The notes under the pieces: generated by a model
The model's input: only the letters and a program-made list of their open reading frames with translations
The model's database searches: none
Told to the model about the DNA's origin: nothing
Position numbers and translations under genes: made by a program
Shown: positions 1 to 64,000 of the stretch, in pieces
How positions within the stretch are numbered: the first letter of the stretch is position 1
Layout of the letters: every line of letters begins with the position of its first letter
NCBI GenBank assembly: GCA_977017575.1
Contig: CDRNVI010000009.1
Location: 62,001-126,000, forward strand
Reading direction: 5' to 3'
Source of the DNA: Paramoeba atlantica
Taxonomy: Eukaryota > Protista > Discosea
DNA: 64,000 bases

Positions 1-271
1 GTAGCGTTGCCCGATGAGCCGGGAGTAGGGGAGGGTACAGCCCCGGATGTGTACGGCGTCCGGGGAGGTGGAGGGCGGTGAGGTCGGGACAGGGATCTCA
101 ACGCAGTGGACGAAGTTGTAGCCAGAGGAGAGAAAGAGGATGTCACCTGGTTGTACAACACTTCGGGAGTGGAACATGGTTAAGTTTATAAGGGTATAGG
201 AGGATAAGGGGCTTGATTCTACTCGTGGTATACTTTGAATGTCAAAGATAACGCTGTAGGACTAAAATATA

Positions 272-1053
272 CAGGGGGGGTCACGAAAACTGTTACACCT
301 GCCAAATTTGGCCTATGCGGCCGTTTTGGCTAATTTTTGTTGCATTTTGCAGATCTCAGTGTTAATATCGTGTTGAAACCATTCCGAGTACAAGAGTAGA
401 CGGGGTAGGGTGATTCTTTGGACTCCGAAAACAAGAATTTTATAGTTTTTGCAAATCCTTTTGGCTACCAAAAAATATCATATTTAACATTCTGTAGTCA
501 ATGGAGCCACCATTTTTGTCCCGCAGCTCTTGTAATCGAGTTGGGAGGCTGTTTATTGCTGATTTTTCCAGCAAGCATCTGTCGAAATTCGTCAGTATCA
601 CAGGTGTTTTCGCGTGTGTACTTCTTTCGCTTTACATCACCCGTTTCTTCAAAACGCTTAATGTAGCGCGATACAGAAGTGTGTGAACAGTTCTCGAACA
701 GCTGTCTCGCGCAAAGAGGCCCCTTGGTCCACCTCGTGAGAGCAAACCACCCTAGTGGCATAATATGTTTGCTCCGGCGAAAGCTGGCGACGATTTAGAC
801 GGGATCGTTTCCCCATTTTCGACAAAAAACAGATCAAAAAAACAAAAGAGGGACTTTTTCTTGCATTTTTGCATTTTTTGGGGGTGAATTTTTCGTATAT
901 TTTGTACCAAAATTATTGTTTTCGGAAAATCGAAAAGTTGTTGGTTTCAACACGATATTAACACTGAGATCTGCAAAATACAACAAAAATTAGCCGAAAC
1001 GGCCGCATAGGCCAAAATTGGCAGGTGTAACAGTTTTCGTGCCCCCCCCCCTG
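272..1053. mobile_element. Internally deleted Tc1/mariner-type element with ~110-bp TIRs
   Basis: 272-380 (CAGGGGGGGTCACGAAAACTGTTACACCTGCC...) is the reverse complement of ~945-1053, with TA on both sides. The internal minus-strand ORF 498-761 has a Tc1-like HTH remnant (SVSRYIKRFEETGDV). Confidence 0.85.
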
Positions 1054-1117
1054 TATTGTCGCATACCATGGTAATGTGGTAAATAATGTGTTAGTTACTG
1101 TGACCCCCCCCTTAATA

Positions 1118-1638
1118 CAGGGGGGTGCAGCTAAATCTGGTGGATCTAAGATTTGTAAACTTTAGAAAATAACAGCGCATTCGAGAGCTCTCGCGAATCC
1201 CTCGGGTGGAAAGTGCGTCGTTTTCCACACCTTGCATAGCGTGGATAAGGTCGAAAACGTCAATTGCAAGCTCTTTTGCACAGCTTACCTCAGAACAAGA
1301 CCCTGTTTTGGCGTACCTCTCCAGACAACGCACTCTACCATCGGTTGCCCAATGAATGGTAATGAGCCTTTTAAGACACTTCCTGGTGAATGGACTCACC
1401 TTTCATTCACGGATACCGAAAAAACGTAAAACAACATGCCAAAAATACAAAAATAATGTAAGATTGCCAGTTTTCTTTTTGCATTTTCGTTATGAAAACG
1501 GTAAGGCTCTAAACGGCGGGAAACGACGTATTTTCCACCAGAGGGATTTGCGAGAGCTGTCCAATGCGCTATGATTTTCTAAAATTAGCCAAGTTTTACA
1601 ATTTTTAGACCCCTCCAAGATTTAGTTGCAATCCCCTG
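1118..1638. mobile_element. Non-autonomous Tc1/mariner-type element inserted into another MITE
   Basis: ~100-bp imperfect TIRs (CAGGGG...GCGCATTCGAGAGCTCTCGC) with TA flanks. Removing it restores CTGTGACCCCCCCTT..TACTTCGCCC, the MITE end also seen at 49349. A solo end of the same family is at ~38552. Confidence 0.75.
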
Positions 1639-2106
1639 TACTTCGCCCATTTTAAGCAGAAACGAAGTAAGAGGGGGCGCCTGAATTGTTTTTCATGGGT
1701 CTGAAAATTGTTCGCCACTGTAAAAAAACCTTGCCGTTTCGCGGCGCAACTCATCCAGTTTTCATGTCTCACCTTCCATTTCTACCGGCACTGCTATCTT
1801 ATCGATAGTACATACGCCGACCTTTATTAGAGAAAAAAATTAGAGAAAGAAACGGAGAAAAAAAGAAACCGGCAATATTGAAATTTTATGAAAGAATGCT
1901 GGCCCCCACTTTAGAGTCCAAATGCCCAAAATCGGCGGACTCTTAGGTAGAGGGGTACAGCAAGAGATTTTTTTTTGATTGAATTGACTTTGCCATTATC
2001 TAGGCATTGAGAAATAATGAATGAGGAAAAAATCTAAAAAAATTATCCCTTCCCTACTCAGCCACACCCGGACGCACATCAGTATAATATTGGTAAGCTG
2101 GCTTCA

Positions 2107-2742
2107 TCAGTAATATTGGTAAGTTATTCGTCCGTCTGCCCATCGAGTCGTATCTCTCTTAAGTTTACCATTCCAAACCTCAATATTTGTTCCGCTCATA
2201 TCGTACGTTGTTCGCTTTGGCATCACATGTTCCCCCAAAGTTCCCCCTAGCTCCACGTTATCCAGCAGCCAAATAGCGCTTAGTGAGTCAGGCATCTTAC
2301 TGAAGTCCAATACTCCGTGAAACAAGTTCTCCGAAAGTCCTAGAACATTCATTGTTTGAGGGAGACGAGTAAAATCCGGGGTTCCAATGAGGTTGTTGCT
2401 ATCCACAAAGAAGTACGCAAGCTGAGGCGGCAGATTACTCATTTGAAGTTCCCCTGTTAATTGATTGTAATGAACGGAGAAATATGTAAGAGATCTTGGT
2501 AAGTACTCCCAGCAAATCGACCCCTGAAGCTTATAATTGTACCAGTTGACTTTTTCCAGCACTCCGTCAGCATTGTATTCCAATCCTTTGCGTTGAGAAA
2601 GTGGTGTATTTGAGTCCCAGGAAGAATGCGGATTCTGTACTTTTTGAATAAGCATTGCAAATTCATTCTCTGGTCAAAACACATTACCTCGAACTTTTCC
2701 AGCGCGTGAAACGGCACTGACCTCACTAGTTTCTGATGACAT
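2107..2742 (-). pseudogene. LRR-family gene with an in-frame TGA
   Basis: The frame extends upstream of the ORF call: MSSETSEVSAVSRAGKVRGNVF*PENEFAMLIQ. The stop at 2674-2676 aligns with Ser in a paralogue (GKVRGSILSPE). Downstream are LP-x-L-x-x-F-x-V-x-x-N repeats. Confidence 0.75.
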
Positions 2743-2790
2743 GCAAAGCTTAACAGATTGCGTACACAAGCAAAAAAAAGTGGACCTATA

Positions 2791-2899
2791 CACCCCTTAA
2801 AGGATAGCAGTCCCCCTTCATTTCTATTAAGTATTATTATTTTTATTATAATTAGGTCAAAAACTTAAGGGGGGGTCTGCTTTAATCCTTTAAGGGGTG
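2791..2899. mobile_element. 109-bp MITE of the CACCCCTTAAAGGA TIR family
   Basis: TA|CACCCCTTAAAGGAT...ATCCTTTAAGGGGTG|TA. Same TIR as the element at 15229-30498. Confidence 0.85.
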
Positions 2900-3083
2900 T
2901 ATGATGCAGTGAGTAAGAAAACATGGAATTCAAGGAGGATTGCACGCTTTTTGGAAGAAACAAATAATGAGCACGCTTTCTCAAGACGCAGTTTATACAT
3001 CTGGTTTGCTATCGTATGAATTGCATGTAATTCTCATTTCTATCTTTTCGTTAAACGAGGTGCCTATTTTCAATTTATACAGT

Positions 3084-3139
3084 AAGTCACCACTGCTGCG
3101 CACTTCGCGTTGAAAACTACCTCCGCGTTTAACGGAGAG
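3084..3139. repeat. Truncated copy (loop plus one arm) of the ~125-bp hairpin repeat
   Basis: GCTGCGCACTTCGCGTTGAAAACTACCTCCGCGTTTAACG matches the copies at 34.7, 38.9 and 45.5 kb. Confidence 0.6.
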
Positions 3140-3228
3140 TTCTCGGTGCGGTCTCTGGCGAAGCCCCTGCAGCCCCTCGTTTGGTTTCTTCAATCACATC
3201 ATGAACTAAGTCAATCACAAACAAAAAA

Positions 3229-4227
3229 CTAATCCAGAATTTTAATTTTTGTACCTTCCACGCAACTCTCTTTCCCCACTTTAAGCCGTAGGGAAGTTTT
3301 TTTCACTTCTCCGCAAAGATCCTGGTTATTGGCCACCGTAAAATATCTTAATTGGAATGGAAGATGGGACAAGTCTACATTACCCGAAAATTTATTGTCA
3401 TGGAGATGTAATAGAACCAGGCTTCGCTCACGTAGTTTGTTTAGACCCAATGTCCCGGACAACGCGTTGCAATTGAGATATAGTGAGTTCATCTTTGGAG
3501 GAAGTAAATCCAAACAAATACTTCCGGTAAATTTATTATGATTCAAAGTAAGATAGGTCATGCTTTCCGGTAAGGATGTCAAATCCAGGGATCCATCGAG
3601 AGCGTTGTGATCCAGTGTAAGTGTTCTCATCGTGGCGTGCAAACGTGTAAGAGAAATGCTTCCGCTAAATTTGTTTTTGTTCAAATACAACGACTGTAGG
3701 GTATCTGGCAAAACCGTCAAGTCTACAACCCCACTAAATTGATTACCACTACGGCATAAATACTCCAGCTTGGAGGGTAATTCTTCCCAGGACACCTCAC
3801 CGGTACATCCTTTAGCTTCCTTATCTTGAGCCACAGAGAACAGTGTAACATGTGAGGGCAGGTAAGAAAGGTGTATGGTGCCTGTTACTACCTTATGGTG
3901 CCAATTCACTTCGTTCACTTCTCCCTTGTCATCACAAGTAAGACCGTCCCAGTCACACGCAGGAGTTTCGATCGTCCATGAGGGATGCGTCCCTTCCACG
4001 TCTCGAATCAAACGTGCGAGCTCGTATTCTTGGGGAAGATTCGCAGATCGGACTCTTGCACTCCTGCTCTGGGTGGAGTTTGTTCCCCCGATAACAGGCT
4101 GTGCTTCGTAATCCTGCTTACGTCGTTTGGAAGGCGGTGAGCCAATATCAGAAAACAAAAAACTCGAAACGGACATGGAAAAAGCGGGTGAAAGGGGCAT
4201 AATTTTGTACCGGTATGAAAATGGCAT
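3229..4227 (-). CDS. Leucine-rich repeat protein with an NLS-like motif
   Basis: 332-aa ORF. LRRNT-like cap (ACDWDGLTCDDKG), ~8 repeats of LPxxLxxLxLxxNxFxGxxxL, and PPSKRRKQ near the N-terminus. The start codon may be further downstream. Confidence 0.9.
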   Translation of the reverse strand: MPFSYRYKIMPLSPAFSMSVSSFLFSDIGSPPSKRRKQDYEAQPVIGGTNSTQSRSARVRSANLPQEYELARLIRDVEGTHPSWTIETPACDWDGLTCDDKGEVNEVNWHHKVVTGTIHLSYLPSHVTLFSVAQDKEAKGCTGEVSWEELPSKLEYLCRSGNQFSGVVDLTVLPDTLQSLYLNKNKFSGSISLTRLHATMRTLTLDHNALDGSLDLTSLPESMTYLTLNHNKFTGSICLDLLPPKMNSLYLNCNALSGTLGLNKLRERSLVLLHLHDNKFSGNVDLSHLPFQLRYFTVANNQDLCGEVKKTSLRLKVGKESCVEGTKIKILD

Positions 4228-4275
4228 ATTTTTCCGACGAACTAGAAAAGGTTTTTATAAACCTCTAAACATTTA

Positions 4276-5018
4276 CCGTCCCCCCCTATTTAGTGTTTAG
4301 TAGAATTGGGCAAAATTAAACACTAAGTAGGGGAGAGGAAATATCAATGAAAAAGACGCGAAAAACAGATAAAAAATGAAAAAATGAGCGGAAAAAAACG
4401 GTGCCGCTTTGCGACGCTGTTCGTTGATACCGAAACTACACTCGAAAACTTTCGAAACGAACCAGCTGATGTTCTCCGCGTTTCGGGATCCATGAAATCC
4501 TCCACACTCTTTCAAGAGTTCTAATCTTTCGTTTAGTCTTGCAGAGCTTGTTAAGCAGCCTCTTGATAATTGCATCCTTGGCATTGATTTTTTCTCCAAG
4601 GACTTGAATTGTTCGTCACTTGGATCTGAAATTAATTGTGGAACGGGTGCTTCCTTTTCAGGGGACAAAGAGTCAAGGCTGATATCGTCATCAGCTCCGC
4701 GCGATACATCGGAGTTAAGACCCTTTATTTCCCCTACTGCTTCTAAAAGCTTTGCGTCTAACCCAGGCGACAATGGTCCATTTCCTTGCGCTTCGGCACT
4801 ATTTTTTCGGTGTTCTCTGTGGTAATCTGAGTATGCCTAAAAAGAAATTAACTAAAAACAAGTCTCGCAGCTCTTTCAAGGTTGGTCCCATTTTTCGTGA
4901 ACGGGGTTGTACAAAATAAAAATGGGCGCCGCTTCGCGGCGCCAATTTCTGCGAAGTCTTGAAATTAAACACTAAATAGGGGGGGCAAGGTACTAAATAG
5001 TAAATAGGGGGGGGGCGG
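4276..5018. mobile_element. TA-flanked MITE-like element
   Basis: TA|CCGTCCCCCCTATTTAG...TAAATAGGGGGGGGGCGG|TA, with internally repeated AAACACTAA(A/G)TAGGGG motifs. The minus-strand ORF 4297-4773 inside is of unknown status. Confidence 0.65.
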
Positions 5019-5575
5019 TATATATTCGGCAATTTTGAAATAAATTCTAATCATATTAGAATGAAGGGAAAATAGGACTCGGTTCGAATTTTGCGGGGCA
5101 TTGCTAAGAGAGCAACAATGCACGTGAGATCTTCTTGAAGAAACCCCTTTTCTGACGAAACGTACGTCCATGTCGGGGACGGTACGTCTGATGTACATCT
5201 TATTTGAACCCATGAATTAGGCCTACCATAGTGAATGATGCCAGAAAATATATGATACAAAATAAAAGGTAGTATTTCGGCAAAAATGTACCCTAAAATT
5301 TAAAAACTGGTAATTTTTTGTCATTTATTTTTTTATTTATTTTTGAAGAAAATATATAGTTTGAACATTTACAAAAAACATTTCAACACATTTCCAGAAC
5401 AATAGGCAGTTACAACGTTCACAAATGTCATGTACATGCATTGCTTCATAACACTTTAGAGTTATGAGACTTCTAGGGTCTATAAAGGAGGGTAAATACC
5501 CCCTGTATACGGGGGTACATGTATTGATGTTGGTTACTCAGAGTAACTTACTCTAGGTTTCTTTAAATGAATAAC

Positions 5576-6328
5576 TCACTTTGGACCTCGTTGTATTCCA
5601 ACGTTAACCACACGCGGTGGAGGGTGAGGCAAAATCTGTGAAAAGCAGTTGTCGGATATGTCGATAGATTCCAAAGCTTCTGGTAGGGAGCCAAGACGTG
5701 CTGTCCCTTCAAAAGCATTGCTTTCCATATCCAGCCGAGACAACTTGTCAGGTAGATGTTCCAAGTCAACGGTCCCAGTAAACCTATTTTGGCTCAGGTA
5801 AAGCCAACGCAATTTCCGCGGCAGTCCCAAAAGATCCAAATTTCCATATAATTTATTCCAATGTAATTGTACATCTATTAAACCGGGGGGTAGGACGGTC
5901 AAGTCTACAGTGCCCTCAAACCCGTTCCAGCACAGCGACAAGAACACCAAACTCCTGGGCAGCTCCCCAATGGATATTGTTCCCACGAATTGGTTTACCC
6001 CTAGATCGATTATGTGCAATGAAGCAGGTAAATGATCCCATGCCACCGTGCCTGAAAATTTGTTTTTCTCTAAGCTGATTCCTTGGAGAGAGTGAGGCAG
6101 TGCGCTCCATAGAATGGATCCACTGAGATCTTGATTTTGCCAACGTATGTGACAAATTTCTCCTTCATCACTACACACGACACCATTCCATTCGCAGACG
6201 TCTTGCTCTACACTCCAAGTTTGATCCGGATTATGGATCAAAGATACAACTTGGCTGAGCTGTATTTCCGGGGACAATATAGAGCCCCGCACCTTACCCA
6301 GTTTTATGTCTGCGAGGGCGATAATCAT
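5576..6328 (-). CDS. Leucine-rich repeat protein
   Basis: 250-aa ORF with the GKVRG family motif, a CEWNGVVC cap and LPxxLxxLxLxxNxFxG repeats. Confidence 0.92.
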   Translation of the reverse strand: MIIALADIKLGKVRGSILSPEIQLSQVVSLIHNPDQTWSVEQDVCEWNGVVCSDEGEICHIRWQNQDLSGSILWSALPHSLQGISLEKNKFSGTVAWDHLPASLHIIDLGVNQFVGTISIGELPRSLVFLSLCWNGFEGTVDLTVLPPGLIDVQLHWNKLYGNLDLLGLPRKLRWLYLSQNRFTGTVDLEHLPDKLSRLDMESNAFEGTARLGSLPEALESIDISDNCFSQILPHPPPRVVNVGIQRGPK

Positions 6329-6893
6329 CTAAAAATATTAAGTATGGTAGAGAAACAAGAACTTATATTCATTTCCCAGGGTTTCAGCCCTCCTACAAAA
6401 ACAAGGGTAAAAATAAGTAAAAAATTACATGAAACTCAAAAAACTACCATCGAGAAGTTTAACTAGTCACAGAATGAGAAGACTCGCCCGTAGGCAGCTC
6501 CGGATAAAAATGGAGCAAGAATACGATACTCTATGGTCAATGTACTTGTACTGTAGAGTGTTCCCTCCGTGCACATTAAATAAATGATTACCCGTCGCAG
6601 AGGAGGACGCCATCCAACAATGCGAGGGGAACGACAACATGGTTTGAACATGGTTGCACTCAGAAACTAAACACGATGGATTGGGTGACAGTAACTTAAA
6701 TAATTCATTTATTTACTCCACCAAATTAAGTCTAAATACGAAGATTACGATAAGACCAAGGGTGTAAACTCCAATTCATATTCTAATTGAGATGATCTGC
6801 ACAAATTCAATTGGCGTTTTTAGTAGATAAAATGAGATAAAAATGAAAGACAAAGCTTTACAAAATAAAATACAAATGTCACGATAAATAAAT

Positions 6894-7763
6894 TTATGAG
6901 ACATAGCATAGTTTTGTGTCGGTGTATCGAAAGTCGCCCAGTGACGGAGGAAAATCAGCCTTGTCAATCTTACCACTCAACTCCGAGTTGCTATCAAGGA
7001 ACAATTTTATTAATCGATTGGGAAGACGATCTAGCTGTACAGGACCAGAAAAGTAGTTGTGATCGCAGTAGAGTTCTCGGAGCGACGAAGGTAAACGCGT
7101 TAGGTGAAGTGGTCCTGTAAACTTATTGAAACCCAACACGAGGCGCCGTAGCCACTGAGGCAAACTACGGAGATCGACATCTCCGGAAAGAGAATTGTAT
7201 TGAAGACTTAATTCATGTAACGTTTCAGGAAGATGGGTGAGATCTACACAGCCCTGAAACTTGTTATCACCCAAATACAATTTGTCCAATTCACTTACTA
7301 TATGGCTCAAGTCGAGTTCACCGAAAAATTTATTGGAACCGACATTTAGTGACGCGAGACCTTGGGGTAAAACTTCAAACGGTATTGTTCCAGAAAGATT
7401 GTTACCTGAAAAATCACAGCTCAATACTGTTTTCGGAAGCCACATCCACTGAACTGATCCCGATAAACGTAAACAATCCCACTCGAGCACCACAACGTAT
7501 GTGTCGTCTTGACAGAATACATTTTGCCACTCACACGCAGGGGTTGATGAGGTCCAGGTGGCATGCGGGTTCGTAATATTTTCGATGAATCGTGCGAGTT
7601 CATACTCCTGTGGCAAATTCGCTCCTCGCACTTTGCTGGGTAGTCGAGTTCCAGGATTCACGTTGGAAACATCCTTTGTATTAACCACTGCACAAAAGGG
7701 TGCGGCGTTTTGGGTAGGTCTGAACATTTTCACGAATAACCAAATCAATAGAATACTTTTCAT
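6894..7763 (-). CDS. Leucine-rich repeat protein
   Basis: 289-aa ORF with a hydrophobic N-terminus, KVRGANLPQEYELARF, a CEWQNVFC cap and LRR repeats. Confidence 0.92.
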   Translation of the reverse strand: MKSILLIWLFVKMFRPTQNAAPFCAVVNTKDVSNVNPGTRLPSKVRGANLPQEYELARFIENITNPHATWTSSTPACEWQNVFCQDDTYVVVLEWDCLRLSGSVQWMWLPKTVLSCDFSGNNLSGTIPFEVLPQGLASLNVGSNKFFGELDLSHIVSELDKLYLGDNKFQGCVDLTHLPETLHELSLQYNSLSGDVDLRSLPQWLRRLVLGFNKFTGPLHLTRLPSSLRELYCDHNYFSGPVQLDRLPNRLIKLFLDSNSELSGKIDKADFPPSLGDFRYTDTKLCYVS

Positions 7764-7996
7764 ACCATTAGTAAGGAAGATAACCTGCTTTATTAGGCTT
7801 TACAGAATACATACCTAACAGAGGAAATCGGGTAATTACCCGGTACATGGTGACAATTGCTAACTAGTGTGGAGAAATGAAAACAATCGAAATTTACAAA
7901 TAAATAGGAGAAATACAAAAATTAACATTGGTATTATTGTACATTGTAAATAAAAATATTATCTAATGTATCTAATAAAAATATTTTCTAATCACA

Positions 7997-8956
7997 TTTA
8001 CAGACGTACTTGCTCTATCCATTTTCTCTAACCCGCACATGCGGGGTTTTTAACAGACTAAGTCCTGTGCATGTAAATTCATTTTTTTTGTACGAAAAAA
8101 ATCTATTAGTAAATGATAATGATCCTATACGTGGAGGTGCAAATATGTGTATTTGCAGCGCGAACATATTACAAAAAAAAAAATAGCTACAATGATAGGT
8201 ATTCTAGTATTTGTTATATAATATTTCTATTTTATCAACTATATTTAAAAACATTTTACCTTTTTACCCTACTTTTTCTTCTCTACCAGCGTTTCAATGA
8301 ATGCTTTGCCCTTCTTGCGGAGTCGTGCTGCTTCATCTGAAAGTGCTTTGCGTTCAGCGGCTGACAGCTTCTTATACTTGGCAGACACCTTCTTTACCGC
8401 CGCGAGAAAACATGCCTTATGATTCTTGTGGGTTCCCTTCTCTGCCTGGTATATTGCTGGCATGGTACGCTTTAAGAACAAGCTATAAGGAAGGTAGCGT
8501 GCGCTTTTCACTTGTGCTCTGAGCGCTGTTTTCTGTTTCATATTCTGGGCAGCAATCTTATCCAAGGACCGGACTTGAGCAGGAGGTAACTTTTTAAAAG
8601 CGGCATGAAGTCCGGCGAGATCTGGGTATCCCTTTTTACCTTTGCATGACTTTGCTATAAATACACGCAGCGCACTTGTCGGTGCTGAGTTTCCAGCCCA
8701 TGGCTTCTTGATAACTTTACGACGAAGCTTTGCGATGTTCTTGGTGAGGTTTGGAAGTGCACGTGAAAACATTACAAGTAGAAAGACAGGGTAAAAGAGA
8801 GAGAGCTGCGTTCAACAAAGTAGACTTTGTGTGACACAAACGTACAAGAAAGCCCAGCAAATCGTAAAGAAATTATAGGTGAAAAACGGGGAACTTTACC
8901 CTTAAATGACATTTTTACCCCTTAATGACGTTGGGTACGTCTCTACTTCTTGAATT
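7997..8956. repeat. ~960-bp dispersed duplication, copy 1, carrying the KAP-like gene
   Basis: Near-identical direct repeat of 32826-33805, including both UTRs. Confidence 0.92.
8269..8772 (-). CDS. Basic K/A-rich HMG-box-like protein resembling kinetoplast-associated proteins (KAP)
   Basis: 167 aa. MFSRA... resembles a mitochondrial presequence. Two degenerate HMG-like segments (e.g. PYSLFLK...KVSAKYKKLSAAERKAL). The KAP assignment is by resemblance. Confidence 0.7.
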   Translation of the reverse strand: MFSRALPNLTKNIAKLRRKVIKKPWAGNSAPTSALRVFIAKSCKGKKGYPDLAGLHAAFKKLPPAQVRSLDKIAAQNMKQKTALRAQVKSARYLPYSLFLKRTMPAIYQAEKGTHKNHKACFLAAVKKVSAKYKKLSAAERKALSDEAARLRKKGKAFIETLVEKKK

Positions 8957-10385
8957 GTAACCAGAGCTGGATCCTTCGCCTTGCCGTGACGCTCTGGGTT
9001 AGAACCATGCAAATGGTCAACCAAGAAAGGATCGTTACCGGGAGTGTGAAGCTTGCGACTGACACCCCATCATAACTGATATACATGTCTTAGATGGTAC
9101 ATATTCTTTGGACGATAAATAATTTGGAAGATAAAGGTTTTTGAACGATATATTCAGGGTCTTGGCTGATACATGTTTTTGGATGATACGTGTTTTTAAG
9201 TGATGCATTTGTTGTAATACCTCGTGTTGCACATTTAATATTTTATGTTTCTTTTAGTTTGTCTACGATGTCCCATGCATTTTTAACTTTCCCCCCATGA
9301 AAATTTCTTACATCGTAAAATTTAAATGTTGTCGCAGAATATAACCTATTGAATATCAACTTAAATTTTAGAACTACAAAACACTGTGGCGCAACTTTAT
9401 AATCAAAGCGATGATGAAACTGACATGGAAGAAAATTGTTCTGAATTAGAAATGGTTCAACGAATCTAAGTCATTCCGGATTGCTCCGATTGATCACTGG
9501 CAGGCCAGACCCTTCACATGTAGATTTGAAACTTTCGAGGCCGAAGTCCTCTAACTGTTTTCGTTAGTACAAGGCAGCAACAACGTGCTGCTACTAACCC
9601 GTTGCGTCGACGAACCCAAGACAATCTTCAAAAGTTATCATTCCTGCAGCTACGTAGCATTCCTGTAGCCGTTAACATTCCCCCCGGAACGTTAAACCGG
9701 ACTGTGGCTTAAAATCCCGGTATGACGGCGTCGTCTTCACCAAGAAAGTTGCACCAAGAACCTTTGTGCATCGATCTTTGTGCGCCATCTGTGTCCCCCC
9801 CTTTGAAGACCACTGGGCGTGGCCCTGCCTCGCCTTACCCCGATGCAACAGTCGGTTGCAGTGCACCCCTCCGGCTGTGTAAAGAGGTGGCAAATTGTAT
9901 GGAGAAAAATCTGACACCCCCCTTACTTCACCCCACACGTCCAGTGACTAAATGTGGTGAAGTAAGGGGGGAGGCGAAGTAAGGGGGGGGGTAACGGTAT
10001 ACAGTAAACCCACGTGTAATAGACCCCCCAATAATATGCCCCCCAGTAATAGAACCCCCGGTTGAATCCTATTTATATTGTATCCCGATTTCTTTTTCGT
10101 TTTTTACACGTTTTTTGTCTCCTTTGCGGGCAAAAATGAATATATCGACAGATAATGAAGTATTATTGTATTTTGTTGCTAAGACTCACATAAGTTGACT
10201 TTTTACCGCGCGTTTTTCACTATCCCACCTTGTGTTTGTTCTGATCTTCGATGTGTCCGCACATGGAAAAACGATTCTGATATCCCTCGTGACCTTTCCA
10301 GCTTTCTGAAGTCTCATGGAATCGTGAAAGATGGGATCTGCAGTATGCATCATCTTCCAGGGAGTGTTCACAAGAAAAACAAGTA

Positions 10386-11148
10386 CTGCACCCCCCCCCT
10401 AGTTATCTGTCGCTACTTTTCGAGAAAAGGTGACAGATAACTAGGGGGGGTAGGGGTGCGACAGATAACTAGGGGGGTCAAAGTGCGTCAGATAACTAGG
10501 GGGGTCCGTCGCCAAAAAAAAGCGAGGGAACGAAATGTTACTGAAACGGTATTTTTATTGCCTAGGAAGATTCCTTTCTACCCCAATAGGGCACTACAAG
10601 CTGAAGGCATGCGCCTACGGGTTAAAATAAGCCCAAAGAGTAATTCACACACATTTTACTGGGTTAAAATACTAATTACGTTTCATATATGGGCTAAAGT
10701 AGAACATCGGGAGCTATCGGACTCCAATTTTCACAAAGGTCACGACGGAAAGAATCATTCTTTAAGAATGTCAATATCACGGTTTTCAAATAAGGTGCGA
10801 TACATATTATTTACCACGTGAATTGCACAACTGTTTTCACCAGAACCTTGCTGCGGACAACACATTGGCACTATTAAATACGGCGAAGAGTCCATTTTCA
10901 AATGTTCACATAGACGATCTTTAAATTGAAAGAAGGGAATGATAAAGGGGATGATGGACGGGATAACGAGCTCCGACTCTTGTTTTCCAATTTTAACCAT
11001 AGAACTCCACGCAAAACCATTAACCTAAAAGCAGAACAGAAAAAAATTGAAGTTTCGCTTCTAATTTTATAATTTTTTCATTTAGTTTAGAAAGGCGACA
11101 GATAACTAGGGGGGGCGGGGGGGGTGACAGATAACTAGGGGGGTACAG
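10386..11148. mobile_element. TA-flanked MITE with iterated 17-bp end motif
   Basis: TA|CTGCACCCCCCCCCTAGTTATCTGTC...GACAGATAACTAGGGGGGTACAG|TA. GACAGATAACTAGGGGG occurs 3x at 10433-10505 and 2x at 11096-11143. Confidence 0.8.
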
Positions 11149-11151
11149 TAT

Positions 11152-11879
11152 TTGACTATCTGTCGACAAAAGATTAGAATGAAGAATGGAGCAAATTGCC
11201 GTAGACGACTTTCAAGACTCACACCTTTCTTTTCCGCCAAGCAAAAGCTGCCGTACAAGTTTCGCTATTGGATCAAGTTGTCTCAACGTGTCGATTCTGA
11301 AGCGGCAGCGTCGCAGTGTGAAGACAATAAAAATACAGTCTATAAGTGGAAGAAAGAACTAGTGGGATGGATAAAGGCTGTGAAATATAGAAACGAAAAC
11401 ACCAAATTTTCACACTGTGCTATAGATGAAACCTACTTCTTTAAACGAAAATACTACCGTGGACGCAGGGCCCGGGGAAAATCATTTTGGATGGTTACTG
11501 TGACAGGCATTGAACGAGATGGAAAATGTTCCTCCACAATTTGGACAAGAGTAAAAACCAGAGACAAGGCAACACTGGAGAACATACAAGTTCTCCATTT
11601 GCCAAACATACAATCGACAGCATACGAACTCTTGTGTTAACAGACCAATTTACGAGCTATAGAGATTTAAAACGCACTAGAAACCACAAAACGGTGAATC
11701 ATAGTAGAAAGGTGAAGTTTCGTTTCGTAACGGAGGACTGTGTTCACACGAACAACGCTGAATCATGTCACTCCGCTATAAAACGTATGGTTCTGAAACA
11801 GGGAAGAATGTCCATGCTACCTAAGGAAGCAGATAAAATAATATCGCTGTATACGCTACTGTTTAAGAAAAGAACCTAG
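11152..11879 (+). pseudogene. Merlin (IS1595/ISXO2-like) DDE transposase, frameshifted and 5'-truncated
   Basis: Motifs AIDETYF..RKYYRGR, LTDQFTSY, TVNHS and VHTNNAES lie across ORFs 11152-11640 and 11526-11879, with a frameshift near 11600. Confidence 0.85.
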
Positions 11880-12168
11880 CAACAGCGTTTCCAAGCAAAT
11901 TCGTCTGCTATGAAGAGTGTAAGAGACATCGAAAACATTGAATTGACATCAGAAAGTGGTGACAGCGACAGCGAAAGCGAAGACCAAATGGCGGTGGAAG
12001 CTAACGGGGAGGGGGATCTGGGCGGGGCGAGGGTGGTTGCGCGGGAGCGAGTGTTTTCTTAAAAACGTGTTCTTAAATATTATTACCTTAAATGGGTTGC
12101 CCGAGCTGCTCCGATTTTTCATGCACTGATAAGTCACTTATCAGGACCACTTAAAGTGGTCCTATACT

Positions 12169-12393
12169 TTGCTTTGTATGGCAACGCAAGACAGCATCAT
12201 ATTCCGGATAAAAAATCATGCTCTTATGTATGAGGCCGTTACTTGTTCGAAAGGTCATGAGCCACGGGTATGTACTCTTAAGGAAGAGCGTTGGCTATGC
12301 TCCGATAAAGAGTGCCGCGGTAAAACATATTTTTTGGAACCTCTACTGACGGCCGCACATAGGAGCACCGCAAACCAGGTTTTTAAAGTCTAA
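12169..12393 (+). pseudogene. Possible N-terminal zinc-ribbon fragment of a Merlin transposase
   Basis: TCSKGH...RWLCSDKEC pattern; recognised by resemblance only. Confidence 0.35.
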
Positions 12394-13737
12394 TACGGTA
12401 TCACTTCTGTAGCCGGATACAGATCTCAACGGAGAACGGACTTGGGGCAAAAGCGATCATTCGGCTGACAAACAACCCTTTGAGTCGTGCTCTCGAACAA
12501 TGAAAATCTAAAAAATGAAAGAGAAAAATGAAAATTGAAACTTTTTCCAATTCCTTTCCAAAACATTTCAAAAAATTCCGCATTAAAAGGGGGATCACAG
12601 TACTACAGTATATCCACAGCCGTATTCACTGGGGATTATCTTCGGATTTAAGCGGAAATTAATGATTAATTGGCTTTTACACACTTCTTTATGCGCAGAG
12701 AATATCAACATGTATGTATCAACATGTAGATATGCAGATAGTACTGTGACACCCCCTTAATATGCACAAATTTCGGTGAAAGGGAACCTTTTTCAACGCC
12801 AAAAAAACTTAATTTTTTTCACGGTGGTTGCGCAGACAAAATTTCAGTATTTTCCATATGATTAAGCATCATATTTTTGCTACTTACACGACTCCGCTCT
12901 ATCATGTTTCCTTGCACAGGCTGTAAAATGTATGACCGCAACACTTTTTGTAGTTAGGAACCTTGGATGACGTGATGATAGAAGCCTGTACCGTACGATG
13001 TGAATTAAGTTCTTGTAATCCGTTACACTATTTTCCCCACTTCTCCCACCAATAAGCGATGCCATACGCAATTAACAGTTCAACAAAAATGGAACGTGTG
13101 CCATTCTATCACAACGAATCAATCGTATATGAGCATTTTTTCCCTTACTTTCTTCAAAATTTGCATCCCCCTATTTAATTGCCCTTTTTCACGAAAGCGG
13201 TGACGATTAAGTAGGAGGGGGTACAGTAAATATTTTAATATTTAATACTCCCCCTGTCATTAATAATGATAATGATAATCCTCAAGAATGTTAAATTTTT
13301 TGAGATTATTATTATCATTATCATTATTAATGGCTGGGGGAATACATCGTTTTCGACAAAAAAACACGATTTTCAGGCCAAAACTGCGAAATTTTAACCC
13401 GAATTTGGGCAGCTTTTGACACCTTACCAATAGTTTTTTAGTTCAAAAAACGTTTTTTAAGACACAAAATTTTTTGTAAGAAAATCCTGCGTGCATGAAA
13501 ATAAGTTGATAATTTTTTAAGAGTCTTCACCACATAGAATAATAATTTTTTTTAAGATTATCAGTATTAATGACAGGGGGAGTATGTGAGGGGCTGCGGG
13601 TACTTCGACCGAGACCGCACCGAGACCGCGGTTTCTATTTAGTATTTTCGGTGGGGAGAGATAGAAAAACAGGCAAAAGTTTACATTTTTTTTATTTTTG
13701 TGTGGAATTTCCAATTCGGTGTACGCTTCTAGCTCTA

Positions 13738-14474
13738 CACTAGTAATCAGCTATAAGCCCCCCCCTCGAATTTTGAAAAACAGGTCTGCTTTTTACCATC
13801 TTTTTTTATTTGAACATGTAGAGAATTTTACATAGATGCGTTTCCCGCCTTTTAAACTGGTTTTTTTCGACTCATTAGGATTGAATTCTTTTTAGAAAAA
13901 AATGATCGGAAGAAATGTTTTTTTTTACAAAAATGTTCCATTTTTTGATATATTTACCAGGTAAAACCCCATAAATGCAATCACTGCAGGAAAAGAAGCT
14001 TACACAAAGACAAGCTTAATATCCAGTATTCCACTCCCTGCTCTCCAGAACCTTGTTCATACGTTTTAAGTACTCTGAACGCCTTTTTTTCCATCGTACA
14101 TTTTTACCCTTTTTCGTACGGTATTTTTATCAACTTTATATGTTTGGAGATGAAAGTGGTGGAGGCACCGCATTTTTGCGGCACGCGCATTGCAAGCGTC
14201 GTACGCTCCGAGTTGAGGTAACTTGACCTGTGGTTCCTCACCATGTGCACAAAAAGGGTAGTGTCAATGAGAAAAAAAGGGAAAATTTTACTGTACATTG
14301 GAAAATCTCATTTTTGACCAGTATTTTGAGTGCCAAAAGCGTATACTAAGTTTCTAAAAACCAAGACCGGCAAAGATAGGCTAGGGATCGAGATCTCTCG
14401 TTTACCGCTGGAATTAGGTCAAACGGACGCGTGACCTGAAAATAAAGGGGGGGACTTATAGCTGGATGATAGTG
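13738..14474 (-). mobile_element. Non-autonomous Tc1/mariner element, copy A
   Basis: TA|CACTAGTAATCAGCTATAAG...CTTATAGCTGGATGATAGTG|TA. Inverted near-copy of 15408-16161. Confidence 0.85.
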
Positions 14475-14993
14475 TATTTTCCTTTGTTTCCTTCTCTGAA
14501 TCATTTTCATCCTTTACTTCCTTGGAGAGGCAACCGCCGACCCTGAAGCGTACCTTCAAGAAGACCCTCTCTTTTCCCCCCCATCGCCAAGGTGAAGTGG
14601 GCGACTTTGTGGACAGCGTGTGGCGCTCTGTTTCCGGGAAGCGGTCTCGCGTTTGCCAGCAGTGGCGTCAGCGCCAGCGGACCGCTTCTCGACAAAGTGA
14701 ATCAAGCAGCGGGGCTGAAGCCTCACCACCACCCCCAGAATACAATCCTCCCTCGTATTCGGTGGCCAGCCCGATCGCTACTTCGAATCGTTCGGTTCGT
14801 TTCCCGGCCTTGTAGGTGTGCTCCACATGAGACTGTAGAAAGTACGAAGGTAGGACGGCAGAAAGTAATACGGCAAGTTAGAAGGCAAGGTAAGGTAAAG
14901 CATTTTCTTTCTCACTACTGTTCTGTTCAATTTTCCCTAATTTCTAGCTCATTCCACTAATTGCTATTTCATTAAATCATTTCCGCCCAAATA

Positions 14994-15117
14994 CACCTCT
15001 TAAAGGATAACAGTCCCCCTCCTTCATTTTTGCGTCATGCGAGCTTTTGACCTAATTCCTTCGGCAATCGATAGATCTCGAAATTTGTCGTACGTTTGCC
15101 GAAGGAATCAGCGTAAA
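14994..15117 (+). repeat. Solo left end of the CACCCC-TIR Tc1-like family
   Basis: Direct repeat of 15229-15350. Confidence 0.8.
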
Positions 15118-15407
15118 AAAATTGAAAATGTATAAATTAGCAGATAGGTTTGTAAAGAAGTTGCCTGCGGTCATTCCAACAAAAATGCCGTTTCATGAAC
15201 TGGAGACCTTGACGGCACGCTTGATATACACCCCTTAAAGGATAACAGTCCCCCCCTTTCATTTTTGCGTCATGCGAGCTTTTGACCTAATTCCTTCGGC
15301 ATTCGATGGATCTTGAAATTTGTCGCACGTTTGCCGAAGGAATCAGCGTAGAAAAACTCAAGAGAAAAAAATGAGATTAAAAATCAGGGGTCTCAAAATA
15401 TATTATA

Positions 15408-16161
15408 CACTATCGTTCAGCTATAAGTCCACCCCCATTATTTTTGGGTCGCGCGTCCGTTTGACCTAATTCCAGCGGCAAACGAGAGATCTCGATCCCT
15501 AGCCTATCTTTGCCGGTCTTCGTTTTTTGTAAGAACTTAATATACGCTTTTGGCACTCAAAATACTGGTCAAAAATGAGATTTTCCAATGTACAGTCAAA
15601 ATTTCCCTTTTTTTCTCATTGACACTACCCGTTTTACACCCATGGTGAGGAACCACAGGTCGAGTTACCTCAACTCGGAGCGTACGACGCTCGCAATGCG
15701 CATTTCGTTTGTTATTGAACGAAAATGCGGTGCTCCCACCACTTCCATCTCTAAAAAATATAAAGTTGATAAAAATACCGTACAAAGATGGGTAAAAATG
15801 TACAATGAGAAAAAAATGTGTTCAGAGTACTTAAAGCGTATGAACAAGGTGTTGGAGAGCGGGGGTTGGAATATTGGGTGTTAAGCTTGTCTTTGCGTAA
15901 TCTTCTTTTCCTGCAGTGATTGCATTTATGGTGTTTTACCTGGTAAATATATCAAAAAATGGAACATTTATGTAAAAAAATCATTTGTTCGGCTCATGTT
16001 TTTCAATACATAATTCGATCTTAATGAGTCGAGAAAAACCAGTTTAAACGTCGGGAAACGCACCTATGTAAAATTCTCTACACGTTCAAAAAAAGATGAT
16101 AAAAAACAGACCTGTTTTTCAAAATTCGAGGGGGGGGAGGACTTATAGCTGATTGTTAGTG
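15408..16161 (+). mobile_element. Non-autonomous Tc1/mariner element, copy B
   Basis: TA flanks, TIRs as in copy A, and an HTH remnant (SISKKYKVDKNTVQRWVKMY). Confidence 0.85.
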
Positions 16162-16302
16162 TATATATATATTTATAGTATTTGAAAAAAAATTATAGTA
16201 CTATATAGTACTATCCGTAAATAACTCGGTGTACTGTGTATAAGTAATGTAGTAAATAGAGCAACTTGGTTTTATTTTCCTATTGTAGATCTTTGTTCTA
16301 CT

Positions 16303-17259
16303 ATGCACAGTACACCGAGTTATTTACGAAAGATTGCTATTGAAAAACTTGAAAACGGATTTTCACTTCGTAGAGTGGCCGCCGATTTAAACTTAAGCGC
16401 AGGAAATGTCAGCCGCATTAAAAATAAATATCTTCCATCGCTATCTAGACAACCAACCGGTCGCCCACGTAAGCTGAGTGATACTTGCCGTAGGCGCGTC
16501 CGCCGTCTCATCACTAGCGGCGCCGCAAAAGACGCAGTTGCCGCCAGCAAAAGGTTGAGAGACGAAGGTATTGCGGATGTTTGCCCGGAAACCATTCGGG
16601 TTTCCTTTCGTCAGCGTGGTATGAAGGGAAAGAAGAGGGTCAAGAAGCCCTACCTTACGAAACGTCACAAGGCTCTACGTCTTGCTTTTGCAAGAAAGTA
16701 CGAGCATTGGACGCACGCCGACTGGGGCCGTGTACTTTTCACGGATGAAACGAAGATCTGCCGTTTCGAGTCGAATGGTAGCCGGTGGGTTTGGGTAGAC
16801 TTTGGGGAGGAGCTGTCTGAGCGAAACACACAAGGTATGCTCAAGTATGGTGGCGGCTCCATCATGATATGGGGTTGCATGATGGAGCACGGTGTGGGAA
16901 CCATTGAGCTGGTTCACGGGAATATGAACGCCGAGCGGTACGTTCAAATACTGCAACAAAATTTGCCCCCTTCCCTACAAAAGCTGAGTGTCACGAAGGA
17001 TCGGATCGTCTTCCAACAGGATAACGATCCGAAGCACACGAGTAAGAAGGCTCGCGATTTTTTAAATTCGCAGGAGCTGTGTGTGCTTGACTGGCCCCCT
17101 CAGTCTCCCGACTTAAACCCCATAGAAAACCTATGGGTTGAACTGAAAAAGGCAACGGCAGATTACCCCGACCTACCCGCAGGAATGATCGAGTTATGGG
17201 AACGGGCCCAAAAAGCATGGGCGAAAGTTCCTCCAAGTGCATGCCTCCCTCTTGTCTAA
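16303..17259 (+). CDS. Tc1-family DD34E transposase (C-terminus slightly short)
   Basis: HTH domain, LFTDET, QQDNDPKH and WPPQSPDLNPIE, with 34 residues between D and E. A probable right TIR ends at ~17603; no left TIR was found. Confidence 0.92.
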   Translation: MHSTPSYLRKIAIEKLENGFSLRRVAADLNLSAGNVSRIKNKYLPSLSRQPTGRPRKLSDTCRRRVRRLITSGAAKDAVAASKRLRDEGIADVCPETIRVSFRQRGMKGKKRVKKPYLTKRHKALRLAFARKYEHWTHADWGRVLFTDETKICRFESNGSRWVWVDFGEELSERNTQGMLKYGGGSIMIWGCMMEHGVGTIELVHGNMNAERYVQILQQNLPPSLQKLSVTKDRIVFQQDNDPKHTSKKARDFLNSQELCVLDWPPQSPDLNPIENLWVELKKATADYPDLPAGMIELWERAQKAWAKVPPSACLPLV

Positions 17260-18273
17260 AGCATGCCCCGTCGTTTGAGGGCAGTCATCAGGGCGAAGAG
17301 AGGACTTACTAAGTATTAAGTCTAAACCATTTTGGTCCATTAAGGGTGAAGCAATAGAACGTTTTCCTATAAAAAAACATGTTCGAAAAAAAGTCAAAAA
17401 AGTGTTCATATGTTGGACTGACATTATATCTTTCATAGTTTTTTGTAGTAAGATCGTTGATGAACTCAAAGTACGTGGGGATATAAGCACTACCCCAGCC
17501 TACACTACTACCATATACTACAGCATTATCCTCTGATTCTCTTTGGTAAAAAATAACATCATTAAAAAATGTCGAAACATTTGAACACTTTTTTGAGTTA
17601 CTGTATATAGTATTATAAATCTATAAAAATCTATAACAGGAAAAAGTGCTCAAAAACGTTTTGATGTTCTCTTTTTGCACGAATGGCACCAAGTACAAAG
17701 TGAGTTTATGGCAGGCTCAGTCAAATTTCTTATGTTTCGCGGCAGAAAACATATTTTTCAGCTTTTTTGATTGTGCTTCTTCCGCCAAAGGAAGAAAAGA
17801 AGTTACAAGGACTCTTTTTTGAGGGAAAAAATCATCCAAACCCGCAGAAAATCCTTCAAAAAATTATAGATTTTTATATATAGTATTTGAAAAATTATAA
17901 TACTATATAGTACTAAATTATAGATTTTGTAGATTTTGTAGATTTTCAGACCCCTGTTAAAAATACCGGTCAAAAATCGTCATTTTGGCGAAACACCATA
18001 CTTTTTCCCAAAAAAATAAGTTTATGTCACTATGGACCCATTACTTATGATATGCGTGTAAAAATTGTTGTGGAGTACAATAAGAGGGCTGAAACCACCT
18101 GGGTTTGCCTGGGTTTGCTAATTTTCTATATTGTATTAGGCAACTCAGTTTCTTCCTTGGCGAAAGGCACAGTATATTTTTTAATGCTCTTTAATAGTAG
18201 CTTCTTTAAAGTAACTTATTTTTCTTAGATTTTGTACTTATCCTGAACATACCACGATAGAATAATATAAAAA

Positions 18274-19050
18274 ATGCTTCACTACGATCTTCCGCCTGAC
18301 GACGATGAGTTTATCGTGAATGAGTTTTCCTCTCCGGATTCCGAGAAATATGCCTCCCTCAGAAAATGGGTGGTGTTTACGTTGCGAGAAACGTTTCGCA
18401 TCCCTCTTGTCCGGACGGAAAGCACAATGCAATGGCTCCGCATGAGCAAGGCAGAGAAAGATGCCATGAAATACGCTCCAGAGCGTTTGCCACCCCCAGA
18501 GCTCATGTACCGCATGGAAGATAACATTGTCTCTCTGTGCGTCAAGTGGGTGACAGATAGGCTTCGCCTGATTTCTGATGCTGAGAGTAACGCTTCAGAA
18601 ACACTATGCAACGTTACGATTGACGGCGACATTCTGATTCATGGGTTAGTAATCCTCACTAAAGCCCGTACAACGGGACTGCTCTACTTCAAGGATTCCG
18701 AGCGCTCCGAAATTCACGGCGTTCGAGAGGAGGAGATGCCTGCGTATTGGCGTTGGAAGGTGACCGAGACTTGGTCCTTGGCAATTGAGGATCTACCTGC
18801 GGAAAGCATGGCCACTCACATGGTAGCTTTCTTGAAAGAAAAGTATAAAGGTGTATTCGAGAGCTCGAAGCGCGACCGAGAGCAACTAAGTGAGTGGTGT
18901 ACGACCATGTGGCGAAGCCACAACGTTCAAAGTGGTCAAAAGTACCGTGATCGAAGCAAGAAACTGAAAGAAAAAGTTGAAGTACCCACGACAGTGAGTG
19001 TCTGGCAAAAGCGGGAATTCCAGAATTTTTTCATCGCGTCGATGAATTAG
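18274..19050 (+). CDS. Hypothetical protein, possibly the accessory ORF of a Harbinger-like element
   Basis: 258-aa open frame that runs into the Harbinger transposase remnant. No recognisable domain. Confidence 0.4.
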   Translation: MLHYDLPPDDDEFIVNEFSSPDSEKYASLRKWVVFTLRETFRIPLVRTESTMQWLRMSKAEKDAMKYAPERLPPPELMYRMEDNIVSLCVKWVTDRLRLISDAESNASETLCNVTIDGDILIHGLVILTKARTTGLLYFKDSERSEIHGVREEEMPAYWRWKVTETWSLAIEDLPAESMATHMVAFLKEKYKGVFESSKRDREQLSEWCTTMWRSHNVQSGQKYRDRSKKLKEKVEVPTTVSVWQKREFQNFFIASMN

Positions 19051-19162
19051 TTATAGCTGATAAGGCCTACAAAAATGTTAGACACTGTCTTTGTCAGGAA
19101 ATCGGGTCCAACATAGATGAAGTCTACGACATGGAATTTCGTAGGATCCGAAACAGAGTCTA
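18981..19162 (+). pseudogene. PIF/Harbinger-like transposase remnant, part 1
   Basis: Manual translation STHDSECL...ELVIADKAY...EFRRIRNRV shows the HD and DxxY motifs. Interrupted by the hAT element at 19163. Confidence 0.75.
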
Positions 19163-19567
19163 CATAGTCTAACTAGTATTTTAGTATATACTATAGTATA
19201 TACTATGAGATACTACTTTTCGAAGGTGTCTATAATCTTATTAAGTGTCTATAGAAATGTAGTTTTTCCCTGTATATGAATGGAAAGATTTGTCTTTATT
19301 GCGACATTTAGGACTGGTACACAAGTATTGCTCAGCCTTTTTGTTTACACCTTATCACTTCCTTTAATCACCTTGTCACTCACTGTTTTAAATGACGCAA
19401 CGTTCAAAGAACTCGGAAAGCGCACCTTCAACCCCCACCCCCGAAAACACAAGAAAGCGACCGTCAGCACGGGAGCATCGCGAGAGAGTAGCCGCAATTA
19501 CGTCACAGTTAAAGGAGACACCTTCCCAAGTAGCGTTAAGTGCGTCCCTCTCTCCGCTTGAAGAGGA

Positions 19568-20991
19568 GGCGGATTGTCAACACCAACGCACCACTTTTTT
19601 TCCCAAAAAATAATTTTCTTGTCATTTCCAGTGCACCACTTTTTCTTAAAAACTGTATTCTCATTTCCAATGCACCATTAATTATTTAAAGAAGAATTAT
19701 TTTATAATATCCTTCGGATCTACACTACAAATGCGCCGTTATTCAAGACTCAGTCATTACGATCGTAATCGTATTCAATCACTCTTTACATCTGGCGAGA
19801 GTCGGCGAAGCATAGCTCGCATAATTGGCAAAAGTCACAGCACTGTTTGTCGCGAGTTGGCGCGTAATGCAAGAAGGGGTCAGCGCTATGAGGGGACGAG
19901 GGCACAGCGCATTTCGAAAAGACGCCTCTCGTGTAAAAAGGTCAAGCCTCACAAGATACAAGGCCTTTTGGAAGAGGAAGTCAGCTCTCGACTTCAAAAG
20001 AAGCACAGCCCGGAACAGATTGCAAATACGATCCGTAGCTGTCGTACCGCCTCGACTTCTACCATATATCGCCATATTCGTCGCAACGCGTCCTTAGGCG
20101 GCAAGTTGTACACCCATTTGCGGATCCGGCGAAAGAGGCCATACCGTCGTCGCACCAGACCTGATCGCAGCGCGATTCCCAACCGAACGCCACTTGAAAA
20201 TCGACCAGAAATTGTTAATAAGCGTCGGCGCTACGGCGATTGGGAAGCAGACTTGGTCGAGGGTCGAGGACATACCGGATATATTCTTACCCTGTGCGAG
20301 CGTAAGAGTCGCTTCCTTGTTCTTCGCAAGTTGGAATCTAAGCACGCGAAGGGGGTAAGCAAACAAATTGTAGACGGGTTAAAGAATTACAAGGTTCAAA
20401 CAATCACATACGACAACGGAACAGAATTCTGGCACCATGAAGAAGTAAACAAAAAATTAAAATGCAAGTCTTTCTTTTGCGCTCCATATCATTCGTGGGA
20501 GAAAGGGTCTGTGGAACATGCAAACGGTTTGATCCGACAATTCCATCAGAAAACCGAATCTTTTGAGAATTTGAACCAAAGTGAATTAAACAAAACAGCA
20601 TTGGAATTGAACACTCGTCCTCGGAAATTATTAAATTATCGTTCTCCAATGGATTTTGTGAATGAACTGCGTAAGTAAAAGAAGCTAAGTAAGCAAAGGT
20701 ACGTGAGAAAGCTTGTAAAGTTAGTCTGTTAGTGTTGGAAATTTAATGACAATAAATTTAAGCATTTTGTAAAGGTGAAGAAATTCTTGTCTAATAAAGT
20801 TTCTTACTCAGATCTTACACTTGTATTACACTTTCTTTAAATACTCTGGATAAGTTTTTATGTTGAAAGGAAAAAGGAACGATGTTCAACTATGGTGAGG
20901 CGCAGAAAAAAGGAATGACGGTCGACTATGGTGAAAAAAGTGGTGCGCTGGAGTTGACAATGGGGTGGTGCACTGGAGTTGAACATCCGGG
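19568..20991 (+). mobile_element. IS30-family insertion element (1424 bp)
   Basis: Imperfect TIRs: the left end matches the outer right repeat at 20/27 and the inner right repeat at 26/28. GGA direct repeat at 19565-19567 and 20992-20994. Confidence 0.88.
19731..20678 (+). CDS. IS30-family DDE transposase, intact
   Basis: 315 aa. HTH (RSIARIIGKSHSTVCRELARN), SPEQIA, STIYR, GDWEADLV, ITYDNGTEF, PYHSWEKGSVEHANGLIRQ; D-33-E spacing. Confidence 0.96.
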   Translation: MRRYSRLSHYDRNRIQSLFTSGESRRSIARIIGKSHSTVCRELARNARRGQRYEGTRAQRISKRRLSCKKVKPHKIQGLLEEEVSSRLQKKHSPEQIANTIRSCRTASTSTIYRHIRRNASLGGKLYTHLRIRRKRPYRRRTRPDRSAIPNRTPLENRPEIVNKRRRYGDWEADLVEGRGHTGYILTLCERKSRFLVLRKLESKHAKGVSKQIVDGLKNYKVQTITYDNGTEFWHHEEVNKKLKCKSFFCAPYHSWEKGSVEHANGLIRQFHQKTESFENLNQSELNKTALELNTRPRKLLNYRSPMDFVNELRK

Positions 20992-23610
20992 GGAGAATGC
21001 TCTCCAGAGAAAGAGAAAAAGCAACTGCGGGAACGATCCACTCGCTTGTGGAAGCCTCCGTCGACAGCAGCAATTAACGTACGAGCGATGCGATCTCGGC
21101 GTTGAGTCCTCTGGAAAATTGTGCCTCGAGTGGGCTCGGAAAAATGTCTCAGGCATCCGGAATGATACTATGGGCCACTCACAGCATGTTCGATGTAAAG
21201 TATGTGGGTGGGTGACCCATAGCAAGGGGGAGAATTTTTGTTATAAACATTTGAAAGAGTGCTGCTCGAAGGCGCAGCAGGGGATGGAAGACTCCAGTGA
21301 AGTTGCAAATCCCAAGTCGCTAGAGGAGTACATCTTCGAAGCTCTCCCATGTTTCGCAGCTCAGAGCAATCTTTCTACCGAAGGATTCCTCGAGTGCGTA
21401 AAGAACTTATTTCAAGAATTTCCCCCCGACATACATCCTTCAGAAGCTGCATCGATCCTTCCTTCTCCTCGCGAATTTCATATCAGTGAACGTTGAATTG
21501 CCGACATGATCTGGGAAGACATTCGACGAACCATAGATGGAGCTAAATTCTTTGGCCTCGCCATCGACGATGGAGTTGACAGGGTTCTTAGCGAACATGT
21601 ACTTATCGCCATTTTGTATGTTGTGGATCGCCACTTTATTCTCCCACCTATCTACCACCCTAAGCACAAATCATTTAACGGTAGCGAGATGGCACAATTC
21701 CTGATAGAAGTACTTCGGTCATGCCTCTCCGAGAGCCGACTCCTAAAGTTGCGATTCATAATGGCAGACGGAGCCCCAGTAAATAATGTGGCTAGGCAGG
21801 AAATAGAAACCACTATGTTAGGCATTCGTGACTCTCTTGTTTCCGCAGAGGAAGAATTTTACTCGCGCCTCAGCTCTATCGGAAGCACGGACCGGGAGAA
21901 CATTGTAATTGGCGTGACGAAGCACTGTCCACGTGTCGCGCTATTACCATGCTTCGGACACTTGTTTCATAATATGGCCAAAGATGCAGTGCAGCACTAC
22001 GCAAATCTGCCAATTATGAAAGTAAGAACATACTTCTCCAGGATTTTCTATGCAGGGGACCGTGTGGGGGCAAAGAAGGGGAAGTATTTCGGAAAAGCTC
22101 TTGAAGATATATTAAGCGCCTTTGACGAAGAGACTCAAAAAGCTGAATCGTACTTTAAATCTTTTTATCGTTCTGTGAACAGCGAAAAACTTGACAAGAG
22201 GGGTCGCAGGGACACCATAGCTCATCTCAAGGAAGCATTGCAAACTCTCTCGAAAGTATCTTTAAAGGCACGCGATGTGTTTGCCGAACTGAATCAAACT
22301 CTGGAAATGGAAGACCAATGTGAGATTCTAATTGCGAAAGGTGCTAGTGTGCTGAAATCCATTGCACATTCTCATGAAATTCGAGCCGTCACTTCTCCCA
22401 AACTTGGCGGGGTCACGCGGTGGCTCGCGGATAAATTCGAAAGCATGAGGTTTTTGGCTGATCAGTTGCCTACTGTCCCATCCTTCATAAAAAGTGAACT
22501 GGAAACTCTGCGAGCCCCTCAATCTGTCCACCATTTGGCTGATTTGTTCGAAAACAACTCTTTGAACGACTTGATGCAGTCTGCGAAGGATTTCCTGAAA
22601 GACTGTATGCCGTTACGCATCGCACAAGAAAAATTCTCTGACATGCAGGATCGTCCTATGGCAACTCTTGTTCATCCAACTTTGCGACAGCTTGTCGAGT
22701 CTGCTGAGAATTCACCCAGGCATTTCTTAGAGTCGATACATCGGCACGTCAATAGAGTATGCTCAAACCACGAGATGAAGGTATGGGCAGCTGTGATGTG
22801 GTTTTCGCCTGAGTGGATCGTCTTATCCGCTCGACCTCGCAAGAAGGAATCCCTTTCAGTGGAATGGATAAATGATTTGTTGGGAACTGGCGACCCGATT
22901 TTCGACATTACTATTGAGGAATGGAGTACGTACGTAAACTGCGACGATTACCAGTGGACACCCGGCATGAGCGATCTTGAGTGGTGGCAAACACTTGGGT
23001 TGAAACATTTTCCGACAATTTTTGAAGCTGCATTGCATTACCTATGGCTTCCTCCGCTAGTGACGGCATGTGACTCTATCCTTTCGGTGCTTTCCTGGAA
23101 ATATTGTGCCCGTCAAGCTCGCATTGGAACAGATGTTGTAGCGACACAAATGTTTCTTCGCGGAAACGAGAACCCGCTACCGTATCGTACAAGTCGTGCA
23201 AAAAAGGCGGCAAAGCGTGGATCTGACATGGAACACTCCATATAAAATAATATCGAACTACATGGCGCACAGAGTATCATACATATAGAGTATCGTAGCA
23301 TACAGGGTATACATTGCGGTAAATATCAATTGAATTGCGGTAAATATAATATGTGGTAATATTGCGATAATATTCGTACGTCCAGAGCTCCGTTTTGTGG
23401 TATTTCTTCTCCGTATCTGAGATATTTTTCTCTGTTTTTTTTCTCAGTGTTCAACAAGCGAAATACTTTTTTCGTCCACAGCAACGGTTTATTGTACTAT
23501 TATGCACTATGTATTGACGTCGGAACTGGGTTCTGTGGTTTAACTCAGTGTCGTGTAAGTCCTTGAAGTATTCCTTCAGGTATCTTTATCAATTCAGAAT
23601 GGAATTTCAA

Positions 23611-25863
23611 TTAGCGGACACCCGCCTTCCTCCACTCTTTTACCGCGGAGGATAGTATCGCGGCGTTGCCTTTTTGAACAACCACATTAATGGCTTGTAG
23701 TGCATGACGCAGTAAACCTTTCTTGTCATACGTATACCTTGCGATCTCCTTTAGGAGGAGTACGGTGCGCTTCCCTGCCACACCAAAAATGGTAAATGCA
23801 AGGGAGTAGAAATGCATACCCCTTTTCGTGGCCATGTCACTGTGCGCTTTTACTTTCAAGCTTTCCACCCTTTCTAGAGTGTTGCCAGGCTCTACCCATT
23901 CGGCCTTAACAAAAGAAGGGGCGAGGGGGTTAACGACGGTCACGTCCACCAGACATATCTTCACTCCCAGCATAAAGCAGACGTCGGGGCCCTGACCAGC
24001 AGAGAATCGGGGTTCATGATTGTCAGGAGTGAATCCGTACTGTCGTAGCAAGTGCGCGAAGGCATTCTTAACAAGTTTGTGGCGAGTGGCCGCAGTGTCG
24101 CCTTTGACTTTATTGCAGTCAAGGGCGTGCACAACAAAATCTTTGTTTGAGAGGATGTCTCCGCACTCACATTGTGCGAAAGGGTCCGAAGTAGGTGCTA
24201 TCAAGTATCGCATGCGCATGGCTGTTTGCCATTCTGCGTCGCGCATGAAGTACTCACCCCGATTCCTACGCGCCTCTGTCCAATTGCGCGTTCTCTTGTC
24301 CATCAACTGAAGTGAATGGACGTCATGTAGTTCGCTGGTTTCTTTACGCACTGCTGACTTCGATTCTTCATATCTTGTCAAGGCAGAACGTCGTCTTTCC
24401 ATACACCCTAATACCTCAGCTTTTGTGCGAGAATACAGAGTTGCCGCTTGCTGCGCAAAAGGTTTCGCCCCCAAAAGGTCGCCCGTCATGAGAGTACTGT
24501 GAAACGGGTTCTTTTCCAGGTCTTCGAAGCCTCCTAGAAGCTCTGAGGCACACTCCTGTATGGCCTTGTCCGCTAACACGTTGGCTTTTGCCGTTACCTC
24601 CGGCTCATGACACCGCATTAGGTAGTCCCACCGGGGGACTCCACATCTCTTCAGCAAAATGTAAGCACTTTGTAACGAGAGATGTTGCAGCCGATCCAGG
24701 AATGTCTGCAATTTAGGCATTTGGTTGACTACCCATCTGGTTTCATCCGCGCCTTCCTTGGAGACGAATGCACCTAGGAGCTTTTGTCCTTGCTCCGCAT
24801 GCTCTATGTTCATACCTCTGAAAGGAGCGTACTGGTCATTGAAATGCGTCGAAAGCTTACATTTGGCCGGATGTACCTCCAGTCCTATTCCCGAAGCGTG
24901 ATCACAGAGAGCGCCAAACGCCTGTGCGACACGTTCTGCCGGGCCGATGATTGAAAGGTCGTCTAGGTAAGCCCAAAGCGTCAGATCACTGAACTCATCC
25001 TTCAATTTTCCAAGAATTTGGTGCAAGCCGAGAGAAAACAGTAACGGTCCTAATGGGTCGCCTTGTCGGACTCCCCTCAGAACCTTAGTCGGCGAACACG
25101 AGGAGTTAAATATCGTAGTTGGAGCCCCATATACATATGAGGCCACCCCGTATAGCTCGTGAAATTCATCATTTCCCCTTAGATACTGAAACACCGCGCT
25201 TCTTTCAATTGAATTGAAGGCGTTACGGATGTCTACTGTCAAGAGCACAAAGTCCGCTTTTTGACGAAACGCGTTTCTTGCCCTTAATATTATTTTAGGT
25301 CCTCCGTTTCTTGTTCCAACACCAAATTGTGTATCTTGGAAAAGTCTGCCCGTTGCTTCTGCTACCCTGTCCATGGCGATTTGGCTAGCCAATTTAAGAA
25401 AGATTTCCCCCATTGCTATAGGTCGGCAGGCTGGGGATCCTTCTACGGAAGGGCCCTCCTTGCGCAGCAAGATCAGAGTGGAGCTGGTTAAGACGTCCGT
25501 TAGCTGAGCGTCTCGGGAGTTTCGCAGCACTGCTGTAGCTATCCAAGTAACGCAGGCCACGATATCCTGGTCCTCTAGGAGCGGTATAAGAAGTTCGCGT
25601 GTCCAGCCTGATGGGCCCGGCGCGGATCCTTTGGCGAGCTTTCTAGCCCTGTCAGTTAAGGTTTGCTTTTCGATGTCCATAGATTTTGCCGGCAAATGTT
25701 TATAACCCCGAAAGGCCTTTGGGTGAAGTCGATCTATGGCCTTAGCGATCTCTTCAGTAGATAGTGGGTGTCGTTCCTTCGCCTCTAGCGCTTTTGCCGC
25801 TTTCCCGATCGCACCAAGTTTAAGCAGTGCCTCTGCTCGGCCTACCGGGTTAAATTTTGCCAC
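23611..25863 (-). CDS. Reverse transcriptase with zinc knuckle and restriction-like endonuclease
   Basis: APGPSGW, RPIAMGE, QFGVG, DIRNAFNS, GVRQGDPLGPLLF, AYLDD, CECG...HALDC and GPDV...VDVT (PD-D/ExK). Confidence 0.95.
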   Translation of the reverse strand: MAKFNPVGRAEALLKLGAIGKAAKALEAKERHPLSTEEIAKAIDRLHPKAFRGYKHLPAKSMDIEKQTLTDRARKLAKGSAPGPSGWTRELLIPLLEDQDIVACVTWIATAVLRNSRDAQLTDVLTSSTLILLRKEGPSVEGSPACRPIAMGEIFLKLASQIAMDRVAEATGRLFQDTQFGVGTRNGGPKIILRARNAFRQKADFVLLTVDIRNAFNSIERSAVFQYLRGNDEFHELYGVASYVYGAPTTIFNSSCSPTKVLRGVRQGDPLGPLLFSLGLHQILGKLKDEFSDLTLWAYLDDLSIIGPAERVAQAFGALCDHASGIGLEVHPAKCKLSTHFNDQYAPFRGMNIEHAEQGQKLLGAFVSKEGADETRWVVNQMPKLQTFLDRLQHLSLQSAYILLKRCGVPRWDYLMRCHEPEVTAKANVLADKAIQECASELLGGFEDLEKNPFHSTLMTGDLLGAKPFAQQAATLYSRTKAEVLGCMERRRSALTRYEESKSAVRKETSELHDVHSLQLMDKRTRNWTEARRNRGEYFMRDAEWQTAMRMRYLIAPTSDPFAQCECGDILSNKDFVVHALDCNKVKGDTAATRHKLVKNAFAHLLRQYGFTPDNHEPRFSAGQGPDVCFMLGVKICLVDVTVVNPLAPSFVKAEWVEPGNTLERVESLKVKAHSDMATKRGMHFYSLAFTIFGVAGKRTVLLLKEIARYTYDKKGLLRHALQAINVVVQKGNAAILSSAVKEWRKAGVR

Positions 25864-26034
25864 ACTTTTGGTATAAGCGAAGGGGTAAATTTTGGTTCTT
25901 GCTCGGCCATCCGCTTTCGTAGTTCATACGCCAGTTGCCGATGAGTCAGTTGACTTTCGGGCAGGAATAAGAACTGCTTCACTGCGCATAATAGGTTCCA
26001 CGACATCTTTGCTTTTGTGTCTGTGTGTTGTATT

Positions 26035-28236
26035 TCAGTCTCTGCATATTCCACCGCATAATTCCTTCCAGCACGGTAATTGCAGGTGATATAATTTACG
26101 CAGACTAGGTCGCGTAATCAGTTTTGTGTATGTTTCCCGCAGGCTTTGTATTTCGTGGAGTTGACGAGGCGGAAGATTTGTCGTATTACACAGTTTCTGT
26201 GAGATATGCGATCCCGATTGAACCTCTTTGGTTGAACAATCTTCGAATATTCCTCCAACAATCTTCTCCAGTATGGCCCCACGTGGGACTGCTTCTGAGG
26301 CCCCAGATATGCAAGGGCTTCCAGGGTGAATTTCTTCCAGATTCAACACATCTTTAACTCTTGTTTTGCTTCCCTTGGGCCGGCCGCGTGGGCGCTCCGG
26401 GCCTGGGTTTCCCTCTATCGTCGAGTCTGCTTGGATCTGAAGTGACCCGAGATCCAACGAACCTGAAGGTGTGAACTTTCTTCCGGGGGGTCGGCCCCTC
26501 TTCTTACCCGGTCCGGGGTTGCTTTCAATGCAGCCTCGGATCAGCTGGGTGCGTACTTGCGCTTTGGACCAACCAGAGTTGGCGATGACGTTTTTAGTTG
26601 ACCGGAAACACCACACTGCCCGTGGGCCGGGGTTGCTCTCAATACCCCCTCTTATTAACCATGTATGAACTTGGTCTTTGGACCAGCCAGTTTCTGATGA
26701 CAGAACTTCCGGTGGCCTAAAGCACCACCATGAAACCCCGCTCGCATCCTTAATTTGTTCCCAGGATTTTGACAAAGAAAGTTCAATGCCTAGAAAGTGG
26801 CAGATAGCAACAGGGTACTCAACCGGCGCTACACCCTCAGGTATACGGATTGGGTGATCTTCAATTTGACAATAAATTGGGATTTCGTTGCCTGACTTTT
26901 CTCCTGGTGGGGCCTTGATAGTAGCCCCGTACACGCATTCCGTCGTCGGGGGACCGATAATCCCAGAGAGAGGTAACTCTTCATATGAGGTGGGATCCAC
27001 GATTTGAATAAGGCCGTTTGGGAGTTGAATTGTGGCTGCCACGTGATCTCGGAGCAATCCAAGTGACGCGCTTGGGCTGAGCCCTGTTACCAGGACGTGG
27101 GACGTTTTCTCCGGTTCCAGGAACAACGCCACTTTGGTCACATAGGATGCATGAGTCTCCGAATCAAGGGAAGAAATATCATCTTCATCCCACTCGCCGC
27201 CGAAACCACCTGGTTCGTCAATGGAAGGCCTAGAACTGGGGGTAGCACGTTTAGGGGGCGGCGCACGTTCGAGGTGGAGGTGGGTAACGCGAGGAAGAAA
27301 TCGCGACGCGATGTGGAGGCTGGAATCTTCCTCTTGATTTATTATGCGATCTCGCATTTTGGTATATGACAAAAACAAGCTTTCTCTTTTCAGCGCCTGA
27401 GATTGAATAAATCTCGCATTTTGCTTCTCCCTAGCGGCGGAGTGCGACCGCTGATGTTCCTCCAGGGAAGACTGATCCATAAATTTGCGATGGCATGTGG
27501 AACAAATGTGGCCACCGCGCTCGACAATCCGCAGTGCATTTTGGCACTGCTGCTGCAGGTTTAACATGTGGTGCATGTGTTGTTCCTGCAGACGCCGAGC
27601 TTGTAACATCCACTTGTATTCTAGCTTGAGACTCTGAGTCTGTAACTTGTGGATTGCAATCATATTATGAAGAGCGCCGTACTTGGCGACTTCCTGAGTC
27701 TGAAGCTCCCGCTTCAGTTCCCCAAACCGTTCTGCAAAGGACTTCCCTGGTTTCAGCGCTTTCGGTTTAGAGGCCACTTGGTCGTCATCTAGGCGTGAAG
27801 TCCCACCTGCGCGCTTGGGGAAGGGAGACAAGCGGGACGTGGTGGAAGTCCCGTAGTTCGACTTTGCGGGTTTTTTGGACTCTTTGAGAGAATGACCAGC
27901 TGTCAAGTGTGAATAAGTCAGACGTGATGGAGCCTTCTTGTCCTCATTCGAGCTGCCCTTCGAGAAACGAAGAGACGAAAACGGATTGTGAACTGCGGGA
28001 GCTGGATCAAGTCGTTTTTGAGATTCTGTGAGATCCCCCTTGGAACTATTGGCCGGGCGTTTACCTGCACGACCAGACGGTACATTCGCGTTGTCCACAT
28101 TCGCGAGCGTTTGGAGACCACGAATACGATGGTCCCCCCGGCGAAGGTTGTGAGCAACTGTTCTCTTTTCGGAGAGAGAGGAAATGAAAGACGTAAAAAG
28201 TTGAAATAGATCTTCAGTCTTCACTCCTGCCACCAT
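26035..28236 (-). CDS. Retrotransposon N-terminal ORF: C2H2 finger, three 2A-like motifs, two AT-hooks
   Basis: CSTCHRKF...LEEHQRSH; GGIESNPGP, GCIESNPGP and STIEGNPGP; KRGRPP and PRGRPK. Confidence 0.8.
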   Translation of the reverse strand: MVAGVKTEDLFQLFTSFISSLSEKRTVAHNLRRGDHRIRGLQTLANVDNANVPSGRAGKRPANSSKGDLTESQKRLDPAPAVHNPFSSLRFSKGSSNEDKKAPSRLTYSHLTAGHSLKESKKPAKSNYGTSTTSRLSPFPKRAGGTSRLDDDQVASKPKALKPGKSFAERFGELKRELQTQEVAKYGALHNMIAIHKLQTQSLKLEYKWMLQARRLQEQHMHHMLNLQQQCQNALRIVERGGHICSTCHRKFMDQSSLEEHQRSHSAAREKQNARFIQSQALKRESLFLSYTKMRDRIINQEEDSSLHIASRFLPRVTHLHLERAPPPKRATPSSRPSIDEPGGFGGEWDEDDISSLDSETHASYVTKVALFLEPEKTSHVLVTGLSPSASLGLLRDHVAATIQLPNGLIQIVDPTSYEELPLSGIIGPPTTECVYGATIKAPPGEKSGNEIPIYCQIEDHPIRIPEGVAPVEYPVAICHFLGIELSLSKSWEQIKDASGVSWWCFRPPEVLSSETGWSKDQVHTWLIRGGIESNPGPRAVWCFRSTKNVIANSGWSKAQVRTQLIRGCIESNPGPGKKRGRPPGRKFTPSGSLDLGSLQIQADSTIEGNPGPERPRGRPKGSKTRVKDVLNLEEIHPGSPCISGASEAVPRGAILEKIVGGIFEDCSTKEVQSGSHISQKLCNTTNLPPRQLHEIQSLRETYTKLITRPSLRKLYHLQLPCWKELCGGICRD

Positions 28237-28969
28237 TGGCTCCTTAGCGCCGAGAAAACATTTCGGACAGATTTTGTACGCATTATTCGCTTGAATCGGC
28301 GATCACAATCACGGCATGTTCTCTTGGGGAATTCCCAGGCGGGCATGTGGGAGTGAGAGACTAGAAGTAAAACAACAAGGAATGGAATCAACAAGGTACA
28401 TAAACTGTAATCTTTATTGTTAATTCAGAATAACATATAAATAAATATTTATGCATTGATGAAAATAGCCACGTTTAGTATTTTTTATTACACTACAATA
28501 TATTAATTTTATTCGTATATTCGTGCTACACGCTCTTGATCTGTTTCTTTTCTTACATCATATACCAATGAAAAATATGTGAGGAAGCGTTTATGCGCGG
28601 AATGCGAGATCTGAGCTCCTTTCACCCCTCAACTCACTTTTTCACGCACTCGACTCAACTTTCGCTCAGGATAAGCATCCTTTCACCTCTCTGTGCGCAT
28701 CTGCGCTGTGGTAAACCAAATCAATTCCTGATTTTTAAGGAAGTTTATTGGTTAATTTGTTAAGTAACTGTTGGAGAATGAAGCATTCAGCATATTCTTC
28801 TGCTTCCTTTGTCTTGAACGTTGAATTGCTTGAGGTTTTCCATGCGTCCGTTGATTACGATTAGTAAATACCCAGTCTACAAAAAAGTAGTATCTCATAG
28901 TATATACTATAGTATATACTAGCTGAATACTAGTGTTTTAGTATATACTAGTATACTAGTTAGACTATG

Positions 28970-29459
28970 AGTCTAATGCTTCATTGCTCGCTTAAAGCAG
29001 CATCAACTTTTCTATAACAGCCGCCATATGAAGCACGTTCTACGTTCATTCTTTGGCTTGCTATGGAACGCTGAGTGCGTTCACTGGGAAGTCGAAAAGC
29101 CAAATCTTTACCCCGATTCCGTGGAGCACTTAAAAGAAACTGATTCGCGAGTCGCTGAGTGGAAGACACGAAGTTTCTGCTCCTGTAAGTTTCATAAGGA
29201 TGATAAAGAAGATCAAGCGTATATCAAAAAGTATCGCGATCATACTAAACTACTGGTTCACATGTCCGGAGTGCGCCCTGGTAAATGTCCTGCACATGGG
29301 GTAAAAGGAAAAACTACGTATCTGAGGTTGACGAAGAGCGAGATAAAGGACAGGGATTCTGAAATAAGAAAGCAGAAAAGAATTGATCAGCAGGAACGAA
29401 GGAAACAAAGCAAACGACTTAATCGTCAAGCTCTTTCGGAATTTAAGCAAGGTGAATAA
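28970..29459 (+). pseudogene. PIF/Harbinger-like transposase remnant, part 2
   Basis: Continues part 1 in frame (V*CFIARLKQHQLF...MKHVLRSFFGLLWN) into ORF 29028-29459. The TAA occupies the expected catalytic Glu position. Confidence 0.75.
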
Positions 29460-29785
29460 AGCAGTCACATGTAGTAGTCGTACATGTATGAATGGTCCAT
29501 GTATGTATGGACAGAGTAATATTAGTAGTTGACACTGAAAGCAATGATAATTTCGTATGATTTGACCATATCTATACTTTAAACCTATGTAGAACACTAT
29601 TACTCTATTGCCGAACCCCTACATGGACCACGAACTAGTCTCCGTACTCGCTCCCTACACACCTGCTGCACCCCCTGCGCCCCCCACCTGGACCCGACTT
29701 CCACCCCCTGGAACCCCCACCCGGATCCTCCAGCGAACTCCATAGCCGAAAAAAACGCCAAGTAAAAAAAAACGGGGGTGCCGGG

Positions 29786-30142
29786 GTGATGGCATGGATG
29801 GGATATAGTGTAATACATGGTTGGTGGTTTCATATTTTTGAAGCTACATCCTCTGTAATGGGAGCAAGTCTTAGGGAGGCTCTGAATGACACAGGTGTTA
29901 TTGAATATTTTAGAAATCACCGAAATGCAATACTTCAATATGATGGGGCGTCTACTCACAATATTTTAAAAAGAAACACGAAAGCTGGAAGTTTAAAATG
30001 GCCCCCCAAATCCCCTGATTTAAATCCTATTGAAACTATATGGGGAATGATGGAGTATTATCAAAAAAAATATAACCAAAGCTCAAAATCGAGGCGAGTT
30101 GAGCCGAGTTTTGAGGGATGTTTTGCAATGAGTGAAGGATAA
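29786..30142 (+). pseudogene. Tc1-like transposase C-terminal fragment with D29E spacing
   Basis: VMAWMGYS, LQYDGASTH and WPPKSPDLNPIE. Confidence 0.85.
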
Positions 30143-30564
30143 TAAGGCTGATACTGTAGAAAATATGTGTAAGAATTATTTAAAGCGTATGCATCTATAA
30201 TAATAGAGAAGAAGGTAATAGAGAAGAAAGGAGATCACATAGGCTATTAAACTGGCGGATTCGACGCACTTTAGATTTTCTTTCACCAAAACATTTTCAT
30301 ATTTTTGCGAAAAAAAATGTTAAAAATCCATATAATATTTTTTTTGACCTCAGCCCGCCGTTTCGTTTTATTTAACTAAACTGAGCTAAAAAAAAAAACG
30401 CTCTACTTTTTTATTCTACACATTTTCAAAAAAAAGATAAGCTCTCAACTCCACCTGTACGAAAATTAAGGGGGGGGACTTCTATCCTTTAAGGGGTGTA
30501 TAATACAACCCTACTTATTTTGCTTCTAAATCGAAAATTCTTTCAATCGTTTCATTCTCTCTCT

Positions 30565-31387
30565 ATGTTTGGCATCTCGGCAGCACAGGTGAGGGAGTTC
30601 TACAGCGAGCTCCGACGTGTGCATGGACCCGATGTTACGGAGACTGCTTACCGTCATGTTCAGTCATCATTGGGCATCTGTTCTCTGAATTGCACATGGG
30701 AACAGTTGTACGATGTCCAAAGGGCGTGGCTCTCACCGGACGCCCCGTTGATTTCAATTCGGACTCTCCGGGATGATTTTACTCGTGTGGCGCAGCTGTG
30801 CCGTTCACCCCTGCTCATGAACCCCGAGCTACGGTTTACCCAGGGAGTATCATGGTTATCTGACGTAACCTGCATGCTGGACGTCACGACGATCCCATGT
30901 CGTGCAAGAAAACCGAGAGAAACACCTGATGAAACAACCCGAGATAGCACCTATTCGGGAAAGCACCGGCAGCACTGCTTCAAGGTGGAAGTTTTGGCTA
31001 ACTCTGACCGGAATTCCATTTTTCTTTCGCGGACCAGTTGTTGGCAGCATGTATGATGCCAAAATTTATTAGAGTACTAGTGTGCACCGTACTCTGCTGT
31101 TCACTCACCACAAAGATGAAATGTTCTTGACCGATCTAGGGTACATAAGTTGGGCGCACTGCCTTGTACCCCATAAGAAAAGTGGCCGTGGTCTCACCGA
31201 TGATGAAAAACGTGTGAATGAAAGGATTTCGCTGATTCGCTCTCGAATTGAGCGACGTTTTGCACATTTCGATAAGTTTCGTTTTCTTCATGGTACTGAT
31301 CATGATATACCATGGGTCAGATACGCTTTTGAAATTATTTCTGTAGTTACGTCCATACGGACTGCTGGCTACTCAGCCGCAGTATGA
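30565..31387 (+). pseudogene. PIF/Harbinger (ISL2EU-like) transposase with a frameshift and a stop
   Basis: LDVT, YSGKHRQHCFKV, (frameshift ~31030) GSMYDAKIY, TDLGY, NERISLIRSRIERRF. Confidence 0.85.
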
Positions 31388-32229
31388 TTTCGATTCCATT
31401 ATAAATTTAAGTTTGAAATCGACAAGTGATGGTGAGTGTTTATGTAGTAAAGGGTGCGGTCTAGTTGAGGGTATCGAAAGCCGCAGAGAGTGGCTTAAGG
31501 AAAATATAGATGGCGTTGCCTATGAGCCCAAAAAATCAAGTAGTGTGCTAAATAATATTATTTATTCAAGGCTCGTGATAATTTTGTAGTTGTAAATAAG
31601 TGTATCAGGGTTACCCCTTTTGGTAAAATCACTCGTATGTTCCTTTTAGTAGATTTGTTATTAACCGTACAGATTTGTGACTAACCGTAATTTTCATTCA
31701 GATTTCCTCTCCAGCAATGCCCGGATTCATGAAGCCTCGACTTCGCCTTCTACGTCCCGGCCCCCCACCCCCATCCATTCCACACTCCGCATTCCTGTTC
31801 TTGCACTGAGATAAGTAGGTACACCGCACAGAAACCGCACCGAATCCCCACCCGCAGCCCCTCATGTACACGTTCTTAACATTTTCAATGCTGGCACACA
31901 CGAACAGCCCCCCAGCCCCGGCCATCATCTCTGCTGAAATGTAGCACCCCCTTTAACATGGAAACAAAGAATATTTCGAAGAACTTGCCCAACACGCTGT
32001 GCGATGTAAACGTTTAGTCAGATATCGCTTTCGTGATCAAACTTCCCCCCCACCCCAATACACTATGCGCCTTACCTCCACGTAAGTTCGAAAAACGCAC
32101 AGGAAATAAAAGCGTCGCGAAGCGGCGCATTTTTTTTCTTCGGGGGGAGGGGCGGATTCTCCCCTCTTACGCCCCCCCTAATATGCACAAACTTCAAAAA
32201 CGTGTGCATACTAAAGGGGGGCTCACAGT

Positions 32230-32557
32230 ATATGAGAGTTGGTTATAGAGAACTTGTTATTCTGCCATCAAACTCAATTACATGTGTTTCGTCTTCAGGA
32301 AATCAAGATGCAATTATTGAAAAATTGGTTATCCAACTCCCGCGCTCTTTCTCCAATAGAAAAGATAGAGCATGGTCCACAATCTTTTCGATGAACATAA
32401 TCCTTCGAATAATGAAGAGCTTATAAAAAGTGTACGTAAATCTTGGCGTGAATTGACTCAAAATTCTATTGATGATTCTATTTTGAGCTTCAATGCTTGT
32501 CTCACGGCTTGTCACGAACAATGTAAAAAAAGTGAAAAAAATGTAGTCCGTCTCTAA
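32230..32557 (+). pseudogene. Degenerate Tc1-like transposase C-terminal fragment
   Basis: NSRALSPIEK and PSNNEELIKSVRKSWREL resemble the Tc1 SPDLNPIE and terminal helices. Confidence 0.5.
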
Positions 32558-32825
32558 AATATATAGATTAGCCTTATTCGTATCGAGGGATTTTATACGA
32601 GAACATTGGATTAGGGATTTTTGGTTTCGTTTCTTAGCACGCAAAGTCTTTGCGTTGAGACCTGCAAAATGCAACAAAAATCAGCTCAAACGGACGTTCT
32701 GTTCAAAAATTAAGAGGGGAGTGCCTTATTGGTGTCTAGGAGTTTAAGTGCGCTCCCGAAATAATAAGTGTTTCCAGAATAATAAAAACAAACGGAATAA
32801 TAAGTGTGCGGGGGGTTTAACCACT

Positions 32826-33805
32826 TTTACAGATGTACTTGATCTATCCATTTTCTCTAACCCGCAAAAGCATAATTTTTAACAGACTAAGTCTTGTGCA
32901 CGTAAACTCATTTTTTTTGTGCGAAAAAAACCTATTAGTAAATGATAATGATCCTACACGTGGAGGTGCAAATATGTGTATTTGCAGCGCGAAAGCCTTT
33001 ACAAAAAAAACATAAAATAGCTACAAAGACAGGTAATCTAGTATTTGTTATATAATATTTCTATTTTATCAACTACATTTAAGAACATTTTACCTTTGAA
33101 TGAATCGACACGTTTACTTTTTCTTCTCTACCAGCGTTTCAATGAATGCTTTGCCCTTCTTGCGGAGTCGTGCTGCTTCATCTGAAAGTGCTTTGCGTTG
33201 AGCGGCTGACAGCTTCTTATACTTGGCAGACACCTTCTTTACCGCCGCGAGAAAACATGCCTTATGATTCTTGTGGGTTCCCTTCTCTGCCTGGTATATT
33301 GCTGGCATGGTACGCTTTAAGAACAAACCATAAGGAAGGTAGCGTGCGCTTTTCACTTGTGCTCTGAGCGCTGTTTTCTGTTTCATATTCTGGGCAGCAA
33401 TCTTATTCAAGGACTGGACTTGAGCAGGACGTAACTTTTTAAAAGCGGCGTGTGCTCCAGCGAGATCTGGGGCTCCCTTTTTACCTTTGAGAAACTTTGA
33501 CAAGAACATACCTTTTGCACTTGTCGGTGCTGAGTTTCCAGCCCACGGCTTCTTGATAACTTTGCGACGAAGCTTTGCGATGTTCTTGGTGAGGTTTGGA
33601 AGTGCACGTGAAAACATTACAAGTAGAAAGACAGGGTAAAAGAGAGAGAGAGAGCTGCGTTCAACAAAGTAGACTTTGTGTGACACAAATGTATAAGAAA
33701 GCCCAGCAAATCGTAAAGAAATTATAGCTGAAAAACGGGGAACTTTACCCCTAAATGACATTTTTACCCCTTAATGACGTTGGGTACGTCTCTACTTCTT
33801 GAATT
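32826..33805. repeat. ~980-bp dispersed duplication, copy 2, carrying the KAP-like gene
   Basis: Direct repeat of 7997-8956. Confidence 0.92.
33114..33617 (-). CDS. KAP/HMG-box-like basic protein, paralogue
   Basis: 167 aa from MFSRA (ATG at 33617), with 14 aa differences from the 8269-8772 copy. Confidence 0.7.
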   Translation of the reverse strand: MFSRALPNLTKNIAKLRRKVIKKPWAGNSAPTSAKGMFLSKFLKGKKGAPDLAGAHAAFKKLRPAQVQSLNKIAAQNMKQKTALRAQVKSARYLPYGLFLKRTMPAIYQAEKGTHKNHKACFLAAVKKVSAKYKKLSAAQRKALSDEAARLRKKGKAFIETLVEKKK

Positions 33806-34652
33806 TTAAAAGTGGAATTCGGTGACTACTGTGGTCAAAAAACGTCTCCGCGACGTATGCGTTCACTTCGTAACTTCCCTATGCCCTGAAAGGAATAATA
33901 TTCTCCACCATTACATTAGGGATGAATTTAACGAATGGGTTAGCGGAAACTGGTTATAGGAAGAGCGCGATGCGATTCGCACTGTAGTGAAAAAGCGTTT
34001 TCGCTACGTTTTGGGAAGACTTTGTCGTAAGCGACCGGTTCGCGCTTCTTTCCTTTTCCGCCTGAATACTTGCTGTTTCGTGCGCCTCCGGGGCACCATG
34101 CGAATGTTTTTTCAGCGCGTTGTCTTTCACACACAGTAATTGACGCGCAAGACGTCGCCAAGATTTGGTAGAGACGGAGTCGGCTGTGCGCTGTCGGCCA
34201 AAATCTAGCGTGATAGTAGGCCCTTCTGATGCTCTACAACTTAGTGAATATGACCCTGCTCTCCTTTAGGACACATTGAGTCGTTGCACAACGCGTCGGA
34301 CATGTGTGCCCGTGTATTGCTCGACAATTCTTCGTTCTGCCTGCACTCTCAAGGGCCGAAAACTATATTTTGTGCGCCAGTCTTACATGTAAACATTACA
34401 TTTATACACTCTACATTTATACACGTTTGACTAAAAACTGCCAAAAAGTATTTTTCGGACCCCAAGGTCCTGTTTGTGACGAAAAACTGGTGTGGTTGGA
34501 GTCGCATTCTCTACCCAATACGTTCGGTAGGCTTTGATTCATGCCAACGAGTGATTTCCCACACGCAAATGTCGGTTTTAGTGTTCTGCAAAAATACCCA
34601 AAAAACACCACATTTGCTCAAATCCTTCCATTTTCTTCCGGTTTCCAGGCCA

Positions 34653-34774
34653 AATTTTCTTTTTTAAGCTCTTCGTTAAACGCGGTGGTAGTTTCCAACG
34701 CGAAGCGCGCAGCATGAGTGACTTCTAAGTTGAAAACAACCACCGCGTTTAACAAAGAGCCTAAAAAAGAAATT
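34653..34774. repeat. ~125-bp hairpin repeat
   Basis: Arms TTTCTTTTTTAAGCTCTTCGTTAAACGCGGTGGTAGTTTCCAAC / GTTGAAAACAACCACCGCGTTTAACAAAGAGCCTAAAAAAGAAA around a ~29-nt loop. Confidence 0.85.
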
Positions 34775-34787
34775 ATGAACTCAATTA

Positions 34788-35113
34788 CTGTACCCCTCCT
34801 GTTTATAATAGCCTCGACCCCTCCCCCCCTTTTGAGGTTCTTTTTTTGGCAAACTGGGGAAGATTTTTTTTAATTTTCTTGCACCGTCTTAAATATTTTG
34901 ATATTTTCATGTGTTTCGAGGTATGGCGCGTGTTCGTGCTGGACATTTTACTTTGGAAGAGCGCCGAGGCCCACTTAGCGATTGAATAATTCCTGGTTCC
35001 TCGCTCCCGAATGTATAGCAATTTCTGTGCTAACTCTGAATCTTCAATCGCCCTCCCCCCTTTATAGGTTCATTTGGGCGAAAGCGAGGCTATTATAAAC
35101 GAGGGGGGTGCAG
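34788..35113. mobile_element. TA-flanked MITE
   Basis: TA|CTGTACCCCTCCTGTTTATAATAGCCTCG...CGAGGCTATTATAAACGAGGGGGGTGCAG|TA. Confidence 0.8.
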
Positions 35114-35380
35114 TAAATTACTGTCCCCCCCGTTTAAGCGCACCTCGTTTTCCGTGAAAAGTGCACTTAAACGGGGGTGTCTGAATCAGTACATAAAAAA
35201 TATTTGGCGCCGCTTCGCGGCGACGAAGTCTGCACCTCAACTCTATGTGCGCTTAAACGGGGGGGGTCTGACCGGGTGACTGACAAAACAAAAAACTCCG
35301 TACATATCTCAAAATTTTTATACGAAATCATGTAGAAAAGTACTGTCACCTCCCCTTTCTACTTCCTGTGACTCAGCAGC

Positions 35381-36192
35381 TCAGAAAAAGAATTGGGGCA
35401 TTGCAGGTTCATGCTGGATAATATTTGGTGGAATTTCGAGAAGCGAGTGCGGCATCAAGTATTCTTCAAACGAATTTCCCGATAGCAGTACTCGAGGCGG
35501 CGAGGCTCCATTCCAATTCTCGCCTATAACAGGGGTTAAGTCGATAATCCCACTCAAGAGATTGTTACGGAGTCCCAATTGATTCAAATTAACCGGCAAT
35601 CCCATCAAGCTCGGAGTCCCCGAAAACTGATTATTGCTTAGGTCAAGATTCGTAATCGAGGGAGGGAGATCTGAAAAATGTAATGCACCACTAAATCCAT
35701 TACGGGATAGGTCCAATGTGAAAAGGGACTCGGGGAGATGACTCAAGTCCACCTCTCCGTTAAGATGATTTTCTTTTACATTAAAAACCAGCAAATTGGG
35801 AGGCAGATCACCGAGAGGGAGCAATCCAGTCAGGAGACCGTGGTATCCTGTGACATAGCATTGCACCAATGTCCGGGGTAAGTGTCCCAACAAAGAGTAC
35901 CGCGGAATTTACTCGCGGTGTGATCTTTAAACCACTTGATGCTACTGATATTTTGCCGCGGATTACAAGCGACTCCTTTCCATGCACAGAGGGAAACTTC
36001 CCGGAGTTGTCCAAAGAAATCGCGTTTGGTAAGAACCCAGGAAAGGTGGCGTTCCGTGAGATTGCTGATAAGGGCTGACATGAGCTGATCTTGAGGTGTC
36101 AATAGTGCGGACACTTTACCTCGGCGCCCCGACGCGGGAGGTTGGGTATCGGAAGCGAGTACCACGTTGCAAAGCAGCATGACGTTCATCAT
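35381..36192 (-). pseudogene. LRR-family gene with a single frameshift (pseudogene or sequencing error)
   Basis: The N-terminal half (MMNVMLLC...SDTQPP...GKV, CAWKGVAC) and the C-terminal LRRs lie in different frames. One extra G at TGTTGGGACAC (~35888) would restore LCWGHLP. Confidence 0.8.
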
Positions 36193-36554
36193 GATTTTGC
36201 AAGTATAAATAAACGGTTTGTATGAATAAAAAGGATTGACAACGAAAAGTGTAGTAATCAAGATTTCCTATTCTTTGTTGACAAGTCGTTGACACACAGA
36301 GGCAAGTAACTTTGAAGCACGGAAGAAGAAGTGAATGTAAAAGTACATTCAATAGACAATACGCACAGCGTTTGTACCATCAGTACACTAATAGATTAGT
36401 CGCGCGAATTTCTTACGTGGTACGGTTTTCATTGTAAATATAAATTTATGTTCTGTAAATCTTTTTATAGCGAAAACTCAAGATAAAATGAAATTCTATT
36501 TTCAAGGGAGCTAACTTTTTGACGAGGGAACTGCACTCACACAACCAATGTATA

Positions 36555-37436
36555 CTACTTAATGTGGACAAATTTGGGAATTTCCAAAGACTGCACTTCC
36601 AATTGGCACTTATTTCCCCTCAAATCTAAATGTGCCATTGTTGCAGGCAATGAATCAAACGATAGTTTTCCCGTAAATGCGTTGTTGCCCAGGGAAAGTG
36701 TACACATGAAAGGTGGAAGAGAATGCAATTCCAACCCACCATCCAGATTATTTTGAGACAAATACAAAACTTGCAGTTTATTTGGAAGACACTTCAGGTT
36801 CACACTTCCCACAAATTGATTTCCGTGAAGAAAAATTCTACTGAGCGTGCCTGGCAACAAAGTCAAATCCAGATTTCCGAAAAACCCATTATGCGGCAAA
36901 GAAATCACTTTCAACGGAGCGTGTAGTGAGGTAAGATCAAGCAAGCCGGAAAACTTCGTCGCAGATGACCAAAGTTCTTCAAACGCATCAGGTAGTGAGC
37001 CGGCATCAAAGGATCCACACAGGGGGTTGTATTGGATGTTTAAATATGTTAGCTTGGGAGGAAGGAAACGAACTGGGAAATATCCACAAAGCTCATTATC
37101 TCCCACACGAAGAGTGCACGTAGTGTGGGGTAAATACTCCCAAGAGAGATTTCCTTTCAATGCCCGGGCTGACCAATCGATATCAAGCACTTGATGGTCG
37201 GAATTACAAGTGACACCAACCCATAAGCATGCCTCTGTTTCATTATTAGTATTAATTACGGAACTTGGCGCTAGGTTTTCAATAACGTGTAACATTTGCA
37301 TATTTTGTGACAGGATGGCTCCTCTCACTTTACCCAGACGTGTTCGAGTGTGGGTTACATCCGCAACTCCTACCCTTTTGCTTGTCAGGCCTGAAACAGT
37401 CACGCAAATAGATATAGTGGTGAATATTTGACTCAT
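36555..37436 (-). CDS. Leucine-rich repeat protein
   Basis: 293 aa with a hydrophobic N-terminus, RLGKVRG, a CLWVGVTC cap and LRR repeats. Confidence 0.92.
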   Translation of the reverse strand: MSQIFTTISICVTVSGLTSKRVGVADVTHTRTRLGKVRGAILSQNMQMLHVIENLAPSSVINTNNETEACLWVGVTCNSDHQVLDIDWSARALKGNLSWEYLPHTTCTLRVGDNELCGYFPVRFLPPKLTYLNIQYNPLCGSFDAGSLPDAFEELWSSATKFSGLLDLTSLHAPLKVISLPHNGFFGNLDLTLLPGTLSRIFLHGNQFVGSVNLKCLPNKLQVLYLSQNNLDGGLELHSLPPFMCTLSLGNNAFTGKLSFDSLPATMAHLDLRGNKCQLEVQSLEIPKFVHIK

Positions 37437-37485
37437 GGAAAATGTGGTAAAGATTTGAAATCAGTATTGTGAAGATACAATATGT

Positions 37486-37562
37486 GTGCCGGGTAAATGG
37501 GTAATTACCCACATGGTGGTAAACGCGGGTACTTTACCCAGGTCATTGATCCATTTACCCGC
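37486..37562. repeat. Solo end of the 56350-58476 hAT family
   Basis: CCGGGTAAATGGGTAATTACCC and further TTACCC motifs match the ends of that element. Confidence 0.55.
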
Positions 37563-38918
37563 TTTCACCCTGATTTACCAACCAACCATACGATCCCGTA
37601 CTACAATAAAGCTCGATGAGTGTGCCAACTTTGCTCAGCAAGTTGTCGCTACAGAAACAGTATCTCAATCCATAGAGGGAAAAATCCATCCATCATCCGG
37701 TTTTGTAGACGAGTCTTGTGATAAAGAAGTGCTTCTCGCATTCGTGAGGACGCTTCGTCACTTTCGCTATGTTCGAACAAGAGCTGCAGCGTAGTTTCGA
37801 CATGAGTTGTCATCGGTTTCCCCGACATGTCTGAAATTTTTTTCAATGCTGAATGCAAAACGCTGCATTGTTCAAGAAATGTAAGCAGCTTGCTTTAATT
37901 TCGGAAGCTCCGTACCGGTCCAGCAAACGCTTACATAATGGACTTTGACTTAATAATGGACTTTGACGCCCGTGTCTTTTCACTTTCGCTGTACACAAAA
38001 TAGACGGTCTAGTGGTCCTCAAGGGAGGCCACCGTGACACATGCCCCTCTCGGAGAGAAAAAAAGTCGAAGAAAGCCGAGAGAGGTAAGCACACTCACTC
38101 CAGGGGAGTGAGTCGGGAAGGGGTAAAGGGGTAGAAGCGCGTCCCCTGCTTCAACAATAGAGAGAGACAGTTTCGGCCTTAGTACTGGCCGGTAACGGGC
38201 ATAAAAATACAGTAAGACTATGCCCGTTGCTGGGGAAAGAAAGTCAACAAGGTGCAGAAACCGTATCTAAGAAGGGGGCGGCCGGCCGGTGGGGTGATAG
38301 GCAGAATATGGCAGAATACGGCAAAACTCAGCTAAACCGGAAAAATAGTCCGCGCCGCTTCTCGGCGAGTTTGTCTACTGCTTTTGCTAGTATTCGTAAC
38401 ACCAAAATCAGGGGCTCATAACCAGAAGCGAAAGCCAATAATACTTCCAGCACTTTTTAAATGCAATAAATATTTCCACACAGACTTACTGTCTTTACAC
38501 GGACTCTAGTTTTATGTTTGCCGCTGTACGTATTTTTGTCCCCGCGCACATACAGGGGGTGGCACTTGACCCTGGGGGGTCTAAAATTTGTACAATTTGC
38601 TCAATTTTGTAAAATAATAGCGCATTCGAGAGCTCTCTCAGAGTTGTATGTCTTTGGCTTATTCGGACCGCTCAAATTAAACGATTTAATCCGGTGAAAA
38701 AAACATTATTTTTTTCATGTGAAAATTTGACAATTTTTCTTTTTCCCCCCTTTTTATGCCACGAAAGCGAGTTCGCTCGAGGACATGGCGCGATACACTG
38801 TCTGCTCGATCCTATTCTTGCCCCGCAAAGCTCAAGGAGAGTCAACTCAAGGAGAATGCTTTTAGTAGCAGACTATGAGCAAACACAGACGATTTGGATT
38901 TCTACCCCGTGTTCCAAT

Positions 38919-39030
38919 AATTTCTTTTTTAGGCTCTTCGTTAAACGCGGTGGTTGTTTTCAAGTTACTCATGCTGCGAGATTCGCGTTGAAAACTACCA
39001 CCGCGTTCAACGAACCCACTAAAAAAGAAT
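38919..39030. repeat. ~125-bp hairpin repeat, opposite orientation
   Basis: Same arms as the 34.7-kb copy; the loop is reverse-complemented. Confidence 0.8.
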
Positions 39031-40475
39031 CGAAGTTTTATTGAAGGAAGCAATGTCAAAAAATGCGAAGATAAGCTCACGTAGATTTACGAAATTTGCT
39101 GTTTTTTTCGCAATTTTTTTTCAGCAAACCGGAGACTTTGCTTTCTACGATGCAGAATCGAGTAACTATCTTTCTGATGGCGCTTCTTCTTCTTCTTCTT
39201 CTTTGTCTTCTTCTTCGAGTACGTCTTCCTCCTACACCTACACGACTCGGACACGAGTTCACCTACACGACTCGGACAGATACGGACTCCGACTGGGTAC
39301 CGGGTGCAACCACTACGGAATCTGACGCTTTTTTGATGATGGGTGGAGTGATGATGAAGGGGTTAAGGTATACGGTACTATGCGGGGGCTTCCTATGGAG
39401 CACGGAGAAGAAATTGAAGGCTATGTGTCGCGTTTGAAAGACGCAGCCCCACTTTAGAAAAGATTATGCCGACGCCCAGTGAGGTCGAGGTAAACTTCGA
39501 AAAGACAAGACCACGGCAATATGACATCACTGTGTCGGAGCTTGTCACAGAAATCAACAATTATACTATTTCTTCACCCTTCGATTTTTCTAGTCCTTTT
39601 TTCTTCATTAATTCAGTATATTTAAAAGCAAAAATAATTTTCCCGGCAAGTCCTGGACGAGAGCGGCACGAATATGCATTTGTTTTCCCCCAACTCACTC
39701 AGATCGTTTCTGCAGAACCGTCCAGAAACCCTACGATCGACCCTGTAAAGAACCCCCCTGATAGGCAGAATATGGTAGAATACTGCAGATCGAGCGGCCA
39801 TCTCCCCTCTAATATTAGGATTCCCAAGGACGTAGGCGTCTTGTCAAGATGCACCTTCTCGAAGCACTGAACCATAAAAGTCTAAAGAAAACGACCTTAG
39901 AAAAAAAGGTATGCTGCCGAAATCCAAACTTTAGTACGGGGCTTCCATCAAATTCATGTGACCAATGCTTCCCCAAAGTTTAATGCAGGTAGGGGAAAAA
40001 AATGTTTTTATGCTATCCTTCTTAAAAAAGGAAAGTGTCAGCCTTTTCAATTTTGTGACTACTCTCAATACGCAGTAGGAAAAATTCGGAAGGCAATAGA
40101 ACATCGCCGGTTGCGTCTACAGCAGTGTGGGCCACTGCTCAGGCCTACTACTCAACGGATCCCTGAAAAAGCCTATCCTTGCAACTTTCTATTCTTGAGT
40201 TCGCACGATCTTTGATAACTTCAAAGGTCGAGTCACGCAACCCATTGCGAAGCCTACGTATACAGGTATTCGCAAGCTTATGCCTGATGATTACTTGCTT
40301 CTATGCAGACCTTTCCAAACCCTTTACCTCAAACTCGAAGTATGGACAAATTTCGAGAGACGCAGTGCATCTCAGGATGGAAAACTTTATGACATGAACC
40401 TTTTCACGAGATTCTCCTTTAAATCAACAAAGAAGCTCTGTTACCCCATTGTTGTAGTTGCCCCCCTTCCCCCCC

Positions 40476-41318
40476 TCATCCTCCCCCCGTGAAGTCCCCC
40501 TCCACCAACCTCCCCGTGTGCTTCTCCACGGGACCGACAATTCTCGGTGCGACATACGACACCTCCGTGATGCGCAGAATCACCACATCCCTGCGGTTGT
40601 TCTGCCACGTGACATCTCTCCGTTTGTTCACGTCCTGGAAGTAAATCACGTTGTGTGACTTCTTGTGTTCCTCCACGACCCCGACCACCCGGACCCCGTC
40701 GAGTAACGGACGCCCGAGCGCGGTGAAGGTCCTCCCCCCGACCATCAAACACTTTCGGAAACAGACCGACTCCCCGATCTCAGCTTTAAAGCTGGGGAGC
40801 ATAATGATATCCCCCTCGGAGACTTTGTACTGAAACGCTTTGAAGTCGATGAGGGCAAACAGAGGCCCGGAGAGGGGAGAGGGGGGTTCGCTCCCTCGCT
40901 CGGTTTCTGTTTTTGTATTTCTATGGGCTTGGGTTTCTAACGTTTGTGAGATTTCAGGATTGTGTTGTTGAAACCCTGAGGTTTGTGGAATTTTAGGATT
41001 GTGTTGTTGAAATTCTGAGGTTTGTGAAACTTCAGGATTGTGTTGTTGAAATCCTGAGGTTTGTGAGATTTCAGCATTGTAGTTCTGAAATCCTGAGGTT
41101 TCAGGAAAAAGATTCTGAGTTTGACCCCTCTGTGGTCCATCCGAGCTTTCAGGTAGGGGAGGAGAGGTTCCGATAAAAGGAGCCGTTGTCTTTGTTATCT
41201 TAGAGGTAACAAAAGATCGAGAAGGAAGAAATGAGAGGGGAGAGGGAGAGGGGAGTGCTCGAAGGTTCCGATGCAGGGGGAATGGATAAAGGGGTTTGGC
41301 AAAGGAAGTTCTGTGCAT
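40476..41318 (-). CDS. MRPL21: Mitochondrial ribosomal protein bL21m
   Basis: FALIDFKAFQYKVSEGDII...CLMVGGRTFTALGRPLL..V.GVVEE...ILRITEV is the L21 core. The N-terminus resembles a presequence. Confidence 0.88.
   Translation of the reverse strand: MHRTSFAKPLYPFPLHRNLRALPSPSPLSFLPSRSFVTSKITKTTAPFIGTSPPLPESSDGPQRGQTQNLFPETSGFQNYNAEISQTSGFQQHNPEVSQTSEFQQHNPKIPQTSGFQQHNPEISQTLETQAHRNTKTETERGSEPPSPLSGPLFALIDFKAFQYKVSEGDIIMLPSFKAEIGESVCFRKCLMVGGRTFTALGRPLLDGVRVVGVVEEHKKSHNVIYFQDVNKRRDVTWQNNRRDVVILRITEVSYVAPRIVGPVEKHTGRLVEGDFTGGG
40936..41105 (-). repeat. 39-bp coding minisatellite (13-aa unit, ~4.5 copies) in the bL21 N-terminus
   Basis: Repeated ISQTSGFQQHNPE-like units. Confidence 0.9.
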
Positions 41319-41524
41319 GGTTTGGAAAGAAAAGAGTAAAGGAAGAGGTAAAAGGACAGATTGTGATTTGCTAATTTGTGTGGAGGTGCTTCTCCCTATA
41401 AAACAGGTCCATAATGCTAGGTACTAAAGCTCTGTCTTGAATCTAGATCTACAAAAAAGAGAACTCTGACTTGTCAATAAAAATTGATGTTCGAACACTA
41501 TTTTTTATTGCTATTTTTTTTTAA

Positions 41525-44005
41525 TTAAAACTCCCGTCGATCCCTCTCTTTTGTGTCAAGATATTCTAAACGAGATGGCGCAGCTCCGCTTTTCGGAGGT
41601 TCCAAATGTTTTTGGATGCTTTCTCCAAAGGCATATCGAGACCGTATCTCTTCACTCGGAGGGGCTGGGCTTGCATTCCATCCCTTTGCCTCACAAGGGC
41701 GTACCCCTGAGGAGACGGTAGTGGTCGGAGACAATGGACAATAAGAAGTCTTTTTCTCCACTTCAGTGTGAGAAGACGAAGTCTTTTCTGCTGACCCACG
41801 AGATGACTTCGTGACCCATTCCTCCACAGGCCGAGGGGGACTTTCCGAGGAGTCCTCTCCCTCCTCGCTCTCCTTCTTCTCTCCCCTCCCATTCCTTTGC
41901 TTTATGTTTTCTACCCCTTCCTTGTTGGGGTTTCCTTTTTTTCGTTTCTTTCCGGGACCAAAAAAGGGAGCTAAGGGGGTAGGCGATTGGTTTCCGCTCT
42001 CCCTGTCCCCTGTTGTGAAAAACGAAAACAGTTCACACAACTCTGAACGGGAAACGATTTTCGCCGTCGGGGTGGCCACAGGCTCCGAGCAGGGGAGAAC
42101 CTGCAGGAGATCCGCCAGGGGCCGGGCCAGGGGGTATTTCTCCCGTAATAGCAAAGTCGATTCCTCGACTTCTCCTACAGGAATTCGAGTAGAACTTGAT
42201 TTGTTTTTATTTGACGACAAAACAGAGGAAGACGAGGAACTTTTTCCGTCTTTTCGACCCCCTCCTTGGAGCGCGATTAAATAACGCGCAGAGCGGTACT
42301 CCGGGGCTTTGGAGTTTCTCCCCTGTTGTTGTTTTCGTTTCTCCACCGCCTCTTTCGGCTGGCTTTCTATTTTTTGTGGGAGTTTGAAAACCTCCTCGAG
42401 GGCACGAGGCAGGAGCCGGGGCGAGAGCTCCGGGAAATTCGCCTCGAGGGAGTATAAAAAATATTTCAGTTTGCTCTCAAAGGTTTTCTTCCATGTAGTG
42501 AAGGAGAGCAGCGCACGCTCGGAACAGGTCCCGAGGAGCACAAAGTGCTCATATTCCGATAGGAAGTGAATCGGGGAGAGGAGAGATCCCCAAGGGTGTT
42601 GTTGTTGTTGTTTGGGGTTTCCCGAGGACATAGAGGGTGGGGGTTCGTTCAGCAGACGATGCGCTCGGTGAATTTCTTCATAGATCACATGTAACGTACA
42701 AAGGGTGACATTGTAGGCACTGTTGGTGTAGCCTGGAGCGGGGTTGTTAATTCGTAAAATGTCAGAGCACTCAGGAGCAGGGGAGCTCGTACTGGAAGGG
42801 GAACCTAATTCAGACAATAAGGACTCTGTAGGAGAGTTCTCGAACCCTTCGGGACCCTGCTCACAGGGTTCCTCGCTTGCAAGCACATCCAATTCTACTC
42901 TTTTCATCTCTTCTTTTTCCCTTTTGTCTTTTGGCAAAGCGTTGAGGAGTTGGATCGCAGGTTGCAGAGGAAATCCACGTTTTTCAATGTTGAAATAGGC
43001 CTCATAAAAGGTAAAAAATGCCATCACAGCCTCCGTGAGGGACGAAAATGGCTTACGCGAACATTGGAGAAGAAACAGATGTGCCACCAGAATCGTCCAC
43101 GCCACACCTCCGAGATAGCAAAACACATTCCCATACACCCCTCGGGCATGCGCCCAGCATTTAATCAACCGAACGGTATCCACGAAAAGCGAAAGCGGGC
43201 GTAAAACCATTGAACTCTTTTCTTCTTCTCTCATGACCCCCTTCGACCCATTTCCCCCCGCAGGAGATTCCCCATTTGGATTTAGAGAAAGCCCGAGCCA
43301 TTGTCGCAATGTTAACGCGACCCGTAGTCCCTGGGCACTGCGAAACCCACGGTCTCGCGGGACATATTTATACCGAGATAACGGACCTAACAACTCAGGG
43401 TAATCCGGAGGGTAGGAGGTTCGGTACGCCGCGAAACTAAGATCTACTTCGATGCCAAAGTAGGTCATACTCAGCAGCGGAACAGCCGCGTGGATGGGAA
43501 AAATATGATCAAAACGGTGCCGGGCAAGAAAACCCGGAAGACCGTGAAAAAAGTCACCCAGCGTCGTGTGGGCGGGAACCAGCAGAAGCGCATCAACATC
43601 ACTGCTCTCGGTGAGCGTTCCTAACGCCGCGGAGCCAAATAACTCAATTTTGTACCATAATGGAGGTGAGCAGGCGTTGTTGTTTTTTCGCTTTTTATTT
43701 CCTGTCTCTTGTTGTTGGATTTCCTCTGAAACACGTGATTCATTTTTAAGTGTTCTATACTCTAACTGTTGATCCATATTTTTATCGGTCTGACCAGGAG
43801 CATAGAAATTATTTTGCGAGGCCCAATCCGCGAACCACTCCTGGGTGGCTTGTGTGAGTCGGTGATGGATGTCACGTACTTTTTGGGAAATATCATGAAA
43901 CGCAATGCGTCGCGCGGAGAGGTAATGTTCCGGAGAGGAGATCGAAAGGGGAGTGGACAAGGAGGGGTCCAAGAAAGGGGGTAGGAGGGAGGGGGGAGGG
44001 GTCAT
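41525..44005 (-). CDS. PAP: Canonical poly(A) polymerase
   Basis: FGS...SDVD nucleotidyltransferase motif, IEVDL, LIKCWA..RGVYGN..CYLGGVAW, and an RNA-binding domain (FL..YEHF...SKLK). Confidence 0.92.
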   Translation of the reverse strand: MTPPPSLLPPFLDPSLSTPLSISSPEHYLSARRIAFHDISQKVRDIHHRLTQATQEWFADWASQNNFYAPGQTDKNMDQQLEYRTLKNESRVSEEIQQQETGNKKRKNNNACSPPLWYKIELFGSAALGTLTESSDVDALLLVPAHTTLGDFFHGLPGFLARHRFDHIFPIHAAVPLLSMTYFGIEVDLSFAAYRTSYPPDYPELLGPLSRYKYVPRDRGFRSAQGLRVALTLRQWLGLSLNPNGESPAGGNGSKGVMREEEKSSMVLRPLSLFVDTVRLIKCWAHARGVYGNVFCYLGGVAWTILVAHLFLLQCSRKPFSSLTEAVMAFFTFYEAYFNIEKRGFPLQPAIQLLNALPKDKREKEEMKRVELDVLASEEPCEQGPEGFENSPTESLLSELGSPSSTSSPAPECSDILRINNPAPGYTNSAYNVTLCTLHVIYEEIHRAHRLLNEPPPSMSSGNPKQQQQHPWGSLLSPIHFLSEYEHFVLLGTCSERALLSFTTWKKTFESKLKYFLYSLEANFPELSPRLLPRALEEVFKLPQKIESQPKEAVEKRKQQQGRNSKAPEYRSARYLIALQGGGRKDGKSSSSSSVLSSNKNKSSSTRIPVGEVEESTLLLREKYPLARPLADLLQVLPCSEPVATPTAKIVSRSELCELFSFFTTGDRESGNQSPTPLAPFFGPGKKRKKGNPNKEGVENIKQRNGRGEKKESEEGEDSSESPPRPVEEWVTKSSRGSAEKTSSSHTEVEKKTSYCPLSPTTTVSSGVRPCEAKGWNASPAPPSEEIRSRYAFGESIQKHLEPPKSGAAPSRLEYLDTKERDRREF

Positions 44006-45531
44006 GGGTAAAGGAGAGGAGGGGAATTAGGACGCGTTATGATGAAAAAGTTACAAAACGCGCGTATGTTTGCTTTAGAGGGATTTCTTTTCCCCTTTTC
44101 TTCTCCCGAAGAACTTCAAAAGATGGAAAGAAAAGAGTACACCCCCTTTCATTAATAAAGATAAATAAAAAAATATTTTCACTTCCGGCTTTGAAAATTA
44201 CTTAAAAATTATCGAAAAATTATCATTCTATTGTTACTCCTCCATGTCAGGTCGATCCTCTAAAAAGCGACCTCTTGATACATCCGGTGAAATAGTGAAG
44301 TACACTAGCATAGGCGGTCGTCCCTCATTGAAACGGATCGAAAAAAAGACCAAGTGGTTTACGAACCTTTTCCAACAGGGTGAAAATCACAATGAAATTG
44401 CTTCTACTTAGACTTTTGCAAAAGAGCACCTTTTCTCACTACGTAAATTGGAAGTGAACGTTAAATCTGCTAATGCAACACCAAAACTTTTATTGCCAAG
44501 TGGCATTGCACTAAGGATCAAGTAAACGCTACGATTAGTGCGTGGAAAAGGTTGCTATTATCAAAGATTCTCTCAGAGATTCTCAAAACAAAGCTACGGC
44601 ATGGGTACGTCGTCGAGAGCTTTTCTCGCACATAAATAATGATAGCATGGATGACTCCGAGGATGAGGAAACGTTAGACAACATTCCCGAAGATTTTGAC
44701 AACCAGTTGTCCGTTGGATTTGAAGCTTTCTGTGCAATATAGATTCTGTGGGGAACAAATTGTGTTGGAGGTGTGAAAGGCTTATAAGGTTTTATCGGTG
44801 AGCGTTATTGTCTTGTTTTTTCCCTTCGTATGTAAGTATGTTTACTTCTGATCTTCTCTTATTGTGTTCACAAATAATGATAATAATAATAATGATAATC
44901 ACAGAAAAATTGCGGTGGTTGTATAACTACCGCTCTTCCCTCGATTATTGAAAAAAAAGTGAACAAAAACAGTGAAAATATAAAGGGGAACACAGTATTA
45001 TAATAGAAGAAAAAAATATAAAAGGGGGCTTCGGTGGTCCAAAATAGAAAAAAAAATTGAAAAAAATGGGCGGTCTAGGGGGGTCCAAGGGGGGGGGGCA
45101 TGGGGGGGTCCATGGGGGGGCATACGTCAAGAATTTTTTTTTGAATTTTTTGCTTTTCAAAATCGAGTGCAGGGAAGTGGTAGAGTAGGCCGCGGCGATA
45201 ATTCCCCCACCCCCTGGGGGTACCCCCCCTGGTATGCGCAGGAGGGGTCCGCCAAGGTCAAAATTTACGAATTTTTTGGGGTGACCAAAAAAATTTTTTT
45301 TGACCCAAAAAAAAGCAAAAATATTATTTTTCCAGAATCGACTCCTAAAACGTATTTTAAGAGTTTTGCACCTCAGCTACCATTCTACGCCGTTTTTTTC
45401 AACAGATTCGACTCCTGCCGCTACTGGTAAGGTATCAAAAACTTCCCAAATTCGCGGTAAAATTTCGCAATTTTTGTCGAAAAATCGAGGGTTTTCACCC
45501 AAAAAACTAGATTATTCATGATCTTTTCGTG

Positions 45532-45655
45532 ATTTTTCTTTTTTAGGCTCTTCGTTAAGCGCGGTGGTAGTTTTCAACGAGAAGCGCGCAGCATGAGTGA
45601 CTTCTAAGTTGAAAACAACCACCGCGTTTGACGAAGAGCCTAAAAAAGAAAAATT
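45532..45655. repeat. ~125-bp hairpin repeat
   Basis: Same arms, loop and orientation as the 34.7-kb copy. Confidence 0.85.
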
Positions 45656-45811
45656 ATTATTATCATTATTTATGAGAGGGGGTGTACTGATAAGAAAGAA
45701 TAGCGGATTACATCTACCACCCACCCTTACCCATTCCCAGGTAAAACAAGAAAGTGCCTTACTTTTTAAGAAAGAAAAAGTACCCCTTTCCCTCTTAAAG
45801 GGTTTCCCATC

Positions 45812-47215
45812 TCACCACTCCATCTTCGCCGGACTCTCCGGCACCACCATTACACCGTGAGAGAGTACCCCCACAGGCTTTCCTTTCCTCCCCCCGGAAC
45901 TCCCACCCCTTCGTGGGGTGTCATACCCCCCACGCGGGGAGTTCCCACAAAACAACGATAACGAGGAAGAAGGAGGAGGAGACAGCGATAAGGAGACGTT
46001 CTCTCTCCACCTTCTCTCTCCTTTATCTTTTTTATTTCCTTCTCCTTCCCCCTTTTCTTGATTCCTCTTTCCCCTTTTCGTATTGGGCGAAGGGGAGAGA
46101 GGAAACCCTCTTTGTGTCTCACCATAGAATCCATAGGCTGGATTTCTATCCCTTCCCGCGTCCTCTGTTTTAGTATTTTCATGTCGATACGCTTTCGGGT
46201 ACCGCTGGGTCCCGCTGGGGTAGCGAGGGGAGGGGGTTGCGGGGACCAGCACCTGGCTGCCCCGTTTAGCGTGGGGCTGAGCAGAAATCCCGCGCTTGGG
46301 GGTTTGTTGGCTTCCTGGGGTTTGCAACGGCCCCATTTCACCATACTCACGAGGGGAAGCTGAGTTTTGCGAAAAACAACGCAACATTTTGCTTTGCGTG
46401 TTTTGAGTGTATTTGATTAAACGTTTTTGAGGCGTTTGATGTGATTTTTCGTGGGTTTCTCCAAATAAGGAAGTTTTTGGAGTATTTGGACTTAAGGAAA
46501 CTTTTGGAGTATTTGGACTTAAATTTGTGGGGGGAGGGGGGAGAGAGGAGGGAGGAGAGGGAGAAAGGAAAGGGGTGGGAGCATGTGGAGAGGTCGGGTG
46601 GTGGGAGATGGCGGGTGGTGTAGGATTTGGAGAACTTTGGGAAGGTTTTTTGTGATTAACCTCTGTTTGGCGGCTATTAGATTTTTCTGCAATGGATTTC
46701 GTTGTGGTTGGAGAATAGGATGGTGTAGGAGTAGCAGCTGTTGTTTTTGTGCTAGAAATCGTTGCATTTATTTTCGGTTTGTTAGCGGCAGAATCTTGGA
46801 CTTCCTTTATTTTACTCTGCGAAGTATTGGCATTCGATGCATTTTCTGCTCGTACCCGACGCGTGATCAGATACACCCCTGTGTGCCGGCGTACTTTCTC
46901 CGCAAAAGTGCTCACATTGGGGTTTTCTAGTGGTCTATTTTTAGTGCTCTGAGAAACATCCTTTTGATTCGCGTTCTTTGCTTCACGACCGCGTTGTTGA
47001 GAAAGCGACGAATCTAGAAAACTACGTGCGAGATAATGCGCCGCTGTTTCCCCTTGATTTCGGAGCTGCATTGGGGCCACAGGTTGAAGGACGGAGACAG
47101 GGGAAGGGGCATTTTTTTGGGAAGTGGATTTTATCGACCCCTTCTTGCTGTTGGGTTGTGCAGTGGTCGAGGAAGTAGCTACCGGATGGGAGGCCTCATT
47201 GTTGGGCTCTTCCAT
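45812..47215 (-). CDS. Hypothetical S/T/P-rich low-complexity protein
   Basis: 467-aa ORF on the gene-cluster strand, with many S/T-P motifs and no recognisable domain. Confidence 0.6.
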   Translation of the reverse strand: MEEPNNEASHPVATSSTTAQPNSKKGSIKSTSQKNAPSPVSVLQPVAPMQLRNQGETAAHYLARSFLDSSLSQQRGREAKNANQKDVSQSTKNRPLENPNVSTFAEKVRRHTGVYLITRRVRAENASNANTSQSKIKEVQDSAANKPKINATISSTKTTAATPTPSYSPTTTKSIAEKSNSRQTEVNHKKPSQSSPNPTPPAISHHPTSPHAPTPFLSPSPPSSLPPPPTNLSPNTPKVSLSPNTPKTSLFGETHEKSHQTPQKRLIKYTQNTQSKMLRCFSQNSASPREYGEMGPLQTPGSQQTPKRGISAQPHAKRGSQVLVPATPSPRYPSGTQRYPKAYRHENTKTEDAGRDRNPAYGFYGETQRGFPLSPSPNTKRGKRNQEKGEGEGNKKDKGERRWRENVSLSLSPPPSSSLSLFCGNSPRGGYDTPRRGGSSGGRKGKPVGVLSHGVMVVPESPAKMEW

Positions 47216-47534
47216 ATCGTCCTACTGGTGAACTGTATTTACAACCTTTTGTCTTCTGAAGACGAAGACAATGGATTACTGCCGGATGGCTCTATATTCC
47301 CAAGTCATAGTGCAGAAGAAAAAAGGCACTAAATTAGAAGAAAAAACGTTAAGAGGCGTAATCACTTGCTGGGTAGTGCCAACATATCAACCTTAAAAAC
47401 AATCTTGTTGTAAAGTATTTTGTTTGCATTTTCTTGATCTCTATAATTGTACTCACTCAAGCAGCCAAGGCAAGCAAGATTTTAAAATCTCATTCCAACA
47501 GCCGATATGTAAAATAAACCTGTACCGCAATTTT

Positions 47535-49220
47535 TTATGCTCCATCATTCGACGCCGCATCGCCATTCTCTCTAGACGCATCTTCGTTATTCTTTTCTGC
47601 CTCAGTAAAATCGTGCGTGGGTTCTTCACCATTTCCACTTTTTGCATCATCCGACACCTCTTTCTGACGTAAACCTTCTTCACAAGTTTTCTCTGAACGT
47701 TCCCTGTTTTCCGTATCCTTTTCCACATCATTGGAGGCTTCCCCTTCCCCTGTAGCCGATGGTTCCAAATCCTCTCGGTTGGCATAGTGCTGTAACTCTG
47801 TGAAACCCTCGTCCCGTAACGCATCCACATGCGCATTTACGAGATTCAGCGCAATCTCCGGGTAAGACCCCATCAACAACGCTACCCTAGGGTGTTCGGA
47901 ACCCATACGAATCAACTGCTCCAGCAACAGCGGCGACAACGGAACCCGCATCGCACTTGCACGAAGTAATCCATGAAACAGCATCCCTTCGGAATCCACC
48001 ATATCCTGAACCAACCGTTCCGCCTCCTCCTGCGTCTCCGGCATGGACATAAATTCCACCCCAAGACCATCTTCTTCATCCTCATCCTCATCTTCATCCC
48101 CCTCCTCCCCTTCTGCACCAAAAAACACACGCATCATTTCAGCGGCGTGCTCCTCCTCCTCCTCCTCCTCCTCACTTTCACCCCCCTCCCCTACTCCCCC
48201 CCTTCCCCTCCCTCCCCCCTCTCGATCCACATCCATACCCAACCCACCCCCCAGCATCGGAAGATCCGTTCCTCTACCAACAGGATCTGAATCCTCCCTT
48301 CCTCTTCTTCTCCTTCTCCTTACCCCCATCGGAGCTGAAGGATTCAAAGGGTCCATCATGTGACCCAAGGCCTCCATGTTGGTTTCATGGGGATAGGCAT
48401 CCCTTGGGTCACTACCACGACCCCTACCACCACAGCTCTCCCCCCGCAGTAGCCGCTGGAGGGCCCGATGGAGATTTCCCCCGGCGCGGTGTAACGCCTC
48501 CTCCGCGAGGAGTGCGGGGAATCCCATCTCGGTGAGTTGCGAGAGGTGGGCGTTGTGAGATGGGGGAGTGTGGGTAGGGGAGGGGGTAGCCGTACTAGTA
48601 CCCGAATGACTTGTATTCGTGGTACTTGTATTCGAAGTACCCGTACTTGTATTCGAATGACTTGTATTCGTATTCGTAATACTTGTATTTGTATTTGAAG
48701 TACCCGTATTCGAATTCGAAGTACCCGTACTTGTATTCGAAGTACCCGTACTTGTATTCGAAGTACCCGTATTCGAATTTAGATTTAGATTTCGATGTGT
48801 AGGATTTGTAGCATTGGAGGCTTGTGATCCCGCCGTTACGGGAGCCATGCTAATGTAGGGGATAGCATGGGAGGCCTCTGTGGGGGGTTGTGAGAGTGTA
48901 GAGACATCTCCATTTGGGGTAGAGGTGGAGGGAGAAGAGGGTGAAAGGGTGGGTGGGGGTTTGTTGTTTATGGAGGTAGATGGGGTTTTCGGAAGAGGCT
49001 TTCCGACGGCGACCAGGGTGTCGTTTTCGGAGAGCCCGGCTTGGAGGATGGTGTGGTGGGGTTTCAGCACGGTGCCTTTGAAACAGAGTTTTAGAGAGGC
49101 CTCTTCAAGGGAGGCTTTTGCGGCGACAAGGGATTGGACGGTACGGATGGTGTCGCTGAGCGGGTCTTGAAGCTCAATGTAATCAAGCTGGCCGGTGACC
49201 CGGCGAAACGCAAGTCGCAT
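47535..49220 (-). CDS. RAD23: RAD23-like UBL-UBA-STI1 ubiquitin shuttle
   Basis: N-terminal UBL (LKLCFKGTVLK..HTILQAGL), UBA (LSQLTEMGF...AEEALHRAGGNLHRALQRL) and an XPC-binding-like segment (LLEQLIRMGSEHP). Start taken at MRLAF. Confidence 0.8.
   Translation of the reverse strand: MRLAFRRVTGQLDYIELQDPLSDTIRTVQSLVAAKASLEEASLKLCFKGTVLKPHHTILQAGLSENDTLVAVGKPLPKTPSTSINNKPPPTLSPSSPSTSTPNGDVSTLSQPPTEASHAIPYISMAPVTAGSQASNATNPTHRNLNLNSNTGTSNTSTGTSNTSTGTSNSNTGTSNTNTSITNTNTSHSNTSTGTSNTSTTNTSHSGTSTATPSPTHTPPSHNAHLSQLTEMGFPALLAEEALHRAGGNLHRALQRLLRGESCGGRGRGSDPRDAYPHETNMEALGHMMDPLNPSAPMGVRRRRRRGREDSDPVGRGTDLPMLGGGLGMDVDREGGGRGRGGVGEGGESEEEEEEEEHAAEMMRVFFGAEGEEGDEDEDEDEEDGLGVEFMSMPETQEEAERLVQDMVDSEGMLFHGLLRASAMRVPLSPLLLEQLIRMGSEHPRVALLMGSYPEIALNLVNAHVDALRDEGFTELQHYANREDLEPSATGEGEASNDVEKDTENRERSEKTCEEGLRQKEVSDDAKSGNGEEPTHDFTEAEKNNEDASRENGDAASNDGA
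48596..48778 (-). repeat. 21-bp coding repeats (TSTGTSN-like) in the RAD23 linker
   Basis: Iterated GTACCCGTACTTGTATTCGAA. Confidence 0.85.
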
Positions 49221-49348
49221 GAAGAAAAAAATACAGATGTAGATCAAAGTTTTAGGTTAAAGTTTTGCAGGTTGAGAAAAAAGCGAATAAATTAGAGTGA
49301 TATTTCATGAGCGCTGTAAGTCCCACAGAATTGTCAGTTTTTCAATTA

Positions 49349-49654
49349 CTGTGACCCCCCCTTTATACTTCGCCCGTTTCGAGCAGTAACGAAGTATAAT
49401 GGGGGGAGGTCACAGTAATTGAAAAACTGACAATTCTACGGGAATTGCTCATCCAGTTTTCCTGTCTTTTCTTTTATATCACCTTCCATTTCTAGAAGGG
49501 AAGACTTAGAACGTTCTTGTTTTCGTCTAAAAAAATTGAAAAAATGCGAAAATTAAAAAAAAATCATCCCCCCTTCGGGGGGGGGGGGGGGGCAAAAAAC
49601 GAAGTATAACGGGGGGGGTCTGACCAGCGAAGTATAAAGGAGGGGGGATAACAG
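49349..49654. mobile_element. TA-flanked MITE (CTGTGACCCCCC family)
   Basis: TIR plus internal CGAAGTATAA repeats; related to the sequence at 1098-1800 and ~9920-10007. Confidence 0.7.
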
Positions 49655-49694
49655 TAACTAAAAATTGTACCAAAGATTATACTGTACCCTCCTA

Positions 49695-51257
49695 CAGTGG
49701 TGTTCAGCCTCTTTTACCCCCCCCCCCCTACAGGTCTTGTATTTTGTCCGATTTTGGAAATATTTGGTATAACACCGTTTTTCGACCCAATCGTTCCGAA
49801 TCCGAAGTCCTTTTCACTCGAGCGACCCTCTACCCCCCCTAGCCAGGTAGGGGTCAAAAAAGCTAATTGCGGCTTTTTTCGGGGCATTTTTTCGAATTTT
49901 TCGGATGAATATGAGTAGTAAAGTAGGTCAGAAGACGTGGAAAAAGAGTACAAAGTAATCTCTTTTTCATTTAGTCATATGCCCTTTGGCCTCCTTGACC
50001 AAAAGTAAACGTTTACGATAGTTCCGGAAGATATTCTTAAACGTTTCCGGTTGATCTTCGGAAAAAAACGAAAAGTTTCAATGATGGACTCCGAAGTTGA
50101 GTCCTGTTTCGGGGTTTCAGCACATCCTTTACGCGGCGAGACATCGCTGCCCACGCCGTTTCAACGGGGTTTAAATCAGGGGAGAGAGGGGGGAAGTCAA
50201 GACGACGTTTCAGATACTTTTTTTTAACAATCGAGTGGGTGGGGGCGTTGTCCATTTGTAGGATGGGCTTCCGGTGCGAACGAAAAAAACTGGCCATGCC
50301 ACTTTCTTCAAAAGCCAGTAAAATCTGTTCGGAGTTAACAGAAGCACCCTGTTCTCCCTCAAAGATGAAGAAGAACAGACCGTAGTTATAGGAATACCCC
50401 ATCCACACCATTATCCCTCTCCCCCCAAAATGTTTTCCCCGCCGGTCCGATTGCCTCAGACACCTCGGTGCTCGCTTGCGACCGACGTAAAAATCGGTGT
50501 TTGACCCCGCACAGCACCTGAACAGTTTTTCGTCGGTAAAAACAATGTTCAGGTAGTCAGCGTCACTCCACTTAAGCATGTCCTTCACATACTTAAGAGG
50601 GAGTTGAATGTGACGCGGTTTGAGACCAAGGTCTTTGGCCTTGCGAAGGCGCCCATAGCCCTTAAAATTAAGAGCTCGCCGGACACTACTCAGGGAGCTT
50701 CCGTGATTGCTTCGCACCTCGCGATGCACGACAGAGAACGTAGGACAACCCTCCACGGTATCCTTCGACACTCTCCGGCACGCAGAAACACATGCTTCAA
50801 CGTACCTTTGTGTAAGGACCGTACGCACCCCCTCGCGAGGTGGAGTACTGACATGCCCGTGCTCCTCATACTTCCGCACCCAATACTTTACAGTCCTGGG
50901 GGCAAGCTTATGGAGTTTTGCGACTGCCTTATAGGACTTAAGTCGCTCGTAATCGATTACGAGTGCCGTGCGCATCTCGGGGCGCACGCGGGAGGAAGGT
51001 AAACACAGAGGGCGGTGCCTCTTCGTCATGAATCACCAATAAATGTACCAATTTTGAAAAAAATGTACTCTGTGAAAAACAAATCGACTTTTTTGCAGTT
51101 TTTTTTTCCGGTTTAGGTATGATACAGGTGTCCACGTGTGAAAAGGACCTCGGATTCGGAACGATTGGGTCGAAAAACAGTCCCATACAAAATATTTCCA
51201 AAATCGGACAAATTACAAGACCTGTAGTGGGGGGGTAAAAGAGGCTGAACACTACTG
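49695..51257 (-). mobile_element. Tc1-like element with ~130-bp TIRs
   Basis: TA|CAGTGGTGTTCAGCCTCTTTTACCCC...GGGGTAAAAGAGGCTGAACACTACTG|TA. Confidence 0.93.
50037..51029 (-). CDS. Tc1/IS630-like transposase with D29E spacing
   Basis: HTH domain, VFTDEK, IMVWMG, LQMDNAPTH and FPPLSPDLNPVE. The C-terminus may be frameshifted. Confidence 0.9.
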   Translation of the reverse strand: MTKRHRPLCLPSSRVRPEMRTALVIDYERLKSYKAVAKLHKLAPRTVKYWVRKYEEHGHVSTPPREGVRTVLTQRYVEACVSACRRVSKDTVEGCPTFSVVHREVRSNHGSSLSSVRRALNFKGYGRLRKAKDLGLKPRHIQLPLKYVKDMLKWSDADYLNIVFTDEKLFRCCAGSNTDFYVGRKRAPRCLRQSDRRGKHFGGRGIMVWMGYSYNYGLFFFIFEGEQGASVNSEQILLAFEESGMASFFRSHRKPILQMDNAPTHSIVKKKYLKRRLDFPPLSPDLNPVETAWAAMSRRVKDVLKPRNRTQLRSPSLKLFVFFRRSTGNV

Positions 51258-51889
51258 TAGTTTAACTAAGTTATCTGTCACTACTTTTCTTGAAAAGGTA
51301 TCCGCCCCAAGACCATTATATCGATGGGTTCAAGACTACGACAGCATTTCTTCTGCCGCTCCAAAGAGCACGCGTTTCACGTCAAAGATCACACCCCTCT
51401 AAAATCTCTGGTTTACTCCTAGATGGAGGAAAAGGAGCAATTTACAATAAAGCAAGTTGAATCCTACGTGGTAAGCATTACTTAGAACTACTAGATTTGA
51501 GGGGAAAATACATGCAAATGTTGGATTCGGAGAGTAGTCAAGGTCAATGGATACTCTCGACGTCTTGCACAAGTGACGTGGTACAGCCCCAACCAAGGTA
51601 TATGTATGTATAGTGTTTATACAATGTATGTATTGGATAAAAAATATATATGGTTCTCATATCATATTTAATACATATTATACGGATCCTAACACCTACA
51701 TTCAAGAACATGAAAAAGTAAATGTCGACAACTTAAATATTGAATCCGATGATGTCGTGGTAGAATTCTCCTTTGAGACCGACACCGAAAAGAACGGACC
51801 GAGTGAAGAAGTCGTTTATTTAATAGAATGCGATTTACTTATAGGTCGACAGAGAATAATAATAAGAGGGAGAAGAAGAAGACTTCTTC

Positions 51890-52110
51890 TCGAACAACGG
51901 AGCATGCCTTGGACGAGGGAGTCATGTACTTGGAGGAATTTTTGACCACGCTTTTTAGGCGTGTTCCCACAGTTCTATCATTTTTAAGGAAAGGTCTGGG
52001 TGACCCGCAGTGGCTTTTTTGAGCTCAACCTATAGGTGAGTCCGTGGGATTTAAATTGGGAGACTGTGGAGGCCAGTCTAGGGCGCACAACTCTTGCAAA
52101 AATTAAGAAT
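51890..52110 (-). pseudogene. Decayed fragment related to the 16303-17259 Tc1 transposase
   Basis: Translates QELCALDWPPQSPNLNP and is co-linear with ~17065-17270. Confidence 0.8.
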
Positions 52111-52367
52111 TTCACGAGCCCTACACCCCCGTTCCCCTGTTTTGCCCGGTATTATGTGAAAAAAAAAGTTTCTGCTTGGGTCTAAAGTGTTTTTTGCGCA
52201 TAATTAGGTGATGTCCTACCAGGGAAAAATATGCCTATAGTCCAACAGCATGTGATAAACGTGGGATGAAGACATATTATTAATAAAACGGAGTCTTAAA
52301 AACGCAGTATTCTTCATAGAATAAATAATCAGGACATTTCAAAAGAGAAATGGAAGATAGTAATATA

Positions 52368-53441
52368 CAGGGTTCGCAGAAACTATAATATAGTAAAATA
52401 TAGTTTTTTTCATTGAATATAGTTACTATATAGTACTATATTTACTATATTTTACTATAAAACTATAAGAAAACTATAAAGTTTTTTTCACTTTACAAGT
52501 GATATTTTTTGAGTCCTCTCCGCTTGTGAAGGACATACACAAGCCTCTACATGCGTTCTTACACGCTTACATACGTATGATATGACAAGAAATTCTGAAA
52601 AAAATGTAACCCAAGCTAAAGTGGACGAGGGAGATACTAAAAGCACCTTTAAACCACCATAAAAATGGAAGGGTGTGTCCCTTAAAGATTCTTTTGGCAC
52701 GTCGGGATCCTTTACAAACCGGGAGATATCATTCCATTTTTGTGGTGGTTTAAAGGTGCTTTTAGAACCTCCCTCGTCCACTTTATCCTGGGTTACATAG
52801 CTATCGAAACATCCTCCCTCTTCCCCGCGATTCCATCACCGCCGAAAAATATCATCAACTAGCGTGTCATCTCCTCGGAAATAGCAATGAAACGCATGCG
52901 AAAGGAGTGACGATAGGAAGTACAAACTCTCCACTCGACAACACACCGCGTAGTTTATTCAGACTCATATGATTGTATTTATTCAAACTCATAGAATTGT
53001 GAGCAGCAATTATTCAGTCCCAAGACATAACGTCGGTGGCTCCAGCCAACGCGCGGCGACAACGATGCAGTGAGAAGATGTTCGGGACGCAAGATTCGCA
53101 CAAGGCAATCTGTCAAGGCCACGCGATGGGACTGGGGTACGTCCCCTCCTGACACAAGTTACATTCAACCGCTTGTTTACTTCCCTCCGTGTGCAGCAGT
53201 TCAATAAAATAATCTTTGCAGAAACTACCCCTCGTAACTTTAATTTCGGGCATCAATTTTCGGGTTTAAAAATAAGAAAAATCATACACAAATGAATTCG
53301 CCGTGTATTTATGGCGTATTGGTGAGCTTCGGAGTGCTTAAAATGTGAAACAAAAAAATATAGTTTTTTATAGTTTTCGAAAAAAGTTTATAGTAACTAT
53401 ATAGTACTATATTGATAGTTTTATAGTTTCTGCGAACTCTG
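52368..53441. mobile_element. Non-autonomous hAT element with 8-bp TSD
   Basis: TIR CAGGGTTCGCAGAAACTATA / TATAGTTTCTGCGAACTCTG. Perfect TSD GTAATATA. Confidence 0.92.
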
Positions 53442-54194
53442 GTAATATACATAAAATGTAAATTCTGAGAAAATAACCTAAAAAAACGAAAAAACAACAA
53501 CAATTCGTTACTGAAAAACGTGGAAAAAACGAACTTTTTTTGCTTAGCCACCACAGCTGAAACAAAGGGTGAAAAACGCATTTTTTACACGCTCTGGCGA
53601 ATCACTTACGTACTTTGCTTAAAAGAATTATTCGAAAAGCTCATTTAGTGCGTTTAATCAATTGCGGGCAAAAAAGTGGAACAGGGGTGTACACCCCCGC
53701 TAATATATTTCTATAAATGGGTTATTTTTCGACTTTTATAAAAATATATAATTTATAAAAAAAATGCTTCCTTGTATAATTTATAAAACTTTTTTTGAAA
53801 CTTGAAAAACGGAATAATAGTGTGTTTCCGGAATAAGTGTTTCCGGAATAATAGTAAAAAACGGAATAATAGGTGTGCGGGGGGTTTAACTGCCTATTGT
53901 TCTAGAAATGTGTCGAAATGTGTTTTAGAAATGTTGAAACTATACATGATCCTATATTTTCTTCAAAACTGAATAAAAAAAGATTACCGGTTTTTGCATT
54001 TTTGCCGGGATGCTGACTAATTTTGTGTTCCCCTATATGTACAAGTGCAATTTCAAGTTAATAAAACTTCAAAAAAAGTGAAGCTGAAGTTTGTTGCAGG
54101 TAGTGTTGTTTAGAGGCCACAAGGAATTCAATAGAATAAAAATATATGCTCTCTTTACAAAAATTGTAAGCAATATTTATAATTTTAAAAGATT

Positions 54195-55085
54195 TTACTC
54201 ATTCTGATTTGTGACACTGATCTTCGTGTTTTCGATACTGAGTGTAAGAGACGCGGGGAGACGATTAAAATCAATCTCACCGTAAAGTTCAGCATTCTTA
54301 TTGAGAATCAGTAGTCTTATTCCTGGAGGAAGGTTGCAAAGCTCCACTAAGCCTTTAAAGCAATTGTCTTCGCAACTGAAGTATGCCAAGGAAGGAGGCA
54401 AATGTTGGAGGTCAAGGGTCCCACTGAATCTGTTTCGAGATAAATCAAGAAATCGAATAGTTTGAGGGAGACAATGGAGTTCAACATCACCATAAAGCTT
54501 TTCAACGCTATTCATAGAGTAGATTGACAACGACGTCAAGCGCAAAGGCAAATGGCACAAATCTACCCCCCCTTCAAACATATTCTGGTCCAAATAAATC
54601 TCACCTAATCGATGCGGTAACTGACTAAATTCAAGCTGACCTCTGAATAAATTACTCTTTAGATTAAGATACGAAAGCTCACTAGGGAAAACATTGAACG
54701 GAAGAATCCCAGATAACTGATTGGCGTACAGCAAAATTTTTATCACTGTATGAGGCAACCGTTCCCAGCGTAATAAACCCTCATAGCCTAGTCGACTCCA
54801 GTCAATACCTGTCACATAGCCATCAAGATTGCAATTCATGCCATTCCACTGACACGCCGGTATGGAAGTGTTCCAGGAGAGGTGCGGATTTTCAATGTTT
54901 TCAACAAATCCCGCAAGTTCATATTCCTGTGGTATTTTTGCTCCTCGTACCTTCGCCGTACGACGGGCTTCAGGGTTTGCCTTATCACTTAATGTGGTGT
55001 CTCCTTCGTTTCGTTCCTTTGTCACGGGCGGTTGTGTATCTGCTAGATGAGCGTGATATATTAGTGTCGTGAAGCACATATACAT
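54195..55085 (-). CDS. Leucine-rich repeat protein
   Basis: LADTQPP leader, KVRGAKIPQEYEL, CQWNGMNC cap and LRRs. The likely start is MYMCF (55085); the ORF is open to 55208. Confidence 0.9.
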   Translation of the reverse strand: MYMCFTTLIYHAHLADTQPPVTKERNEGDTTLSDKANPEARRTAKVRGAKIPQEYELAGFVENIENPHLSWNTSIPACQWNGMNCNLDGYVTGIDWSRLGYEGLLRWERLPHTVIKILLYANQLSGILPFNVFPSELSYLNLKSNLFRGQLEFSQLPHRLGEIYLDQNMFEGGVDLCHLPLRLTSLSIYSMNSVEKLYGDVELHCLPQTIRFLDLSRNRFSGTLDLQHLPPSLAYFSCEDNCFKGLVELCNLPPGIRLLILNKNAELYGEIDFNRLPASLTLSIENTKISVTNQNE

Positions 55086-56349
55086 GTAGTAAGATTTCGT
55101 ATTGGATATACAAATGTCATTAGAGATTTTTAAACGGCTTTGTATAATCGCCGTCGAAAGCAGCGAAAAATAAAAAGACATTTTTTTGACGACATTTTTA
55201 TTTTTCAAAACAATTCAAAAAAGAATTTGACACATCAAAGGTCGTGGAAAACGGCCGATAGTATTATGGATTACACTCATGGTCCCCAACCACGACCCGT
55301 CCTCTCGGACCACAGGTCAGGGTGTTTGACGGCACCGGAGTTGGATCACTCCCCTCCCACCCACTCCCCTCCCCGCCGAACATACCCCGTTCTTCCTATG
55401 TTACTCCTTGGGTATGGCCCACGAGTTCGCGGGCGCATGAACCCCTTATAATCTGGAAGAAGGAACCCTCTGCTGGTGTTTCCTCCCCATAGAGAGATTG
55501 ATCGACGTTTCTGGCTGGTCCATGGCCCTGTTTAGGAGCAACCTACATACATGTAGGTTGCTACATGTACATGCAGGTTACCTATGTAGAGGACGCATAG
55601 ATTCAACCACCGGTCCGTAAGCCCTTGTCGCCTTTGACACCGTACCGTATACTGTGAGATCCGCAGACAAGTGTTTTCAACCCAAGTACGCAGATCATAT
55701 CCAGAAAGCCGCAGTAGAGTGCACATTCTCAAGATATGTGTGTTTCTTCCCTGAAAACTTTTAGACCGGTTCCACCGCTGACATCCTTGAGCACATGAAT
55801 ATCACGGACCCACACTGTACTTGAAATTCATAAAATTAGGCGCCTCGATACCATGCTTACTTAGAAGAAGATCATGCTTAGCCGAAGATGTTGTGGGATT
55901 ACTGAGGAAGGTCTAAAAGAGAATCGCTTTTTAGGGTACATTTTTACCATAGCACCCCCCCAAAAAAAACAAGTAATAAGGGGAAAAATATAAAAAGGGG
56001 GAAAAAATCCAAAAAAGGGGGGGGGTCCATGAGGGGAGTCCATGGGGGTGTATCTACTTAGGGGGGGCCAAGGTCGAGTAAATGTTTTTGGAAAAAAATA
56101 ATTTTCGAAACAAACCCGCAGAAGGGGTAACCGGGGTCTTGGCGTGCATTTTCCATCCCCCTACCCGGAGGTGACCCCCCCCGCGTATCCGCAGTACAGG
56201 TCCGCCAAGTTCGCATTTCTTAGAGAAAAAGAATTTCGCCTTCGTTGAAAAATTGACGAAAATTCATTTTTTCAAAATTGTTGTTTCCCATAATGTATTT
56301 TGAGAGTTTGGGACCTATACTAGCTTTCTACGCCGCTGTTTTCACAAGA

Positions 56350-58476
56350 CATACCCCTTCCGGGTCGATGGGTAATTACCCATTAGCGGGTCTGTGCGGG
56401 TAAATTACCCAGGTCTGTGACCCAGTTACCCGCATAGACCCACACAGACCCGCATCGGCGCACTAGCCATTAAATACAAAATGATTTCCTCTCAAGTGTG
56501 CTGATTCGTAGGATTGGCACGGAATGCTCTATGTACAGAAAAGGTATCTTTAGCGATGAGGAATTCCTTTCATAAGAAGAATTCCCTCTACTGATTTGCT
56601 TCTGTCGCCCATCTATTTTTTTTTTTACCTTTTTTTTGGTGTGAACCCCCTAGGCCCACCGTAAGCCTACCCCCTAACACCGCGATGGTACCAATTCTAT
56701 TTTTTTTTTTTTGGCCAGTCGAGCTTACCCTCGAGTCCTAGCAAACTAAGGTGAAACTATAAAGAATCACCACATAGAAAACATTTATACGGCAGTGTAT
56801 GATACTGTGATACTATGCATGGCATTAATATCATATTAATAACAATAAAATACTATGCATTAATCATTACTGCATAATAGATTCATCTTCTTCGACATCA
56901 GATACTTCAACATCGCTACCATCCTGAGAAACACCTTCGTCCGGAAGAATATAACCCAATTTGTCGCAATTTCCACGCACGAAGATCTGGTGAGAAACGA
57001 CATCAGGAGCCAAGGAAGCCTGTGTGGAACTGTACATGTACCCGATTATAGACAGCCACGAATCTCATCTGTTAACTAAGGGAGGCGTCCATACGTAGTG
57101 CGTAGCCGCTTCGCAAACAGAGGGAAACATCTCACTTAAAAGCTTGACTCAAAGCTTTTTTAAAGGCGAAGCACGGCAGCTCTTCGTATGGTTTCAAGGC
57201 TGTTTGGCAAACATTGTTTAGCATATGTTCGATGCAAGATAGGAGAGTAATGCGCGGCACTCGAGAAGAAATACCGCGCAACAGCGCAGTCGTATCAGAC
57301 TCACCAATGAGTGTAATCGGATCGTATATTCGCTTGAGATCGCCTTCACAGTGGTTTCTGGCCACGTGATTTACAGCACCGCCGTCCGCAATAATGTATC
57401 TCATTTTGAGCAAACGAATTTCACCAAGGTTCGCCAGAAGAGTAGAAATCAACTGCTCAGCTGCCGTCTTTCAGTCAAAGGCACGATGCCTTGGAGAATA
57501 TATCGGTGGTAAGACACACTCTTCTGGCCCAACGTACAGCACAGACAACAAGACATGTTCAGCCTTTACCTTGTCAATGCCCGCGTCTACGGCAATTCCA
57601 TAGAGCTTACGCGAGTCTACGTCGGCAGAAAGTTTTCCCCATATGTCATGCGACAGCACTTCACAATAGTGGTGCCACTTCTTTAAATTTGTTCCCGGAA
57701 GGGCTCTTTTTATCATTGTTCCAGGTACATCAGGGCGTAAATCCTCGTACTTATGCACGAGCCAGACAAACCGATTAGAAGAAAGATTCGTTAGGGTCTG
57801 TAAGCATGGCAGTAGTTTTCCTACGAAGCGCTGTACAATTACTCCCTGATTATTTGCACTCTCCACCTGTGCCAATCGGGAATTTTCAAGAGATTTTGAG
57901 CACTCGCGGCGATGCTTGTGATACACATTTTTATAGGGAGAGTGAGATTCAAATGCGCATTCTTCCTTGGTACATATGAAATGAAGCTTTTGGCCCAAAG
58001 GATCGGTGAGAATATCTGTGTGTGTGTGGGTGCATCCGGGAGGACAGCGCACGAGCACGAATTGCCCAGATAAGGATTCTACTGTCATTTTGTGCCGTAT
58101 AGTATCGCGATGCTTCATTTTTTTTGACTCAGGGGTATTACCATCTTCAGTATCAGATGACGAAAATAATTCAGGCGTGCTAGGTGTCTGCTCTAATCGT
58201 CGTTGACGAGCCATGAGTACAGATAAGTTTAGGTAAGAAGAGATTAGTTAGTGCGATCAAACACAAGAGTAATATGATTATTGACTTCTTACTTAGCCAT
58301 AAAACACTTCACCATAAGGTCCGAAACAAAGATGCATGTTTATTTCCCGATGACAAGATTCAACAAACAGGTGTATACATGTATATGTAGCTTTCTAAGA
58401 CAACCTGTCAATGCGGGTCGGTGCGGGTAACTGGCTCGCAGACCCGGGTAATTACCCATTTACCCGACAGGGGTAT
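56350..58476 (-). mobile_element. Internally deleted hAT-family element with 6-bp TSD
   Basis: TIRs CATACCCCTTCCGGGTCGATGGGTAATTACCC / GGGTAATTACCCATTTACCCGACAGGGTATG. Perfect TSD ACAAGA at 56344-56349 and 58477-58482. Confidence 0.92.
56867..58214 (-). pseudogene. hAT transposase remnant homologous to 19392-23245
   Basis: GIAVDAG..EHVL..LPPIY, IIADG, CIEH and a C-terminal FPSV..HYVWTPPLV segment. Two TGA stops and a large internal deletion at ~57130. Confidence 0.88.
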
Positions 58477-58829
58477 GACAAGATACCCGTGCTTGGACAG
58501 TGGAATCTCCTCCTAAAATGGCCTATTTTTTTAGTAAAAAAGCGAAAAAGTAGTTTTCGAGCTGTACGGCTGAAGTCGCATTCTCTCTGGTGCGGAGTTA
58601 TGTGGCCCTGATCATAACACATAAATGGGTGCCCCCATAGTTATATGTCACGACTATTCGAGAAAAGATGACTTTGCTAAATATAAAAGGTGACATTGCT
58701 AACTAAAATACAGTAGTTACACAGATTGCTGCGCATCTTGTTACACAGACTGTATCAAGAAAGTGCATCGTCGAAGTCGTGTAGTCAGCGCGTGGTGCTT
58801 TCTGATAACTAGTAGTTGTACAGACATTG

Positions 58830-59549
58830 TCAAGAAGACGGTTCTACAGCTCTGTCGAAGTGTTCTTTGCCGAGGAATGAAATTCTACAAGGAAGAAGTA
58901 CGACTTTTTTTTCCGGTTTAGGTATGATACAGGTGTCCACGAGTGAAAAGGACCTCGGATTCGGAACGAATGGGTCGAAAAACAGTCGCATACAAAATAT
59001 TTCCAAAATCGAACAAAATACAAGACCTGTAGGGGGGGGGTAAAAGAGGCTGAACACTACTGTATATGAAATATTCAATGACAAACACTCAGTCGTAACA
59101 TTTCCCTCCAATTGCTCATTGTTGTGCAGCGTTAAGTCGGTCAATTTAACTGGAATTCGATCAAAATACACGTGACCACTGAATTCATTATTATCAAGCC
59201 TGAGCTCTTGCAGAGCGGAGGGTAAATGCCTTAGATCGGGTGTTCCCGTGAACGCATTATAAGCAAGATTTACCGAATACAGAGTGGATGGTAAGTTTGA
59301 GAGGTTTGCTGCGCCACTAAACTGGTTGTGACACAGACTTATTTGTTCCATTGTCAATGGAAGCTTATGTAGATCAACACTAGCCTCAAAACAATTGTTT
59401 TCCAACCACAGTTCTGTCAAGCCCTCTGGAAGATGTTGTAAATTAACGGGACCAGATAGTCTATTGTACGCCACCGCAACAATGGAGGAAGATACTGGCA
59501 AGCAGGCCAAATCTATACTTCCTTGGAAGTGATTTTCGCTGAAATACAT
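58830..59549 (-). CDS. 5'-truncated tandem duplicate of the adjacent LRR gene with a TIR-derived C-terminus
   Basis: ~58752-59575 repeats ~59590-60265. The frame runs through the Tc1 end at 58901-59062. Confidence 0.6.
   Translation of the reverse strand: MYFSENHFQGSIDLACLPVSSSIVAVAYNRLSGPVNLQHLPEGLTELWLENNCFEASVDLHKLPLTMEQISLCHNQFSGAANLSNLPSTLYSVNLAYNAFTGTPDLRHLPSALQELRLDNNEFSGHVYFDRIPVKLTDLTLHNNEQLEGNVTTECLSLNISYTVVFSLFYPPPTGLVFCSILEIFCMRLFFDPFVPNPRSFSLVDTCIIPKPEKKVVLLPCRISFLGKEHFDRAVEPSS
58901..59062. mobile_element. Solo end of the 49695-51257 Tc1 family
   Basis: Near-identical to 51100-51257, ending ...AACACTACTG|TA. Confidence 0.9.
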
Positions 59550-59721
59550 TTCATACAGGGAATGAGGTAATTTTTCTTCACTTCACTGTATCACGAAAGT
59601 GCATCATCGAAGTCTGTGTAGTCAGCGCGTGGTGCTTTCTGATAACTAAGAGTTGTACAGACACTGTCAAGAAGACGGTTCTACAGCTCTGTCGAGGTGT
59701 TCTTTGCCGAGGAATGAAATT

Positions 59722-60690
59722 CTACAAGGAAGAAGTACAAATTTTTGTGTTCCTTTTATATGAAATATTCAATGACAAACACTCAGGCGTAACGTTTCCC
59801 TCCAATTGTTTATTGTCGTGCAGCGTTAAGTCGGCCAATTCCTCTGGAATTCGATCTAAATACACGTGACCACTGAATTCATTATTATCAAGCCTGAGTT
59901 CTTGCAGAGCGGAGGGTAAATGCCTTAGATCGGGTGTTCCCGTGAACGCATTATAAGCAAGATTTACCGAATACAGAGTGGATGGCAAGTTTGAGAGGTT
60001 TGCTGCGCCACTAAACTGGTTGTGACACAGACTTATTTGTTCCAATTTCAATGGGAGCTTATCTAGATCAACACTACCCTCAAAATTATTGTTTCCCAAC
60101 CACAGTTCTGTCAAGCCCTCTGGAAGATGTTGTAAATTAACGGGACCAGAAAGTTCATTCTGTTCCGCAACAAAAATTATAGAACATGCTGGAAAGCAGG
60201 TCAAATCTATACTTCCTTTAAAGTTATTCCAGCTGAAATACATTTCTTCCATGGATTGGGGTAGGCTCTGTAAATTCAGAGCTCCGAAAAAATTGTTTCT
60301 TTGAATATCAAGCATTTGAAGTTGAGGAGGAAGGCCTTCAAAACTGACCTGCCCATCGAATTCACAACTTGAACAGTCGAAAGTAAGTAGGGAGTCCGGT
60401 AAATACTTCCAATGAATAGTTCCCTCTAAATTGGAACCCCGCCAAAAGATATCAATAACTTGCCCTTTATCATCACATGTGATTCGTTCCCACTCGCATG
60501 CCGGGGTCGTTACTTCCCATGATGGAAGTGGGCGTTTGATGCTTGACGTGAGTCGTACAAGTCCGTATTCTTGAGGTAACGTCGTCGTGTGTACTTTATT
60601 TGCGACGATTCCCTTCTTTCGCCGCTTTGGTGCGGGAGGTGTAATATCAGACAGCTGTGAGGGTAAAATCATTATCAACGCGTAAGGCAA
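59722..60690 (-). CDS. Leucine-rich repeat protein with an NLS-like motif
   Basis: 322 aa with PAPKRRKK, LPQEYGL, a CEWERITC cap and ~8 LRRs. Confidence 0.92.
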   Translation of the reverse strand: MPYALIMILPSQLSDITPPAPKRRKKGIVANKVHTTTLPQEYGLVRLTSSIKRPLPSWEVTTPACEWERITCDDKGQVIDIFWRGSNLEGTIHWKYLPDSLLTFDCSSCEFDGQVSFEGLPPQLQMLDIQRNNFFGALNLQSLPQSMEEMYFSWNNFKGSIDLTCFPACSIIFVAEQNELSGPVNLQHLPEGLTELWLGNNNFEGSVDLDKLPLKLEQISLCHNQFSGAANLSNLPSTLYSVNLAYNAFTGTPDLRHLPSALQELRLDNNEFSGHVYLDRIPEELADLTLHDNKQLEGNVTPECLSLNISYKRNTKICTSSL

Positions 60691-61463
60691 AGAGAAGGAA
60701 AAATGTAAAATTAAAATAATCTTAACGCTGTGGTTGGTTGCTTGTAACTCATCATTTCCTTAAATCTTGATCTTAGTTAGGATTAAACAGGAAAAAAAGA
60801 AACTCCCCACGACGAATAAGTCACCCCCCTCTTTTTTTGTACAACGAGGCTTAGGGGGGTTGCGGCACTTCTTTTTCGTTCAAAATTTTGAGATCTGCAC
60901 GTTCCCGCTGTTTTTAGACCTTTTCACAAATAAAAAATTAAAACACTTTTTTTTAATGAAGTGTGCCAATGTTACCCTGAAGTCATGCTAATGTTACCCG
61001 AAAAATCTCATGTTCCTCAGAACTCGACCTCGGGGGGGGAGAAGGGGGTCAACATGAAAATGGCGTCACAGATCTTCGCTAGGGGAACGAGATCTCTCGA
61101 TTGCAACAAAAATGAGCAAAAATGGCGAAACTGAAGCAAATTTCGTTTTTTTTCAGTTTTTGTCCATCAAATTCTCTGATCGTAGAAAATACTTCTCCAG
61201 AGATCGTACTCATATTTTCTTGAGTTTTTCGCTTCTTTTCGTCATTTTCAGTTACTTGGTCTATCTTTCCATGCCTTGCACGGGGTGTGTTGGGTTTGCT
61301 TGTCGGTGAAAGCTGACAATAAGTAAGATTGCAACTTGGACTGAAAGCCAGTCCGCAGTGCGTGGAGTGGCTACAAAATCATAAGTTGGTGGCACAAAAG
61401 GTCATACATTGGTCATATATTGTATGTTGCAAGCGAAATCACACGAGTGACCACACTATGTAA

Positions 61464-62626
61464 ATGAATGGTGAAAAATGGAAGTGCACGAAGTCTTGCA
61501 AAGGGATATATGAGAAGACGGGTCCACTGTTGCCGGACAGGGCGCAGCGAAGCACTAAACAAACACTGAAGTACATTGTACTTTACGTTCGGGGAAATAG
61601 ACATGAGGTGTCTGTTGCAGAGACGGAGCTCAGTGAGAAAACAATTATATCACTACGCCAGTGGATTGATTCCATCATGGCAACTTGTCATGTGCGTCGA
61701 CGCGCCCGACAAAGAGAGAGCGTCCACTCGATGCAGTGTGATGAAACTTTTTTCTCGGTTCGGAAACGTCACCGAGGTAGTCACGGTGCGAGGCGCGTGC
61801 GCGCAGAAGGTACGCAAGTACAGTGCGCCCAGATAGTAAAGTTTTTTTTAGTAGTTACCACCGATTTACTAAAAAAACTTAACTATTACTATTAACTAGA
61901 ACTACTAAAAAAACTTTACTATTTAGGAAAACCGTTTTTTGGGACTTTACTAACTGGGCAATCAATTGTCGTTGAAGCACAGAGAAAAACCTTTCTCTGT
62001 TTTTCAAACCTTGTTTTCGCTTTTCGAGACATGCCCAACGTCTCCCTTCGTCGTTTTTCGTCTTTTTCAATGGAACACTTTCCAACGCAAGTTGTATGCG
62101 AATGTCCGTTGTCAAAATTTACAAAAAAGAGAAAAACTCTAAAAAAAGGTAGCTACTAAAAAAACTTTACTATTTGGGAAAACCGTTTTTTGGGACTTTA
62201 CTAACTGGGCGCACTGTAGCCCAAACGGTTGCGGTGACGACTCGAAACAACAAGTTATCCGAAATTTTAATGCAAGTAGTACCAGATCGCACTTCCGGTT
62301 CTCTTGTCCCCGGAATTACAGAACTAGCCGCAGGAGAACGTACCAGAATTTGGACAGATGGCGCTTGTCACAATGTTTGTCTCGGGGAGAACTACAAGTG
62401 GGAAAGCGTAAACCACCGTCGACAGTGGGTCACAGAGGGAGGTGTGCACACAAACACTGTGGAGTGTGCGAACTCAATCCTCAAGAAGCGTTCAAAGCGT
62501 GATGGTGGTGTGTTGGGTCGGAAAGTCGCCCGGAGAGAAGATCGGGTGCAGGCCTACGCAGAGAAGGGAAGCGGAAGTTTGAAGTGTAATGGGGGGGATG
62601 CTTTGTTGCGCGTGCTTGAAAATTAG
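61464..62626 (+). pseudogene. Merlin (IS1595-like) transposase interrupted by a MITE
   Basis: WKCTKSC, QCDETFF..RKRHRG, IWTDG, VNHR and GVHTNTVE. The frame is restored (TQVAQTV) when 61821-62218 is removed. Confidence 0.88.
61821..62216. mobile_element. 396-bp Tc1/mariner-type MITE
   Basis: TA|CAGTGCGCCCAG...CTGGGCGCACTG|TA, with an internal duplicate of the right end at ~61897-61960. Confidence 0.9.
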
Positions 62627-64000
62627 AAGAGCATTGCGCTTGCGTGCATGTATAGTGTCCGCTTTTTAAGCCTAACGTTATTAGTTTAAGTTTTTCAACA
62701 TTTTTTGAGCAATTTTTAAACAGATTTATGAAAAAAACGAAAAAAAAAACGAATTTTGCTTCAGTTTAACCGCAAAAACAGATAACAAACATTCAATTTC
62801 TCAGGTGGTGGAATATTTGTCTTTTATTGGTTCTTTCTTGAAATGGTGAAATTCTTTTTTTCAGCTTTCCCTATTACTTTTTGCTTGAAGGGGCCTAAGG
62901 GGGTTAAGATATCACTTTCCCATTCAAAATTCTGAGATCTGCACGTTCCCGTCATTTTTAAATCAGTTAAAAAAATGAAAACAAAAACATAATTTTTGTT
63001 TCATTTTTTTGCATCGTCAAACCACACAATTTTGAGCAAACAAACACTCCGCGGCCAGGGGGCACAAGTGGGTCAATATTAAAAAAATGGCGGAAAAGCT
63101 ATTTGCTAGGAGAACGAGATCTCTCCTTCGCAACGAAAATCAGCAAAAACAGATAAAAATAATTGAATTTCTCATGGGAGGAAAAGATTTGAATACTTAA
63201 AATGTGAGAAATTGGTCTCTTGAAAGGTGTAAAGAAAGTGATAATACATCTATCGGATGCACGCATTTGAGAATTTTGTCTCCATGCTTTAACGCGCAAA
63301 GTCCTTGTCCCGGGATCTGCAAAATGCAACAAGAATGAGCTCAAACGGACACTTGGCTGAAAAGTTCGAGGGGGGTGACTTTTCGCTGTGGGGGGTTTAT
63401 AAATATTATTTAAAAATACTTGTATTTCTTATGCGGGCAGTAAATGTGAACGGGGGTGTAGGTGGAATTCAGCGAATTTTTCTCCAAAAAATAGAAGATT
63501 TTTTTATGTTCACATTTCGTATTTTTCAAGATTTTCGCATTTTTTTTACCAGAAAACTTTATTTCGTAAACCGATTGATCATCCAGAAGCTGGTCTAAGC
63601 CGCCTTCTGAATGGAAAACTCATGTATGATGCCCCACAGGTTGCACAGACTGAGGTTTCTGACCCCGAGAATTACAACATCAGTTGCAACCCACGTGGGA
63701 AAGGAAACCACTGGTCTGATATCTGTGGGTGGGTTCTTCGACTACGATACACCGATTATCACCATATCAGTCGGAACCCGCGTGGGGGAGGACAATATCC
63801 ATCCAATCCCTGCTTCAGTGGCAAGAGAGTCTCTTGACGTTCAGAGGGCTCCGCAAAATAACACACAAGGAAAACATGCAGATACATGCAGATATCTGCG
63901 TAGGGGGGTCGTCAAGGGAACTATCTACAGGCGATCGGGGCCTTAGAAATGGTGAGCAGAACTATATTATTTCCACAAAATAAAGGAAAACGAAAATACA

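Follow-up and report, generated by a model that had tools for sequence, protein, structure and literature searches.

The window analysed here, a 64,000-nucleotide stretch of contig CDRNVI010000009.1 from the protist Paramoeba atlantica, carries an insertion sequence of the IS30 family that is very likely an autonomous DNA transposon, resident in the nuclear genome of this unicellular eukaryote and mobilised within it. The anatomy of the element, four independent insertions with their own target-site duplications, an exact empty site, purifying selection on the transposase and the grouping of the protist proteins in a single clade are shown; the action of the enzyme in the nucleus, its expression and its current activity are not. 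It appears likely that the lineage came once from a bacterium and then gave rise to at least three subfamilies in its host, the window harbouring an intact copy of the youngest. Within the literature searched, this is also likely to be the first IS30 lineage described in a eukaryotic genome, the family being otherwise reported only from bacteria and archaea.

Anatomy of the element and its transposase

The limits of the element (Table 1) correspond to the exact positions at which homology to three other copies, located at L001, L003 and L068 of the same assembly, starts and stops. The left inverted repeat comprises a terminal GGCGGATT, common to bacterial relatives, whose ends read GGTGGATTC... 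or GGCGGATTC..., and the core TTGTCAACACCAACGCACCAC. Inverted arms are 25-33 nt long overall, those at 19570-19594 and 20965-20989 being 80% complementary and those at 19573-19605 and 20929-20961 being 88% complementary. Within the 64-kb window, the 21-mer end core is confined to both ends of the element, with 0 occurrences expected by chance. The left side carries two extra direct copies of the core, which share 81% and 69% identity with the terminal one and are absent from three bacterial comparators. They are presumed to be additional transposase-binding sites.

With its ends and the protein encoded between them, the element meets these criteria of the IS30 family: the family profile, a helix-turn-helix plus DDE core, inverted ends of ~20-30 bp and a 2-3-bp duplication. 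Pfam identifies HTH_38 at residues 3-46 (nt 19737-19868, E 1e-13) and the integrase core rve at residues 167-255, while the NCBIfam model NF033563 (transpos_IS30) is matched over profile positions 1-267 of 267 with 245.3 bits, for a cut-off of 80. The protein P0004, which belongs to the second subfamily (B) described below, scores 162.6 bits against the same model. By contrast, the IS481 model NF033577, with its cut-off of 224, yields no more than 58 bits, so that the profile match required of the IS481, IS481EU or Ginger-type groups is lacking. ISAzo13 (Zator), a eukaryotic superfamily that also makes 3-bp duplications, gave no match, the NCBIfam hits at E ≤0.001 being limited to IS30, IS481 and IS21. 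The catalytic residues D174 (20250-20252), D228 (20412-20414) and E262 (20514-20516) sit in the motifs DWEAD, YDNGTEF and SWEKGSVEHANG, respectively, and are conserved in the alignment with bacterial relatives, the second D being separated from the E by 33 residues. No solved structure matches the transposase by sequence. The basic stretch RIRRKRPYRRR, found after residue 140, was considered as a newly gained nuclear signal and rejected, as bacterial relatives carry the same stretch.

Base composition at third codon positions is host-like: GC3 of the ORF is 46%, within the 42-52% of host genes, compared with ~70% in verrucomicrobial relatives. Inspection by eye found no purine-rich ribosome-binding motif directly upstream of the ATG, and a sigma-70 promoter scan detected nothing on the coding strand 5′ of the ORF. 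The region 3′ of the ORF totals 313 bp with 37% GC, and the non-coding ends of the protist element, 163 and 313 bp, exceed those of the verrucomicrobial relative, 91 and 181 bp. A eukaryotic addition was considered as the source of the long 3′ region and discarded, since the bacterial relatives have 181 bp at this place and the nearest metagenomic IS30 group has a 3′ part of ~425 bp. The latter contains an antisense 129-aa ORF, to which the protist 3′ region shows no homology, and the ends of this group are not cleanly defined. Alignment of the 3′ regions of the three protist subfamilies in search of a conserved block gave nothing convincing, and Rfam returned no match in the entire window.

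Most of what the first-pass annotation, made from sequence alone, had claimed for the element itself is upheld by these results. It had described a complete 315-aa IS30 transposase with a D-33-E triad and a helix-turn-helix between imperfect terminal inverted repeats, which profiles, motifs and inverted arms confirm, as well as the lack of an obvious Shine-Dalgarno sequence (held by eye) and an AT-rich 3′ region of ~310 bp. Its further remark that such a region is long for a bacterial IS30 failed, this length not being unusual in the branch.

Table 1. Coordinates of the element, its insertion site and the related copies of the same assembly (window positions unless a locus is given)
Feature	Location	Strand	Remarks
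Host gene, upstream part (possibly a hAT-like transposase N-terminus)	19392..19567	+	joins 20995 onward in open frame
Left target-site duplication copy	19565..19567		GGA, 3 bp
Complete IS30-family element, subfamily A, window copy	19568..20991	+	1,424 bp; starts GGCGGATTGTCAAC, ends GTTGAACATCCGGG; intact ORF; duplication GGA; reference for identities
Left terminal inverted repeat	19568..19599	+	inverted-repeat pairs I1, I3
Two extra direct end-core copies (presumed binding sites)	19619..19683 (19619-19644, 19658-19683)	+	direct-repeat family D1
Transposase ORF	19731..20678	+	315 aa, intact
AT-rich 3′ non-coding region	20679..20934	+	includes weaker tandem pair 20868-20898, 20904-20934
Right end	20935..20991	-	tandem end-core motifs 20940-20964, 20965-20989 plus terminal CCGGG; family D4, pairs I1-I3
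Right target-site duplication copy	20992..20994		GGA, 3 bp
Host gene, downstream part (possibly hAT-like transposase)	20995..23245	+	
Subfamily-A copy	L001:9838-11262		98.1% identity to window copy; intact ORF; duplication CCT
Subfamily-A copy	L003:4389-5811		97.4% identity to window copy; two frameshifts; duplication TTT
Subfamily-A copy	L068:5838-6650		98-99% identity over retained parts; 813 bp; duplication GTT
Subfamily-B copies	L002, L071		92% identical mutually; both frameshifted, right ends lost
Subfamily-C copies	L069, L070		93-94% identical mutually; both frameshifted

Copies, target sites and the interrupted gene

Among 5.8 billion proteins, the transposase has its closest match, with 98% identity, in a copy carried by a different contig of the same ENA assembly. 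The search for further copies yielded three more elements of the window's subfamily (A), each flanked by its own duplication (Table 1). The window, L001 and L003 copies have mutually unrelated flanks (those of L068 were outside this comparison). In the L068 copy, an internal deletion at a CGGAA microhomology has removed element positions 449-1054 and spared both ends; indeed, both ends are intact in 4/4 subfamily-A copies, 2/4 being defective internally. Because the four copies show four different and perfect 3-bp duplications, and because an exact empty site is present in the reads, we conclude that the element has moved within the genome. An alternative reading, with a 2-bp GG duplication and CGGAT...ATCCG ends, is excluded, since it is the 3-bp reading that gives perfect and differing duplications in all four copies.

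Two older subfamilies were located by searches with P0004, a 58%-identical protein, and with an N-terminal fragment, all loci being in the same assembly. Subfamilies B and C are broken and share ~53-58% protein identity with subfamily A. The L069 copy of subfamily C, ~1,455 bp in length, is flanked by the duplication ACT. All three subfamilies have in common a GGyGGATT terminus followed by a TCA...CAGTGCAmCA core, and this end-core motif is present three times on the left and twice on the right in A and C, and twice on the left in B, whose right ends are lost.

Comparison of the two intact ORFs, those of the window and L001 copies, reveals 9 synonymous and 5 non-synonymous changes, i.e., a pN/pS of 0.16 (binomial p = 0.0009 against neutrality), and the ratio is 0.4-0.6 in comparisons that involve the frameshifted copy. 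The low value between intact ORFs indicates that the lineages behind these insertions encoded a working protein while diverging in the genome. It can still be argued that the family is a relic, formerly mobile, of which no copy is active now and whose intact ORFs have simply not yet decayed. In favour of this possibility, evidence from RNA or polymorphism is lacking, all copies of subfamilies B and C are broken and half of the subfamily-A copies are defective. Against it stand the two intact ORFs, a divergence of only 2-3% between copies, the purifying-selection signal and the preservation of both ends in every subfamily-A copy. On balance, the relic interpretation cannot be dismissed, yet we lean slightly away from it.

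At the insertion site of the window copy, deletion of the element together with one GGA produces a single open frame, M...LSPLEEENALQRKRKS..., that runs from 19392 to a stop at 21494. In the window, this stop is a TGA (21494-21496), in place of which the contigs of all four public runs of the same organism (X1-X4) have CGA. These contigs, which are k=31 unitigs, were aligned on positions 18000-23000. In both X1 and X2, two contigs connect 19564 directly to 20992, thereby omitting 1,427 bases, that is, the 1,424 bp of the element plus 3, and X3 contigs have matching loose ends on both sides of this empty site. The shorter side of the empty-site joint is 28 letters, as expected of k=31 unitigs at a repeat boundary. 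As regards the filled site, one X4 contig crosses the left junction from the flank and continues for 30 letters into the element. Both overlaps, of 28 and 30 letters, fall just under the 31-letter rule for bridging. The empty-site contigs show a few base differences from the window, and read depth indicates that the flanking gene family has multiple copies; these contigs may therefore represent paralogous copies of the interrupted gene rather than the other allele, and present-day polymorphism is not demonstrated. At least two more right-end flanks are found among the loose ends of the reads and point to further insertion sites.

The interrupted gene was annotated as a hAT transposase, for which the support is weak. 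Its Pfam match to Dimer_Tnp_hAT at residues 482-553 (E 0.052, 13.8 bits) is below the cut-off of 21.4 and is located where this C-terminal domain would be expected, and almost all language-model neighbours of the protein (scores ~0.90) are of the hAT type. A hAT-like identity is thus possible on the strength of a sub-threshold match and of these neighbours. A second hAT-like copy lies on the minus strand of the window at 56900-58019 and is 26-44% identical. As for the first-pass claims on this site, the flanking GGA duplication held, the empty-site joint omitting the element plus 3, and so did the restoration of the host frame upon removal of the element and one GGA. The hAT assignment held in part, as did the resemblance of the N-terminus to the second copy, whose PSTP and TPE motifs were outside the comparison.

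Genomic surroundings and bacterial relatives

Protists that feed on bacteria are sequenced along with them, and one concern raised by an IS30 element in such an assembly is contamination or assembly chimerism, whereby copies from a prey or symbiont would have been mis-joined to eukaryotic DNA. In addition, independent short-read unitigs support the filled junction to a depth of just 30 letters. Several lines of evidence oppose this explanation. The window encodes a eukaryote-type poly(A) polymerase, a ubiquitin-UBA protein and LRR proteins, together with two Tc1/mariner transposases and non-LTR reverse transcriptases. The neighbours of other copies include PAZ/Piwi (Argonaute) ORFs, a WD40 protein and polyubiquitin, as well as a Merlin-type (IS1595-like) transposase and retrotransposons. 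At all loci examined, i.e., at least 7 loci on different long contigs, the neighbours are eukaryotic. Moreover, all subfamily-A copies are flanked by perfect 3-bp duplications, excision restores the host frame, the exact empty site is present in reads, bacterial proteins in the collection of 5.8 billion reach at most 49% identity, and GC3 is host-like. Contamination is thereby all but excluded.

The same holds, with hardly any remaining doubt, for a laboratory artefact, in which an IS of the cloning host would have moved into cloned DNA. Such events are known to have brought IS elements into eukaryotic sequence records (Gilbert and Cordaux 2013, PMC3673617). The assembly, to judge from its contig names, is one that we take to be built from long reads without cloning, and a laboratory origin does not account for copies that are 2-3% divergent, for frameshifted and deleted forms, for two older subfamilies or for the lack of anything close in bacteria.

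Outside its own assembly, the transposase has no relative above 49% identity in the 5.8-billion-protein collection, which includes assemblies of public runs. In representative bacterial and archaeal genomes, the nearest proteins are those of Verrucomicrobiota (Akkermansiaceae, Verrucomicrobiae, Opitutales), with 42-44% identity. Maximum-likelihood analysis of 83 proteins unites the six from the protist in one clade (100% ultrafast bootstrap, 100% SH-aLRT) on a stem of 0.84 changes per site. This clade is nested within bacterial and metagenomic IS30 diversity, its sister being a metagenomic group with weak support (89/65). A bacterial origin is supported by this position of the clade among bacterial and metagenomic IS30 proteins at no more than 49% identity, and the length of the stem, together with the existence of three subfamilies, indicates that the acquisition is old rather than recent. 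The simplest reading, which we consider likely, is a single old acquisition from an unidentified donor, after which the element diversified within the host lineage. The first-pass proposal of a horizontally acquired IS30 that became mobile in this protist is therefore supported, with an acquisition that is old.

The verrucomicrobial IS used for comparison measures 1,214 bp and occurs as several identical copies in genomes of Verrucomicrobiae; it has the ends GGTGGATTCAGG or GGCGGATTCAGG and makes 3-bp duplications. Like verrucomicrobial IS30 elements, the protist element has a single transposase with HTH_38 and DDE domains and a 33-residue D-E spacing, a terminal GGyGGATT, inverted ends of ~25 bp and 3-bp duplications. 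Given these matching ends and duplications, the protist element has kept the bacterial termini and cutting geometry. Unlike bacterial IS30 elements, to which its protein is 42-49% identical, it resides in a eukaryotic host and has host-level GC3. Furthermore, three bacterial comparators have one inverted repeat per end, whereas the protist elements have 2-3 copies of the end core per readable end.

The long stem, the three subfamilies and the derived, repeated end cores, missing from the three bacterial comparators, could also be taken to indicate an old eukaryotic superfamily, transmitted by inheritance or exchange among under-sampled eukaryotes and merely first seen in this genome. This appears very unlikely: no other protein of the 5.8-billion collection joins the clade, all members of which come from one assembly, and the identity of 42-49% to bacterial proteins is much closer than typical distances between IS families and eukaryotic superfamilies. 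A single transfer from a bacterium remains the preferred reading.

Proposed mechanism, known parallels and expression

By inference from the IS30 family, the N-terminal helix-turn-helix would bind the ~21-26-bp end-core motif, present three times on the left and twice on the right. The DDE domain would cleave at the GG...GG termini, and the element would then be joined to a 3-bp staggered cut in the target, giving rise to the 3-bp duplication. The IS30 of E. coli transposes via joined ends, in the form of a minicircle or an IS dimer. No circle or head-to-tail junction was found among the contig joints of the runs, in which rare forms are dropped. That the protist transposase works in the nucleus is only inferred and should be regarded as a possibility, as should its mode of transcription, the use of circles or dimers and present-day movement.

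A bolder reading can be proposed, in which a bacterial IS30 entered a protist lineage and turned into a self-sustaining eukaryotic superfamily (IS30EU) with remodelled multi-site ends and active copies, whose promoter-less, bacterial-style gene would be expressed via host RNA processing, possibly by spliced-leader trans-splicing, possibly with a 3′ intron marked by the GTAAGT common to the three subfamilies. We see no decisive reason either to adopt or to discard it.

The first-pass annotation had stated that no eukaryotic IS30 superfamily is known, and this holds in the literature searched. No report of an IS30-family element resident in a eukaryote was found in full texts (Repbase and ISfinder were not covered). 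When 431 eukaryote genomes were screened with all IS families, IS607 alone was recovered (Gilbert and Cordaux 2013, PMC3673617); IS30 is absent from the list of known IS-to-eukaryote links given in the IS481EU paper (Kojima and Bao 2023, PMC10045372) and goes unmentioned in a 2026 survey (PMC13343696). Parallels exist in other families. IS481EU and IS3EU are likewise eukaryote-resident clades of otherwise prokaryotic DDE transposase families, distinct from IS30. The IS607-like elements of eukaryotes and the IS5 of bdelloid rotifers also represent prokaryote-to-eukaryote transfers of IS, judged by their eukaryotic flanks (PMC3673617), but IS607 is a serine-recombinase element and the rotifer case concerns IS5. 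An artificial assay of E. coli IS30 has been carried out in embryos of the zebrafish (Szabo et al. 2003, cited in PMC1874657); the citing paper describes the fusion proteins as generally inactive there and integration as mostly illegitimate (PMC1874657). This assay bears on the action of an IS30 transposase in a eukaryotic cell, but it was extrachromosomal, whereas the present case is a natural lineage that has proliferated within a genome.

For most prokaryotic IS families that have counterparts in eukaryotes, the link consists only of distant similarity, and documented transfers of IS into eukaryotes are few (IS607, IS5, IS481EU), IS30 being missing from the lists examined. Here, the bacterial architecture is still recognisable in the termini, the length of the duplication and a protein identity of 42-49%, despite clear multiplication and diversification in a eukaryotic nucleus. 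The system thus offers a rare and fairly close-range view of the changes that an IS needs to survive in a eukaryote. Candidate adaptive changes are the repeated, putative binding sites at the ends, the longer non-coding ends and the host-like base composition. In practical terms, it provides a compact 315-aa transposase with defined ends, presumably functional in a eukaryotic cell, an activity that is inferred.

As regards expression, the only RNA data examined, the one RNA run of the species, lack the sampled words. The orientation of the copies relative to adjacent genes is inconsistent, and read-through transcription is consequently no obvious route to expression. The GTAAGT at 20671-20676 overlaps the two final codons of the ORF and the stop codon's first base; this motif occurs at or just past the stop codon in 3/3 subfamilies and in 0/4 bacterial comparators, and it may be a splice donor or a chance occurrence, between which we cannot decide. 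Elsewhere in the window, the kinetoplastid spliced-leader 19-mer has a single match with 3 mismatches, at 28389-28407, ahead of a CRE-type retroelement; the match is weak, being equalled in 4 of 100 shuffles.

IS30 relatives and deletion variants

The assembly holds older IS30 copies of two further subfamilies (B on contigs L002 and L071, C on L069 and L070; see the table), whose proteins share about 52-65% identity with the window transposase over tblastn segments. The end-core repeats of subfamily C, three at the left end and two at the right, are laid out as in the window element. The IS30 derivative on contig L068 lacks element positions 449-1054, with CGGAA microhomology at the deletion, and lies directly downstream of a reverse-transcriptase ORF. 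It could represent either a non-autonomous form or a product of gap repair. In addition, one contig of X2, a public DNA run of the same organism, skips 216 bases within the 5′ part of the element (window 19596-19813). The gap opens where the left repeat ends and reaches into the beginning of the ORF, which suggests a further deletion variant elsewhere in the genome.

Coordinates and state of the features discussed
Feature	Location	Strand	Remarks
Older IS30 copies, two subfamilies, same assembly	L002:9755-10925; L071:3983-5075; L069:3860-5314; L070:3915-5110		frameshifted in 4 of 4
IS30 internal-deletion derivative, 813 bp	L068:5838-6650		both ends intact; own duplication GTT
GTAAGT	window 20671-20676; matching places in L002, L071, L069		at or just past transposase stop
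TGA stop in hAT-like gene interrupted by IS30	window 21494-21496		run contigs differ here
Second hAT-like copy	window 56900-58019		fragmentary
Tc1/mariner-type transposase ORFs (DDE_3), n=2	window 16303-17259; 50037-51029		
CRE-type retroelement	window 26035-28236		733-aa ORF
Spliced-leader-like 19-mer	window 28389-28407	minus	3 mismatches to kinetoplastid consensus; weak

The 3′ region of the element

The nearest metagenomic IS30 group, whose protein P0008 is encoded on metagenomic contigs L063-L066, has elements of about 1,440 bp. Each of its elements bears a 129-aa ORF that runs antisense to the transposase gene and overlaps that gene at its 3′ end; for this ORF no Pfam family is on record and no similarity to the protist element's 3′ region was found. 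The protist elements carry, at or just after the stop, GTAAGT, which is the eukaryotic 5′ splice-site consensus; it occurs in all three protist subfamilies versus none of four bacterial comparators. About 130 nt downstream of the window GTAAGT lies a pyrimidine tract ending in AG. A 3′ intron is possible, as an inference from sequence alone.

The interrupted gene and neighbouring transposons

Position 21494 is C in contigs of all four runs, giving CGA (Arg) where the window copy reads TGA; the hAT-like family consensus is therefore a single long ORF of ~800 aa. Because this stop comes in addition to the IS30 insertion, the window's hAT-like copy is disabled twice over.

The spliced-leader-like 19-mer, which precedes the CRE-type retroelement's ORF by ~150 nt, is a weak match, since 4 of 100 shuffles also matched. 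Much of the window's initial 30 kb is transposon-derived, as are some stretches of the remainder.

Follow-up and report, generated by a model that had tools for sequence, protein, structure and literature searches.

The older restriction-like-endonuclease (RLE) lineages of retrotransposons are usually pictured with one multifunctional protein, and descriptions of 2A/StopGo sequences in retrotransposons have, to our knowledge, so far concerned APE-type LINEs. The locus analyzed here, in a 64-kb stretch of DNA (the window), raises the question of why a non-LTR element of the RLE type encodes three NPGP motifs in series, and whether its single open reading frame (ORF) might yield more than one protein. 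The minus-strand translation of positions 26799-25700 contains ..LIRGGIESNPGP.., ..LIRGCIESNPGP.. and ..ADSTIEGNPGP... The NPGP codons, at 26634-26623, 26520-26509 and 26409-26398 on the minus strand, are spaced by 114 nt (38 codons) and then 111 nt (37 codons), which agrees with an earlier note on this DNA that had left the strand unstated. Six-frame translation of the 64 kb contained these three NPGP and no others, and the pattern [VI]E.NPGP, found 3 times in the window, occurred 0.00 times in 40 shuffles, which rules out chance or low-complexity origin of the motifs.

The first two motifs belong to a duplicated 38-codon unit, WCF..GWSK.QV.T.LIRG(G/C)IESNPGP, as had been proposed. Unit 1 (26623..26730, minus strand) covers 36 codons and ends in the core GIESNPGP (p12=G), from which a break is predicted between the G at 26628-26626 and the P at 26625-26623 (minus strand). 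Unit 2 (26509..26622, minus strand) covers 38 codons, has the core CIESNPGP (p12=C), and is the unit nearest to the single unit of a related family, B (pN 0.06, pS 0.75). Unit 3 (26398..26475, minus strand) is 2A-like and homologous to the others, with the core TIEGNPGP (p12=T); the earlier reading of this core holds for the window copy and not for the element generally, as the sister copies encode TIEENPGP. The core octapeptide (D/G/C/N)(V/I)ExNPGP fits units 1 and 2, while unit 3 is a rare p12=T variant. Units 1 and 2 share the upstream context GW(S/T)..V..L(I/R)RG with six families; in unit 3 the GW and L.RG signatures are gone, and family B lacks NPGP at the corresponding position. StopGo activity is very likely for units 1 and 2 and doubtful for unit 3.

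Substitution of G, C or T for the conserved Asp had been regarded as unusual, but these are published active StopGo variants. According to Li et al. 2026 (PMC12846837), RNA viruses have G at p12 as often as D, p12=C is more than 95% active and p12=T 88.5% active, and all three are active in natural viral contexts and in reticulocyte lysate. The p11-p12 pairs (G/A)G fit the ending of motif 5 in that article. The residues further upstream, with W 13 positions before p12, L at p8 and R at p10, are unlike the motif descriptions with which they were compared.

Two putative AT-hooks are interleaved with the units. AT-hook 1 (GKKRGRPPGRK, 26476..26508, minus strand) and AT-hook 2 (ERPRGRPKGSK, 26365..26397, minus strand) immediately follow units 2 and 3, where the earlier note had placed them, and both have an R-G-R-P core with basic flanks. 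The two stretches matched by Pfam AT_hook scored 13 bits (E 0.1), short of the 17.4 cut-off. In families B and C60, which have one 2A each, AT-hook 1 likewise comes after it. KRPRGRPKGSK follows the second unit of the C26 copy and was also found in a related family of fragments.

The element that contains these features, a copy of family A, is a non-LTR retrotransposon of about 4.8 kb (23605..28408, minus strand). Its 5' head is a spliced-leader-like 20-mer read from the sequence (28389..28408, minus strand), which is unique in the 64-kb window (0 matches expected) and found at the element's 5' head only; homology of another family A copy begins at 28383. The 3' end lies 6-8 nt past the stop codon and has no poly(A). 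Genome copies of family A share a common 3' end at about window position 23605 and are mostly 5'-truncated. The domain order of the family is a C2H2 finger, tandem ubiquitin-like domains, three 2A motifs with two AT-hooks, reverse transcriptase (RT), and a CCHC knuckle with restriction-like endonuclease. In the window copy the first part of the ORF (733 aa, 26035..28236, minus strand) ends at a TGA at 26037-26035 that is not in frame in sister copies. A helical, coiled-coil-like stretch precedes the C2H2 zinc finger (aa 243-265, 27442..27510, minus strand), which scored 18.5 bits with Pfam zf-C2H2 against a cut-off of 25.2 and whose C..C..H..H pattern is also present in family B.

The assignment to the RLE type, also made earlier, is supported by motifs, by fold and by the domain content. 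The RT domain (24838..25431, minus strand) matched Pfam RVT_1 (E 1.2e-17), the sole Pfam match of a relevant kind, and no APE domain was found with Pfam. The CCHC knuckle and PD..D..K endonuclease (23614..24171, minus strand) were identified from columns that are invariant among the 11 relatives compared (C, C, H, C, R-H, D, D, K) and from an AF2 model of the region (pLDDT 80.3). R2 proteins were the best PDB sequence matches to the RT, and a Foldseek search with the C-terminal model returned R2 retrotransposon proteins at ranks 1-7 (E 2e-6, TM 0.55-0.58); R2 is the only RLE clade represented in the PDB comparison. CRE elements, the type to which the earlier note had assigned the element, habitually insert into spliced-leader genes. 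Insertion of the present family inside spliced-leader RNA genes was not seen: the 3' flanks of at least 8 independent copies vary, none is leader-gene sequence, and insertion is not confined to one target. No clear target-site duplications were present at ten 5'-truncated copies, so no target preference can be claimed and a link between the AT-hooks and AT-rich targets stays conjectural.

Compared with all other copies, the copy in the window lacks TT between 26038 and 26037 and 1 nt between 25873 and 25872, the ends of an out-of-frame stretch (25872..26038, minus strand) delimited by comparison with every other copy. These losses result in two in-frame stops (26037-26035 and 25926-25924), both downstream of the 2A motifs, and because of them the window copy is unable to make the RT product. 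Judged by its sequence, it is an inactive relic that still displays the design. Assembly error is a possible source of the two small deletions, although position 25873 also carries a substitution. The sequencing runs located for the organism all come from one study and look like DNA; no RNA run was among them.

Sister copies have a single ORF of about 1,542 aa from finger through endonuclease, and in these the NPGP sites lie in frame between separable functional parts, which bears out the proposed position of the motifs between a zinc-finger protein and an RT-endonuclease in one long ORF. No fully intact full-length copy was found among the copies read; the C4 copy, for example, has NPGR at unit 2 plus an N-terminal frameshift. 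Nearly all copies read keep NPGP, and a few decayed copies have single substitutions. Family A is young: its copies differ by just 1-3%, and so they provide no independent test of unit 3.

More distant comparisons were possible across the genome. The 25-35-aa module GW(S/T)..L.RG(G/C)(I/V)E.NPGP was counted in at least 106 places in the 45.7-Mb genome, a subset of which was read individually. It lies upstream of RT, often in tandem pairs, in at least 6 diverged families whose RTs are 31-41% identical; in other words, NPGP is conserved both in other copies, the check suggested in the earlier note, and in diverged families. Synonymous differences between module copies were saturated (pS 0.63-1.0) and nonsynonymous differences were few (pN 0.06-0.37). 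Within a 12-codon core, unit 1 and the C60 family differ at 8 of 9 synonymous and at none of 27 nonsynonymous sites; for units 1 and 2 of the element the counts are 9 of 9 and 1 of 27. Conservation was equally strong in the single-site families B and C60. Because the peptide has been kept while synonymous sites are saturated, these data indicate protein-level selection on the module, both among the families and within the element (units 1 and 2). The differing synonymous sites rule out recent recombination as an explanation for the peptide that the families share.

What has been conserved corresponds to StopGo. The invariant residues of the module (I/V, E, N, P, G, P) are exactly those that StopGo requires, and the variable ones are p12 (G/C) and p15, which also vary among natural StopGo sites. 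Between families A and B, the block of 2A and hook is the best conserved, with 69-72% identity versus 27-40% elsewhere. The duplicated units hold just the last 25-38 aa and no whole domain, about the length of native sequence that is reported to contribute to full activity (more than 30 aa in FMDV). A transcript of the prokinetoplastid Apiculatamorpha spiralis encodes a finger or fingers, then ..GCVEPNPGP, then an RT 38% identical.

Upstream of the units, positions 26719..27141 (minus strand) encode two tandem putative ubiquitin-like (beta-grasp) domains, predicted with AF2 and Foldseek. The AF2 model, made from a 5-sequence alignment and of medium confidence, had a mean pLDDT of 71.7, with 82-91 over most residues. 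Its best Foldseek matches were linear di-ubiquitin, polyubiquitin and ISG15 (E 3e-4 to 1e-3), with TM 0.6-0.7 against single ubiquitins; the region had no match at the sequence level. A word-based protein search with the ubiquitin-like/2A region of family B returned only itself, and a profile search returned 21 matches among 1.84 billion representatives. Eight of the 21 were looked up and are ENA-only, and the module-bearing ones among these match loci of the same genome. From the absence of other matches, the N-terminal protein looks lineage-restricted. Cys/His boxes picked out by eye in the metagenomic relatives P0098 and P0108 had suggested a ubiquitin-protease-like protease; Pfam gave MLLE and OGFr_N instead, and the suggestion was rejected. 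The upstream half of the module may itself belong to a ubiquitin-like fold that ends in L.RGG, and part of its conservation could have this cause.

The locus is probably best understood as an inter-protein junction of a single-ORF, R2-like non-LTR retrotransposon, whose products would be separated by StopGo at (G/C/T)IE.NPG|P. In working copies of family A, a single ORF of about 1,542 aa would be translated, and at each of these sites, we infer, the ribosome would free the nascent chain without forming the Gly-Pro bond and then continue, giving an N-terminal protein and an RT-endonuclease of about 537 and 930 aa, respectively. The first of these, with its coiled-coil-like stretch, C2H2 finger and two ubiquitin-like domains, probably has a nucleic-acid-binding role like that of LINE ORF1p, and the new N-terminus of the RT-endonuclease would be an AT-hook. 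Tandem sites would make separation more complete, since the fused fraction is the product of three failure rates, and would probably also reduce the yield of RT protein relative to the N-terminal protein. A 38-aa peptide and a 37-aa AT-hook peptide would be by-products. The earlier note had proposed such a four-product split, in which selection lends backing to units 1 and 2.

The predicted loss of RT yield could instead be the main effect, with the motifs acting chiefly as translational brakes that cause ribosome stalling or drop-off and little RT-endonuclease, and with clean separation secondary. Low RT dosage is the rule in LINEs, and the effect would compound over three serial sites. In a recent preprint (10.64898/2026.06.17.732966), 59-70% of the retrotransposon-associated 2A-like peptides under test were classed as reduced-abundance, and most retrotransposon 2A-like peptides lowered protein abundance with no clean skipping, though these data come from human cells and short peptide windows. 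Another 2026 preprint reported a highly active peptide in only 7.4% of 2A-bearing retroelement contigs. Skipping needs identical residues, however, so a brake shades into StopGo separation rather than replacing it, and the single-site families B and C60 are conserved just as strongly. We consider a brake as the chief function unlikely.

The ubiquitin-like domains allow a different explanation, in which the conserved peptide provides the second domain with its C-terminal strand and tail (L-x-R-G-G, like LRLRGG in ubiquitin), a deubiquitinase-type protease of the host or the element cuts after the di-glycine, and NPGP is incidental. The region upstream of the module does model as two such domains, the second lacks a confident last strand in the model, and QVHTWLIR-GG stands about where strand and tail would be expected; NeSL, another RLE lineage, has a known cysteine protease. 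The fold argument is weak, however, as pLDDT in the tail region is below 50. The di-glycine also varies, with RGC in unit 2 and three families and RAG in one family, whereas (I/V)E.NPGP is invariant at saturated synonymous divergence, and extra units of only 25-38 aa have been kept with no ubiquitin-like body before them. Cleavage after the di-glycine therefore appears very unlikely. A combined form, in which the 2A module also supplies the second domain with its last strand and L-x-R-G-G tail and the StopGo product is trimmed by a deubiquitinase to a free di-glycine, seems highly improbable. If it were true, the zinc-finger protein released by StopGo would end in a ubiquitin-like tail and six further residues, and the retrotransposon would encode a ubiquitin-like modifier or a degradation or targeting signal, of which the RGC and RAG variants would be non-conjugatable. 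A reading of the motifs as relics without function, or as chance resemblances within a decaying repeat, is scarcely credible despite the dead window copy, the NPGR of one sister copy and the degenerate upstream part of unit 3, given the shuffle test, the peptide kept across families at saturated synonymous divergence and the at least 106 sites with NPGP retained in nearly all copies read, and for units 1 and 2 it is already contradicted by the sequence comparisons.

Separation by StopGo, the reading that we favor, has a close known counterpart in L1Tc/ingi (Heras 2006; Odon 2013, PMC3708506). These are likewise single-ORF non-LTR elements of a kinetoplastid-type host in which an in-frame 2A precedes the enzymatic part, with the same would-be consequence of discrete products from one ORF. 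Function of 2A in trypanosomatids is documented for L1Tc (cited in PMC3708506) and in PMC10830525. L1Tc/ingi elements, however, have an APE endonuclease and one 2A near the N-terminus with a D(V/I)E.NPGP core, whereas the present elements have a restriction-like C-terminal endonuclease and 1-3 copies of 2A after a finger/ubiquitin-like protein of about 540 aa, with G, C or T at p12 and GW(S/T)..L.RG upstream. In Cordylochernes scorpioides, 2A likewise joins a nucleic-acid-binding N-terminal protein and RT in one ORF (preprint 10.64898/2026.06.17.732966); those elements differ in their arthropod LINE context and L1-type ORF1p, have an APE domain in one of two cases, and are without ubiquitin-like domains, tandem units or AT-hooks.

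RNA viruses provide working examples of tandem 2A sites. Picornaviruses of the Paavivirinae (PMC11512398) and totivirids (preprint 10.64898/2026.09.24.754024), in which the sites are back-to-back, also have serial NPGP sites that arose by duplication before the same downstream protein; these are viral polyproteins, whereas here the sites are in a cellular retrotransposon and the spacers carry AT-hooks. With R2, R4, CRE/SLACS/CZAR, NeSL and Hero the element shares a single ORF, an N-terminal zinc finger, RT, CCHC and a PD-(D/E)xK-type nuclease, whose fold matches solved R2 proteins. It differs in that its insertion, with varied 3' flanks, is not confined to one target, and in the 2A, for which no report was found in those clades, or in any RLE-type element, in the literature searched; the novelty claimed earlier for this context stands within that scope.

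New here is the triplication of the StopGo motif together with AT-hooks. More broadly, the 45.7-Mb genome holds a radiation of RLE elements in which 1-3 predicted StopGo modules lie between an ORF1p-like protein and the RT-endonuclease. The tandem units, which are old and under selection, are natural material on the purpose of tandem 2A, whether this is to complete the separation or to control dosage. In addition, the modules represent p12 = G, C and T in a cellular setting outside viruses, with an upstream signature of their own, and could help in mapping 2A sequence space and serve as kinetoplastid tools. If skipping does take place, these elements would have reached a two-protein organization by an independent route, without a second ORF.

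A single minus-strand frame of the window (26799-25700), within the ~4.8-kb non-LTR retrotransposon at 23605-28408 (family A), carries three motifs on translation: ..LIRGGIESNPGP, ..LIRGCIESNPGP and ..ADSTIEGNPGP. Each closes one repeat (units 1, 2 and 3). The NPGP codons lie at 26634-26623, 26520-26509 and 26409-26398 on the minus strand, and the motif ends are separated by 38 and then 37 codons. NPGP occurred at these three motifs only in a six-frame translation of the 64-kb window, and [VI]E.NPGP was observed three times there versus 0.00 in shuffles. GKKRGRPPGRK directly follows motif 2 and ERPRGRPKGSK directly follows motif 3; the Pfam AT_hook profile matched two stretches, both under its cut-off. 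Motifs, spacing and following strings were as the earlier note had described three 2A/StopGo-like motifs with AT-hooks, and only the strand had been left unstated.

The window copy has two ORFs in the same minus-strand frame: one of 733 aa (28236-26035), which holds the motifs, and one of 750 aa (25863-23611). Pfam analysis identified a C2H2 finger in the first, RVT_1 in the second, and no APE domain in the element's ORFs. R2 retrotransposon proteins were the second ORF's best sequence matches among solved structures. Its C-terminal 300 aa bear a restriction-like-endonuclease signature, with columns C, C, H, C, R-H, D, D and K invariant across 11 relatives, and the model of this region (pLDDT 80) had R2 proteins as fold matches 1 to 7, followed by PD-(D/E)xK nucleases. 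The proposed assignment to the restriction-like-endonuclease type was thus borne out by the invariant columns, the R2 fold matches and the lack of an APE domain.

Sequence comparison indicated that the window copy is broken, its two ORFs being parted by two in-frame stops. The window copy lacks TT between 26038 and 26037 and a single base between 25873 and 25872, all of them present in every other copy spanning the respective junction. With the missing bases restored, the frame stays open through the 2A region and on into the RT, and the restored stretch aligned with family B, another family of this genome, whereas the window's own frame has the two stops. Family A is therefore built as one ORF of ~1,542 aa, with predicted pieces of 537, 38, 37 and ~930 aa. 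Among the genome copies of family A, none seen was both full-length and fully intact: the other full-length copy (contig C4) carries an N-terminal frameshift and reads NPGR in unit 2.

The genome searched (45.7 Mb, 248 contigs) contained more than 40 copies of family A that were 97-99% identical. Most were 5'-truncated, with a common 3' end a few bases past the stop codon, no poly(A) and varied flanks, which is the behavior of a young non-LTR retrotransposon. No clear target-site duplications were found at ten 5'-truncated copies, and no target preference emerged from them. A 20-mer (..CAGTTT.TGTAC..TTG; 28389-28408, minus strand), resembling the 3' portion of a kinetoplastid-type spliced leader, heads the window copy and abuts the body of the element. 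The flanks of this copy (23400-23600 and 28409-28900) were both ~99% common to the C4 copy, indicating that the two full-length copies represent one insertion, duplicated later. The 3' flank recurs without the element at five other places (97-100%), and the insertion lies within or beside another repeat (hAT-like ORF, 21506-23245). Many insertions form pairs that sit on different contigs with identical truncation points and flanks (loci L004/L005, L006/L007, L008/L018, L012/L013, L014/L015, L016/L017 and L024/L025), which suggests either segmental duplication or haplotypes left uncollapsed by the assembly.

Conservation of the NPGP motifs in other copies, a question raised with the original observation, was confirmed across copies and extended to diverged families: the module WCF.P...L..(S/T)GW(S/T)...V...L(I/R)RG(G/C)IE(S/A)NPGP precedes the RT in families of the same genome with RTs 31-41% identical. 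Families B and C60 have a single unit and then the AT-hook that follows window motif 2. RGCIEANPGP and then a basic stretch occur in three or more of the copy lineages sampled (C12, C25 and C66), and other families carry a pair of units (GGVEWNPGP and GGVEQNPGP) at a distance of 40 or 65 aa. In one two-unit ORF of 1,247 aa, on C63, the units are followed by fingers, then RT, CCHC and an RLE-like region. Among the families compared within the genome, C54 had no module upstream of the RT. A 36-aa module profile matched at least 106 places in the genome, many of them tandem pairs. The protein search gave two relatives with NPGP upstream of an RT 38-39% identical: P0004, from another family of the same genome, and an Apiculatamorpha spiralis transcript (strain PhF-6, a free-living prokinetoplastid) that encodes ..GCVEPNPGP. 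Metagenomic relatives P0098 and P0108 (40% RT-RLE identity) are without NPGP and have MLLE (PABP C-terminal) and OGFr_N upstream of the RT in the same long ORF.

Several other arrangements were observed. A truncated module in the window (55471-55545, plus strand; ..WCFLP..SGWS..NL) ends before the RG..NPGP core, adjoins a leucine-rich-repeat ORF (54195-55208, minus strand) and probably derives from a different element of the same group. In the family at locus L045 (G000:C12:828300-835900), about nine tandem Pro/Ser/Gly-rich repeats of ~48 aa (ORF residues ~120-560) separate the single 2A from the RT. At G000:C54:730572-752544 a two-module unit is repeated five times with a period of ~5,438 nt, suggesting tandem elements or a gene holding an element fragment, in tandem.

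The module residues L8, R10, (I/V)13, E14, N16, P17, G18 and P19 were unchanging, while p9, p11, p12 and p15 varied. In the predicted model the two domains immediately before motif 1 resemble linear di-ubiquitin or ISG15, and the ~30 residues preceding NPG are modeled as helical with low confidence. Conservation of a ubiquitin-like di-glycine tail would fit the residue pattern less well than the needs of StopGo would: the di-glycine is not kept (RGC or RAG in several lineages), and the duplicated pieces are the last 25-38 aa alone rather than the whole domain, approximately the native stretch reported to matter for full StopGo activity. Selection was assessed by Nei-Gojobori counts on a 35-codon module between pairs of lineages, and every pair had saturated pS (0.63-1.0), with pN at 0.06-0.37. 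For the 12-codon core, 8 of 9 synonymous and 0 of 27 nonsynonymous sites differed between unit 1 and family C60, and 9 of 9 and 1 of 27 between window units 1 and 2. Because synonymous sites are saturated, recent recombination and a nucleotide-level signal are both out as sources of the peptide identity, indicating purifying selection on the peptide. These codon comparisons showed that units 1 and 2 are constrained at the protein level; their duplication is old, and both have been retained.

Of the three StopGo sites originally proposed, units 1 and 2 likely have that function, given this constraint, and unit 3 is uncertain, having lost GW and L.RG. Unit 3 and the module are homologous by sequence: in a related fragment family, IEENPGP plus hook as in unit 3 comes after a canonical upstream half (93% DNA identity). 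The corresponding position in family B reads DPNPIE. The only argument in favor of unit 3 is that all four independent insertions of family A, no more than 1-3% apart, have kept it. A 417-nt fragment with identical boundaries in four copies (L027-L030; G000:C8, C56, C30 and C52) has an ATG start, a canonical module (..GWTKHTLQVELIRAGIEENPGP) and the second AT-hook, and its element match ends before the RT; in L028, the only copy fully read, an LRR-like ORF follows.

The replacement of Asp (p12) by G, C or T had been presented as unusual, which was overstated. G was found at p12 in 1,207 clustered viral sequences versus 908 with the exact D motif, the StopGo core was widened to (D/G/C/N)(V/I)ExNPGP, and native-context activity was >95% for C and 88.5% for T (Li et al. 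2026, PMC12846837). Non-LTR 2A sequences are known from L1Tc/ingi and several APE-type clades, and REL-endo clades were presented as plain single-ORF elements (PMC3708506, PMC3894237). ORF2p-like hosts of 2A mostly have APE, and in two cases the 2A lies between ORF1p-like and ORF2p-like domains (2026 preprint 10.64898/2026.06.17.732966). Tandem viral 2A sites were shown to work (preprint 10.64898/2026.09.24.754024). In the literature searched, we found no report joining 2A with restriction-like-endonuclease elements.

The interpretation first proposed is partly supported, being right on element type and likely StopGo function, and the skipping itself is what we infer from sequence. At each active site the chain would be released at NPG and synthesis would resume at Pro. 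Serial placement would compound the chance of separation; it may also reduce the RT dose, and this is where the main doubt lies. One product would be a finger/ubiquitin-like protein resembling ORF1p, and the other, the RT-endonuclease, would start with an AT-hook, or in other families with a basic stretch. The AT-hook may aid nuclear import or AT-rich DNA binding.
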